A stretch of 64,000 bases of DNA from Mobula hypostoma. Taxonomy: Eukaryota. Below the pieces are notes generated by a model that saw only the letters and a program-made list of their open reading frames with translations, had not been told where the DNA came from and ran no database searches. The stretch lies in assembly GCF_963921235.1 (NCBI RefSeq), contig NC_086108.1, positions 12,214,001 through 12,278,000 of the forward strand, given 5' to 3'. The stretch's first letter is position 1. Every line of letters begins with the position of its first letter. Shown here one piece after another: positions 1 to 64,000 of the stretch. Both the position numbers and the translations under genes were made by a program.

Positions 1-19
1 AATGGACAGCCAGTGACCT

Positions 20-365
20 TCCCCAGCAATGACCAATACAAAAGGACATAATTTTAAAGTGATTTGAGTATGGGGTGGTGTCAGAGTAAGTGGCAATTGA
101 TAGATTTTTGATTAGTTAGAGTGTCAAAAGTTGCAGGGTGAAGGCAGGAAAATGAGGGGATGTCAGAGGTAAGTTTTTTTTACGCAGAGAGTGGTAGGTG
201 CAGATGTGGTGAGAGAGGCAGATTCATGAGGGGAATTGAAGAAATTAGATGATGGGAAAATGGGGGACAATGTAGGAGGGAGGGATCACATTGATCATAG
301 AGTAGGGTAAAAGGTCGGCACAACATTGTGGGCCAAAGGGCCGGTACTGTACTGTAATGTTCTCT
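20..365 (+). mobile_element. CR1-type LINE 3' fragment (rearranged)
   Basis: End of ORF2 (ggggatgtcagaggtaagtttttttacgcagagagtggtagg) and 3'UTR (ggtcggcacaacattgtgggccaaagggcc...gttctctgt) match other CR1 3' ends in the window, e.g. 17960-18205. Confidence 0.7.
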
Positions 366-579
366 GTATCGGACACTTAACTGCCAGTGATGTCCTTATT
401 GTGGCTGAGTCAGTCACACAAAACTAGAATATGAGGGATCAATCAGTTTGTAGAAGTCTGCCCCAGATTTTTGAGGTTCCAATCCCTTCCCAGTGCACCT
501 CTAACATCCAGACACTAAAGTATTTTGCTTTTCCATTTCCGGATTGGCATAAGGTTGCAATGGGGGAAGGTACAAATAG

Positions 580-1082
580 ACCATAAAACAATAGGACCAT
601 AAGATATAGGAGTAAAATTAGACCATTTGGCTCATCAAATCTGCTCCATCATTTCATCATGGCTCATCTATTTTCCTTCTCAGCCCCAATCTCATGCCTT
701 CTCCACATACCCCTTCATGCCCTGAACGATCAAGAATCTATTAACCTTTACCTTAAGTATACCCAAAGACTTGGCCTCCACAGCCGCCTGTGGCAACGAA
801 TTCCACAGATTCACCACCCTCTGGCTAAAGAACTTCCTTCTCATCTTCGTTCTAAAAGGACATCCCTGTATTCTGAGGCTGGGTCTTCTGGTCTCAGACT
901 CTCCCACCATAGGAGACATTCTCTCCACATCCGCTCTATCAAGATCTTTCAACATTCGATAGGTTTCAATAAGAACCCCCTACCACCACCACCATTCTTC
1001 TGAATTCCAGTGAGTACAGGCCAAGAGCTATCAAACACTCCCCATATGATAAGCCTTTCAATCCTGGAACCATCTTTGCGAA
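580..1082 (-). mobile_element. CR1-type LINE 3' fragment
   Basis: ORF 692..955(-) LDRADVERM...RRKFFSQRVVNLWNSLPQAAVEA is a CR1 ORF2 C-terminus. 3' tail gaccataaga on +. Confidence 0.85.
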
Positions 1083-1689
1083 CCTGTATGAAAATAATCA
1101 AGCACTCCATTTTTAACAACATTTCTGCATTCTTCAGCCACTCTCTGTCTGGGAGGCACGTGCAGAAGGAAGATAGAAAGGGTACAAGACCCACAGAGCA
1201 AGTGGAACGAACTTGCTTCCCCGAGTTCACAAACTGCCTGTTTAGTAATGACCAGCGACCGATATAAATCAGAAATGCATCAGATTGACATTTCATGTCG
1301 ATATCCAGACTCTTGCAGTAACAGGTTCCATAATGTGGTTCCAGAGACCTCTGGCTCAGAGTATGGCACCAACAACACTACACGCAAGGGCTGAGTTTGA
1401 TGTTGCCCTGATAAGCTTTGGCTTCTGTGCCCCAGGAGCATCACCAGAGTCTGCAACACTCTCCATTCCAACTGAGCTCACAGGATTTTTAATCAAATCA
1501 CAGCCTGCCTTTCCAAAACAAGGAGCGCAGGTAATGGAAGGCTAGCTTCCACAGCAACAACGTATGAAAATGGGGTATTGGTTTCTGTAGGTATGCTGGC
1601 AGCATTCTGATTCATCGCTCTCCTGATCCCATTACCATCTCCAGTTTATCACTTCTTGCCCCATAACCAGTGCAGTTGGGAGTGAGAAA

Positions 1690-1820
1690 TGCAAGAGAAT
1701 CTGCAGAATGCTGGACATGCAGAGTAACACGTGCACAATGCTGGAGGAGCTCGGCAGGTCAGGCAACATCTAGGGAGAGGAATAAACAGTCAATGTTTTG
1801 GGCCATGACCCTTCGTCAAT
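1690..1820 (-). mobile_element. Penelope-like pLTR end fragment with decayed hammerhead motif
   Basis: aatctgcagaatgctgga...gctggaggagctcggcaggtcaggcaacatc...gtcaatgttttgggccatgacccttcgtca is homologous to the pLTR at 15110-15250. Confidence 0.65.
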
Positions 1821-2040
1821 GAGGTACCTTGCAACAGGGAACACCACAAAGCGTAAATCTACAGCACAGGTCAAAACAGAACGAACTTTGTTGAAAACAG
1901 TACCTATCTATTTAATGCAAAGTTAAAACTTAAAAGTAAGTTTACTATCACAGTCCGTATATCTCACCATATATGATGTTGAGATTGATTTTCTTGTGGG
2001 AGTTCACAGTAGAACAAAGAAATACAATAGAATCAATGAA

Positions 2041-5000
2041 ACATAGAAACATAGAAAACCTACAGCACAATACAGGTCCTTCGGCCCACAATGCTGACCC
2101 GAACAGGTACTTACTTTAGAAATTACCTAGGTTTACCCATAGCCCTCTATTTTTCTAAGCTCCGTGTACCTATCCAGTTGTCTCTTGAAAGACCCTAACG
2201 TATCCGCCTCCACCACCGTCACCAGCAGCTCATCCCACGCACTCACCACACTCTGCGTAAAAAAACTTACTCCTGACATCCCCTCTGCACTTACTTCCAA
2301 GCACCTTAAAACTGTGCCCTCCCGTGTTAGCCATTTCAGCCCTCGGAAAAAGCCTCTGACTATCCAAATGATCAATGTCTTTCATCATCTTATACAGATC
2401 TATCAGGTCACCTCTCATCCTCCGTCACTCCAAGGAGAAAAGGCCGAGTTCACTCAACCTATTCTCATAAGGCATGCTCCCCAATCCAGGCAACATCTTT
2501 GTAAATCTACTCTGCACTTTTTCTATCGTTTCCACATCCTTCCTGTAGTGGTGTGACCAGAACTGAGCACAGTATTCCAAGTGAGGTCTGACCAGGGTCC
2601 TATAAAGCTATAACATTACATCTCAGCTCTTAAACTCAATCTCATATTTGATGAAGGCTAATGCACTATATGCCTTCTTAACCAGACAGTCAACCTGCGC
2701 ATCAGCTTTGAGTGTCTTATGGACTCAGACCCCAAGATCCCTCTGATCCTCTACACTGTCAAGAGTCTTATTTATCTGGATTGAACTCCATCTGCCACTT
2801 CTCATCCCAGTTTTGCATCCTATCAATGTCCCGCTGTAACCTCTGACAGCCCTCCACACTATCCACAACACCCACAACATTAGTGTCATCAGCACATTTA
2901 CTAACCCATCCCTCCACTTCCTCATTCAGGTCATTTATAAAAGTCATGACGAGAAGGGCTCCTAGAACAGATCCCTGAGGCACACCACTGGTCACCGATC
3001 TCTAAGCAGAATATGACCCGTCTACAACCACTCTTTGCCTCTGTGAGCAAGCCAGTTCTGGATCCACAAAGCAAGGTCCCTTGGATCCCACGCCTCCTTA
3101 CATTCTCAATCAGCCTTGCATGGGATACCTTATCAAATGCCTTGCTGAAATCCATATACACTGCATCTACTGCTCTACCTTCATCAATGTGTTTAGTCAC
3201 ATACTCAAAAAATTCAATCAGGATCGTAAGGCACCACCTGCCTTTGACAAAGTCATGCTGACTATTCCTACTCATATTATGCCTCTCCAAATGTTCATAA
3301 ATCCTGCTTCTCAGGATCTTCTCCATCAACTTACCAACCACTGAAGTAAGACTCACTGGTCTATAATTTCCTGGGCTATCTCTATTCCCCTTCTTGAATA
3401 AGGGAATAACATATGCAACCCTCCAATCCTCCAGAATCTCCCCTGTCCTCATGCGTGATGCAAATATCATTGCCAGAGGCTCAGCGATCTTCTCCCTCAC
3501 TGCCCATAGTAGTCTGAGGTACACCTTTTCTGGTCCTGGAGACTTATCCAACTTGATGCTTTCCAAAAGTTCCAGCACATCCTCTTTCTTAATGTCTATA
3601 TGCTCAAACTTTTCAATCAGCTGTACGTCATTCCTACAATTGCCAAGATCCTTTTCTGTAGTGAATACTGAAGCAAAGTATTCATTAAGTATCTCCGCTA
3701 CCTCCTCCAGTTCCATACACACTTTTCCACTGTCACAATTGATTGGTCCTATTCTCTCATGCCTTATCCTCTTGCTCTTCACATACTTGTAGAATGCCTT
3801 GGGGTTTCCTTAATCCTGCCCACCAAGACCTTCTCATGGCCCCTTCTGGCTCTCCTAATTTCATTTTTAAGCTCCTTCCTGCTAGCTTTATAATCTTCTA
3901 GATCTCTATCATTACCTAGTTTCTTGAACCTCTCGTAAGCATTTCTTTTCTTCTTGACTAGATTTTCAACAGCCTTTGTACACCATGGTTCCTGTACCCT
4001 ACCATCCTTTCCCTGTCTCATTGGAACATACCCATGCAGAATGCCACACAAATATACCCTGAACATTTACCACATTTCTGCCATACATTTGCCTGAGAAC
4101 ATCTGTTTCCAATTTATGCTTCCAAGTTCCTGCCTGATAGCCTCATATTTTCCCTTACTCCAATTAAATGCTTTCCTAACTTGTCTGTTCCTATCCCTGT
4201 CCAAAGTTATGGTAAAGGAGATAGAAATGTGATCACTATCTCCAAAATGCTCTCCCACTGAGCGTCCTGACACCTGACCAGGTTCATTTCTCAATACCAG
4301 ATCAAGAACAGCCTCTGCTCTTGTAGGCTTATCTACATATTGTGTCAGGAAACCTTCTTGAACACACCTAACAATCTCCACCCCATCTAAACACTTTGTT
4401 CTGGGGAGATGCCAATCAATATTTGGGAAATTAAAATCTCCCACCACAACAACCCTGTTATTATTACACCTTTCCAGAATCTGTCTCCCTATCTGCTCTT
4501 CGATGTCCCTGTTACTATTGAGTGGTCTATAAAAAACAACCAGTAGAGTTATTGACCCCTTCCTATTTCCAACTTTCACCTGCAAATACTCAGTAGACAA
4601 TCCCTCCATGACTTCCTCCTCTATCTCTGATCAGCAAGGCCACACCCCCACCTCTTTTGCCTCCCTCCCTGTTCTTTCTGAAACACCTAAAACCTGACAC
4701 TCTTAGTAACTATTTCTGTTCCTGAGCCATCCAAGTCTCTGTCAACATCATAGCTCCAAGTACTGATCCAGGCTCTAAGCTCAGCCACTTTGTTCATGAT
4801 GCTTCTTGCATTAAAATAAACACATTTCAACCCATTGATCTGAGCACATCCCTTCTCTATCACCTGCCTAATGTCCCTCTTGTCTCCAAGTTCTCTCTAT
4901 TTGTGAGCCAACTGCTTCTTTTTCTGTCTCTTCAGTTCAGTTCCCAATGCCCAGCAATTCTAGTTTAAACTCTCCCCAGTAGCCTTAGCAAACCTCCCTG

Positions 5001-5769
5001 CCAGGGTATTGGTCCCCCTCGGATTCAATTACAACACATCCTTTTTTGTACAGGTCATGTCTGCCCCAAAAGAGGTCCCAATGATCCAGAAATCTGAATC
5101 CCTGCCCCCTGCTCCAATCCCTCTGACACGCATTTATCCTCCACCTCACTCTATTCCTATACTCACTATCACGTGGCACAGGCAGTAATCCCGAGATTAC
5201 TACCTTTGAGGTCCTGTTTCTCAGCTTCTTTCCTAACTCCCTGTAGTCTGTTTTCAGGACCTCCTTCCTTTTCCTACCTATGTCATTGGTACCAATACGT
5301 ACCACGACCTCTGGCTGTTCATCTTCCCACTTCAGAATATCGTGGACGCGATCAGAAACATCCCAGATCCTGGCACCTGGGAGGCAAACTACCATCCATA
5401 TTTCTTCCCTGCATCCATAGAATCACCTGTCTGACCCCCTAACTATAGAGTCCCCTATCACTGCTGCCATCCTCTTCGTTTCCCTACCCTTCAGAGCCAC
5501 AGGGCCAAACTCTATGCCCGGCCACTTCTGCTTCCTCCAGGTAGGCCATCCCTCCCAACAAACAGGAGTAGTTGTTGGTACTCTCTAATATCTGACTCTT
5601 GCCCTTCCCTCTCCTGACTGTTACTCACTTATCTGACTCTCAAGGCCCCTGTGTGGCTACTTGCCTATAGCTCCTCGCTATCGCCTCCTCGCTCTCCCTG
5701 ACCAGACAAAGGTCATCCAGCTGCATCTCCGGTTCCCTAAACAGTCTCTAAGGAGCTGCAGCTCGACGC
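2041..5769 (-). mobile_element. CR1 LINE, 5'-truncated and internally deleted, ~3.7 kb
   Basis: SGNH-esterase-like ORF1 remnant 4985..5395 (VCLPGARI...IGTNDIG...FLDHW). AP endonuclease 4067..4609 (GDFNFPNIDW, GDSDH). RT 2931..3782 (PGNYRPVSLTSVVGK, YMDFSKAFDKV) and 2768..2995 (SGVPQGSVLG, ADD). (GAAACATA)n tail at 2038-2056. ATGAA duplicated at 2036-2040 and 5770-5774. Confidence 0.95.
2931..3782 (-). pseudogene. CR1 ORF2 reverse transcriptase fragment (frameshifted)
   Basis: 283-aa ORF with non-LTR RT motifs. The flanking ORF2 segments lie in other frames. Confidence 0.9.
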
Positions 5770-6261
5770 ATGAAGAACTGCACACAAAGACTGACAAATA
5801 AGCAATGTACAAAAGAAGGCCAACAGTGCAAATATAAAGATAACAACAAATAATAAATAAATAAATGCATAAATAAACAAATATATAAATAATATTGAGA
5901 GCTTGAGTTGTAGAGTCATTGAAAATGAGATCATTAATTATTCAGTGTTGCAGCGAGTGAAGTTATCCACACTAGTTCAGGAGCTGATGGTTGAAGGATA
6001 ATAACTGTTCCTAAACCTGGAGATGTGGGACCTGAGGCTCCTGCACTTCCTGCCCAATGGTAACAGCAAGAAGAGAGCATGGCTTGGATGGGGGGGTCCT
6101 TGATGATTAATGCTGCTTCCTTAAGGGAGTGCTCCTTGTAGATGTGCTCTGTGGCGGCGATGAATTAGGCTATGCCCACTGCTTTTGTTGGCTTTACCAA
6201 TCTTAGGCATTGGTGTTTCAACACCAGATCGCCATATGACCTGTCAGGATACTCTCCACTC

Positions 6262-6690
6262 TAGTTCGAGTTCGAGTTCATTATTATCTGACTATATATC
6301 TACAAATATACAAACCAAGCGAGACAATGTTCCTCCAGATCACTGTGCACTCACACAACACATAAAACAAAATATTGCACTCTAAATGAGTTCATAAAAT
6401 ATAATTCAAAATGTATGTGGTGAAGCACAACACAGGTAAACGGTAAACAGCTCGCTGTCCTGGTGATGAGATCTCGGTGGTGGCAGGATATTTAATAGTC
6501 TCACAGCCTAAAGGAAGAAGCTGTTACCCAATCTGACAGTCCTAGTCCTGATGCTCCTGTACCTCCTTCCTGATGGTAGCGGGTCAAAGAAATTGTGGGA
6601 GGTGCGGAAGGGATCCCCAACAATAGTTCGAGCCCTTCTTCTACAATGCTGCCGGTAATTGTCACAGTCAGGGAGAGGAGAGACCTGATG
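6262..6690 (-). mobile_element. Rex1/Babar-type LINE 3' fragment
   Basis: ORF 6508..6819(-) ends FDPLPSGRRYRSIRTRTVRLGNSFF, a Rex1-type ORF2 C-terminus. Short tandem (gttcga)n tail at ~6264-6280. Confidence 0.75.
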
Positions 6691-7639
6691 CACCTTCACC
6701 GTGCCTCTTTTAAAGTTTGTCACAGTTCTAGATGACGGCACTCCCAGCGTACCTGAGTAAGATAACCATTCTCCCCATGGACCAGGGACCAGAGTGTGGA
6801 TCTCTGGCCAAGAAGGCAAAGCACGTCAAACAGGAGGCAATGTTTAGAAAGGGTCAGGGATTTCCAAATGGCCTGGAGATTTCTGCCCTGCATGTTTCAG
6901 CTGGATGTGACTCCTGGGCTCAGCATTGATGACTGACGTTTGACACACTTCAACAACAAAACAATTTTTAAAAATTAACAGATGCTCTACAATATTAGAG
7001 CATTGCCATAAATTAAGATCTATTTAACCAAGAGCTGTTAATGCATTATAATAATTGCGAATTTCAGTAAATCTGTAAGTATAGAACAATAAACCTTTGC
7101 TGAACATTTGGCTGCATTATTTAACATGCTGTTAATCTGTAATAAGTACAAGAACAAAATGTTGTTTTCATGTCATTGTCTATCTCCCTAGCTGCTCTGA
7201 TTATATCCATTGTCTGGGTGATGAGAGATACCGTTAGTAGCATGAGGTCACCTGCTCCCTATTCCATTCTTCAAAGTACATTCGCTTTATGGTCTTCTCA
7301 TCGGTGACCTTGACCACTGAGTTCAATATTGCATTTCAGGACCTGATCCACTCTGGCAGAGTTTAGCTCCTTCCATCATATAGAAAGTCAGACTTATTAT
7401 TCTCTGTGTAAATCCTTCTCTAGTCTCCTCTCCCACCCCCTCCCTCAACCTCATCTTGTTTCAGAGATTCCTCTAACCCTTTCTCTTCAGCTCGATGGTC
7501 ACCATAATAGCAACAACCTCCTTTTTGATTCCACTTTCCCAAATTAAGAAAAACAACCTGAGCTGCCTGAAGAAGTGTAATGAAACAGAAGTGGACTTTA
7601 AGCCACATAACGTGGTGTAATATATCAGCACAGCAACAA

Positions 7640-9136
7640 CTTTGCACTGAACATCAGTAAGAACAAAGAACTGATTCTGGGCTTCAGAAAGGGTAAGACG
7701 AGTGAACACACACCAGTCCTCAGAGTGGGATCAGAAGTGGAGAGAATCAGCAGTTTCAAATTCCTGGTTGTCAACATCTCTGAAGTTCTAACCTTGACCC
7801 AACATATCGATGTAGCTACAAAGAAGGCTATATTTCATTAGGAGTTTGCAAAGATTTGGTTTGTCACCAAAGGCACTTGTAAATCTCTACAAATGTACCC
7901 TTGGAGAGCATTCAAACTGGCTGCATCACCGTCTGGTAAGGGGAGAGGGTGGCTACTACACAAGATTGAAATAAACTGCAGAGAGTTGTAAACTTAGTCA
8001 GCTCCATTGTAGGCACTAACCTCTGTAATATCCCGGTTATCTTCAGGGAGTGATGCCTCAAAAAGGTGGCATCAATCATTCAGGACTCCCATCACCCAGG
8101 ACATGCCCTCTTTTCATTGCTGCCATCAAAGAGGAGGTACAGGGACCTGAAGACATACACTCAATGATTCATGAACATCTTCTTCCCCTCTGCCATCTGA
8201 TTTCTGAAGGAACGTCAAACACATGAGCACTATTTCTCTGTAACTTCTCTCATCTTCAAGGGGATCTCACCACCAAGCACATCTTTCTGCTTTCTGCAGG
8301 GTTTGCCCGCTACATGACTCCCTTGACCCTTTGTCCCTCCCCGCTGATCTTCCTCCTGGCACTTATCCTTGCAAGCAGAACAAGTGCGACACCTGCCCCT
8401 GCACCTCCTCCCTCACTACCATTCAGGAACTCAGACAGTCCTTCCAGGTGAGATGACACTTCACCTATGAGACGGTTAGGGTCATCTACTTTATCCAGTG
8501 CTCCTGGTGTGGCCTCCCGTATAATGGTATGAACATTGATTTCTCAAACTTCAGATAATGCCCCCCCCCCACTTCACCATTCCCCATTCCCATTTCCATC
8601 TCTCACTTTATCTCCTTATCTGCCCGTTGCCTCCCTCTGGTGCTCCTCACCTTTTTCTTTATTCTATGCCTGTGTCCTCTCCCTTCAGATTCCCCCTTCT
8701 CCCGCCCTATATCTCTTTCACCAATCAACTTCCTAGCTTGTTACTTCAACCGTCCCCCTTCCCAGTTTCACCCATCACCTTGTGTTTTTTCCTCCCTTCC
8801 CCCCACCTTCTAACATCTGACTCCTCATCTTTTTTTTCCAGTTGTGATGACGGGACTCAGCCCAAAATGTCAACCGTACTCTTTTCCATAGATACTGTCT
8901 GACCTGCGAAGTTTCTTCATCATTTTGTGTGTGGATTTTCAGCGTCTGCAGATTTTCTGTTTGTGATTGAATACCATCTAATTCATTTTTTATTTCTATT
9001 TTTGCAATGCTTATTTAATTTATATACATACTATAATTCATGTATTTTCTCTATTATCAAGTATTGCATTGTACTGCTGGTGCAGAGTTAACAAGTTTCA
9101 CGACATATGCCAGTAATATTAACCCTAATTCTGATT
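7640..9136 (+). mobile_element. Rex1/Babar-type LINE fragment interrupted by a Penelope fragment
   Basis: Decayed ORF2 C-terminal sequence at 7640-8230 (aacaaagaactgattctgggcttcagaaagg; ttgctgccatcaaagaggaggtacagg). The 3'UTR resumes at ~8970 and ends in ...ctaattctgattc. Confidence 0.65.
8240..8965 (+). mobile_element. Penelope-like element fragment (GIY-YIG region plus pLTR)
   Basis: Homologous to 15504-16490 (ggcacttatccttgcaagcagaacaagtgc; gtcatctactttatccagtgctcc). Pyrimidine-rich pLTR with a hammerhead relic at ~8843-8875. Confidence 0.8.
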
Positions 9137-9142
9137 CTTTTG

Positions 9143-10262
9143 GTGTTCCCCACTGCAAAGCTGCCAGCATGCAGTGTTCCCCAGTGCAAAGCTGCCAGTA
9201 CACAGTGTTGTCCAGTGCAAAGCTGCCACTATGCAGTGTTCCCCAGTGCAAAGCTGCCAGTATGCAGTGTTCTTCAGTGCAAATCTGCCAGCATGCAGTG
9301 TTCCCCAGTGCAAAGCTGCCACTATGCAGTGTTGCCCAGTGCAAAACTGCCAGTATGCAGTTTTCCTCAGTGCAAAGCTGTCGGTATACAGTGTTGTCCA
9401 GTGCAAAGCTGCCACTATGCAGTGTTTCCCAGTGCAAAGCTGCCAGTATGCAGTGTTCCCCAGTGCAAAGCTGCCACTATGCAGTGTTCCCCAGTGCAAA
9501 ACTGCCAGTATGCAGTTTTCCTCAGTGCAAAGCTGCTGGTATACAGTGTTGTCCAGTGCAAAGCTGCCACTATGCAGTGTTCCCCAGTGCAAAACTGCCA
9601 CTATGCAGTGTTCCCCAGTGCAAAACTGCCATATGCAGTTTTCCTCAGTGCAAAGCTGCCGGTATACAGTGTTCCCCAGTGCAAAGCTGCCACTATGCAG
9701 TGTTCCCCAGTGCAAAGCTGCCAGTATGCAGTGTTGTCCAGTGCAAATCTGCCACTATGCAGTGTTCCCCAGTGCAAAGCTGCCAGTATGCAGTGTTGTC
9801 CAGTGCAAAGCTGCCACTATGCAGTGTTCCCCAGTGCAAAGTTGCCACTATGCAGTGTTCCCCAGTGCAAAGCTGCCAGTATGCAGTGTTGTCCAGTGCA
9901 AATCTGCCAGCATGCAGTGTTCCCCAATGCAAAGCTGCCACTATGCAGTGTTCCCCAGTGCAAAACTGCCAGTATGCAGTTTTCCTCAGTGCAAAGCTGC
10001 CGGTATACAGTGTTGTTCAGTGCAAAGCTGCCACTATGCAGTGTTCCCCAGTGCAAAGCTGCCAGTATGCAGTGTTGTCCAGTGCAAAGCTGCCACTATG
10101 CAGTGTTCCCCAGTGCAAAGCTGCCAGTATGCAGTGTTGTCCAGTGCAAAGCTGCCACTATGCAATGTTCCCGAGTGTAAAACTGCCAGTACACAGTGTG
10201 CCCCAGTGCAAAGCTGTCAGTATGCAGTGTTCCCCAGTACAAAGCTGCCAGTATGCAGTGTT
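9143..10262. repeat. 31-bp minisatellite, ~36 copies (GCAGTGTTCCCCAGTGCAAAGCTGCCA[C/G]TAT)
   Basis: Directly visible tandem array. The three overlapping Cys-rich + ORFs all encode the same 31-aa repeat because 31 is not a multiple of 3. Confidence 0.97.
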
Positions 10263-10737
10263 GCCTGGTTTAGAGGGCATGTGATATAATGAGAGGCTGG
10301 ATAAAGTTGTGTTGTTTTGTCCAGAGTGCCGGAGACTAGACAGAAGTTTATGAGAATATGAGAGGCATAGATAAAGTAGACAGGGAGTATCTGTTTCCTG
10401 GGGCTGAAATGTCTAATACCAGAGGTCATCCATTGAAGGTGAGAGGGGATAGGTTCAAAGGGGGATGGGTTCAAGGGGGATGTAAGGCGTCAGTTTTTTA
10501 CGCAGAAAGTGGTGGATGCCTGGAATGCACTGCCTGGTATGGTGCTCGAAGCAAATACGTTTGAGGCTTTTAAGAGGCACTTGGATAGGCACATGGATGT
10601 AAAAAAGATGGAAGGATACGGACATGCTGTAGGTAGGAGGGATTATTGTTTGGGCTTTTTATTTGCATTTTAGCTGGTTTGGCATTACATTTGAGCCGAA
10701 TGGCCAGATCTATGGTGTTCTGTCTATGTTTTATGTT
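10258..10737 (+). mobile_element. CR1-type LINE 3' fragment
   Basis: Starts ttgcctggtttagagggcatg (LPGLEGM). ORF 10358..10564 MRGIDKVDREYLFP...TRGH. Tail ...tctatgttttatgttc. Confidence 0.8.
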
Positions 10738-11580
10738 CAGTGTTCTATACAGTGTTCCCCAGTAACAGGTTTCCTAATACAGAAACCCAAAGTGGCATCA
10801 TTTCCAACTTCCTGAGCTGCCCCAGAATGGGCATAATGCTTATGTGTCCCTTTCTCTTATTCTCAGTGCTTCTCAGTGAGAGGGAGAAGCCTCTAACAAG
10901 TTGCTTCTGTGACAGATTGTAGCAATGGAACTGTATCTCATGACAGGAAGGAAAGTGCAAAAAGAATTGTGAGCAAATCCAGAAGGCGGCAATAAGAAAT
11001 GAGCTGGAAATTTTCAATACCTTCTTCAGGGATGTGGAAATGTTAATAATACATTGACACGATGAATGCCTAATAAAAAAGCACATTTGACAGCCTACTA
11101 CAACACAGTGTGCCAGAGAGACAGAGCATGCCTCCCCCTTACTTGAGACGTAGGAGGAGATGTGGGTTATGGAACACTGTGGAGGGATGGAACATTCTGG
11201 AGGTATGAAACACCGTTTAGTTCCTGGTGTTCTACGGAAACCAATCTCTGTCGAACCCCTATACAACAAATACTCTCTAATCCAGGTTCTGGTGAATCCC
11301 TGATGAACGCTGTTCAGAACACCCACATCCACCAGAACCACACACAATACTCTGTATGTAGCCTTACTAAAGTTTCATACAACTACAACATGACCTCCCA
11401 ACTTGGTGGGGGGGGGGGCAATCTGGTGAGGGGGTGAGGATTTGTTCTCATTGCTACCATCAGGGAGGAGGTACAGAAACATGAAGGCACACACTCAACA
11501 ATTCAGGAGCAACTTCTTTCCCTCTGCCATCTGACTTATGAATGGACAGTGAACCCATGAACACTGCTTCACTACTTTAA

Positions 11581-13890
11581 GACCATAAGAAATAGGAGTA
11601 GAATGAGGCCATTTGGCCCATCGAGTTACTTCACCATTTAATCATGGCTGATCCTTTATTCCCACTCCCTGGCCCTCTCCCTATAACCTTTGATGCCATG
11701 GCCAACCAAGGATCTATCAAGCTCTGGTTTAAATCATCCAATGACCTGGACTCCACAGCTGTCTGTGGTAATAATTTCCACAAATACAGCACCCACTAGC
11801 TAAAGGAGCTTCTATGCATCTCTCTTTTAAATAGGCATCTCTCTATTCCGGGGCTGTGCCCTCTTGTCCCAGATTTCCCCACCATGGGAAACATCCTTTC
11901 TACATATACACTGTCTAGGTCTTTCAACGTTCGAAAGGTTTTAGTGAAATCCTCCCTCATGCTTCTAAATTCCAGTGAGTACAGACCCAGAGCCATCAAA
12001 CGTTCTTTATATGATAACCCTTATCATTCCTGGAATCATCCTTGTGAACCACCTCTGGACCCTCTCCAACGTCAGTACATCTTTTCTTACATGAAGATCC
12101 CTAAACTGTTCACAATACTCAAGGTGAGACATCACCAGTGCCTCATTAAGCCTCAGCATCACATCCCTGTTCTTGTTTTCTAGATCTCTTGAAATGAATG
12201 CTAACAATGCATTTGCTTTCCTCACTATTGACTCTACCTGCAAGTTAGCCTTCAGGGTGTTCTGCACAAGGACTCCCAAGTCCCTTTGCATCTCAGATTA
12301 TTGGATTTTCTCCCCATTTAGAAAATAGTCTGCACATTTATTTCTTCTATCAAAGTTCATGACCATGCATTTTCCAACATTGTATTTCATTTGCCACTTT
12401 CTTACCCATTCTCCTAAACTGTGTAAATCCTCTGCAGCCTAACTTTTTTCTCAAAACTACCTGCCCCCCCCCACCAATCTTTGTATCATCTGCAAACTTA
12501 GCAACAAAGCCATCATCTAAATCATTGATATACAGCATAAAATGAAGCGGTCCCAACACTGACCCCTACGGAACACCACTGGTAGCCAACCTTTTATTCT
12601 CACTCACTGCTTCCTACCAATCAGCCAATGCTCTAACCATGTTAGTAACTTTCTTGTAATACCATGGGCTCTTAACTTGGTAAGCAGCCTCATGTGTGGC
12701 ACTTTGTCAAAGGCCTTCTGAAAGTCCAAATATGCAACATCCACTGTATCTCATTTATCTGTCCTACTTGTAATGTCCTCAAAGAATTCCAATAGGTTCG
12801 TCAGGTAAGATTTTCTCTTAAGAAAACCATGCTGATTTTGTCCTATCTTGTCCTTTATCACCAAATACTCCATAACATTATTCATGAGTTGGATGATCAG
12901 CCATGATCATAATAAATGGTGGTGCAGGCTCGAAGGGCCGAATGGCCTACTCCTGCACTTATTTTCTATGTTTCTATGTTTCTATAACAATTGACCCCAA
13001 CATCTTCCAAACCACTGAGGTCAGGCTAACTGGTCTATAATCTCCTTTGTGCTGCTTTCTTCCTTTCTTAAAGAGTGGAGTGACATCTGCATTTTTCCAA
13101 TCCTCTGGCACCATGCCAGAGTCCAATGACTTTTGAAAGATCATTACTAATGCCTCCACAATCATGAACGCTACCTTTTTCAGAGCCTTAGGGAGTAGTT
13201 CATCTAGTCCAGGTGACTTATGTACCTTTAGATTTTTCAGCCTTCAGCCTTGTAACAGTAACCACACTCACACTTCCCTTTACTCACACCCTTCAACATC
13301 TGACACACTGCTGGTGTCTTCCACTGTGAAGACTGATACAAAGTCATTTAGTTCATCTGCCATCTCCTTGTCCCCCACTATTATTTCTCCGGCTTCATTT
13401 TCTAGTGGTCCTATATCCACTTTCATCTGTCTTTTAATTCTTACATACTTGAAAAAGCTTTTACTATCCACTTTGATGTTGTTTGCTAGCTTGCTTTTAT
13501 ATTTCATCTTTTCCTTCCTAATGATTCTTTCAGTTGTTTGCTGTAGATTTTTAAAAGCTACCCAATCCTTTGTCTTGCTACTATTTTTTGCATTGTTGTA
13601 TGCCCTCTCTTTTGCTTTTACATTAGCTTTGACTTCCCTTGTCAGCCACGGTGGTACTATTTTGCCATTTGAGTATTTCTTTGTTTTTGGAATACATCTA
13701 TCCTGCATCTTCCTTATTTTCCCAGGAACCCATGCCATTGCGGCTTTGCTGTCATCCCTGCCAGCAGTTCCTTCTGAGTTACTTTGGCCAACTCCTCTCT
13801 CCTACCACTGTAATTTCCCTTACTCCACTGAAATACTGCTATCTCAGACTTTACTTTCTCCCTATCAATTTTCAAGCTGAACTCAATCAT
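11581..13890 (-). mobile_element. CR1 LINE, ~2.3-kb 3' portion
   Basis: Minus-strand ORF pieces 13280..13738, 12974..13165 (DWKNADVTPLFKKG...YRPVSLTS), 12350..12559 (KFADDTKIGG), 12007..12291 and 11796..11999. Tail gaccataaga. Confidence 0.92.
12884..12985 (+). mobile_element. Short CR1-type 3' end inserted antisense within the CR1
   Basis: gatcagccatgatcat...ggctcgaagggccgaatggcctactcctgc...(tttctatg)n interrupts the minus-strand RT sequence. Confidence 0.75.
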
Positions 13891-13941
13891 AACTTAACGA
13901 ACAATTATTTATTTTATTTATTTATCTATACGCTTACTGTA

Positions 13942-14256
13942 TGTGGGCACCTGGCCAAGTGGTTAAGGCATTGGACTAGCTACCTGAGGGTGGTGAGTTC
14001 GAGCCCCAGCCGAAGGAACGTGTTGTGTCCTTGAGCAAGGCACTTAATCACACATTGCTCTGCGATGGCGCTGGTGCCAAGCTGTATGGGTCCTAATGCC
14101 CTTCCTTTGAACAACATTGGTGTCATGGAGAGGGGAGACTTGCAGCATGGGCAACTGCTGGTCTTCCATACAACCTTGCCCAGGCCTGCGCCCTGGAGAG
14201 TGAAGACTTTCCAGGCGCAGATCCATGGTCTCGCAAGACTAACGAATGCCTTTAAG
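13942..14256 (+). mobile_element. tRNA-headed SINE with CORE-like body, full length with TSD
   Basis: A box tggccaagtgg, B box gagttcgagcc, central gtgtccttgagcaaggcacttaa. Flanked by acgcttactgta (13930-13941) and acacttactgta (14257-14268). Confidence 0.85.
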
Positions 14257-14699
14257 ACACTTACTGTAATTCACATTTTTTTTTCTGTATTGCTCTGTAC
14301 TACTGCCACAAAATCAAAACATTTCATGACATATGCTGGTGATATTAAAGCTGATTCTGATTCTGTTTTCCTTTCCAAGGTGGCTGGGGTCCTGTTGGAG
14401 TCTATGATCTACAGATGCACTCAAACTGCGGTTCGGCATGGTTGTGTGTTCCCATTCTTGAAGCTCACCAGTCCGCCGCATTTTCGATATCTCTGGTAGC
14501 AGCCTACAGATGGGTGTTTTTGGGGCCTCATGCAACCCTGTGGATTTCTCACCAGTGTCACAAACTGAAGTGTTGCAGGGAGCCAGACCATGGAGGTAGC
14601 GAGTGCGGCTGTCGGAGGCTCCTGCACTTGCTTGATCGCTCACTCTCTATGATGTGTGACAGTCTGCTGCCGATTATCAAGTTGGGGAACTCAAAATAA

Positions 14700-15109
14700 A
14701 AGCAGTGCTACAACTTCTGAACAGACTGCAACTTCGAGGCAACAATTGTATTTCTCCACCTCATTGTAGAAGGAGTAATATCTCTCTCTTCCTTGTTCAT
14801 GACAGACAGAACCTGATGGATGTTGAACCGTTGGGATAAACAGCCGTTTTTGATGGATTATAGACTATGGTCTTTGGGGCTTTGCTATTGCCTGCATGGT
14901 GGGTGGTGGGAGTGCTGATACACTTTGTTAGAGTAAGTAAGGGGAGAAGGTTGATTCGGCTTGCTGCTACTTGTGCTTGGGAGGGGTCAGGGGGTTCTAT
15001 GGTTCTTTATTCATCCTTTGGGATTTTTCTTCTGTTTCAGGAATGTCTGTGAGGAGTAAGAATTTCAAGTTGTATATTGTACACATTCTCTGATATTAAA
15101 TTGGATCTA
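14700..15109 (+). mobile_element. Unclassified interspersed repeat (3' end ...gttgtatactgtatacattctctgatattaaa)
   Basis: Homologous to 18210-18615 (+) and 25690-26070 (-), more weakly to 52290-52500 (-) and 56090-56400 (-). Confidence 0.65.
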
Positions 15110-15214
15110 AAAACGCAAACATGAGGAAATCTGCATCTACTGGAATTTCAAGCAACACACATCAAAATTGCTGGTGAACGCAGCAGGCCAGGCAGCATCT
15201 CTAGGAAGAGGTAC

Positions 15215-15250
15215 AGTCGACGTTTCGGGCTTAGACTCTTTGTCAGGAGT
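15215..15250 (-). ncRNA. Minimal hammerhead ribozyme relic in inverted pLTR (mutated)
   Basis: Reverse complement reads actc-CTGACAA-agagtctaagccc-GAAAC-GTC-gact. Confidence 0.65.
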
Positions 15251-16391
15251 AACTGAAAGAAGAGCTAGTAAGAGATTTGAAAGTGGGAGGGGGAGAGGGA
15301 GATCCAAAATGATAGGAGAAGACAGGAGGGGGATGGATGGAGCAAAGAGGTGGACAGGTGATTGGCAAAAGGGATATGAGAGGATCATGGGACAGGAGGC
15401 CTAGGGAGAAAGAAAAGGGGGAGGGGGGGAAAAGCCCAGAGGATGGGCAAGGGGTATAGTGAGAGGGACAGAGGGAGAAAAAGAACATGTGTATATAAAT
15501 AACCGGGCCTCCAGGTCCAACATATAATTCTCCGTAACTTCCGCCACCTCCAATGGGATCCCACCACCAAGCACATCTTTCCCTCCCCCCCTCTGCTTTC
15601 CGTAGGGATCACTCCCTACGCGACTCCCTTGTCCATTCGTCCCCCCCATCCCTCCTCACTGATCTCCCTCCTGGCACTTATCCTTGTAAGTGGAACAAGT
15701 GCTACACATGCCCTTACACTTCCTCCCCCAGCACCATTCAGGGCCCCAAACAGTCCTTCCAGGTGAGGCGACACTTCACCAGTGAGTCGGCTGGGGTGAT
15801 ATACTGCGTCCGGTGCTCCTGATGTGGCCTTCTATACATTGGCAAGACCCGACACAGACTGGGAGATCATTTTGCTGAACACCTATGCTCTGTCCGCCAG
15901 AGAAAGCAGGATCTCCCAGTGGCCACACATTTTAATTCCATGTCCCATTGCCATTCTGATATGTCTATCCACAGCCTCCTCTACTGTAAAGATGAAGCCA
16001 CACTCAGGTTGGAGGAACAACACCTTATATTCCGTCTGGGTAGCCTCCAACCTGATGGCATGAACATTGACTTCTCAAATTTCCGCTAATGCCTCACCTC
16101 CCCCTCGTACCCCATACGTTATTTATTTATATACACACATTCTTTCTCTCTCTCTCCTTTTTCTCCCTCTGTCCCTCTCACTATACCCCTTGCCCATCCA
16201 CTGGGCCTTCCCTCCCCCCCCCCGCTTTTCTCTCTCCCTGGGCCTCCTGTCCCATGATCCTCTCGTATCCCTTTTGCCTATCACCTGTCCAGCTCTTGGC
16301 TCCATCCCTCCCCCTCCTGTCTTCTCCTATCATTTTGGATCTCCCCCTCCCCCTCCCACTTTCAAATCTCTTACTAGCTCTTCCTTCAGTT

Positions 16392-16427
16392 AGTCCCGAC
16401 GAAGGGTCTCGGCCCGAAACTTCGACT
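16392..16427 (+). ncRNA. Minimal hammerhead ribozyme relic in Penelope pLTR (mutated)
   Basis: agtc-CCGACGA-agggtctcggccc-GAAAC-TTC-gact compared with the CUGANGA...GAAA...NUH core. agtc/gact and ggg/ccc stems. Confidence 0.7.
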
Positions 16428-17654
16428 GTACCTCTTCCTAGAGATGCTGCCTGTCCTGCTGCGTTCACCAGCAACTTTTATGTGTGTTGTTTAAATTGGA
16501 TCTATTGCACCAATGATTCCAAACTTTTACACCAAATGGCAGATTGTTGAGGAGCAGAATGGATTCTCCTGTCCCTATTTTCTCACGATTATAAATGCTC
16601 ACAGCAGTTTCCCATCCTGCCTTCTCTCCTCTATCTGCAGGCCTGTCATCTTCACTATTCCTCAACCAATTCCGACTCGTGGACTGTCCTATTGTGTGTC
16701 GGATATCTCTCTCTCTCTCTCTGCAGTCAGCACACAAAGACATCCAGGAGCAGTCTGAAATTCTCTGATTCGAGCCACTGGTTAGAAGCACTAAGATTTT
16801 ATTAATTATTCTTTGTCAATCAAAAGAACAAAAGCAGGAGTCAGATCCCGAAAGTCTGACTCTTGCACTTTTTAATTTGAATTAATAAAATGTTCAGATG
16901 AATTGGAATGAGTGGAGGAAAAGATTCTGAAGGGACTGTTGGCAATAGTGAAATCATTGTATTCAGTGTAATGAATGTGCTCCTTTTGAAACTGAAGAGT
17001 CAGATTGTTCTTTGAGAGCTATTGCAGAAATCCTTTGGAGATGATTGGTTAGTATAAAAACAAGACTGATGGGCAGGCTGGGAATAGATAGCATTGGTTT
17101 CTGTGTTTAAGCACAATCTGGAGATTGTGATGAAAGACACACTGGAATTCTGAAAGCACTCCGTAATTTAAACTTGGAGGTGTGCCTTAGTATTTCAAAC
17201 AGACAAGCCTTTAACATATTCCTCTATGAAAATCCTTTGAATAATCAAGTTAATGTCTCTGTTAACAAAAGAAAGTAAGGTAGCTGGATCCTGTCGGAGT
17301 CCACGATCTACAGCTGCACTCAGAACACATTCTTCACAGACGGTGCGCTCTCGCTCTTCAGAATTTGCCAAGCAGCTTGCGTTTTGGGATCTTCAAGAGT
17401 GGCTTGGAAGGTGTGCACCGTTGAGGTGCAGCCCTGAGGATGCATGGTTCCTTCCCAATGTCACCGACTGAAGTGCCACGTGAGACAGTGGGCACAGTTG
17501 TCAGAGGCCTCTGCACTCAAGTAATCTCTCTCTTTCTCTCGATGGTGAAAGAGACTTTGCTGATTCTCGAGTCGGGGTACTTGAATGAGCAGTGCTACAG
17601 ACTGTGGGACTGTGGGATTGAGTTCAAGAGCTGTGAGTAATGTTATGACTATAT

Positions 17655-18205
17655 AAGACCCACTTGGGGTACTGTGTTCAGTTCTGCTCACCTCATTACA
17701 GGAAGGATGGGATGATATAGAGAGAGTGCAGGGGAGATTTACAAGGATGTTGCCTGGATTGGAATGCATGCCTTATGAGAATTGGTTGAGTGAACTTGGC
17801 CTTTTTTCCTTGGCACAATGGAGGAAGAGAGGTGACCTGATAGAGGTGTATAAGATGATGAGGGGTATTGATCATGTGGATAGCCAGAGGCTTTTTCCCA
17901 GGGCTGAAATAGCCAACACAGGGGTTATAGTTTTAAGGTGCTTGGAATTAGGTACAAGGGGGATGTCAGTGGTAAGTTTTTCACACAGAGAGTGGTAGGT
18001 GTGTGGAATGCACTGCTAGCAATGGTGATTGAGGCAGATACAATAGGGTCTTTTAAGAGACTCTTAGATAGGTATGTGGAGCTTAGAAAAATAGATGACT
18101 ATTCGATAGGGAAATTCTAGGCAGTTTCTAGAGTAGGTTACATGGTCGGCACAACATTGTGGGCTTAAGGGCCTGTAATGTGCTGTAGATTTCTATGTTT
18201 CTGTG
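17655..18205 (+). mobile_element. CR1 LINE 3' fragment
   Basis: ORFs 17726..17998 (RFTRMLPGLE...RGDLIEVYKMMRG) and 17938..18120. Tail tttctatgtttc. Same family as 2041-2600. Confidence 0.9.
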
Positions 18206-18209
18206 TAAC

Positions 18210-18615
18210 ATTGAAACAGCGGGTTGTTGGCCTCTTCTCTCACTGGTACAGAAGTGATACCTCTGTCTCCCTCACTAGTGAGAAAGAGAGTTTGTCTGAG
18301 GTGTCAAAATGTTGAGATGAGCAATAGTTTTTGATGGAGCACAGGTCATGGTCTTTCTGGGGGCTTTCCTTTTGCTTGCATGGTGGATGGTGGGGGTGCT
18401 GACATTTTTTGCTAGAACAAATGGGAGAAAGAGGGTTGATGCGTTGCTGCCGTTTGTGCGTGGAGGGAGTAGGGAGGATTTGGGGAGTAGGGCTTTCTAA
18501 CCTTTCCTGTCATTCATTCTTTGGGTAGTTTTTTCTCTCTGTTTTGTGAATGTCTGTGAAGAGTAAGAATTTCAGGTTGTATACTGTATACATTCTCTGA
18601 TATTAAATTGAACCA
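18210..18615 (+). mobile_element. Unclassified interspersed repeat (second copy; 5' part probably ~17270-17650)
   Basis: Homologous to 14740-15105. Confidence 0.65.
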
Positions 18616-18769
18616 TTGAAGGCCATTGTCATTTAAACAAAATAACATTTCATTCTTCATTTTCCACCCAGCCTGTTAACACTGTCACCCTCCTTCCTGC
18701 AGGATGAGGTGAATGTGACCTTTGCCAGGAACCAACTTCACAGCATGACAATGAGCAACACCTTCGGCA

Positions 18770-19000
18770 GGATTTTCTCTCCACGGAGGCTGGTGAATCC
18801 ATTGTGTCTGTGGAGGCCATGTCATTGGGTATATTTAAAGCAAAAAGTTCATAGCTTCTTGATTAGTCAGGGTGTCAAAGGATACAGGGAGAAGGCAGGA
18901 GAATAAGGTTGAGGGAGTTAATAAATTAGCCATGATGGAATGGCAGAGCGGACTTGATGAATCAAATGATCTAACTCTGCCCTATGCTAAACTAATGGTT
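18770..19000 (+). mobile_element. CR1 3' end fragment
   Basis: ctgtggaggccatgtcattgggtatatttaaagc...agccatgatggaatggcagagc. Confidence 0.7.
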
Positions 19001-19749
19001 TACAGTATCACCTTTCTCATTTTTCATTGGCTTATTAACACATTATCCACATGATGTAATTGTTTTAATTATGTAGCCTATTACTAATTTATCTCTATCT
19101 AAGGAATTTCTCTTATCTTATCTATAAAAGTGATAGTTTTTTCAGAAATGCCTTCTTTATTCTTTTGTCTATATACCTCTTAGTAATGTTTCTCATCTCT
19201 TTATTTAGTTTGCTTAGTATTTGTATGTTTGCTTGTACTCAAAAATAAATTGAAATGTTGGAATTAAGACAGCTCGCCATTTCTGACTCCCGGAAGAACC
19301 CTAAAGATTAGAAAGTAAACAAGGATCGAACAGTACTTCGTACTTATTTCACTGTGGGTGTCTCAGAGTTTCCCATGACCAGTTCCACGTATTACCATTA
19401 ATCACTGATGATAATTTTACTGAGCTGAACTGTTCTGTGTTCTATGTTCTACCCATGGGATGGGCTTAGTAGTTATTAAATTCTACACTTGTTGAAAATT
19501 TAATTAGATAAAAACTGGTCTGATGATGCAGTGCAGAGAAGCAGACACACACTTTCAGATAAACCAGTAAGCAGCTGGATAAGGTGGTGGCAAAGGTCTT
19601 CATTAGCCGTGATGATGTGATAATTGCCTTTATTGGGTATGGCATAGAATGTAAGAATCAGGGTGTCATGTTTAGGATTCAAGATTGTTTAATGTAATTT
19701 CTTGTTCACAAGAGTAAGGAGAATGAAATAATTGCTACTCTGGATCCAC

Positions 19750-20850
19750 AGTCTCCGTCACCACCAGTGCATCACAAGGTTGTGTGCTTATCCTCTGCTC
19801 AACTCACTTTCCACTCAGAACTGTGGGGCACTAGGGTTAGAGTTAAACCCTAACCCTAATGTGTGCTCCAATGCCATATTTAAGTTTATTGATGAAACCA
19901 CTGTCATTTGACAAATTAGCATTTAGGAGGGAGATTGAAAATCTGAGTGAGTGGTGCCATGACAACAACTTCTCACTCAATATTGGCAAGACCGACAAGC
20001 TGATTATTGACATAAGAGAAGGAAACCGGATGTCCGTGAGTGAATCTTCATCGGGGGATCAGAGGTGGAGAGGACCAGCAATTTATATCCCTTGTTATCA
20101 TTTCAGAGGATCTGTCCTGGGTCCAGCATGCATGTGCCATCATGAAGAAAGCAAGGCAGCTAAGCACACGTCCTCAAGGTGCAGCAATGTTGATTGTCTA
20201 CACGGAGGAGGCACTGTTCTCGATCCACACAGACTGTCGACTTCCCATAAGCAAATCAAGGATACAGTTGCAGAAGGAGGTAAAGAGGCCTAGGTTTTGG
20301 AGTTTGTTGATTAGATATGAGGGCTGAGCTTTAATCAATAAACAGCAGCCTGATGTCAGTATTACTATTGTCCAGTTGACCCAAGGCCGATTGGAGAGCC
20401 AATGAGATCGCATCCGCTGTAGACACATTGGGGTGATAGCCAAATTGTAGCGGGTCCAGGTCCTTGCTTAGGCAGGAGTTGATTTTAATCATGACCAACC
20501 TCTCAAAGCACTTCGATGCAGTGAATTGAGTGCCACTGGGTGATAGTCATGGAGGCAGCTCACCCTGTTCTTCCTGGGCACTGGTATGATTATCACCCTT
20601 TTGAGCAGGTGGGAACCTCCGACTGCAGCAGTGAGAGACTGAAAGTGTCCTTAAACACTCCTGCCAGTTGGTTGGCACAGGTTTTCAGAGCCCTACCAAG
20701 TACACCATCAGGGCCTTGATGACTTGCAAGTGTTCACCCTCCTGAAAGATATTCTGACATTGCCATCTGAGTCAGAGACCGCGTCTTCACTAGATGCTCA
20801 AGGATTCGTACAGGTGTAGTTTTATTCTCCTGTGCAAAGCATGAAAAAGC
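19750..20850. mobile_element. Rex1/Babar-type RT fragments (19750-20165 +, 20170-20850 -)
   Basis: + strand: WCHDNNFSLNIGKTDKLIID. - strand: LINKLQNLGLFTSFCNCILDLLMGSRQSV. Confidence 0.7.
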
Positions 20851-21126
20851 ATGCTACCTCTTTGCATGCTACAGGTTTGTCTGGGGGAGTTGCTGTGATG
20901 CTGTGGCTCTGAGGCCAGAAGAACCTATTATGCACTGTATCACTAAATAGATAAATAAACAATCAAACATCCAACATTGATGTGATATGTCATATCGAAA
21001 TACAAGTCTTACTAGAGGCAATGGAAAGGAAGGTCAGGAATTAAAAGCCAGCATCTTCTCACTGCAGACAGCACACTTGGAATGGCGCACTCGAGAAAGA
21101 AATTAAATTGAGAGTAAGATTTAGAG

Positions 21127-21622
21127 GGAGATGGGTGTGGTGATGGGTGAAGGAGATGGGTGTGGTGATGGGTGAAGGAGATGGGTGTGGTGATTGGTGA
21201 AGGAGATGGGTGTGGTGATGGGTGCAGGAGATGGGTGTGGTGATGGGTGAAGGAGATGGGTGTGGTGATGGGTGAAGGAGATGGGTGTGGTGATGGGTGA
21301 AGGAGATGGGTGTGGTGATGGGTGCAGGAGATGGGTGTGGTGATGGGTGAAGGAGATGGGTGTGGTGATTGGTGAAGGAGATGGGTGTGGTGATGGGTGC
21401 AGGAGATGGGTGTGGTGATGGGTGAAGGAGATGGGTGTGGTGATGGGTGAAGGAGATGGGTGTGGTGATGGGTGCAGGAGATGGGTGTGGTGATGGGTGA
21501 AGGAGATGGGCGTGGTGATGGGTGAAGGAGATGGGTGTGGTGATGGGTGCAGGAGATGGGTGTGGTGATGGGTGAAGGAGATGGGTGTGGTGATGGGTGA
21601 AGGAGATGGGTGTGGTGATTGG
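21127..21622. repeat. 25-bp G-rich minisatellite, ~20 copies (GGAGATGGGTGTGGTGATGGGTG[A/C]A)
   Basis: Directly visible, near-perfect tandem array with period 25. Confidence 0.97.
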
Positions 21623-21824
21623 ATTAAAGAAGCTATGCTGCGTTTGTTTTCAGAAATAGGTCATGAATTTCCTTCATAAGCCCCACGATGGAACCTCCTT
21701 GATAATCTGTGTGCAGACACCAACATACTCTCGGCTTATCCAGTAACAACCTCAGCGAGATAGCATACACATAGATTAATCACTCACAAGGGAACATCAC
21801 AAAATCTGTCAGTCTGTAACATCT

Positions 21825-23685
21825 TCGGTTCTTTAAGGTTATTATAACCAGGGGGTGTTAATGGGGACAAGCTTCCACTACCCATTAAATGCTTCCAATG
21901 TTGAGTGCCTCTAATAGCCACTGACAACCAAGACCAGCTCCAGACCTTCGTGAGTGGCTTAGATACCAAGCCTAGCAAAACCATTTCTACTGACAGAAAA
22001 AGGTGCAAAGGTAGGCTACTGGCACATTAAAACTGTCATGGTCCGGATCAGGGTCCCTTTAAATTTACTTTGTTTATGTTACAATCCGGAGCGTTGACTC
22101 CTTGTTTCCCTTTGGTTCCCTGTTTTCCCGTGTCCCTCGGCTTTGGTGATTGGAGGCAATTTATTCTCGACTGAACTGGTAGTTTATAGTCTCTGGCTTT
22201 CAGCCATTTGGTGCAAGAACGTCTGCAAAGTCACCAAAGTTATGGCGTGCCAATGTCATCTGGCCGGAGCAAGCCTAGTCTCCGCCCGAAGCAACTGCCG
22301 GTAATTCACCTTTCCTCACCGGAGCAACCTTGTCCAGTTACCTCACCAAAGCAAGCCTGCAAAGTTTCCTCACCAAGGTGGGTCCGTCAGTTAACCCGCC
22401 AGAGGAAATCAAGAACTGCTGTCTACTGTTCCTGGACCGAATCGAGAGCTCGCCACTACCTGGAGGCTCCAAGCCAAGTCCTGGCTCCAGGGGCTTTCAA
22501 GTACCAAGTCAAGTCCTGGCCCTGGCGGCATCCACGTATCAAGTCAAGTCCCGTCCCTGGCGGCATCCAAGTTCTGAGTCAAGTCCTGGCCCTGACGGTC
22601 TGTGATTCCTGTCCTACCCCCCTGTCTGAATCCCTTCTCTGCCCCTCTTGCCTCTAGCCCTCATCTGCAGCCCTCGCCTGCACCTCGGTCTAGTTCTATC
22701 GCCGGAGCTAGATAGGTACTGTCTGGTGTTCTTTCGTGTTGGTCTTGTCCTCGCCTCCGTGGGGTAAGTCTGGCCATCTTGCCGTTGCCCTGCGGGGGGT
22801 CATGTCTTGTCGTGTCTTGTCCTCGCCTCTGTGGGGTAAGACAGGCCGTCTTGCCGTTGCCCCGCGGGGGGTCATGAGTCCTGGCCCTATGTCCTGTACC
22901 CAAGGAGGGGTCCCAACTCTGTGTTCTGTGTATGTGTCCATGGTTCCATGTACCTGCTCTCCCGAGACCGAGGCTCTGCTTTTCCATGTTCCTCCTCTCC
23001 CTAGCCCATGTCATGTCTTTGCCTGGTTTTGGGGTCCGAGCCCGGGGAAGACCCAGGTACTGGGTCCTTGCCCAGTCTCTGGCTCAGAGTCCATACCCTA
23101 GCTTCTTCATGTCTCCTCTAGTTCTGGGAGCCGATTCCGAGTCCAAGCCCAGACCCTTGGTCCCAGCCTAGTCATCGTCCTGAATCCTTGTCCAGTCGCT
23201 ATTCCTGCTCCTGCCTTGCTCTCCTGGTATCAAACAATAAACTAAATTTAATTAACCTCACAAGATGTGTCTTGCATTTGAGTCCACCCTTGCTCCCAAT
23301 GCCCCACCACTGTGACAAAAACCAGTCACTTTGGGCAGATAGGGCTCAGCCACCGTGGTTGGGAGCTCATCTAGGAGAAGGAAAACTCTGATCTCAAACC
23401 TCCACTGCCCTGCAGCTGCACCCACTCATGGGGAAGGCTTTGGGACTATACCCCAGAGCTAGAGTCCCTAAGGCAGTCCGACATTGAGTTCAACGCTGAC
23501 TGGGATGCTGCTGGTGACAAACTGTAACAATCTCTGCCATTCTTTTGGGTTCATCAGATATGCGCAGACGGGGAGCTAGCTAGATGGGCAACAGCTTGTC
23601 CTCCATATTGTACTGCCATGGCTTGTGTATCTAGACAGCCAGGACACACCACACATGGTCGAACCTAACTGATGGAGGCCTTCAT
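21825..23685 (+). mobile_element. Non-coding interspersed repeat (RTE-related by inference), split by a solo LTR
   Basis: 21825-22033 joins 23318-23685. An uninterrupted partial homologue lies at ~51395-51695 (-). Confidence 0.6.
22034..23317 (+). mobile_element. Solo LTR (probably Ty3/Gypsy), 1284 bp
   Basis: Termini TGTCA...TGACA. 5-bp TSD AAAAC (22029-22033, 23318-23322). AATAAA ~80 bp before the end. Internal tandem duplications and no pol sequence. Confidence 0.88.
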
Positions 23686-24844
23686 AGATCCATCACTAGG
23701 AAGGGAACGTCGCAAAATCAGCAGGTATTAATATCCCAGAACAAGCACTCAATGCAGCCTAATTGAAAGGAACAATTATCCATGAGCTTTAGGTCGAATT
23801 GCAATGATGGGCTGAATGGCCTTTCTCACTTTCAGCACTGAGTAACAAGAGATGAGTTAATTAATTTAGTTAGTCACTGTTCATCTGCCAGTCTGCTAAT
23901 TATTCAACCTGCTTCTATTGGGAATCTGTCATTTCATATCTTCTCAAGAAGCTCTACAAAATAAGAGGGCTAATTATTTATAGATTCACATTTTCACTAA
24001 CAATATAGGTTAACTAATTAATTCAGGCAACTTAGCCTCTCTAATTCCTCAATATTTTGTCAAATCACCATCAGTAGTGTGCCTAGTCCTCAGAAACTCA
24101 TGAACCTTCCTTTCCCCTCTGTCCCTATAGTCTCCAGGCACTGTGCATACTCGCCAACCAGCGTCACCCATCCCGTGACCACGCCAAGCATGAGGAGGTA
24201 GAAGGGCCTTCATGTGTGACATGGGGTTCTTATCCCATCACATGGAGGTGTGGATTTGCTGAGAGAGTCCAGATTCCATACCACCCCCTTCCCCAGCGCC
24301 AATCCCCTCCTTCCCAACAAGCTGTCCTTCACTCCATGTCAACACAAGTGCCACTCTGTTTTCCATTATTATTCTGACTCCTTCCTTAAAACATTCTGAC
24401 AGCTTCTTGTTGAAACCATGCTTGGCCAGATGTTTAATTATTTCCATTAATTGAATGAATGTTTAGTAATTATTGTACAAAGAACTAATCAGTCCGGTGG
24501 TTCAAAGTTTGCCAAAGAGTTGTAGTGCAATGTGTTAACAGTTAAGAGATTAAATTTCCTAGAAATTATAAATGACACTATGATGCTAATGCAGTGTAGC
24601 TGGACATCTGATGACAATTCAGAATGGTTTTACGTCATGGCACCCTTGTTGGTGTGAGGTTCAGGTGGATTTACCTGCTCAGGTAAATCCAACTGCTCCT
24701 TCTACTGCTCGACTCTCATTTCAACAACATCAGGAAGAGGCCCAACCATGAGGAAACGGATGTGGCGGGGGGGGGGGGTTCACTAAAATCAAACGGGTGG
24801 TCTCACCTTCACATCTGTGTAGTAAAGTACAGATTGCAGATGTT

Positions 24845-25460
24845 GGAATCAGAATTGGATTTAATATCAGCAGAATAATGTTGTGGCATTTGTTGTCTTT
24901 GAGGCAGCAGTACAATGCAAAACATAATAATCGAGACAAAATTAAAATTGGAGTAAATATATATATATATAGTAGCAAAAAGTAGGAAATAGAAAAGTAG
25001 TAAGTAGCAGTGTCCATTAAGAAATATGATGGCAGAGGGGAAGAAACTGTTCCTGGATCACTGAGTGTGTGCCTTCAGGCTCCTATATCTCCTTCCTGAT
25101 GATAACAATGAGAAGAGGGCATGTCCTGGGTGACAGGGGATCCTCAATGATGGATGCTGCCTTTTCTGAGGCATTGATCCTTGAAGATGCGACAGATGCT
25201 ATTCTATGATGGAGCTGACTAACTTTCTGCAGCTTATTTTGATCCCCTGCAGCAGCAACCCCATCCCAGACTGTGATGCAGCCAGTTAGAATGCTTGCCG
25301 TCGGACATCCGAGGAGATTAGCGAGGGTCTTTGGTGATATAGCAAATCTCCACAAACTTAATGAAATATAGTCACTGTTATGCCTTCTTTATAGCTGCAT
25401 CAGTATGTTGGGCCCAGGATAGATCCTCAGAGGTATTGACAGCCAGGAATTTGAACTTGC
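24845..25460 (-). mobile_element. Rex1/Babar-type LINE 3' fragment
   Basis: ORF 25083..25355(-) SPKTLANL...SILTGCITVW. (aatcag)n tail. Confidence 0.75.
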
Positions 25461-25469
25461 TCACTGAAT

Positions 25470-25680
25470 TGCTCGAACACACAAAGGGCTGGAGGAACCC
25501 GGCGGGTCAGGCAGCATCTGTGGAGGGGAACGGATGGTCGATGCTTCCTCCTTACCTCCTCCCTTTTATTCCCTGCGTCACCTTCATCTGACCAGATTTC
25601 ATCACCTTCAGCCCTCTGTAAATTGTGCCTATCACCTCCCAGCTTCAGACACTTACTCCCACTCTCCACTCTCCAATCTG
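25470..25680. mobile_element. Penelope pLTR fragments
   Basis: acacacaaagggctggaggaacccggcgggtcaggcagcatctgtggagg (-), followed by a pyrimidine-rich + piece. Confidence 0.55.
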
Positions 25681-25689
25681 TCCATCAAA

Positions 25690-26070
25690 TGGTTCAGTTT
25701 AATATCAGAGAATATACAATATAAAACCTGAAATCCCCAATCTTCGCAGAGACAGCCACGAAACAAGAAACCCCAAAGAATGAATGATAGAAATATTAGA
25801 ACCCGAAAGACCCTCCTCCCCCTTCCCACACACAAACAGCAGTGGAGGCATCAACAGTCCCCCTCCACCTCCCCCCATTTGAACCGGCACAAGCACACCC
25901 CCACAATGCAAGCAACAGCAAAGGCCCCTCAAAGAAACCCTGATCTGGAGTCCATCAAACACTACAGTCCATAAGCCAGCACTTTGGTATCTCAGGCAGG
26001 CTCACTCTCAGCAGTGAGGGAGAGAGAGGTCGCTGTCCTGCAACAGTGAGAATGTGAGACCAGCAGCTCA
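25690..26070 (-). mobile_element. Unclassified interspersed repeat (third copy)
   Basis: tttaatatcagagaatatacaatataaaacctgaaat is the reverse complement of the 15060-15100 and 18570-18608 ends. Confidence 0.65.
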
Positions 26071-26149
26071 CTGAATCGATGAAAAACCAAACAACCCATG
26101 TGCAAATTAAAACAAAGTGTGCAAAACACAAGAAGCAATAATAATACGA

Positions 26150-29100
26150 GAAGGAGAAGGAAGGTAGATGGCACGGCTGTGATGGTAAAAAATGAAATTA
26201 AATCCCATTAGAAAGAGGTGACATAGGGTCAAAAGGTATTGAATAGTTGTGGATAGAGCTAAGGAAGTGCAAGGGTAAAAAGACCCTGACTGCAGATAGA
26301 TACAGACCCCCAAACAGTAATAAGGTCGCAGCCTGCAGATTACAATGGGAGATAGAAAATGCATGCCAAGATGTTACAATCATCATGGGGGATTTCAAAA
26401 TGCAGGTAGATTGGGAAAATCAGGTTAGTGCTGGATTCCTAGAGAGGGAATTTCTAGAATGCCTGTGAGATGTTTTTTTGTCATAGAGCAGCTCATGGTT
26501 GAGCCTACTAGGGGATCAACTATTCTAGATTGGGTGCAATGATCTGGAATTAATGAGAGAACTTCAGATGAAAGAAACCTTAGGGTAAAGTGATCATAAT
26601 ATAATCAAATTCACCCTGAAATTTGAGAAGGAGAAGCTAAAGTCAGATGTACCACAGAGGCAAAATTCAAAAGGGTGAAGAAAGCAGTACTGAAGACTCT
26701 GTCTTTACAAGTGCATAGCATTCAGAATATGGTGGACGAACTCATGGTACAGTCGGAGATTGGTTGATATGACGTTGTGGGCATCACTGAGTCGTGGCTG
26801 AAAGAAGGCCATAGTTGAGAGCTTAATATCAAAGGATATAGTTTGTATCAAAAGGACACACAGGAAGACATAGGCGGTCGTGTGGGTCTATATGTTCAAT
26901 CTTTGTGGGTGGAGTTAAGAAATTGCAAGGGTCAAAAACCATTGTGGAAATCATATACACATTGGCCTCCAAATAGTAGCCAAGATGTGGGGTTGAGATT
27001 GCAAAGGGACACTAAAAAGGCATGTAATAAGGGTAATGACACAAATATAATGGGGAACGTCAATATGCAAGGGAATTGGGAAAATCAGGTTGGTGACGGA
27101 TTGCAAGAGAGGGAGTTTATTGAATGCTTACAGATGGCTTTAAGATGTGCTATCTTAGATTGGGTGTTGTGTAACCCAGATCTTATTAGGGAGCTTAATG
27201 CAAAGGAACCGTCAGGAGACAGTGATCTTAATATGATTGAATTCATTCTGCAATTTGAGAGGGAGAAGCACAAGTCACATATATCAGTATCGCAAAAGAA
27301 TAAAGGGAATTACAGAGACATGAGAGAGGAGCTTGCCCAGGTGGATTGGAGGAGGATTGTGGTGGGGATCATAAAAGATGAAGAAGTTCTCAAATGGCAG
27401 GGGTAGGCAACCGTGGCTGACAAAGGAAGTTAAGGACTGCATAAAAGCCCAGGAAAAAGCATATAAGGCAGTAAAAGTGAGTGGAAAGTTGGGATGATTG
27501 GGAAGCTTTTAAAATCCAATAAAAGGCAACTAAAAAGCTAAGGGAAAAGATAAAATATGAGGGCAAACTAGCCAAAAATATAAGGCAGGATACTAAAAGT
27601 ATTTTCAATTAGATAAAGAATAAAAAGGAGGTGAGAATTAATATTGGACCAGTGGAAAATTATGTTGGTGAGGTAGTAATTCTTTCAAACATCACTTGAT
27701 TCAGGCATAGTCACAAGGACTGAATGATTGCAAATATCATTCCTCTCTTTAAGAAAGGAGGAAGTCAAAAGAAAGAAAATGTTAGTCCAATTAGCCTAAT
27801 CTCCATGGTTGGGAAAGTGTTGGAGTCTGTTATTAAGGATGAGGCTTCAGGATACTTGGAGACTAATGAAAAAATAAGTCAAATCAGCTTGGTTCCTGTA
27901 AACGAAAATCTTGCCTGACAAATCTGTTAGTGTCCTTCGAGGAAGTAAAAAGCAGGGTGGACAAAGGAGATGTCATTTACTTGGATTTTCGAAAGGCATT
28001 TGATAAGATCCAACACGCGAGGCTGCTTAACAAGTTAAAATCCTATGGTGTTACAGGAAAGATACTGGCAGGGGATAGCGGAATGGCTGACAGGCAGGAG
28101 GCAGTGAGTGGGAATAAAAGGGACCATTTCTGGTTGCCTGCCAGTGACTCGTGGTGTTCCTCAGGGTCAGTATTGGGACCACTGCTTTTCACATTGTTTG
28201 TCAATGATTTGGATAATAGAATTGATGGCTTTGTGGCAAAGTTTGCAGATGATACAAAGATAGGTGGAGGGGTAGGTAGTGCTGAGGAAGCAATGTGGCT
28301 GCAGCAGGACTTATTGAATTGAATTGACTTTATTACTTTATGTCCAATTTAGTAATTTGTAATAAATAATATGTACAGTAGGACAGTCATTATAACATAG
28401 AAATACAATTGTATCAGCATGAATTAATCAGTCTGATGGCCTGGTGGAAGAAGCTGTCCCAGAAACTTTTCGTCCTGGCTTTTATACTGTGGCACTGCTT
28501 CCCGGATGGTAGCAGCTGGAGCAGTTTGGGGTTGGGGTGACTTGGGCCCCCAATGATCCTTTGGGCCCTTTTCACCCACCTGTCTTTGTAAATCTCCTGA
28601 ATAGCTGGAAGTTCACATCTACAGATGCGCCGGGTTGTCTGCACCACTCTCTGCACTGTACTGCCATTGAGGGAAGTTCCCATACCAGGCAGTGATGCAG
28701 TCAGTCAGGATGCTCTCAATTGTGTCCCTGTAGAAAGTTCTTAAGATATGGGGATCCATACCAAACTTCTTCAACCGTCTGTGGTGAAAGAGGCGCTGTT
28801 GTGCCTTTTTCACCACACAGCTGGTGTGTACAGACCTCAGTGATGTGGATGCTGAGGAACTTAAAGTTGTTCACCCTCTCAACCCCAGATCCATTGATGT
28901 CAATAGGGGGTATCCTGTTTTTATTCCTCCTGTAGTCCACAACCAGCTCTTTTGATTTTGTGTCATTGAGGAACAGGTTGTTTTCTTGACACCACTGTAT
29001 CAGGGTGATGACTTCTCTGTAGACTCCCTCATTATTATTTGAGATTAGGCCAATCAATGTAGTATTGTCAGCAAACTTAATTAGCAGATTGGAGCTGTGG

Positions 29101-30790
29101 GTGGTGACACAGTCATGGGTATACAGAGAGTAAAAGAGGGGACTTAGTACACAGCCCTGAGGGGCACCTGTGTTGAGGGTCAGAGGGGCAGAGGTGAGGG
29201 AGTCCACTCTTACCACCTACCGGCGATCTGACAGGAAGTCCAGGATCCCCCTGCACAAGGCAGGGTGAAGGCCAAGATCTCTGAGCTTCTTGTCAAGTCT
29301 GGAGGGTGTTATGATGTTGAATGCTGAACAATGTTGAATGTCCAAGAGCAGCATTCTCACAACAGCATACTTCTTCTCCAGATGTGTAAGGACAGTGTGT
29401 AGAGATGTGGCTATTGTGTCATCTGACGATCGGTTGTGTCGGTAGGCAAACTGTAGGGGGTCCAGTGTGGGTGGTAGCAAGCTGCAGATGTAGTACTTGA
29501 CCAGCACCTCAAAGCATTTGCTCATTATTGAGGTGAGTGTGACAGGACACCAGTCGTTCAGACATGTTACCTTGGTCTTTTTAGGTACAGGGACAATGGT
29601 GGATGTTTTGAAGCAGGATAGCACTCTGCACTGGGAAAGAGAGAGATTAAAAATGTCTGTAAGCACACCTGCCAGTTGTGCCACACACATCCTGAGTACC
29701 CATCCTGGGAGCAGTCTGGTCCCACAACCTTGCAACTGTCCACTCATTGGAAACACAAAGTTTGGCCTCAGAGATGACCAAGGTACAAGTTGCTTCAGCG
29801 GCTTTCCTCAGGGGCTGTGTTGGCAATATTGAACCAAGCGTAATAAAGCTCATCTTGGAGAGAGGCAGCGATGTTGGAAACACTATGCATTTAACTTTGA
29901 ACTCTGCGACAGACCTAACCATAAACTGCGTGTATTGTTGGTGGACATATTGGAAGAATAGGCAAAAAAGTGTCAGTGTTTGGAAATGCATGATAATGTA
30001 TTTTGGTAAAAGAAATAACAGTGCAGATTATTATCTAAATGGGGAAAAATTCAAACATCAGCGGTACAGAGGGACTTAGGAATCCTCGTGCAAGACTCCC
30101 AGAAGATTAATTTACAGGTTGAGTCTGTGGTAAAGAAGGCAAATGCAATCTTGGCATTTATTTCAAGGGGAATATAAGATAAAAGCAAGGAGATAATTCT
30201 GAGTCTTTATAAAACTCTAATCAGGTGGCACTTGGTATTGCAACAGTTTTGGGCCCCATATCTCGGAAACAATATGTTGTCATTGGAGAACGTCCAGAGG
30301 AAGTTCACGAGGATGATTCCGGGAATGAAGGGGTTAACATATGAGGAGCATCTGGCAGCTTTGGGTCTGTACTCACTGGAAATTAGAAAAATGCGTGAGG
30401 ATCTCATTAAAACCTATTGAAAGTTGAAAGGACTAGATAAGGTGGATGTGGAGAGAATGTTTCCTATCGTGGGGGTATCCAGAACTAAGGGGCAGGGGCT
30501 CAAAATTGAGGGGCGAACTTTTTGAATGGAGTTAAGGAGGAAATGTATTAGCTAGAGAGTAGTGAATCTGTGGAATGCTCTGCCGCAGAATCCAGCAGAG
30601 GCCAAGTCCATGGGTATATTTAAGGCAGAAGTTGATCATTTCCTGATCAGTCAGGGCATCAATGAAAATGGCAAGAAGGCAGGTGTATGGATTTGAATGG
30701 GATCCAGGGATCAGCCTTGATGGAATGGCGGAGCAGTCTCAATGGACTGAATGGCCTAATTCTGCTCCTACATTTTATGGTCTTATGGAT
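26150..30790 (+). mobile_element. Mosaic of CR1 fragments (two endonuclease segments, RT, 3' end) split by a Rex1-type insertion
   Basis: Endonuclease-like ORFs 26247..26468 and 26843..27406. RT 27930..28322 (YLDFRKAFDK, KFADDTKIGG). Resumes at ~29945 through 30232..30420 and the 3'UTR (atggtcttatgg). Confidence 0.85.
28314..29945 (-). mobile_element. Rex1/Babar-type LINE, ~1.6-kb RT-containing copy
   Basis: ORFs 29217..29756 (CFKTSTIVPVPKK, LDPLQFAYR) and 28716..29216 (NTGAPQGCVLSP, KFADNTT). (TTCAA)n tail seen as ttgaattgaattga at 28314. Confidence 0.92.
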
Positions 30791-31616
30791 TTATGTGTCA
30801 GTATTACAGTGGAGTAAAGGGAATTACAGAGGCATGTTGAGGAGTTAGCTAGAAATGATTGGAAGAGAACACTGGCAGGGATGACAGAGGAGCAGCAATG
30901 GCTGGAATTTCTGGAAGGCATCCCAAAGCGGAAGAAGTATTCTCAAGGTAAAATGGCACAACCATGGCTAACAGGGGAAGTCAAAGCCAACATAAAAACC
31001 AAAAAGAGGAGATATAATAGACCAAATATTAGTTAGAAGTCAGAGGATTGGGAAGATTTTGAATATCAACAGAAGGCAACTAAAAAAATCATTAAGAAGG
31101 TAAAGGTGGAATGTGACATTAAGGTAGCCAATAATATTAAAGGGGATACCAAATGTTTCTTCAGATACATAAAGTGTAAAAAAGAGGCAAAAGTGGATAT
31201 AAGATTGCAAAAAAAATGCTGGAGTGGTAGCAACGAGGGACAAGAAAATGGTGGATGAACTGAGTAAGTATTTTGCATCAGTCTTCACTGTTAAAAACAC
31301 TAGCAGTATGGTGGAAGTTCCAGGTGTCAGGGGTCATGAAGTGTGTGAAGTTACCATTACTAAGGAGAAGATTCTAAGGAATCTTAAAGATCTGAACATA
31401 GATAAGTCACCTGAACCAGATGGTGTATGCTTCAGGGTTCTGAAAGAAGTGCTGAAGAGATTTTTGGAGGCATTAATAATGATCTTTCAAAAATCTCTAG
31501 ATTCTGGAATGGTTCTGAAAGACTAGAACATTGCAAATGTCACTCCACTCTTCAAGAAGGGACTTGAAGGCACATGATAAAATAGGCCGTGGTCTGTATG
31601 GTTTCCTCAAGGGAAA

Positions 31617-31853
31617 TGTGGTAAACCATATATATATATATATATGTTGTAACTGGGTTAACTGTCTGGACATGCCCCTCTGCTGACTGCCCCTGTGGCT
31701 CCTCCCACAGAGTCCTGTATAAAGGTGTTTGCCTTGCCCCTCCCTCTCAGTCCGGGGGCAGACACTCACCGTGGAGGTCGTATTGTACAGCAAATAAAAG
31801 CCTTTCAGTATTTTCCCAAACCTCAGTCTTTTGGAGTTATTGAAGGTGCTTCA
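31617..31853 (+). repeat. 5' LTR
   Basis: Direct repeat of 34309-34538. TATAAA at 31718-31723, AATAAA at 31793-31798. Confidence 0.95.
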
Positions 31854-31879
31854 ATTTTATTCGCTGTACATTTTAAAGC

Positions 31880-32620
31880 ATGGAACATGCACTGAAACCA
31901 GACAAATTAGACCTGGATCCTCAGACACCTGAAGCTGGAAACACTTTCGAACTCTGGCTGGCTTGCTTCGAAGCGTATCTAGAGGAGATTAAAGCGACTG
32001 ACCCCGTAGCGAAGTGCAGAGTTCTACTTTCCAGGGTCAGTCCACGGGTCTATTCGCTGATCAGGGACCAGCCGAGCTACGATGGCGCGATGAACACACT
32101 GAAAAGACAATACCTGCGGCCGATAAACAGCGTCTATGCTTGGCACCGCTTAGCGACACGGCAACAGCAGCCCGGGGAATCGAATGATGAGTTTGTCCGG
32201 GCCCTACAGACACTCGTGCGAGCCTGCAATTGCCAGGAGCTGACGGCGGTGCAGCATGCAGAGCTCCTAGTGAGAGACGCCTTCGTCAAGGGGACCAGGT
32301 CAGTGTACGTGCGCCAGCGGCTGCTGGAAAAAGCCGATCGTACCCTAAGTTCGGCAATCGAGCTGGCTGATACGTTGGAGGCTGCTCTGCACAACTCTGA
32401 GGCTCTCCAGGCACGCGATCCCCCGATGGCCTCGTGGGCGCCGCAGACCCCGCAATCCACCGGCGAATCGACCTCGGCTGCCGTCAGTCGTAAGTCCGCA
32501 AAGTGCTACTTCTGCAGACTGGAGAAGCACCCCTGGAAACGCTGTCCGGCCCGACAAGCTACCTGCTCCAGCTGCGGAAAGAAGGGCCACTTCGCCAAGG
32601 TCTGTAAGTCAAAACTGTGA
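31880..32620 (+). CDS. gag: Gag-like protein with two zinc knuckles (retrotransposon)
   Basis: 246-aa ATG-initiated ORF 26 nt after the LTR. CYFCRLEKHPWKRC and CSSCGKKGHFAKVC. Confidence 0.88.
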   Translation: MEHALKPDKLDLDPQTPEAGNTFELWLACFEAYLEEIKATDPVAKCRVLLSRVSPRVYSLIRDQPSYDGAMNTLKRQYLRPINSVYAWHRLATRQQQPGESNDEFVRALQTLVRACNCQELTAVQHAELLVRDAFVKGTRSVYVRQRLLEKADRTLSSAIELADTLEAALHNSEALQARDPPMASWAPQTPQSTGESTSAAVSRKSAKCYFCRLEKHPWKRCPARQATCSSCGKKGHFAKVCKSKL

Positions 32621-32734
32621 GCAGGATCGAGCAGCGCCACGTGCGAGACGTGGGGGTCGCCATCTTCTCTGCACGCCGCCACCATGTGCGAGACATGGGG
32701 GCGGCCATCTTGGTTGGCGCCACCTTCCACCACC

Positions 32735-33060
32735 TCCGACTTTGCGCTGCCTGCTACCCTCAACCAGGCGGGAAAACCAGTGGCGTTCTTCTCCCGTACC
32801 CTTCAAGGCCCTGAAATTCGGCACTCTGCGGTAGAAAAAGAGGTCCAGGCTATAGTGGAAGCTATTAGGCACTGGAGGCACTATCTTGCCGGCCAAAGGT
32901 TCACCCTGCTAACTGACCAGCAGTCAGTCGCATTCATGTTTAATAATCAGTAGCGGAGCAAAATCAAAAATGATAAAATTCTGAGGTGGAGAATTGAACT
33001 TTCCACCTACAACTATGACATCATGTACAGGCCTGGGAAGCTCAACGAGCCCTCCGATGC
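32735..33060 (+). pseudogene. Ty3/Gypsy RNase H domain, N-terminally clipped, one stop
   Basis: SDFALPATLNQAGKPVAFFSRTL...SAVEKEVQAIVEAIRHWRHYL...FTLLTDQQSV, TAG at 32951-32953, then KILRWRIELSTYNYDIMYRPG. Confidence 0.88.
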
Positions 33061-34240
33061 CCTATCCCGGGGAACCTGCGCCAGCACGCAGATCGACCAG
33101 CTAAACACCCTACATGTAGACTTTTGCCACCCGGGGGTCACCCGGCTTTTCTACTTCATGAAAGCCCGGAACCTGCCTTACTCCCTTGAGGAGATCAGGA
33201 CGATGACCAGGGAATGCCAAGTCTGCGAAGAGTGCAAACCACACTTCTACCAACCCGAAAAGGCACAACTAATCAAGGCTACCCGCCCCTTTGAGCGACT
33301 GAGTGTTAACTTTAAGGGCCCCCTTCCCTCCACCGATCGCAATGTGTACTTTCTTAACGTTATCGATGAGTACTCACGGTTCCCCTTCGCCATCACCTGC
33401 CCCGACACCACTACGACGTCAGTTATAAAAGCCCTGCGCAAGCTCTTCACTCTGTTCGGATACCCATGCTATATCCACAGTGACAGAGGGTCCTCGTTTA
33501 CGAGTGACGAGCTGTGCCAATACCTGCTGGCTTGGGGAATTACAACTAGTAGGACCACGAGCTATAATCCCCGGGGGAATGGACAGGTGGAGAAGGAGAA
33601 TGGCACAGTGTGGAAAGCCACACTCTTAGCCCTCAGGTCAAAGGGACTGCTGCTCTCCCGCTGGCAGGAGGTCCTTCCCGAGGCACTCCACTCCATCCGC
33701 TCCCTGTTATGCACAGCCACCAATGCCACCCCTCAAGAGCAGCTCTTTTCTTTTCCCAGAAAATCGACCACTGGAACCACCCTACCAACTTGGCTGATGT
33801 CCCCGGGGCCAGTGCTGCTCCGGAAACATACGAGGAGCAATAAATACTCCCAGATAGTCGAGAGGGTTCACTTACTTCATGCGAACTCTCAGTATGCCTA
33901 CGTGGTTTTACCTGATGGGCGGGAGGACATGGTCTCCATCCGCGACCTGGCGCCTGCAGGAGCACCAGGCCCCTACCCTGAACACTCCGTGGTGACTATA
34001 GACCCTGTACCCACTGATGTATGTACCCACGAGACACCGCGCACTCCAAGCCCTACACAGACGCCACACGACACTCCCATACTGGGCGCAATGCACACGC
34101 ACGAGGGATTAACAATGCCTAACGTGCTGGTACCTCAAGTCAGGCCGGAGCCAGCACAACCGCCATCGCTGACGCAATCACCACCGGTGCTACGTAGATC
34201 ACAGCGACGGACTCGACCGCCTGATAGACTTAACCTGTAA
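33023..34240 (+). CDS. Retrotransposon integrase region (HHCC + DDE core; first Asp replaced by Asn)
   Basis: 405-aa open frame: LHVDFCHPG...CQVCEEC; RLSVNFKGP; HSDRGSSF; NGQVEKEN; Pro-rich tail ending RRSQRRTRPPDRLNL. Confidence 0.9.
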   Translation: MYRPGKLNEPSDALSRGTCASTQIDQLNTLHVDFCHPGVTRLFYFMKARNLPYSLEEIRTMTRECQVCEECKPHFYQPEKAQLIKATRPFERLSVNFKGPLPSTDRNVYFLNVIDEYSRFPFAITCPDTTTTSVIKALRKLFTLFGYPCYIHSDRGSSFTSDELCQYLLAWGITTSRTTSYNPRGNGQVEKENGTVWKATLLALRSKGLLLSRWQEVLPEALHSIRSLLCTATNATPQEQLFSFPRKSTTGTTLPTWLMSPGPVLLRKHTRSNKYSQIVERVHLLHANSQYAYVVLPDGREDMVSIRDLAPAGAPGPYPEHSVVTIDPVPTDVCTHETPRTPSPTQTPHDTPILGAMHTHEGLTMPNVLVPQVRPEPAQPPSLTQSPPVLRRSQRRTRPPDRLNL

Positions 34241-34308
34241 ATATACTTCTTGTAAATATTGTCAGTCACTTCAGCCCGCGGGACTCTTTTAAAAAAAGGA
34301 GGGGTGAA

Positions 34309-34538
34309 TGTGGTAAACCATGTATATATGTTGTAACTGGGTTACCTGTCTGGACACACCCCTCTGCTGACTGCCCCTGTGGCTCCTCCCACAGAGTCCT
34401 GTATAAAGGTGTTCGCCTTGCCCCTCCCCCTCAGTCCGGGGGCAGACACTCACTGTGGAGGTCGTATTGTACAGCGAATAAAAGCCTTTCAGTATTTTAC
34501 CAAACCTCAGTCTTTTGGAGTAATTGAAGGTGCTTCCA
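34309..34538 (+). repeat. 3' LTR
   Basis: Direct repeat of the 5' LTR, with about 10 substitutions plus a (TA)n length difference, counted by eye. Confidence 0.95.
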
Positions 34539-35785
34539 GAAAATCTTGCCTGACAAATCTGTTGGAATTCTTTGAAGCAATAACAAGCAGCATAGACAAA
34601 GGAAAATTGGTTGATGTTGAATACTTGGATTTTCAAAAGGCTTTTGACAAGATGCTTTGACATGAGGCTGCTTATCAAATTTCAAGCCCTTTGTATTACA
34701 GAAAATATTTTAGCATGGATAAAGCAGTGGCTGATTGGCAGGAGGCCAAGAGTGGGAATAAATAGAGCCTTTTTTATTTGGCTGCTGGTGACTAGTGGTG
34801 TTCTTCAGGGGTCTGTGTTGGGACCAATTCTTTTTACGTTATATGGCAATGATTTGGATGATGGAATTGATGGCTTTGTTGCAAAGTTTGCAGACAATAC
34901 GAAGATAGGTGGAGGGGCATGTAGTTTTGAGGAAATAGGGAGGCTATTGAAAGATGAAGACAGAGAATGGGCAAAGAGTGTCAGATAGAATAGTGTCAGG
35001 ATGTGTATGGTTATGCACGTAGGTAGAAGAAATGAAAGAGATGACTATATGGAGAGAAAATACAAAACTCTGAGCCACAAAGGGATTTAGGTGTCCTTGT
35101 GCAGGATTCCCTAAAGGTTAATTTGCAGGTTGAGTCTGTGGTGAGGAAGGCAAATGTGATGTAGCATTTATTTTAAAAGGACTAGAATATAAAAGTAAGG
35201 ATATAATGCTGAGACTTCATAAAGCACCAGTGACGCCTCACATGGAGTATTGTGTGCAGTTATCTTAGAAAAGGTGTGCTGAAACTGGAGAGGGCTCAAA
35301 AGAGATTCACAAAAATGATTCCAGGATTAAATGGCCTGTCCTAAGAATAGCGTTTGATGGCTCTGGACCTGTATTCACTGGAATTTAGAAGAATGAAGGG
35401 TGACCTAGTTGAATGGTGAAAGGCCTTGATAGAGTGGATGTGAAGAGGATGCTTCCAATGGTGGGAGGGTCTAAGACCAGAGGACACAACCACAGAATAG
35501 AAGGTTGTCCTTTTAAAACAGAGATGAGGAGGAATTTCTTTAGCCAGAGAATGGTGAATCTGTGGAATTTGTTGCCACAGGCAGTGATGGAGGTCAAGTC
35601 TTTAAATATATTCAAGGCAGAGGTTGATAGATCCTTCATTGATCAAGGCATGAAGGGATACAGTGGGAAGTCATGAGATTGGGTCTGAGAGGGAAAATGG
35701 ATCAGCCATGATGAGATGGTGGAACAGACTCAATGTCAAATGGCCTAATTTGGTTCCAATATCTTATGGCCGTTTGCTTTCAGAA

Positions 35786-35813
35786 AGAGAAGAAGAAGAA
35801 GAAGAAGAAGAAG
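35786..35813. repeat. (GAA)n microsatellite
   Basis: About 8 copies of gaa. Confidence 0.9.
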
Positions 35814-35814
35814 A

Positions 35815-36250
35815 GATAAGTAATAAATATCAAGATCATGAGATGAAGAGTCCTTGGAAGTGTGCCCATCAGTTATGGGAATAGTGGGAATGGTTCAGTG
35901 ATGGAGTGAGTGAAGTTATCCACCCTGGTTCAAGAGACTGATAGTTGAGAGGTAGAAACTGTTCCTGAACCTGGTGATGTGGGACTTGAGGTTCTTGTAT
36001 CTTCTACCTGATGACAGCAGGTGAAGAGAGCATGTCCTTATTGGGGTGGCTGAGGGGAGGGTGGAGAGGTTCCTTGATGCTCATTGTTGCTTTTGTGTGG
36101 CAGTCCTATTCTTTGTAGGATTTTCCACTCAAAAGCTTTGGTGTTTCCATACCAGGCAGTAATGCAACCAGTCAATACACTGTCCACTGCACATCTATAG
36201 AAGTTTGTCAGTGTTTTGGTTGACATGCCAAATTTTTGCAGACTTCTAGA
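35815..36250 (-). mobile_element. Rex1/Babar-type LINE 3' fragment
   Basis: ORF 36038..36226(-) MSTKTLTNFYRCAVDSVLTGCITAWYG. Confidence 0.75.
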
Positions 36251-36438
36251 AGACAGTGAGAGGGACTCACCCTGACAGAAACGGAATGTGTTGGGAATGC
36301 TGTGTTTTGTGTACTAAACCTTATCCTGGAACCAACACTCCGTCCCCAATCCACCCACCTCCTGAGTTTGCAGTATCTAACCATGGCCGGCTAGAAGCCT
36401 GGAGAAGTGCTACACTTGCTAATGGGAAAGGTCAGTCA

Positions 36439-39400
36439 TCCCAGTTGTACAAATTACCAGCTGAATGAGAATCTGGCTGTATGAGGTTCCAGTTATACAA
36501 GATTCCAGTTGTAGAAGATTCCTGTTGTATAATATATCAGTTGTACAAGATTCCAGTGGTACTAGATGCCAGTTGTACAAGATCACAGTTGAACAGGATT
36601 CCAGTTGTATGAGGTTCCAGTTGTGTGAGATTCCAGTTACACAAGATTCCACTTGTAGAAGATTCCAGTTGTATAATATACCAGCTGTACCAGATTCCGG
36701 TGGTACAAGATACCAGTTGTACAAGATTCCAGTGGTACTAAATGCCATTTTTACAAGATCCCAGTTGACAAGATTCTAGTTTTATGAGGTTCTAGTTTTA
36801 CAAAATTACGAGTATAAGAATCCAGTTGTCAAGAATTCCAGTTGTACAAGATTTAGGCTGTATGAAATACCAATTCTACAAGATTCCAGTTGTAGGAAGT
36901 TCCAGTTGTACAAGAATCATGTTGAACGAGTATCCAGTTGTACAACATTCTGGTTGTACAATATTCCAGTTGTATGATGTTCCAGTTGTATAAGGTTCCT
37001 ACTGTACAAGATTCAGGTTGTATGAACCAGCAGTTGGACAAGATTTCATTTGTAGGAAGTTCTGGTGTACAAGATTCCATTTGTAAAGGATTCCAATTGT
37101 ACAACATTATGTTGTACAAGATACATAATTTATGATGTACCAGATGTATAGGAATCCAGCTGACAATTTTTCAATTGTTTGAGTTTCAAGTTGTACAAGA
37201 TCCCAGTTGTATAAAGTTCAGTTGGCACAGGATTCCAGTTACACAGATTTCAGTCATACAAGATCCCAGCTGTGTGAGGTTGCAGTTGTACAAGATTCCA
37301 ATTGCACAATATTCCAGTTGTACAGGATTCCTGTTGTACAAGATTCAAGTTGTAAGAGGTTCCAGTTGAACAACATGCTAGTTGAACAAGCTTCTAGTTG
37401 TAAGAGATTCCAGTTGCTCAAGATACCAGTTGTACAAGATTCCATTTGTGTAAGATTCCATTTGTGTAAGATTCCAGTTGTACAAAATTCAAGATATACA
37501 AGATTCCAGTTATACAAATTTCGAGTTGTATGAAGTTCCAGTTGTACACGACTCCACTTGTACATGATTCTAGTTGTACACAATTCCATTTGTAGAAGAT
37601 CCTGGTTGTAGAAGATGCTGATCGTAGAAAGTTCCGAAGTTGCATAAGAGTCCAGTTGTATGGGGATCCGGTTGTCCAATATTCTAGTTGTTAAACATTC
37701 CTGTTTTACAAGATTCCAGTTGAACGAGATACTAGATGTACATGACTACACTTATACTCAATTCCAGTTGTACAAGATTCTAGTTGCACAAGATTCCAGT
37801 GTATGGTGTTTCAGTTGTACAAGATTCCAGTTGTATGAAGTTGCAATTGTATAAGTTTCAGATTGTACAAATGTCCAGATGTACAAGATCCCCATTGTAC
37901 AGATTGCAGTTGCATGAAATTCCTGCTGTACGATATTCCAGTCGAATGAGTTTCTGGTTGTATAAGATTCTAATTGTATGAGGATCCTGTTGTGCAAGAA
38001 TCCACCTCTACAAGATTCCACTTGCACAAGATTCTAGATGTAGAAGATTCCAGTTGCATGAGTTCTGGATGTACAAAATTCCAGTTCTACAAGATTTCAG
38101 TGGTATGAAGTTCCTATTTTGCAAGATTCCAGTTACACAACATACCAGCTGTACACGACTTCACTTTTGCACAATACAAGTTGTACAGGATTCCAGTCTA
38201 CAAGATTCTTGTTGCAGAAGAGTCCAATTGTACAAGGTTCCAGTCTTATGTGGTTCCAGTTGTAAAAAAAAATTGTACAGGAATCGAGTTGTATAATTTA
38301 ACTATTACACAAGATTCAAGTTGTATGAAGTACCACTTGTACAAGATTCCAGTTCCATGAATTTCCAGTTGCACAAAATTCCAGATGTACAAGATTTGAG
38401 TTGTGCAAGGTTCCATTTGTATGAGTTTCCATTTGTGCAAGATACCAATTGCACAAGATTCCAACTGCACAAGATACCAATTGCACAATGTTCCAGTTCT
38501 TTGAAGTTCCAGTCGAACAAGATTCCAGTTGCCTGAGGATCCTGATGTACAAGCTTCTGGTTGTACAAAATTCTTGTTGAAGATTCCAGTTTCACAAGAT
38601 TCCAGTTGTAGAAGATTCCATTTATATGAAGTTCCCATTGTACAATTTTATAGTTGTATGAGATTCTGATTGTATGAGCTTCCTGTTGTATAAAGTTCCC
38701 TTTCTACATGAGTCCAGTGTATGACATCCCACATGTACAAGATTACAGTTGGATAAGATTCCAGTTCAAAAAAATTCTGCTCATACTGGTTTCCATTTGT
38801 CCAAGGTCCCAGTTATATGAAGTTCTCATTGGACAAGATTCCAGTTGTATGAAGTCCCAATTCTATGATATTCCAGTTGGACAAGATTCCAGTTGTTTGA
38901 GCTCCCAGTTGCAAAAGCTTCTAGTTGTACAAAATTCCAATTGTACAAGATTCCAGTTGTACAATATACCAGTTGTTCACGATTCCAGTTGTGCAAGATT
39001 TCAATTGTACAGCATTCCAGTTGTATGAAGACCCGGTTGGACAGGTTTCAGTTATATGAAGTTATGGCTGTGCAAGATTGTGGTTGTACAAGATTTCTGT
39101 TGAATAAGATTAAATTTGTATAAAGTTCCAGTTGTACAAGATTCCAGTTGCATGTTGTTCCAGCTGTACAAAATTCCAATAGAGTGAGATTCCAATTGTA
39201 CAAGATTCTAGTTGTATGAAGTTCCAGTTGCAGAAGATGATAGTTATATGAAGATCCCTTTAAATAAGATTTCATTTGTATGAAGTTACAGTTGTATGAA
39301 ATTACATTTGTACAAGATTGCAGTTGTATAATATTCCAATTGTTACAGGATACTAGTTCTGCATGATTCAAATTGTACGGGATTTCAGTTGTACAGCATT

Positions 39401-42400
39401 CCATTTGTATGAAGTCTGGTTGTACAAGATTGGAGATGTAGAAGATTCTAGTTCTATGAAGTTCTTTTGTACAATATTACAGTTGTATCAAGCTCCAGCT
39501 TGACAAGATTCCAGTTGTACAAAATTCCAGCTGCATGAGGGCCTGGTTGTAAAAGATTCTAATTGTACAAGATTCTATTTCTACAATATTCCAGTTGTAC
39601 AAAATTACAGATGTACAAGGTTCCAGTTGAATGAGGTTCCAGTTGTACAAAACTCCAGCTGCATGAAGGCCAGTTTGTAAAAGATTCCAGTTGAATGAGG
39701 TTCCAGTTATACAAAACTCCAGCTGCATGAAGGCCAGTTTGTAAAAGATTCCAGTTGAATGAGGTTCCAGTTGTACAAGATTCTATTTCTACAGTATTAC
39801 AGATGTACAAGGTTCCACTTGTATGAGTCATACTAGATTCTGGTTGTACAAATTTCCAGTTTTACAAGATTGTTGTGGTACAAGATTTCTGCAGTAAAGT
39901 TTCAAGTTGTACAAGATTGTGGTTATATGAGGTTCTAGTTATACAAGGTTCCAGCTTTATGAGATTCTGGTTGTACAAGATTCCAATTGTTTGAGTTTCC
40001 AATTGTAGGAGATTCCAGTTATATGAGGTTCCGGTTGTACAAGATACTGGTTGTAAGAGGTTCCAGTTGAACAGGTTTCTATTTAGAAAAAATTCCAGTT
40101 GGGCAAGAATCCAGTTGTAAGAAGTTCCAATTGAACAAGACTCCAGATGTATGAGATTCAGGTTCTACAAGATTGCAGTTGTACAGGATTTCAGGTGTAC
40201 AAGATTACAGTTATATACGATTCAGTTTATGCAAAAATTCCAGTTGTACAAGATTTCAGTTGTAAGAATTACCCTTTGCACAATGATTCCAGATGCACAA
40301 GATTCCATTTTGTATGAAGTTCCAGCTGTGCAATACACTAGCTGCACAAGATTCCAGTTCTATGAATGTCCAATTGTAGAAGATTCCACTTGTGTAAGAT
40401 TCCAGATGTAGAATATTCAGGTTGTACGAGAATCCAGTTCTACAAGATTACATTTGTACAACATTTCAGTCATACAAGATTCTAGTTGTACAAGATACAA
40501 GTTGTACCAAATCCCTGTTGTAAAGATTCCATATAAAGAAGATTCCAGATGTAGAGGATTCTATTTGTATGAAGTTCCAGTTGTACAAATTACCACTTGG
40601 ACACGATTCCTGTTGTGTGAGGTTCCAATCATACAAGATCCTAGTAGTATGAGGTTGTGACTGTTCAAGATTCCAGTTGAAGAAGGTTCTGGTGCTAAAG
40701 GATTCCAGTTGTACAATATTCCAATTGAACGAGATTTCAGTTGCACAATATTCCAGCTGTATGGGATACCTTTTATGCACAATTCCAATTGTACACAATT
40801 TAAATTGCTCTGGAATTCAGTTGTGCAGATTTCTATTTATATGAAGTTCTGATTCCAAGAGATTCCGGTTGTATGAAGTTGCAGTTGTCAAGATTCCACT
40901 GTACAAGATTGCTGTTGTACATGCCTCCAGTTGTTCAAGACTCCAGCTGTACTAGATTCAGTTAAACAAGATTTCATTTGTACAATATTCTAATTGTACG
41001 AGGTTGTTGTAGTCCATTTATCCAGTTGTAAGAGTTACCAGTTGTACACGATTCTAGTTGCTTGAAGTTCCAATCGTATAAGATCCTAATTGCATAAAAA
41101 TCACTTTGGACAAGATTTCAGTTGTATGAGGTCCCAGAAATGCAAGATTTCAGTTGAATGATGTTCTGGTTCTACAAAATTCCAGTTGTACAATATTCCA
41201 GTTGTACGAGATTCAAGTTGTGCGGTGTACTAGTTGTACACAATTCCAATTGTACAATTCAGTTGTACAGATTTCTATTTGTATGAAGTTCTGGTTGCAC
41301 AAGGTTCCAGTTGTATGAAGTTCTAGTTGTAAAAGTTTCCAGTTGTACAATATCACAGTCGTACCAAGTTCCAGTTCTACAGGATTCCAGTTGTACAAAT
41401 TCAAGTTATATGAATTTCCAGTTGGACAAGATTTCAGATGTACAAGATTCCAGTAGTAGAATATACCAGCTGTATGAAGTGCAAATTCTAGAAGATTCCA
41501 GTTATATGAATCGCCAATTTTTCAAGATTCCAGAGTACAAATTCCCATTGTACAAGACACCTGCTCTACAAAATTTCAGCTGTACCAGATTCCAGTTATA
41601 TGAGATTCTGGTTGTAAAATATTGCAGTTGTATGAGGTTGTGATTGTCCATTGTTACTGTTGTACAAGATTTCAGTTCTACAAGATTCCAGTTGTACAAA
41701 GCTCTGATTCTGGTTGTACAAGATTGTAGTTCCTCAAGATTCTGGTTGTATGAAATTCCAATTATACAAAATTCTACTTGTACAAGATTCCAGATGTAGA
41801 CGATTCTAGTTGCAAAAGGTTCTATTTCTAAAAGATAAAATGTCTACGACATTTCACTTGTACAATTTCTGGCTGTACGAGATTCAAGTTGTATCAAATT
41901 CCTATTGTACAAGATTCCAGATGTACAAGATTTCAGATGTACAAGGTTCTATTGGTGTGAAGTTCTAGTTGTATAAGATTCCAGTTTTACAAGACACCAG
42001 TTGTACAAATTCAAGTTGTATGAAGTTCCAGTTGTACACATTTCCAGCTGCATGAGGATCCACTTGTACAAGATTCCAGTTGTACAAATTACCAGTTGCA
42101 CATGAATCCTGTTGTGTAAGGTTCCAGTCATACAGGATCCTAGTTGTATGAGGTTCTGGTTGTTCAAGATTCCAGTTGAATGGGACACTCACAACACGCT
42201 GGAGGAACTCAGCAGGTCGGGCAGCATCTGTGGAAATGATCAGTCAACATTTCGGGCCGGAACCCTTTGCCAGGACTGTAGAGGGAAGGGGCAGAGGCCC
42301 TATAAAGAAGGTGGGGGGGTGGGAAGGAGAAGGCTGGTAGGTTCCAGGTGAAAAACCAGTAAGGGGAAAGATAAAGGGGTGGGGGAGGGGAAGCAGGGAG

Positions 42401-45400
42401 GTGATAGGCAGGAAAGGTGAAGAAGGAATAGGGGAAAACACAATGGGTAGTAGAAGGAGGCGGAACCATGAGGGAGGTGATAGGTAGCTGGGGGAGGGGC
42501 AGAGCGAAATAGGGATAGGGGAAGGGAGGGGGAGGGAATTACCAGAAGTTGGAGAATTCTATGGGGCTGGAGACTACATTGACGGTATATGAGGTGTTGC
42601 TCCTCCAACCTGAGTTTAGCCTCATCATGGCAGTAGAGGAGGCCATGTATGGACATATCTGAATGGGAATGGGAAGCAGAGTTGAAGTGGGTCGCTACCG
42701 GGAGATCCTGTCTGTTATGGTGGACAGAGCAGAGATGCTCAACGAAGCGGTCCCCAATCTGCGTCGGGTTTCACCGACATAGAGGAGAATGGGATGCTGG
42801 TTTTACAAGATTCCGCTTGTACAATATTCCAGTTGCATAAGATACAGTTGTACAATAGATCATTTGTACATGATCCCAATGCACTGGATTTTTATTGTAC
42901 AGATCTTTATTTGTATGAAATTCTGGTTGCATAGGATTCCAGTTGTATGAAGTTCTAGTTGTACAAGTTTCCAGTTGTATAAGATCACAGTTGCATCAAG
43001 TTCCGGTTCTACAAGATTCTGGTTGTACAAATTACTGGTTGCACCCAGTTCCAGTTGTGTGAGGTTTCAATCCTACAAGCTCCTACTTCTTGAAGTTCAC
43101 ATTACACAAGATTTCAGTTGCACAAGATTCCAGTTGTACAAGATACTGATTGTACATGATTCCAATTGGACTGGATTTCTGTGATACAGCTTTCCATTTG
43201 TATGAAGTTCAACTTGTACAAGATTACAATTGTATCAAGTTTGGGTTCTATAGGATTTCAGCTGCACAAATTCAAGTTGTATGAATTCCCACTTGTTCAA
43301 GATTCCACAAGTACAAGATCCAGGTGTAGGAGGTACTGGCTATACAATATTCCAGTTGTATGAGGTACCAATTCTACAAGATTCCAGTTGAATGAAGTTC
43401 CATTTATTGAAGATTGCAATTGTACAAGACTCCAGTTGTACAAGATTCTGATTGTAAAATATTGCAGTTGCACTAGGTTGTGGTTGTCCATTTTCCTGTT
43501 GTACAATATTCCAGTTCTGCAATATTCCAGTTGTACAAAGTTCCAGATGTAGATGAGTCCAATTGTTCAAGATTCCATGTGCACAAGGTTTCAGTTGCTC
43601 AAGACTCCAGTTGTTTGAATTTCCAACTGTACAAGATTCCATTTGTGTAAGATTCCAGAAGTAGAATATTCAGGTTGTACAAGAATCCAGTTCTTCAAGA
43701 TTACATTTGTACAATATTTCAGTCGTACAAGATTCTAGTTGTACCAAATCTCTGTTGTAAAATATTCCGTGTAAACAAGATTCCAGATGTAGAAAATACC
43801 ATTTGTATGAAGTTCCAGTTGTACAAGATAGCAGTCGTACAAAATTCCAGCTGTACCAGTTTCCAGTTGTACAGATACCAGTTGTGCAAAATCCCAGCTG
43901 TACCAGATTCCAGTTGTACAAGATTCTGTTTCTAAACTGTTGTAGTTGTATGATGTTGAGGTTGTCCATTTTCCCTGCTGTGCAAGATTCCTGTTCTACA
44001 AGATGCCAGTTGTACATGATTCCAGTTTACAAGGTTCCAGTTGTACAACTTTCCAGTTCTACAAGTTTCAAGTTGCACATGAGTCCAGTTGTACAAGATT
44101 CCATGTGCACAAGATTTCAGTTGTTCAAAATTCCAGATGTAGAGGAATCTGGTTGTACAAGTTTTGAGTATTGAGTTGTATCAAATTCCTTTTGTACAAG
44201 ATTGCAGATGTACAAGAGTCCAGATGTACAAGATTTCATTTGTATGAAGTTCTAGATGTACAAATTACAGTTGTATGATGCTCAGGTTTTACACATTTCC
44301 AGCTGCATGAATTTCTGTTTGTATAAGTTTTGAGTTGTACAAGCCTCCAGTTTTACAAGTTATGAGTTGCACAGGATTCCAGTTGCATGATGTTGCGGTT
44401 GTACAAGATTCCTGTTGTGTGATATTCCCATTGTATAAGGTTCCATATGTGCAAGATTCCTGTTTTACAGGATTCCAGTTGTATGAGGTTCGGGTTCTAT
44501 AAGATTCCCATTGTACAAGATTCCAGTTATCTGCTGTTCCAGTTGTACAAGATTACAGTTGTATGAAGTCCCAGTTCTACAATATTGCAGTTGTACAAGA
44601 TTCCAGTTGTTTGAGGATCCAGTTGTGTAATATTCTGGTTGGATGAGCTTCCAATTGTTTGAAGTTCCCTTTGTACTAGATTTCTGTTGTACAAGGTCTC
44701 AGTTGTTTGAAGTTCCAGTTGTACAAAATTCCGGTTGTACAATATTCTTGTTGTGTGTGATTCTAGTTGTAGAAGTTTCCAGTTGTACAGTATTCCAATT
44801 GTAAGAAGTTCTGACTGTATAAGATTGCAGTTTTATACATTATGGTGGTACAGGATTCTGGTTGTACAAGTTTCCAGTTTATGAGATTGCAGTTGTACCA
44901 GATTCCAGTTTTACAAGGTTCCAAAGGTATAAGCTTCCAGTTGTATGAGATTCCAGTTGTACAAGATTCTGGTTGTTCCGGATTCTGGTTACATAAGATT
45001 CCATATATACAAGATTCCAGTTGTATGAGGTTTCATTTGTAAAATGATTCTGGTTGTACAAGTTTCCAGTTTTATGAAATTGCAGTTACACCAGATTCCA
45101 GTTTTACGAAGTTTCAGATGTACAAGAGTCCAACTGTACAAAATTACTATTGTACAAGATTACTTTTGTATGAGATTCCAGTTGTTCAAGATTCCAGTTA
45201 CATAAAATTCCAGTTACATAAAATTGCATTTGTACAAGAGTCCAGTTGTACAATGTTCCATGTATACATGATTCTAGTTGTACAGAATTCCTGTTGTAAA
45301 AGATTCCATTTGGACAAGATTCCATTGTATGATGTCCTAGTTGTATGAAGATCCAGTTATACAAGATTCTGGAATTGTATGATTCCACAAGATTCTGGTT

Positions 45401-45725
45401 GTACAAGTTTCCAGTTGAGGAAGATTTCCTTTGTATGATGTTCTTGATGTACAAGATTCCAACTGTATGATGTTCCTGATGTACTAGATCTGGTTGTACA
45501 AGATTTCAGCTGGTCATGATTCTAGCTATATGAGGTTCCAGTTGTACAAGACTGTATTTGTACAAGATTCCAGTTGGACAAGATTTCAGTTGTAGGAAGA
45601 TCCATTTGTATGAGGTTCTGGCTGTATGAACGTCTTGTTGTAGAAATTCCACTTGTATGAGAGTCCTGTTGTACTGGATTCCAGTTTTTGAGTTTCTAAT
45701 TGTAGAGAGGTCCTGTTGTACTGTA
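36439..45725. repeat. Degenerate 16-bp satellite, majority unit TTCCAGTTGTACAAGA, roughly 540 units
   Basis: 16-bp periodicity visible throughout. The many short ORFs translate as the 16-aa repeat FQLYKIPVVQDSSCTR (+) or LVQLESCTTGILYNWN (-). Interrupted at 42186-42786. Confidence 0.95.
42186..42786 (-). mobile_element. Penelope-like fragment (GIY-YIG C-terminus + pLTR) inserted in the satellite
   Basis: ORF 42300..42656(-) MSIHGLLYCHDEAKLRLEEQHLIYR. 8-bp TSD GAATGGGA (42178-42185, 42787-42794). Hammerhead relic at ~42241-42278. Confidence 0.9.
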
Positions 45726-47799
45726 CAATTTGGATGTGAAATGCACCTTTACAAACTGCTTCTTTGGTCAGAATACAACATTTCCAGGATGAGCATCTTC
45801 ATGAAGTCAAGAGGCATATTTGTATGGTGCTGATGGCATATTTGTATGGTGCTGATGATGTCTTGATGAAGGAATTCTGAGACAGTGGGCACACAGCCCA
45901 GGTATCTCTGCCCAGATCTGATGAAGCCATGCCCTACCTTGCTCTGAAGCTATGCCACCCATATGTACTTCACCACTCTGCCTGAGACTTCTGGGACACT
46001 TGACTATTTCACTATGGTGCCCTGAGCCTAGGGCTGCCAAATAAATGGACCATTTGATCGCAGAGAGAAAAATACTTCATCTTGTCACCTCCTGAAGCGA
46101 GGACCTGAGTGTAAATCATTCGCTGATACTTTGAAGTGAAACTTGTTTTGCAGAACATAGGCTAGTGTTTCTGCCCTGCTAGATATCTGAAGAGAATTTG
46201 GAAACATGGTCGTATTTTTTATATGTTGGGATGTGAATTTGACAGCTCAATGAACCCATGGCCAATGTATTAAACGGGCACGCTGAGCCTTTGATGTCGT
46301 TCCTCTTGCCGGATTCTCTCTATAAACGATACTTCATGGCAGTTTCAGCCTGGTTCCACTGCCCTTTTCTACACAATGTCAAACAATTCATTGAAAACAA
46401 AGAGTAGCAGCAGGATCAGGTCACCTAGCCCTTTGAGCAACTCAGGGAGATCATTACTGATCTCCAGTACCTCGGTGCTATTCCCCTGCATTCTCAGAAT
46501 CAGAATCAGTTTTAATACCAGCGGCATATGGCTTGAAATTTGTTAATATCGCAGCAGCAGTACAGACAAGTCTAAAAGGGTCATACAGTCTCTGTCTTCA
46601 GTAGGGAGAGTGGGACCCATCACTATTGAAGGAATCTGGGGATGCTCTGGTGCGCTTGTCTGAGAGTATCAAAGCAACGGAACCGAGACACTGTCAGAGA
46701 GGCAGTAGCACCCCAGCCGCAGGACTGTTCTGATGGAGTGTTGCACTGTCTCAGCAAGGGCTGTGAGAGATCAATTCTCTTGGGGTCATCCTTCTCCTAG
46801 AAAGGGAATCATGGAAGTAATACCTGACTGCTCCCACCCCACCCTACCCCACCCTCGCTGTGGCCAGGTCCACAGAGCTCCAGCCCTCTGAAGAGCATGT
46901 GAGGATCCCACAGAGGAGAGACATTCACCCAATCATCAGAAAGCACTAAGCTCACTCCAATCTCCAAATCAGATTTCAGGTTTGCCGGAGTAATTAAAGT
47001 TTAATTAAGTCTGTCTCCGTGCACGCCTGCTAAATACTATGAAATTTATTTAGGCATTAAGTATTAACGTTGTCTTCACTGGATAATTATAGCTTCCAGC
47101 AACATAATTGCTTTTAGGTTTGCCCTGCCAATGTTTACATGGGCTGAAGTACTGAAGAGCATAGGGCGCAGGAGAGCATGGGTGGTTGTGCGAGCACAGG
47201 GCAATGTCACGGTATGCACTGGCAGTATCGGAATCAAAGTGCAAAAGAAAGACGGACTCTGATGTAACCAGAGTTTATTCATTATATTTCCAAAAGAGCA
47301 TCGGTGGCTTGGCCGAGCAACACCAAGAAATGCAACATTCCATCAAAAACTAAGACCCCGCGACTGGCACAAATTAGGCATCTGCATAACTAATACAAAC
47401 AACCTGGAATCTAGGAGTGCTTCAAAATAAACATAACAAGCTTAAGCAGAAGGCATAGAGACTGCATCACAATGAGTGAGTTGCTGAGGGAAACAAAAGG
47501 AACTCTATACGACTAACGACTGCCAAAAACAAAAATTAACTAGTTCGGGGGATCTAAAAACTTCGGAGCCTAGTGCTCTCTGGCACCCAGAAACTCTTAA
47601 ACAACCCAATCCTCAGGGGACCCCAGGTCAGGCCCAATGTGGTTAGTCATTATGGCCACCAGTGAACAGGGAGTAAAGGGGGAGGCAGAACCCAACTACA
47701 CATGCCACATTGGTGGGATAGGAATGTCAGCTTCGAGTAGGTGTTTGCACTGTGTAAGTGTCAGGCTTTGCAAAGGGTAATAGTGGCTTTGACAGCCAC

Positions 47800-48270
47800 C
47801 CCATCTACCAGCAGAGGTGTGGGCACAGAGTGCACACACATCATCCTTCAACAGAGGTGTGGATACAGTCTGCACCCACACAAATCGCCAGCAGAGGTGT
47901 GGATACAGTCTGCTCCCACATTATTCACCAACAGAGGTGTGGATACAATCCGCATCAACATCATCCACAAACCCAGATGTGGATATAGTCTGTTCCCACA
48001 CTGTCCATCAATGGTGATGAGAATACAGTCTGTACCCACCCCATTTACCCACGGTGATGAGGAGACTCTACCCACCCCATTTACCCATGGTGATGAGGAG
48101 AATCTGTACCCAACCCATTCACCCACGGTGATGAGGATACTGTCTGTACCCAACCCATTTACCCACGGTGATGAGGAGAATCTGTACCCAACCCATTCAC
48201 CCACGGTGATGAGGATACTGTCTGTACCCAACCCATTTACCCACGGTGATGAGAAGACTCTGTACCCACC
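47800..48270. repeat. ~40-bp minisatellite changing to a 38+40-bp dimer
   Basis: gaggtgtgg at 47814, 47854, 47894 and 47934, then ggtgatga at 48013, 48053, 48089, 48127, 48167, 48205 and 48245. Confidence 0.88.
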
Positions 48271-48387
48271 CTTCAGACACAATATGAGGATTTCTTTTAA
48301 GTTTATGTGTGTGGAGACGTGAATGTGCCTTGAGGATAATTGCACCTTTTATTCAGGAATTCCTGAGTGAAGGGAAGCTGCTTTTCA

Positions 48388-49017
48388 CATTCAGTGGCCA
48401 CTTTGTGTACCTTATAATCTGGCCAAGCAGTGGACCTCAGTGTGGTTTTCTGCTGCTGTAGTCCATTTACTTCAACACTTTGCTCATCAGAGATGCTGTT
48501 CTGCACACCACTGTTGTAACACGTGATTATTTGAGTTACTGTTGCCTTCCTGTCAGACTGAACCAGCCTGGCCATTCTTCCCTGACCTCTCTCATCAGCA
48601 AGGCATTTCGCCCACAGAACTACCACTCATTGGATGTTTTTATTTTGTTTATCACAGCATCTCTACAAACTACAGCAGGGATTCTCAACCTTTTTTACAC
48701 CATGGACCCTCACTGAGGTGCCAGGGGACCCCAGGATAGCACAGCCTGCTCTAGGTGCTGTTGTGTGTGAAAATCCCAGGTGATCAGCAGTTTCTGAGAT
48801 ATTGAAACCACTCTGTCTGGCACCAACAAACATTCCATGGTCAAGGTCACTAAGATCGTATTTCTTTCTCATTCTGAAGTTTGGTCTGAACAACTGAACC
48901 TCTTGACCGTGCCTGCCTGCTTTTATGCATTGAGTTGTTGGCACATGATTGGCGGATTAGACATTTGCATTGAATAGCAGGTGTAACAGCTGTACCTAAT
49001 AAAGTGGCCACTGAGTG
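48388..49017 (-). mobile_element. Tc1/mariner DNA transposon deletion derivative
   Basis: TIRs cattcagtggccacttt and aaagtggccactgagtg followed by TA. Transposase N-terminal remnants MRKKYDLSDLDHGMFVGARQSGFNISETADHLGFSHTT and RMARLVQSDRKATVTQIITCYN. Confidence 0.85.
48676..48748. mobile_element. Short hAT-like MITE inside the Tc1 remnant
   Basis: cagggattctcaacct...gcctg followed by ctctag. Interrupts the transposase remnant. Confidence 0.5.
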
Positions 49018-49019
49018 TA

Positions 49020-49265
49020 CATGGGTGGCAGGGTGGGGATACATCTCTACCAAAGGAGGTGTAAGGTGCTCGTTCCCCTTGCTAGCCTGCAGATCACCCT
49101 TGAGCAAGGTGTAGCACCTGCTTTGTCACCCCCCGCCCGCCGATCAGAATCATGTGTAGCCAGGTGGTGGATGTTTGTATGGGCAGCTGGTGCATATCAC
49201 AAGTTCTGGTTATGCGACCACTGACTGCAGGCAGACGATCTCTGGAGAGTATTGATAATGGCACA
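49020..49265 (+). mobile_element. Probable SINE-like repeat
   Basis: Contains acccttgagcaaggtg, similar to the SINE core at 14025-14045. Family not established. Confidence 0.35.
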
Positions 49266-49849
49266 GGTAATACACCACAGCACATAATGAGTGAACAAAC
49301 TAAGTGTATATATACACAGACTGAAAGCGTGGCACTTTTCAGATACTTTGATATGTAAGTTGTTGGGCCTCGCCTGGTAGGAAATGTGTTTCAAACCTTG
49401 GTAACATTTCTATTATCACAGGATGAAAGGTTCAGGAATATTTTCAAGGCCCCAGTTACAATAAAATAGTCACAGCGTGGGAACAACACCACTGGGGCTG
49501 TGGTTTATTTAATCTGTAGTCTGCTTTGGAGAGGTAGCTGCGTGTACAGTCATTAACTGTGCTCCACAGACCCAGCTCGGTTCTCCGCATGACAGTGAAC
49601 GCAGGGTCCGTGAGGATGGGGAGGGGCAGCCAGTGTTAACAAGCAAAAAGAGTGAAGGTGAGCGGGCAATCAAGGGTTCTGCCCGAGGCCACTGCCTGCC
49701 CATCTTTCGGGATTACATCCGTGGGGCACAGGAGCATGCGATGGCGACGGGTACAATGGAGGAGTTCCAGGAAGAGTGGACAGCTCGGGGGACTGTAGTA
49801 ACTGCGTCTTAACTAGAAACAGTAAACAGTGATTTTTAAAAAATATACC

Positions 49850-50250
49850 TTCAGGATACAGTGCCCTCCTGGCCCTTTGATCCCCCGAATTAAGCTAGCC
49901 TAATCACAGGACAATTTTCACTGACCAACTAACTTACCAACTGGTACTTCTTTAGACTGTGGGAGGAAAGAGGCGGAGCCCGCACGATCACAGAAAGAAT
50001 GTACAAACTCCTTACAGGCGGGGGCAGGAATCCCACAAGCCACACCATCCAGCAATCTCCCAATTTAATGCTCGCCTCGTCACAGGACAATTTACGATGA
50101 CCAACAAATCTACCAACCGATGCGTCGTTGGAGTGTGGGAGGAGAGCGGGACACCTGGAGGAGACCGATGTGGTCACAGGGAGAACCTCCTCACAGACAA
50201 GAAATGAACCTGGGTGGCTGCCACAGTAAAGAGTTGTGCTAACCAGCACT
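49850..50250 (-). mobile_element. SINE fragments, two partial copies (V-SINE/HE1-like by inference)
   Basis: Duplicated cacaggacaattt(t/a)cactgacc/gatgacc...tgtgggagga..., followed by an opposite-strand tRNA-like head at 50256-50295. Confidence 0.55.
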
Positions 50251-50581
50251 GCGGAGTGGCGTGGCAGCGTAGTGGTTAGCACAACGCTTTGCAGTATGAA
50301 GCCATGCAGTATTGTTGTGATATTGTCATGATCTGAATAAACTTTGTGTCTATAAGGGTGATGGTGAGAAGGCTCATTGTGAGCTAGGATCCACTATAGG
50401 CTTCACTGACGTTCACAGACAGAGGGCAAACACTGGTTAGGAAAGTGTTCGATTGGCTGAGTGTGGGGACAGCAAAGTTGTGGCTGGGGGGTCTCAGCAG
50501 TGGATGAGCTGAGGTGGGGCACAGCCATACAGGTTTAGTGATGCAGATATATGTAGATCAAAACTCAGCCCAGAGCAAAAA

Positions 50582-51020
50582 ACCATAAGATATAGGAGCA
50601 GAATTAGGCCATTTGGCCCATCGAGTCTGCTCTGCCATTTCATCATGGCTGATCCATTTCTCTCTCAGCCCTAATTTCCTGCCTTCTCCCCGTATCCCTT
50701 CATGCCCTGACTAATCAAGAACCTATCAACCTCTGCCTTAAATATACACAATGACTTGGCCTCCACAATCACTTGGGGCAATAAATTCCACAGATAGACT
50801 ACCCTCTGGCTAAAGAAATTCCTCCTCATCTCCATTCTAAATGGGCAATTCTCTATTCTGAAGCTGTGTCCTCTGGACTTAAAGTCCCCCATCATAGGAA
50901 AGATGCTCTCCACATCCACCCTATCGAGACCTTTCAACATTCAGTAGCTTTCAACAAGGTGCTTGCTCATTCAGCGAGGACAGGCCCAGAGCTATCAAAC
51001 GCTCATATAATAAGCCTTTC
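50582..51020 (-). mobile_element. CR1 3' fragment
   Basis: ORF 50671..50940(-) MLKGLDRVDVE...RRNFFSQRVV. Confidence 0.88.
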
Positions 51021-51192
51021 GAACAGTGAATGAATCTGTAAGTAAACTAGGTTTGCCACAGTTGGGAAGAACAAATCAGGAGGATGAACAGATTTAGTTA
51101 AAAAGCATCCTTTCGCTGGCTGAGTCTGTCCAGTCAAACAACGATCCCTCCAATTGCCTCTGATGTATGATACAAGATCCAAACTAAGGATG

Positions 51193-51385
51193 GTGAGTGT
51201 GAGCAGGCACAGAGTGAACACACGAGTGTAAACACAGGTTGAGTGAACAGGGTTAGTGAATGTGGGGGTGGGCTGTGAGTGTGAGCAGGCACAGAGTGTG
51301 CACAGAAACAGAGCAGCCACACATTGAGTGTGAACACAGGATTAGTGAATGTGTGGGTGGGCTGTGAGTGTGAGCAGGGAACACA
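51193..51385. repeat. ~85-bp degenerate tandem repeat (gtgagtgtgagcaggcacagagtg...)
   Basis: Motif recurs at ~51193, ~51275 and ~51364. Confidence 0.65.
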
Positions 51386-51394
51386 AACTACAGT

Positions 51395-51695
51395 GTCTTC
51401 CAAAGCCTTCCCCATAAGTGGGTTTAGCCACAAAATGGTGGAGGTTTGAAATCAGAGTTTTCCTTTTCCTAGTTGAGAGGACAAGTCTGGTTCTAAGGTG
51501 CCAGTAACCCACTTTTGCCTCTTCTCCTGTCAGTAGAAATAGTTCCACCAGGTTTAGTAGCTAAGCCACACATGAAGGCCAGAAGCTGGACTTGGTTGTC
51601 AGAGGCTATTGAGGTGCATGCCATTGGGAGCATTTAATAGGTAGTGGGGGCTCATCCCTATTATCAACCCACCAGCTTTGACAAACTTAAGCAAC
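51395..51695 (-). mobile_element. Partial copy of the repeat at 21825-23685
   Basis: Reverse complement of ...ctactgacagaaaaaggtgc... and ...aggaaaactctgatctcaaacctcc... Confidence 0.65.
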
Positions 51696-53184
51696 TAATC
51701 GATCTAGGCCATTCAACAGTCAATAGGTTTCATTGAAATCCCAGACCCCCTGCTCCAGTAAAAAGATTGGCACAGTTGATTACCAGAAAATGAGAGGAAT
51801 CGAAAAATTAGTTGTTCAGGGCAGGAGCAAGTTCTGCCAGGTGGAGGAGAGTGCTGGCAGAGGTAAACTGGTTTCAGAAGGAGGCAGAAAGTTTTAAAAC
51901 TTTCTTGGTAGGGAATGGAGGTTTATAAAATCTGGACATCCATGCTGAGGACGAGGTGATGGAGGCCAGGGAATTGGAAGTTATCAAAATAGAGAAGGAC
52001 AAGTGACATTGTGTCCCAGGTGTTGGTGGGGAATGGACAAGGGGAGACAGGAGAACTGGCAAATTGGATCTACATACCTGAGATCCTGGCTGGGGCCTAA
52101 CGAGGTGATGTGGAAGTGGAGCTGGAATCTACAGGCAACAAGATGAGGATGAAGTACTGGGGAAGATTACGTGGTTGTAGGTGTGGAGTCTTAGTAAGAA
52201 TAAGATTGAAGAGGTGGAAACCATGGAGGGCAGGGTGGTGGGTGGGGGCTGGCAACAGTGAGGACCAGTCTCTGAGAGGAGGTAATATTTCAAAGCATGC
52301 ACTTTTATTATCAAAGAATGGGTAAGTTGTACACCTTGAGATTTGTCTGCTTTCACCCAGCCACAAAGCAAGAAACCTGAATAACCCAAATAATAAAAGA
52401 ACAAAAATGACTGTGCAGAGAGAGAGGAAGAAAAAAGCACACATTATGCAAACAATAGAAGCAAGCCAACAGAATTCCAAAACAGTCTGAGTCCCAGATC
52501 TGCTCTAAACATTTAAGTTCAGTCTAAACGTCAGGATCACTGCATTCACAGACTCAGTCTGAATGTCAGGATCAGGGAACTGGATCTTGGCGATGAGGTG
52601 AGAATGACTGCCCTTGACATCTGACTGAGTGTAGCATCGAGGAGAGTTGTCTAATATCTCTTGGATCTCCCAAAAGCCAAATCGTTAATTTTAATCTTGC
52701 TCCATCTGTTTGAATGCCCTTACTCCAGAGGGTGACCTCAGCCACTGTACACAGACATCAGGCTGGGAAACTCATCCCAATCCATCAAAATGTCTGTCCT
52801 TTCCTGAGTGCCTGACTGCAGGCTCTGGGACTGCATTGTGTATGGTCCCTTGGAGAGGATTATCATAAAGATGTATGAGTATTGATATCACCTCCACATA
52901 CTGATTTGAGGTTAGTGTTACCTCGGGACATGAGAGGACAGATAGCTATGGAAGGTATAGGCTGATCTCTCAGGGTGGCATTGCCCAGGGAAGTGATCAC
53001 AGTGCCACAGGGAAGGTTTATTTTGGGAAGGGCATCATTTAAATGCCATCACTGAGCTACAGAGTTGCATTTATCATCATGCTTTATCTCCTCTCACAGA
53101 AACATACAGGTACAGGCTGAAACAGCAAGCAAGAACTGCACTACAATCAGAATCTCCAACTGTGAGCCCTCCCTCAGCAATGAA

Positions 53185-53965
53185 TTCATAGAGACAGCAC
53201 AGAAACAGGCCATTCAGCCCATCTAGACCATGCTGAATCACTTAAACTGCCTACTCCCATTGATCTGTACTGGGACCATAGACCTCCAACCCCTATCATC
53301 CATGTACTTATCCATACTTTTGGTAAATGTTGAAATTGAGCCTGTATGCGCCACTTGCGCTAGCACCTCATTCCACACTCTCATCACTCTGAGTGAAGAA
53401 GTTTTCCCTCATGATCCCCTTAAACTTTTCACATTTCACCCTTAACCCATGACTTCTGGTTGTAATCCCACTCAACCTTAGTGGAAAATGCCTGCTTGTA
53501 TTTACCCTATCTATACCCTTCATAATTTTGTATACCTCCATCAAATCTTCCCTCATTCTCCTATGTTCTAAGGAATAAAGTCCTAACCTATTCAACCTTT
53601 CCTTATAACTCAGATCCTCGCGGTCTGCTATGTAGTCTCATTAACATGGTCATACATTTACTGTTACTCAGTTCCACCCATAATGCCTCACTAGACGAGT
53701 TCTCCAGTCCGACCTGACTGCACTGCCATAACATTTTCCCTGACAAGTAACACCACCCCTCCTCCTTTAATCCCTCCTGCAAGCAAGTCTAATGGCTACA
53801 ATATCATAATTCTATATGTTGATCCATGCCCTGAGCTCATCTGCCTTTCCTGTAATGCTTCTTGCAGTTCATGACATGAGTCGCACCATGCTCAAATTTT
53901 TGGTTCCTGACTTTGTCTGAGATCCTAACAATGTCTGTCTCCACGACCTCTCCACTAACTGTTCT
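53185..53965 (-). mobile_element. CR1 fragments (3' end at 53185-53620, endonuclease-region piece beyond)
   Basis: ORF 53368..53595(-) LGLYSLEHRRMREDLMEVYKIMKG. Confidence 0.75.
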
Positions 53966-54229
53966 TTCATGGACAACATTCATCTGCATGCTGGGGGTCA
54001 CTGGCAAAAAGGAACGTTACTGCACCAACCGTGTAAACACAGCAGCCATTACAACCTGTCTGAGGCTCTGAATCCTCTGGCGAATGACTCAACTGGTAAG
54101 TTAAAGGCTTTCCACTAACTACAAGGTATAGAAGTTAGCAGGATGACTGTAGTCCAACACTCTGGGAACTTTACCTGTTCAAAGTACAGGACATTTATTA
54201 TCAAAGCACGTATACATTTTACAACCTTA

Positions 54230-56088
54230 AAGTCATTAAGAAAGTAAAGCTAGAATACAAAATTAAGCTAGCCAATAATATTAAAGAGAATACCAAAACT
54301 TTCTTCAGATACTTAAGTGTAAAAGAGAGATGAGAGTGGATATCGACCACTTGGAAAATGATACTGGAGAGGTAGAAATGGGGGATAATGAAATGGCAGA
54401 TGAACTGAATAAGTATTTTGCATCAATCATCACTGTGGAAGACACCAGCAGTATGGTGGAAGTTCCATGTGTCAGGGGACATGAAGTTTGTGAAGCTGCT
54501 ATAGCTAGAGAAAAGGTTCTTAGGAAACTGAAAGATCTGAAGATGGATAAGTCGCTTGGACCAGGTGGAGCAACCCCAGGGTTCTGAAAGAGGTGGTTTA
54601 TTAGATTGTGAAGGCATTAGTATTGATCTTTCAAGAACCTCTAGATTCTAGAATGGTTCTAGAAGACTGGAAAATTACAATTGTCTCTCCATTCTTCACG
54701 AATGGAGAGAAGCAGAAGAAAGGAAACTATAGAGCAGTTAGTCTGAATTCAGTGGTTCGGAAGGTGTCAGAGTCAACTATTAAGGATGAGGTCTCAGGGT
54801 ACTTGGAGGTACATGATAAATTACACCATAGACAGCATGGTTTCCTCAAGGGAAAATCTTCCCTAACAATTCTGTTGGAATTCTGTGAAGAAATACCAAG
54901 CAGAATAATCAGTTGATGTTTTGTACTTGGATTTTCGGAAGGCCTTTGACAAGGTGCCACGAGACCATGATATTGCAGGAAATATTGCACGATATCTCAT
55001 GGATAAAGCAGTGGCTGATCGGCAGGAGGCAAATAATGGGAATGAAGGCAGTCTTTTCTAACCTGCTGCCAGTGACTAGTGGTGTTCCACAGGGCTCTGT
55101 GTTGGCACCAATTTTTTTATGTTATATGTCAATGATTTGGATGATGGAATTGATGGCTTTGTTGCAAAATTTGCTGATGATATGAGATAGGTGGAGGGGC
55201 AGGTAGTTTTGAGGAAGTAGCAGGGCTACAGAAGGACTTAGACAGATTAGGAGAATGGGCAAAGAAATGGCAGATGGAATACAGCGTCAGGAAGCATCGG
55301 ATCATGCGCTTTTGTAGAAGAAGTTAAAGGGTTTACAATTTTCTAGATTGAGTGAAAATACAAAAAGCTGAGACACAAATGGACTTTGGAGTCCTTGTGT
55401 AGGATTCCCTAAGAGTTAATTTGTGGGTTGAGTCTACGGTGAGGAATACAAATTCAACATTAGCATTCATTTCAAGAGGACTTGAATGTAAAAGTAAGGA
55501 TGTAATATTGAGACTTTATAAAGCACTGGTGTGGCCTCACTTGGAGTATTGTGGGCAGTTCTGGGCCCCTTATCTTAGAAAGGATGTGCTGAAACTGGAA
55601 AGAGTTCAAAGGATGTTCACAAAAATAATTCCAGGATTGAGTGGCTTGTCATATGAAAAGCATTTTGATGGGTCTGGGCCTGTACTCCTGGAATTCAAAA
55701 GAATGAGTGATGGCCTCATTGAAACCTACTGAATGGTGAAAGGCCTTGACAGAGTGGATGTGGAGAGGATGTTTCTGATGGTGGGAGAGTCTAAGACCAG
55801 AGGACTCAGCCTCAGAATAGAGGAGCCTCCTTTTAGAACAGAGATGAGGAGGAATTTCTTTAGCCTGAGAGCGATGAATGTGTGGAATTCTTTGCCACAG
55901 GCTGCTGTGGAGGCCAAGTCATTGGATATATTTAAGGCAGAGGTTGATAGGTTCTTGATTAGTCAGGGCATGAAGGAATATGCAGAGAATGCAGGAGATG
56001 GGGCTGAGAGGACAATTGGATCGGACATGATGAAATGGCGGAGCAGACTCAATGGCCAAATTGCCTAATTCTGCTCCTATATTTTATG
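54230..56088 (+). mobile_element. CR1 LINE, ~1.9-kb 3' portion
   Basis: ORFs 54330..54587, 54608..54916, 54913..55185 (VTSGVPQGSVL), 55421..55732 and 55733..56068. Similar to the CR1 at 30795-35770. Confidence 0.92.
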
Positions 56089-56822
56089 ACCTTGACATTT
56101 GTCTCCTTACAGGCAGCCATGAAACAAAGAAACCCAAAAGACCCGATGAAAAGGAAGACTGTCACACACCCAGAGAAAAAGAAACAAATTGGGCAAACAA
56201 TAAAAGTAAGCAAATAGCATTTAAAACAAAAGTGAGTCCTCAGACATGAGGCCCAGAGTAGCCAGAGCAGGCCCCCAGCCTCAGCCTCTGTTCAACACAG
56301 AGCACAGGAAACGTCATGGAGCAGTGACCCTCACCTCTGGTCACAACCCTCTGCCTTCTCAGTCATCTAGCCTGGTGTTTAAATTGTTCAAACGTGACCT
56401 CATCAATCACATGAACACTCTTCCTGCCTGAACCCTCTGTGTTCGACAGAGAACTCAATTTAGTCAACAGGAATTTGGGAAGTCTGCTAACTTCCCCTAT
56501 CCTAGTTACCATTGACCTTGGAGCTGGTTAAGCCTCTTCAGAGAGCAGTTAAGGGCCAATAACATTGTGCATCTGGAGCCACATATAGTTCATACCAGAG
56601 AAACATGGTAGATGTCATGTCCACATAAGAAAAAAGTGCAACCTGTCATTTGAACATGTCAGATCCTCAACCTCTTTCCTGTCTAAACACCTTCACTATA
56701 GGGTACTCCCATCATCACCATTTCTGAAATGTGTTGTTTCATTCTGAATTTATTTTGCTGAGTTTAAATTCCATAGTTACCAATATTACTGTTAGTTCAG
56801 TTTCTAAATCACTTGCCCATTG

Positions 56823-57208
56823 ATAGAAACATAGAAAACCTACAGCACAATACAGGGCCTTCAGTCCACAATGCTGTGCCAAATATGTACTTACTTTAGA
56901 AATTACCTAGGGTTACCCATAGCCCTCTATTTTTCTAAGCTCCATGTACCTACCCAGGAGTCTCTTAAAAGACCCTATCGTATCCACCTCCACCACCATT
57001 GCCGGCAGCCCATTCCACGCACTCACCACTCTCTGCATAAAACCTTACCCCTGACATCTCCTCTGTACCTACTTCCAAGCACCTTAAAACTGTGCCCTGC
57101 CATCATATTTGACCAACCAAAGTGAAACACCTCACACTTATCTGGGTTGAACCCCATTTGCCACTTTTCAGCCCAGTTTTGCATCCTCAGTTTTACAAAG
57201 TCAGAGGC
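56823..57208 (-). mobile_element. CR1 3' end with internal deletion
   Basis: atagaaacatagaaaacctacagcacaatacagg... is nearly identical to 2043-2320. Confidence 0.85.
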
Positions 57209-57354
57209 AAATTGCAACGTAGTCAAACTATATCTGACAATTAAATATTATTTCTGTCTGTAGCGAGTTCCCCAAAGTCTATAATAATTGTTCTCTTCTT
57301 AAGGCATGTCCTAAAGTACAGACATACAGCCATGAGGAACAGCTCTGATGACTG

Positions 57355-57440
57355 TGTCATTGATGAAGGATTACGGCCCGAACTGTCGACTGTCTAATCC
57401 CCTCCATTGATGCAGCCTGACCTGCGGAATTTCAATAGCA
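57355..57440 (+). mobile_element. Penelope pLTR fragment with hammerhead relic
   Basis: gtcattgatgaaggattacggcccgaactgtcgac...gatgcagcctgacctgcgga. Confidence 0.6.
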
Positions 57441-57449
57441 AAGAGTCCT

Positions 57450-57950
57450 AGAAAAGTATAGCACGGAATCAGGCCTTTTGGCCTATCTATTCCAAACTGA
57501 ACCATATAAACAGCCCAGTCCCATCAACCTGCCTCAGGACCATATACCTCCATACCATTCAGGTACCTATCCACATTTCTCTTAAATGTTGAAATCAAGC
57601 CCACATGCACCGCTTGCACTGGTAGCACATTCCACAGTCTCATGACCCTTGGAGTGAGGAAAATTTCCCTCATCTTCCCCTTAAACTTTTCATCTTTCAT
57701 CCTTAACCTATGTCCTCTCGTTGTCGACCCACCCAATCTCTGTAGAAAAAGTCTGCTTACCTTTACTCTATCTATACCCCTCATAATTTTGTATACCTCT
57801 ATCAAATTTCCCCTCAATCTTCTACATTCCAAGGAATACAGTCCTAACCTTGTAACTCAGGTCCTCCAGAGCCAGAAACATCCGTGTAAACTTTCTCTGT
57901 AGTCTTTCAACTTATTTACATCTTTTCTGCAAGTAGGTACCCAAAACATG
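57450..57950 (-). mobile_element. CR1 3' fragment
   Basis: ORF 57524..57832(-) RRLRGNLIEVYKIMRGIDRV. Confidence 0.8.
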
Positions 57951-58365
57951 GTTGTATTTTACTGATATCTTATACAGTACATCAGACAGACTGGGAGAAA
58001 AACGTCCACAGGATCCATGAACATCAACTGGCTGTGTAGCGGAGTGACCAACTCTTCCCAGTCTCCACCCATGAAGGTCGAGAGGGGCACAGGTTCGACT
58101 GGGCATCAGTGAAAGTTGTGGTGCGAGCAAACACGTGGCATGTAAGAGAATTCAAGGAAGCATGATTTTCTGCAAACAAATCTATAAGCGGACATGTAGA
58201 TTTCAATCCTATTTATAAAACAATGCAGGCAAAATTCCAGAACACAACACGCAGAGTTTGCCATGCAACCAATCAGCAAAGAGACCCCCTCCCTATGCAC
58301 GTTTTCCACATATATATATTTCTTATTATAGTTTGCTGCTGCAGAAGAACAAAATTCATGACATA

Positions 58366-58826
58366 CAGTGCTGTGCAAAAGTCTTAGGCACACATAAGAC
58401 TATACGATATAGGAATAGAATTAGGCCATTTTTGGCCCATCATGGCTGATCCTTTTTCAGCCTCAATATCCTGCATTCTCCTCATATCCCTTCATGCCCC
58501 GACTAATCAAGAATCTATTAACCTCTGCCTTAAATATACCCATTAACCCAGCCTCCACTGCCACCTGTGGCAACAAATTCCGCAGATTCACCACCCTCTG
58601 GTGAAAGAAATCTTGCCTCATCTCTGTTCTAAATGGATGTCCTCTATTCTGAGGCTGTGCCTTCTGGTCCTAGACTCCCCCACCATAAGAAGCATCCTCA
58701 ACATATCCACTCTATCGAGGCTTTCAATATTCAATAGGTTTCAATGAGGTAGCCCCTCATTCTTTATTCTTCTGGATTCCAGTGAGTACATATGTATATA
58801 GTGCCTAAGACTTTTGTACAATACTG
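58366..58826. mobile_element. Tc1/mariner-type MITE (26-bp TIRs, TA TSD) containing a CR1 3' fragment (58395-58790, -)
   Basis: TA-cagtgctgtgcaaaagtcttaggcac (58366-58391) and gtgcctaagacttttgtacaatactg-TA (58801-58826). Confidence 0.8.
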
Positions 58827-59329
58827 TATACCTACTGTATATGAACACTTTTCCTCTCTTTTTCCACTACTTACCTAATTTAATTTTCTTTTTTGTATAC
58901 GTACTTCTATTTGTAATATATATTTTTATTCTTATGCACTGCTGCTGCAAAACAACAAATTTCACAACATGCTATACTTATGTAAATAATTTTTGGCACC
59001 CTAGCCTGAGACATTTGTGCAGTGCTATATGTCAGTGGTAATGAACCTGGTTCTGATTCTGATTCTGAAGTTGGGAGAAATTGTATAGATGATCCGGTGA
59101 ATGTGGGAGATGCAGTGTTTGATGGTAACAACAAGGTGTCAGAGCCTTGAGGAGTAAGCATTATGAAAGCTTGTAGTATGCCAAGGAGAGATCAGAGGAT
59201 CTCTGAGTGAAATAGAATTGCTGAACCTTTTATCAGAAAACTTACATTGCAACTTTTCAAAGCTGTTAATGAAAAATGATGGGTAACGAGAGCGAGCAGC
59301 CTGGGTGCACAGGGAAATACCAAGACAGG

Positions 59330-60990
59330 ACCTCCAGGGCTGTGATCTCAAGATTGTTTCCCGTGTCACACACCAGTGAGGACAGAAGTAAGAAAATGAT
59401 GCAGTTCAACACGAGGCTGTGGCAATGGTTTAGGAGAGAGGGCTTCCGAGTTTTGGATATTAGGGATCTCTTCCAAGGAAGGTGGGACCTGTACAGATGG
59501 GATGGTTTGACGGTGGGGATGGATGAAAATAGAGCTGCAGTGGGTGGGAACAGATAGTGGAGTGGCTATGGGGAGAGATGTTGTTAAGCCTATGTACAAA
59601 GTCAGGAATCAAAAGGTCAAGCAAGGTGTTCTGAGTTGTATATATTTCAATGCAAGGAGTATTATACATGGATGAGTTTGTCCATGGATCGGCACATGGA
59701 ATTATGATATTGTAGTCATTAATGAGACTTGGTTGCAGGAGGGGCAGGATTGGCAACCCAATTGTCTGGTGTTCCAATGTTTTAGATGAGGCAGAGTGGG
59801 AGGAATTAAAGGGGGAGGGGCAGCATGACTAGTCAGGGAAAATGTTACTGCATCGCTCAGTCAAGACAGACTGGCGAGCTCATCTACTGAGGCTTTATGG
59901 GTAGAACTGAAGAATAAGAAAGGGACGACCATGTTAATGTTATAGACCACACAACAGCCTGCAGGATTTAGAGAAGCTGATTCACAGGGAGATCACAGGC
60001 TGTTGCAAGGTTATGATGGTAGGTGATTTTTAACTTTCCACATATTGACTGGGACTCTCATACTTTAAAAGGGATGGATGGGATAGAGTTTGTCAAGTGT
60101 GTTCAGGAAAGTTTCCTTAATTGATACATAGAAGTCCCAACTAGAGAGAAATAATACTGGATCTCCAATTAGGAATGACAGAAGTTTTTGTAGGAGAACA
60201 CTTTGCATCTAGTAATCATAATGCCATTAGATTCAAAATAATTATCTTAAAGCAAACTACATGCAAAGTGTTTGGTCCTTGGGTTGAGAGTCTAAATTGG
60301 AGAAAGGCCAATTTTGATGGTATGAGAAAGGATCTGCCAAGATCCTTGGCAAGATCCTCTGGCAAGATTGGGATAGGTTGTTTTTGGGCAGAGGTGTACA
60401 TGGTAAATGGGAGGCCCTCAAAAGTGAGATTTTGAGAGTATAGAACTTGTATGTGCCTGTCAGAATAAAAGACAAGGTTAAGGGAACCTTGGTTTTCAAG
60501 TGATATTGAGGTCCTGGTTAAGAAGAAGGAGGTGCATAGCAGGTATAGGCAGGCAGGAATAAAAGAGGTGTTTTCTTGTATTTCTCATACTCCATAAGTA
60601 CTTCAGAAGGAAATCAGGAGGGTTAAAAGAAGGAATGAAGTTGATCTAGCAAACAAGGTGAAGGAGAATCCCAAGGGCTTCTACAGATGTACTGAGAGCA
60701 AAAGGATAGCAAGGGGCAAAATTAGTCCTCTGGAAGATCAGAGTGATCATCTCTGCATGGAGCCGAAAGAGATGCAGGAGATCTTAAATGGACCTTTTGC
60801 ATCTGTATTTACTCAGGAGAGAAATACAGAGTCTATAGATGTGAAGCAAAGCAGCATCAAGGTCATGGGCCCTATACAGATTACAGAGGTAGTGGTATTT
60901 GCTGTCTTGAGACAAATTAGGGTGGGTCTGAGCAGGTGTTCCTTTGGACCCTGTAAGAGGCTGGTGCAGAAATTGGAGGGCCCTATATTT
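59330..60990 (+). mobile_element. Decayed CR1 (ORF1 end, endonuclease, start of RT)
   Basis: WFRREGFRVLDIRDLFQGRWDLYRWDGL (ORF1); ggtgattttaactttccacatattgactgg (GDFNFPHIDW); KENPKGFYR...EILNGPFASVFT. Confidence 0.82.
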
Positions 60991-61709
60991 AGAATCCTAT
61001 ATTTGGAATCCTAGCTCTTCACAGGTGTCAGAAGTTAATGCCTAGCCTATAAATATGAGGTACCTTATATCCTAGAACTTGAGCATTAGACCTTCATTTG
61101 ATCTGTTATTGGTGATGCATATTGGTGCCTATACAATGGAGAGAGGTGGTGATGCATATTGGTGCAGAATAGTGTTAGTATGAATGAAAGATTACCAAAC
61201 TGAGATGTTCTGCACCGTGAAGAATTTTCAACATTTCACTGTTAATAATGAAAAAATGACTATTGTCAGACAAGGTGCAACTGTGCAAAGCTCATAGTTA
61301 TTGTGAAACAGATAGCTCAGGAGAGCTTCATTCCTTACCTCTATGTAGGAAGAACAAGTGACATCAATCCTGGCCAGATGTAACCAGTGGCTTGGAGAGG
61401 AGTGGAAAGGCCCAGAACACAGTTACTTTAGCTGTGCGCTGTCTGTGTTGGAATGAAGAGGTTTGAGAGTGTCAACAGAGTTAGTTTGTGATCTTTTATT
61501 CTGTTTGATCCCAGTTGTAGCTGGCCTCTTGCCAAGATTTCAGATTTATTCCTTCTCAGCCTTTGGTCCATTTTGTTGCTCCATAACAAGCCCGGTGCCC
61601 AGCGGTGGTTGGCTGGTTTCGAGCCACTGCATTGTTCTTTGCCCACAAAGAGAGGTTAGGCTAGAAGGAGAGATCTCTACTTCCATCACCACTTTCAATG
61701 CCTTTCACA

Positions 61710-63790
61710 ACACCATAAGACAGAGGAGCAGAACTGGGCCATGTAGACCATTGAGTCTGTTCTGCCATTCCATCATGGCTGATTTATTACCCCTCTGAAG
61801 CCCATTCCCCTGCCTTCTCCCCACAACCTTTGATGCCCTAATTAGTCAAGAACCTATCAACCTCCGGCTTAAACATACCCAATGACTCGGCCTGCACAGC
61901 TGTCTGTGGCAATGGTTTTCAAAGATTCACCATCTTCTTGCAAAAGAAATGTTTCCTCAACTCTGTTCTAAATGGATATCCCTCTGTTCTGAGAGATCCT
62001 CCCTCATTCTGTTCCCTCTGGTCCTAGACTCCCCTCATAGGAAACATCCTCTCCACATCCACACTTTCTAGGCCTTTCAATACTCAAGAGGTTTCAATGA
62101 GATCCTCCAACATTCTGCTAAACTCCAGCAAGCAGAGGGCCAGAGACTTCAAATGTTCCTCATTCTTGTGAACCTTCTCCATTCAATGTCAGTGCGTCCT
62201 TTCTTGGATAAGGGGTCCAAAACTGCTCACAATACTCCAAGTGCAGTCTGACCAGTGCCTTATAAAGCCTCAGCATTACATCCTTGCTATTCTATTCCAG
62301 TCCTCTCAAAATGAATCTAACATTGCATTTGCCTTCCTTACCAGTGACTCAACCTGCAATTTTACCTTTAGAGAATCCCACATAAGAACTCACAAGTTCC
62401 TTTGCACCTCTGATTTTTGAATTTTCTCCCCATTTAGAAACAAGTCCACACTTTTATTCTTTGTGCTGGAGTTATATGAAGAGGCAACAATAACAATAAA
62501 GTCATTTACATTTACTTTCAGAGGGCTTTTGACAAAGTACAGCACAAGAGGTTGATAATCAAATCACAGGAGGTAGGGATTCAGGGTAGGGTGTGCGACT
62601 GGGTGCAGAATTGGCTCAAAACCAGAAAACATCGCGCTATGGTGAGAGGATCATTTTCACATCCAGATGTTAAAAGTGGGGTTCCGCAGGATCAGTTTTG
62701 GGGCTACTCCTGATTTTTTTATTTGCATTAATGACTTGTAAAAGCACATAAAAAATAAACTAGTAAAGTTTGCCGATGACCCAAAATTAGGGGATGTGCT
62801 GATAACATTCAGGCAACAGAATTAATGGTTAGATCTAAACAAAATCCAGATGTGGGCAGATAAATGGCAAATTAAATTTAATGTAAGTAAATGTAAAATA
62901 TTACATATAGGAATTAGAAATATTAGATACAAATATACAATGGGGAGGGGTCTTTAGTTAGAAAGTGCACTGTATGAGAATGATTTGGGTGTCCTGGTAG
63001 ACCCATCACTATCAACATCTAGATAATGCACGGAAGTGATTAGGAAGGCTAATAGAATGCTGGGCTATATGATGTGCTCAGTGGAGTTCAAGTCTAGAGA
63101 CGTTCTCCTTAAGCAGTATAATGTGCTTGAAAGGGCACACGAGCACTGTGTGCAGTTTTGGTCTCTATACTGTGTGAGCGATGTGAAGGTACTGGAGAGA
63201 GTTCAGAAAAAGGTGACTAGAGTCATTCCAGGTCTGCAGGCTATGAGCTATGAAAAAAGATTGAAAGAATTAAATCTCTTTTAGTCCAAGTTGACATAGA
63301 ATGAGAGGAGACATGATAGAAGTGTCCAAAATTATTAAGGGTATAAGTAATGAGGATGCCAGCTGCTACTTCAAAATCAATCCATCAATGAGGACATGGG
63401 GCCATAGGTTGAGACTAATGAATGGGAGATTTCAGATTGACATCAGGAAGCATGTCTTTACACAGCGAGTTGTGGACACATGGAACAAACTACCTAGTTG
63501 TGTAGTTCAGAGTAGCACCTTGGAAACTTTCAAATTGAAACTCGATAGCTATTTCAACACAGTATGTGAGTAGGAATTTGGCAAGCATTGTTAAACCGAA
63601 TGGCCTGCTCTTGTCAGAAACTTTCAACTGTTCTTATGTTCTGCCAAAGTATATGATCATGCACTTCTTTGCCTATTCTCCACCTATTTTCATATCATCT
63701 ACAAACCTGACTACAAAGCCGTTAATTCCTTCATCAAAATCATCAACATGTAATGTGAAAAAATGACCCCACCACCGAACCCTGCGGCAC
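61710..63790 (-). mobile_element. CR1 fragment split by another CR1
   Basis: 61710-62462 ends ...cttttattctt and resumes ctgccaaagtatatgatcatgcac at ~63641. Confidence 0.8.
62465..63640 (+). mobile_element. CR1-type LINE 3' part (AT-rich, different family)
   Basis: aagtttgccgatgac (KFADD). ORFs 63036..63284 and 63301..63573 (RGDMIEV...FTQRVVDTWNKLP). Tail gttcttatgttc. Confidence 0.85.
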
Positions 63791-64000
63791 CTCATCCGCC
63801 ATGCTGAGAGGGTGAGGAGAGGAAATCAGGGTGAAGAAGGGAGTCAGAACAGAGAATAGATAAAGAGAGAAGGGGGAGGGGGGGAAGTGCCCACACTTAT
63901 TTGATTTTATCTGAGAGAACTGACATAACAGCCATTTTGAGTTGTCCTCGTAGCCAGTCTGATGTTGGTTCCCTATCTCTGCAATGATGGAAGATGACTT

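What the first reader, a model, noticed from the sequence alone, without database searches (positions are those of the whole stretch)
31784..31870. LTR retrotransposon with no tRNA primer site; the primer-site sequence is complementary to its own LTR (candidate self-priming)
Seen: after the 5' LTR end (...GCTTCA, 31853) there is no TGG-type tRNA PBS. Instead 31855-31870 (TTTTATTCGCTGTACA) is the exact reverse complement of TGTACAGCGAATAAAA in the 3' LTR (34468-34483, 16/16) and matches the 5' LTR copy at 15/16 (31784-31799, a CpG-type G>A). The 3' end of the LTR segment would pair one nucleotide from the U5 end and point into U5, the correct geometry for minus-strand priming. The loop can also pair (cctttcagta with tattgaagg, ccaaa with tttgg), giving one long hairpin. 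Known: Tf1/sushi-group elements self-prime from the first nucleotides of their own RNA after RNase H cleavage. Inference: this element self-primes too, but the putative primer lies ~60 nt below the TATA box and includes the poly(A) signal, unlike the Tf1 layout. I cannot tell whether this has been described for this lineage.
Basis: partly seen in the sequence, partly recalled or inferred. Interest (0 to 1): 0.8.

Follow-up and report, generated by a model that had tools for sequence, protein, structure and literature searches.

The report
Self-priming signature in an animal gypsy retrotransposon lineage
This jumping gene and its distant relatives carry, where a borrowed tRNA would normally bind, a short sequence that pairs with the element's own repeat, so the lineage probably starts copying itself with its own RNA.

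Summary
Window 31855-31870 is the exact reverse complement of 34468-34483 in the 3' LTR. It matches 31784-31799 in the 5' LTR at 15 of 16. It starts one base after the LTR end (31853), and no TGG-type primer site follows.

The element is a 2.9 kb internally deleted copy of a ~4.4 kb Ty3/gypsy family (gag-PR-RT-RNase H-IN, one ORF, no chromodomain). The family has thousands of copies in this genome. Of 43 other copies, 26 keep all 16 pairs.

The decisive result comes from six distant relatives in metagenome contigs (41-57% protein identity). These are every related locus that holds an LTR-gag junction. Each has 10-17 nt, starting 1-3 nt after its LTR, that complement an internal segment of its own LTR. 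The sequences differ between families. The first 10 pairs form in 7 of 7 families, with 2-4 pair types at positions 3-10.

Self-priming as in Tf1 is the best reading. It is not proven, because neither the RNA start nor the cleavage was seen. My paper searches tie self-priming to Tf1/sushi chromoviruses and some copia groups, not to this lineage. Three key older papers were not held.

The parts
31613..31616 (+). Target-site duplication, left copy (GAAA). The host sequence is a CR1/L2-like LINE reverse-transcriptase frame that continues after 34542.
   Evidence: The family normally makes 5-bp duplications. Here only 4 bases match.
31617..31853 (+). 5' LTR (TGTGG...GCTTCA), 237 nt
   Evidence: (D6, 95% to the 3' LTR). 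Contigs diverge at 31853 (table 7).
31718..31723 (+). TATAAA box. An initiator-like CTCAGTC has its A at 31749, 31 nt downstream. This is the predicted, not mapped, RNA start.
   Evidence: Read from the sequence. TATAAA lies at -66 from the primer segment. The start site is an inference.
31784..31799 (+). Putative self-primer segment in the 5' LTR (TGTACAGCAAATAAAA). It is 15 of 16 complementary to 31855-31870. The family majority has G at 31792.
31793..31798 (+). AATAAA hexamer, a likely poly(A) signal, inside the primer segment
   Evidence: Its use as a signal is not shown.
31800..31853 (+). Rest of R/U5. It forms inner stems (GCCTTTCAGTA with TATTGAAGGTGC; CCAAA with TTTGG) between the two arms.
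31854..31854 (+). Single unpaired A between the LTR end and the primer-binding site. It would be the first base copied.
   Evidence: The same A is present in 5 of 7 families.
31855..31870 (+). Primer-binding site complementary to the element's own LTR (TTTTATTCGCTGTACA)
   Evidence: (I14).
31880..32620 (+). gag ORF, 246 aa, with two CCHC zinc knuckles
32731..32732 (+). Internal deletion junction. About 1.5 kb (protease, most of RT, start of RNase H) is missing relative to full copies.
   Evidence: window 31683-32730 aligns to L037 505-1726, and 32733-34540 aligns to L037 3235-5027.
32684..32953 (+). Remnant of the RNase H domain
   Evidence: PF17917, E 1.1e-18.
33023..34240 (+). Integrase ORF, 405 aa, no chromodomain
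   Evidence: PF00665, E 4.1e-17; no other family matched.
34291..34304 (+). Polypurine tract (AAAAAAAGGAGGGG), 4 nt before the 3' LTR
34309..34538 (+). 3' LTR, 230 nt
34468..34483 (+). Unmutated copy of the primer segment in the 3' LTR, 16 of 16 complementary to 31855-31870
   Evidence: I14.
34539..34542 (+). Target-site duplication, right copy (GAAA)

Best explanation
This is a decayed, internally deleted copy of a compact (~4.4 kb, single gag-pol ORF) non-chromoviral Ty3/gypsy retrotransposon. Its lineage primes minus-strand DNA synthesis with its own RNA instead of a tRNA.

Shown here: in the genomic RNA, a 10-17 nt stretch of the LTR pairs with the sequence that begins 1-3 nt after the LTR. 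This closes a 47-94 nt hairpin that holds the rest of R/U5. In five of the seven family representatives folded, a small stem-loop sits directly 3' of the primer stretch.

Inferred by analogy with Tf1/Tf2: the element's RT/RNase H cuts the RNA at the 3' end of the paired LTR stretch, which always ends ...AA. The new 3'-OH is extended across the single spacer base and U5 towards the cut. This gives a short strong-stop DNA (about 55 nt in this family). That DNA transfers to the 3' R through the roughly 20 nt between the cut and the poly(A) site.

Also inferred: because plus-strand strong-stop DNA would copy the primer, the primer-binding site would be rewritten from the LTR in each cycle. This would explain why the two always match within a family and differ between families.

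In this family the predicted TATA/initiator puts the RNA start about 35 nt before the primer stretch. The primer would then be a ~51-nt 5' piece, not the first 11 nt as in Tf1. The RNA start was not mapped, and a Tf1-like start at 31784 is not excluded.
For: (1) Exact 16-nt complement one base after the LTR end. The majority form among 43 further copies is a perfect 16 of 16. Twenty-six of 43 keep 16 pairs (G-U included), 14 keep 15 and 3 keep 14.

(2) Lineage test. Of 22 related metagenome loci, six hold an LTR-gag junction: L051, L052, L053, L054, L063, L066 (41-57% protein identity). All six have an exact complement of 17, 14, 14, 15, 10 and 13 nt between the leader and an internal LTR segment. 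Leader shuffles reaching this: 0 of 2000 for five loci and 21 of 2000 for L063.

(3) Covariation. Anchored at the junction, pairs 1-10 form in 7 of 7 families, with 2-4 different pair types at positions 3-10. L052 and L053 differ by a C-G to U-A double change. Cross-pairing one family's segment with another's site gives 3-9 of 10 pairs, except between the sister loci L052 and L053, which give 9-10.

(4) The helix ends at the same place in all seven. The next bases never pair, and the site starts TT right after CA plus 1-3 nt.

(5) The hairpins fold better than shuffles in all seven, z = -2.2 to -7.6.

(6) There is no room for another primer site. The site ends 0-19 nt before the gag ATG, and in L051 it overlaps the ATG by one base.

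(7) The lineage is or was active. Three of the 14 full copies fetched have an uninterrupted gag-pol frame of about 1290-1340 aa, LTR pairs reach 98-100% identity, and the LTR-leader query found 2890 first-look candidates.

(8) The mechanism has a proven precedent in Tf1/Tf2 (passages of PMC4600332 and PMC5341516).
Against: There is no direct evidence for priming. No RNA start, poly(A) site, cleaved primer or strong-stop DNA was seen; the public runs were contigs only.

Covariation proves a selected helix, not its use as a primer.

If the RNA starts at the predicted initiator, the primer is internal and the R left for strand transfer is short, about 20 nt here and at most 20 nt in L066. This is workable by analogy with short retroviral R regions (recalled) but is untested.

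TATA-like motifs show no conserved spacing to the segment across families.

The LTR ends of L054 and L063 (single collapsed LTR in circularly permuted contigs) and of L052 (3' LTR cut by the contig end) are inferred from the CA, not from two complete LTR copies.

Elements filed under the Mag lineage in mosquitoes are reported with tRNA-Leu/Ser sites (passages of PMC3286476). If this lineage belongs there, it departs from them.
Confidence: 0.72

Rival explanations
1. The helix is real and selected but serves another purpose, and an unidentified host RNA is the primer. Possible purposes are hiding the 5' copy of the poly(A) signal (the partner strand exists only at the 5' end of the RNA), packaging, dimerisation or control of translation.
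For: In 3 of 7 families the LTR arm ends in AATAAA or ATTAAA, so pairing would mask that signal only in the 5' copy. Covariation proves the pairing, not the priming. The site lies 0-19 nt from the gag ATG, so the helix could also affect translation.
Against: Four of 7 families have no canonical hexamer in the arm, and L053 has its AATAAA in the loop. A primer must anneal next to the LTR end, and that place is fully taken by the self-complementary sequence. In L051 nothing else fits before the ATG. The post-LTR sequences share only a T-rich start, so no single host RNA fits all seven. Masking and priming are not exclusive; masking may be a second function.
Confidence: 0.14
2. A host tRNA, tRNA half or tRNA fragment complementary to 31854-31872 is the primer, and the match to the LTR is secondary.
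For: Half-tRNA and internal-tRNA priming exist in copia-type elements (passages of PMC6317226).
Against: There is no TGG start. The sequence after the LTR differs in every family and always follows that family's own LTR. Twenty tRNA genes of this genome give at most 6 nt of complement to the leader, but they cover only three kinds: Lys-UUU, Cys-GCA and Thr-CGU. No tRNA gene lies in the window. The tRNA sample is small, so this test alone is weak.
Confidence: 0.03
3. Chance complementarity in AT-rich sequence.
For: The arms are A/T-rich at the junction end, and L063 has only 10 nt (21 of 2000 shuffles reach this).
Against: Seven of 7 families show it at the same place. No shuffle reaches it in five of the six metagenome loci (0 of 2000 each). 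Real flanking DNA gives 5-8 nt.
Confidence: 0.01

Closest known systems
Tf1, Tf2 (Schizosaccharomyces pombe) and Tj1 (S. japonicus): self-primed Ty3/gypsy elements
   Same: They have no tRNA site. A stretch of the element's own 5' RNA pairs with the site just after U5, and RT/RNase H cuts it to make the primer (passages of PMC4600332 and PMC5341516). A stem-loop between primer and site is needed in Tf1 (title of Lin and Levin 1998, as cited in PMC4600332). A comparable stem-loop sits next to the primer stretch here in five of the seven family representatives folded.
   Different: Tf1-type elements are fungal chromoviruses. This lineage has no chromodomain and lives in animals. In Tf1 the primer is the very start of the mRNA (11 nt, recalled). 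Here the predicted start lies about 35 nt upstream, the duplex is 10-17 nt, and in this family it contains AATAAA. None of this is experimentally shown here.
Vertebrate Tf1/sushi group (sushi-ichi and relatives; Butler et al. 2001)
   Same: These are vertebrate Ty3/gypsy elements for which self-priming was proposed (stated in PMC6317226 and PMC4600332).
   Different: The paper itself is not held, so its layouts could not be compared. Sushi elements are chromoviruses. Neither this family nor any of the 120 listed relatives carries PF00385. Placement on a tree was not done.
Mag lineage of Ty3/gypsy (Mag, Jule, SURL; A, B and C clades)
   Same: Compact size, single gag-pol ORF, short LTRs, no chromodomain and a wide animal range. 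The LTRs of L051-L053 end in AYAACA, as in the Mag A and Mag C motifs of PMC3601003 Table 3.
   Different: Mag-lineage elements of Culex are reported with tRNA-Leu, tRNA-Ser or tRNA-Arg sites (PMC3286476). The window family's LTR ends (TGTGG...GCTTCA) do not fit the Mag motifs. Membership was not tested by phylogeny. The Jule paper is not held.
Predicted self-primers outside Tf1/sushi: plant Tcn1 clade and TAR (copia) lineage; diatom copia, moss and fungal elements noted earlier in this scan
   Same: The same sequence signature: at least 10 nt complementary to the 5' LTR, starting 0-5 nt after it (method passage of PMC6317226; scan notes).
   Different: They belong to different superfamilies or clades and different hosts. 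None is an animal non-chromoviral gypsy element.

Membership tests
Ty3/gypsy LTR retrotransposon (Metaviridae) | Two LTRs with TG...CA ends, flanked by a short target-site duplication | tested here: met
   The LTR is TGTGG...GCTTCA. Full copies have 5-bp duplications; the window copy shares 4 bases.
Ty3/gypsy LTR retrotransposon (Metaviridae) | Domain order gag-PR-RT-RNase H-IN, with RT closest to Ty3 | tested here: met
   (PF13975, PF00078, PF17917, PF00665, in that order, in L031); the best solved relative is the Ty3 Gag-Pol polyprotein, E 1e-54.
Self-priming elements (Tf1 type) | No tRNA-type site; the sequence next to U5 is complementary to the element's own LTR/5' RNA | tested here: met
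   Seen in 7 of 7 families, with covariation.
Self-priming elements (Tf1 type) | The complementary stretch is the first bases of the mRNA | not testable with these tools
   No RNA reads were available; only contigs could be laid. The TATAAA at -66 and an initiator-like motif suggest a start about 35 nt upstream in this family (inference). No conserved spacing is seen in the relatives.
Self-priming elements (Tf1 type) | RNase H-dependent cut of the RNA duplex, and strong-stop DNA joined to element RNA | not testable with these tools
   This needs bench work.
Tf1/sushi group (chromoviruses) | Chromodomain at the C-terminus of integrase | tested here: not met
   The window integrase and L031 give no PF00385 match. 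None of the 120 listed relatives carries it.
Tf1/sushi group (chromoviruses) | Placement inside the group on an RT/RNase H/IN tree | not tested
   No named reference sequences could be obtained.
Mag lineage | Compact element, single gag-pol ORF, short LTRs, no chromodomain | tested here: met
   elements of 4.1-4.6 kb, LTRs about 230 nt, one frame of about 1290-1340 aa.
Mag lineage | LTR end motifs (Mag A: TGTTRKR...AYAACA; Mag C: TGTNATRT...AYANAACA; PMC3601003 Table 3) | tested here: inconclusive
   L053 (TGTTGTG...ACAACA), L052 and L051 (..ATAACA) fit. The window family (TGTGGTA...GCTTCA) and L066 do not.
Mag lineage | Site complementary to tRNA-Ser or tRNA-Leu, as reported for mosquito Mag elements | tested here: not met
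Mag lineage | Placement on a pol tree with Mag, Jule or SURL | not tested

The most novel reading that the evidence does not exclude
A widespread animal lineage of non-chromoviral Ty3/gypsy elements has given up tRNA priming altogether. Named relatives come from rays, sharks, a sea anemone and a whipworm, and hundreds of ~4 kb environmental contigs also belong to it. The primer would be cut from inside R at a conserved ...UAAA/UUAA-3' end that abuts a small stem-loop, not taken from the RNA's first bases. In several families the same helix would hide the 5' copy of the poly(A) signal, so one structure would solve both priming and 5'/3' poly(A) choice. The primer-binding site would be rewritten from the LTR at each cycle.
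Probability: 0.35. Interest if true: 0.72.

Novelty: new variant of a known kind. Interest (0 to 1): 0.6.

Why it matters
Self-priming has been proven only in fission-yeast Tf1-type elements. In the papers I could search it is treated as a trait of the Tf1/sushi chromoviruses and a few plant copia groups.

A second, unrelated-looking animal gypsy lineage with the same solution would show one of two things. Either tRNA-independent priming arose more than once, or it is older and more widespread than thought.

It would also give a natural set of covarying primer/site pairs for studying how RT/RNase H picks its cleavage site.

Independence from tRNA also matters for host control. Small RNAs derived from tRNA 3' ends target tRNA-primed elements (abstract of PMC7472051, seen in a search listing). 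Self-primed elements would escape that route.

On the practical side, annotation pipelines that require a tRNA-type site will miss or misjudge these very abundant elements.

Tried and rejected
RNA evidence. The look-up of sequencing runs listed no RNA holder. The four runs laid are contigs and show no starts, ends or poly(A) tails. They only confirmed the LTR end at 31853 and that 31792 is G elsewhere. One run (X9) has T instead of A at 31787 in all 21 contigs. The paired position 31867 is not among the 40 differences shown (266 were not shown), so whether it compensates is unknown.

Within-genome search for diverged families. Searches with the LTR, with a distant homologue P0002 (after one search gave no answer) and with 14 further full copies returned only the same family with the same 16-mers. 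A PF17917 scan listed 150 other gypsy hits, which I did not follow.

Viral contigs gave no relative.

Sixteen of the 22 metagenome loci have no LTR-gag junction, either because the contig ends or because no LTR pair was found. They could not be tested.

Rfam: no match in 31500-32000. ARAGORN: no tRNA in the window.

The tRNA test covers only three isoacceptors.

Within-family double changes. Two of 43 copies (L005, L025) carry matching changes on both arms. Both are CpG transitions, and about 0.5 such doubles are expected by chance, so this is not significant.

Clade naming. The protein atlas and source names give no clade.

Papers not held: Lin and Levin 1997, Levin 1995, Volff 2001 (Jule), Butler 2001 and Wilhelm 2001.

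Earlier scan notes: nothing on this DNA.

Full report
WHAT IS THERE

The window holds a 2.9 kb LTR element at 31617-34538. Its 5' LTR is 31617-31853 and its 3' LTR is 34309-34538, 95% alike. It sits inside the reverse-transcriptase frame of a CR1/L2-like LINE, flanked by GAAA on both sides.

It encodes a gag with two CCHC knuckles (31880-32620), a remnant of RNase H and a 405-aa integrase. Compared with full copies it lacks about 1.5 kb: protease, most of RT and the start of RNase H. The junction is at 32731/32732.

Full copies in the same genome are 4.1-4.6 kb with LTRs of about 230 nt. They have one gag-PR-RT-RNase H-IN frame. Three of the 14 full copies fetched have an uninterrupted frame of about 1290-1340 aa.

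The LTR ends were fixed from 12-14 copies. The flanks change right before TGTGG and right after GCTTCA, with 5-bp target duplications. The best solved relative is the Ty3 Gag-Pol polyprotein (E 1e-54). No chromodomain was found in the window integrase, in L031 or in any of the 120 listed relatives.

THE OBSERVATION

It is confirmed as written.
- 31855-31870 is the exact reverse complement of 34468-34483 (I14).
- It is 15 of 16 complementary to 31784-31799. The odd base, 31792 A, is a later change: 40 of 43 other copies have G there, and so do reads of four public runs.
- One base (A, 31854) separates the LTR from the 16-mer.
- Only 26 nt lie between the LTR and the gag ATG, and no TGG-type site is among them.
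For an unmutated copy the energy is -31.7 kcal/mol, z = -6.68, reached by 0 of 200 shuffles.

Among 43 other copies with a 5' LTR-leader junction, 26 keep 16 pairs (G-U included), 14 keep 15 and 3 keep 14. A subfamily has G instead of A at the last position of the site, which still pairs as G-U.

As a real-sequence control, the 30 nt after the 3' LTR of 12 copies give longest complements of only 5-8 nt to the LTR.

THE TEST THAT DECIDES: RELATIVES

All copies fetched from this genome belong to one family with the same 16-mers, so they cannot show covariation.

A protein search found close homologues in rays and sharks (77-94% in pol). It also found 58-66% homologues in a sea anemone, in Trichuris and in hundreds of ~4 kb environmental contigs.

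A scan of metagenome contigs with a four-sequence alignment gave 22 related loci. Six of them hold an LTR-gag junction:
- L051, L053 and L066 have both LTRs.
- L052 has its 3' LTR cut by the contig end.
- L054 and L063 are circularly permuted contigs with one collapsed LTR.
- The other 16 loci lack the junction.

In all six, the sequence that begins 1-3 nt after the LTR's terminal CA is the exact complement of an internal LTR segment. The lengths are 17 nt (L051), 14 (L052), 14 (L053), 15 (L054), 10 (L063) and 13 (L066). Shuffling the 48-nt leader reached these lengths in 0 of 2000 trials for five loci and in 21 of 2000 for L063.

The sequences differ between families. I counted from the junction (3' end of the LTR segment, 5' end of the site):
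- Positions 1-10 pair in 7 of 7 families.
- Positions 1-2 are always A-U.
- Positions 3-10 show 2-4 different pair types each.
- L052 and L053 differ by a C-G to U-A double change at position 9.
- One family's segment against another family's site gives 3-9 of 10 pairs, against 10 of 10 for the family's own site. The only exception is the sister pair L052 and L053, which give 9-10.

The base after the segment and the base before the site never pair, so the helix ends at the same point everywhere. All seven hairpins fold better than shuffles, z = -2.2 to -7.6. In five of the seven family representatives folded (L037 for the window family, L051, L052, L053, L066), a small stem of the type (G/A)CCU...AGG(U/C) sits directly 3' of the segment in the minimum-energy fold. 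In L063 it appears only in the centroid fold, and L054 has none.

HOW IT MOST LIKELY WORKS

The priming site of an LTR element is by definition the sequence next to U5. Here that place is filled, in every family, by a complement of the element's own LTR. In L051 the site even runs into the ATG. The most economical reading is self-priming as shown for Tf1 and Tf2. There, a stretch of the 5' RNA folds back on the site, and RT/RNase H cuts it free and extends it (passages of PMC4600332 and PMC5341516).

For this family that gives the following steps:
1. A cut after 31799.
2. The first base copied is 31854.
3. A strong-stop DNA of about 55 nt forms.
4. It transfers through the part of R between the cut and the poly(A) site.

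All of these steps are inferred. The single base left beyond the CA fits the usual trimming by integrase.

If, as in tRNA-primed elements, the plus strand copies the primer, the site would be rewritten from the LTR in each cycle. This would account for perfect matching within families and free drift between them. Two of 43 copies carry matching double changes, but both are CpG transitions and the count is not above chance.

WHERE THE RNA STARTS IS OPEN

In this family a TATAAA (31718-31723) is followed 31 nt later by an initiator-like CTCAGTC. This predicts a start near 31749, 35 nt before the segment. The primer would then be internal, unlike Tf1.

The relatives show no conserved TATA spacing, and in some (L054, L063) AT-rich motifs lie about 15-30 nt before the segment. 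No RNA reads were available.

The overlap with a poly(A) hexamer holds for 3 of 7 families (AATAAA, AATAAA, ATTAAA). L053 has its AATAAA in the loop. Masking of the 5' poly(A) signal may be an added benefit in some families. It cannot be the conserved function.

RIVALS

- A helix with another role plus an unknown primer is possible but leaves the priming site unexplained (0.14).
- A host tRNA or fragment is disfavoured by the family-specific sequences. Twenty tRNA genes of three kinds in this genome give at most 6 nt of complement, which is a weak test on its own. I put this at 0.03.
- Chance is excluded.

COMPARISON WITH WHAT IS KNOWN

In the papers I could search, self-priming is described for the following:
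- The Tf1/sushi group of yeast and vertebrates, the plant Tcn1 clade and the copia TAR lineage (passages of PMC6317226).
- 'Some chromoviruses', in the wording of PMC3601003.

Searches that combined self-priming with LTR retrotransposon, primer binding site, Tf1 or sushi, and with Mag and gypsy, found no paper that ties it to a non-chromoviral animal gypsy lineage. Separate searches on Jule, SURL and the Mag lineage with primer binding site found none either. The three papers most likely to bear on this (Butler 2001, Volff 2001, Lin and Levin 1997) are not held, so prior description cannot be excluded.

By size, single frame, short LTRs, lack of a chromodomain and the AYAACA LTR ends of L051-L053, the lineage looks like the Mag lineage (PMC3601003 Table 3). 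I did not build a tree, and mosquito Mag elements are reported with tRNA sites (PMC3286476).

Earlier notes of this scan report the same kind of signature in diatom copia, moss and fungal elements, but none on this DNA or in animals.

VERDICT

It is a known mechanism in what appears to be a new and very widespread host lineage, possibly with a different primer layout. Proof needs RNA-end mapping and the primer-DNA junction.

Noticed in passing
window 31248-31616 and 34539-34988: The element interrupts the reverse-transcriptase frame of a CR1/L2-like LINE (...GFLKGK | SCLTNLLEFFE...). Further diverged copies of the same LINE lie at 28019-30787 and 34664-35776.
   Followed up: partly
window 36378-39951: There is a long satellite-like array with a 16-nt period (unit near AGTTGTACAAGATTCC). 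Copies are 60-80% alike, and the array has gaps (D1-D5).
   Followed up: no
window 32637-32711; L037 1453-1707: The stretch between gag and protease holds a 45-nt coding tandem repeat whose copy number varies between copies: two units in the window, more in L037, L038, L041 and L042. A ray homologue, P0001, has a much longer repeat insert at the same place.
   Followed up: no
window 31857 (run X2, table 7): One contig leaves the sequence 4 nt after the LTR end. It continues with the reverse complement of the polypurine-tract region (34277-34306), giving a head-to-head junction of U5 and PPT. This could be an aberrant cDNA or auto-integration product, or an assembly artefact.
   Followed up: no
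(proteins P0030, P0040, P0060, P0082 and others): Pol of this ray-type family is 58-66% identical to elements of a sea anemone, a whipworm and hundreds of ~4 kb environmental contigs. Some of those contigs are filed under bacterial bins (Rhizobiales, 'bacterium'). Such high identity across phyla suggests strong constraint or horizontal spread. The bacterial labels are probably mis-binned eukaryotic DNA.
   Followed up: no
G000 copies L037, L044, L046; L052, L053: Some copies have an uninterrupted gag-pol frame and LTR pairs of 98-100% identity. The family, or its relatives in the metagenome samples, was therefore active recently.
   Followed up: partly
window 34305-34308: Four bases (TGAA) lie between the polypurine tract and the first base of the 3' LTR in the window and in most full copies. 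This is more than the usual 0-2 and implies longer trimming at the left end of the cDNA.
   Followed up: no
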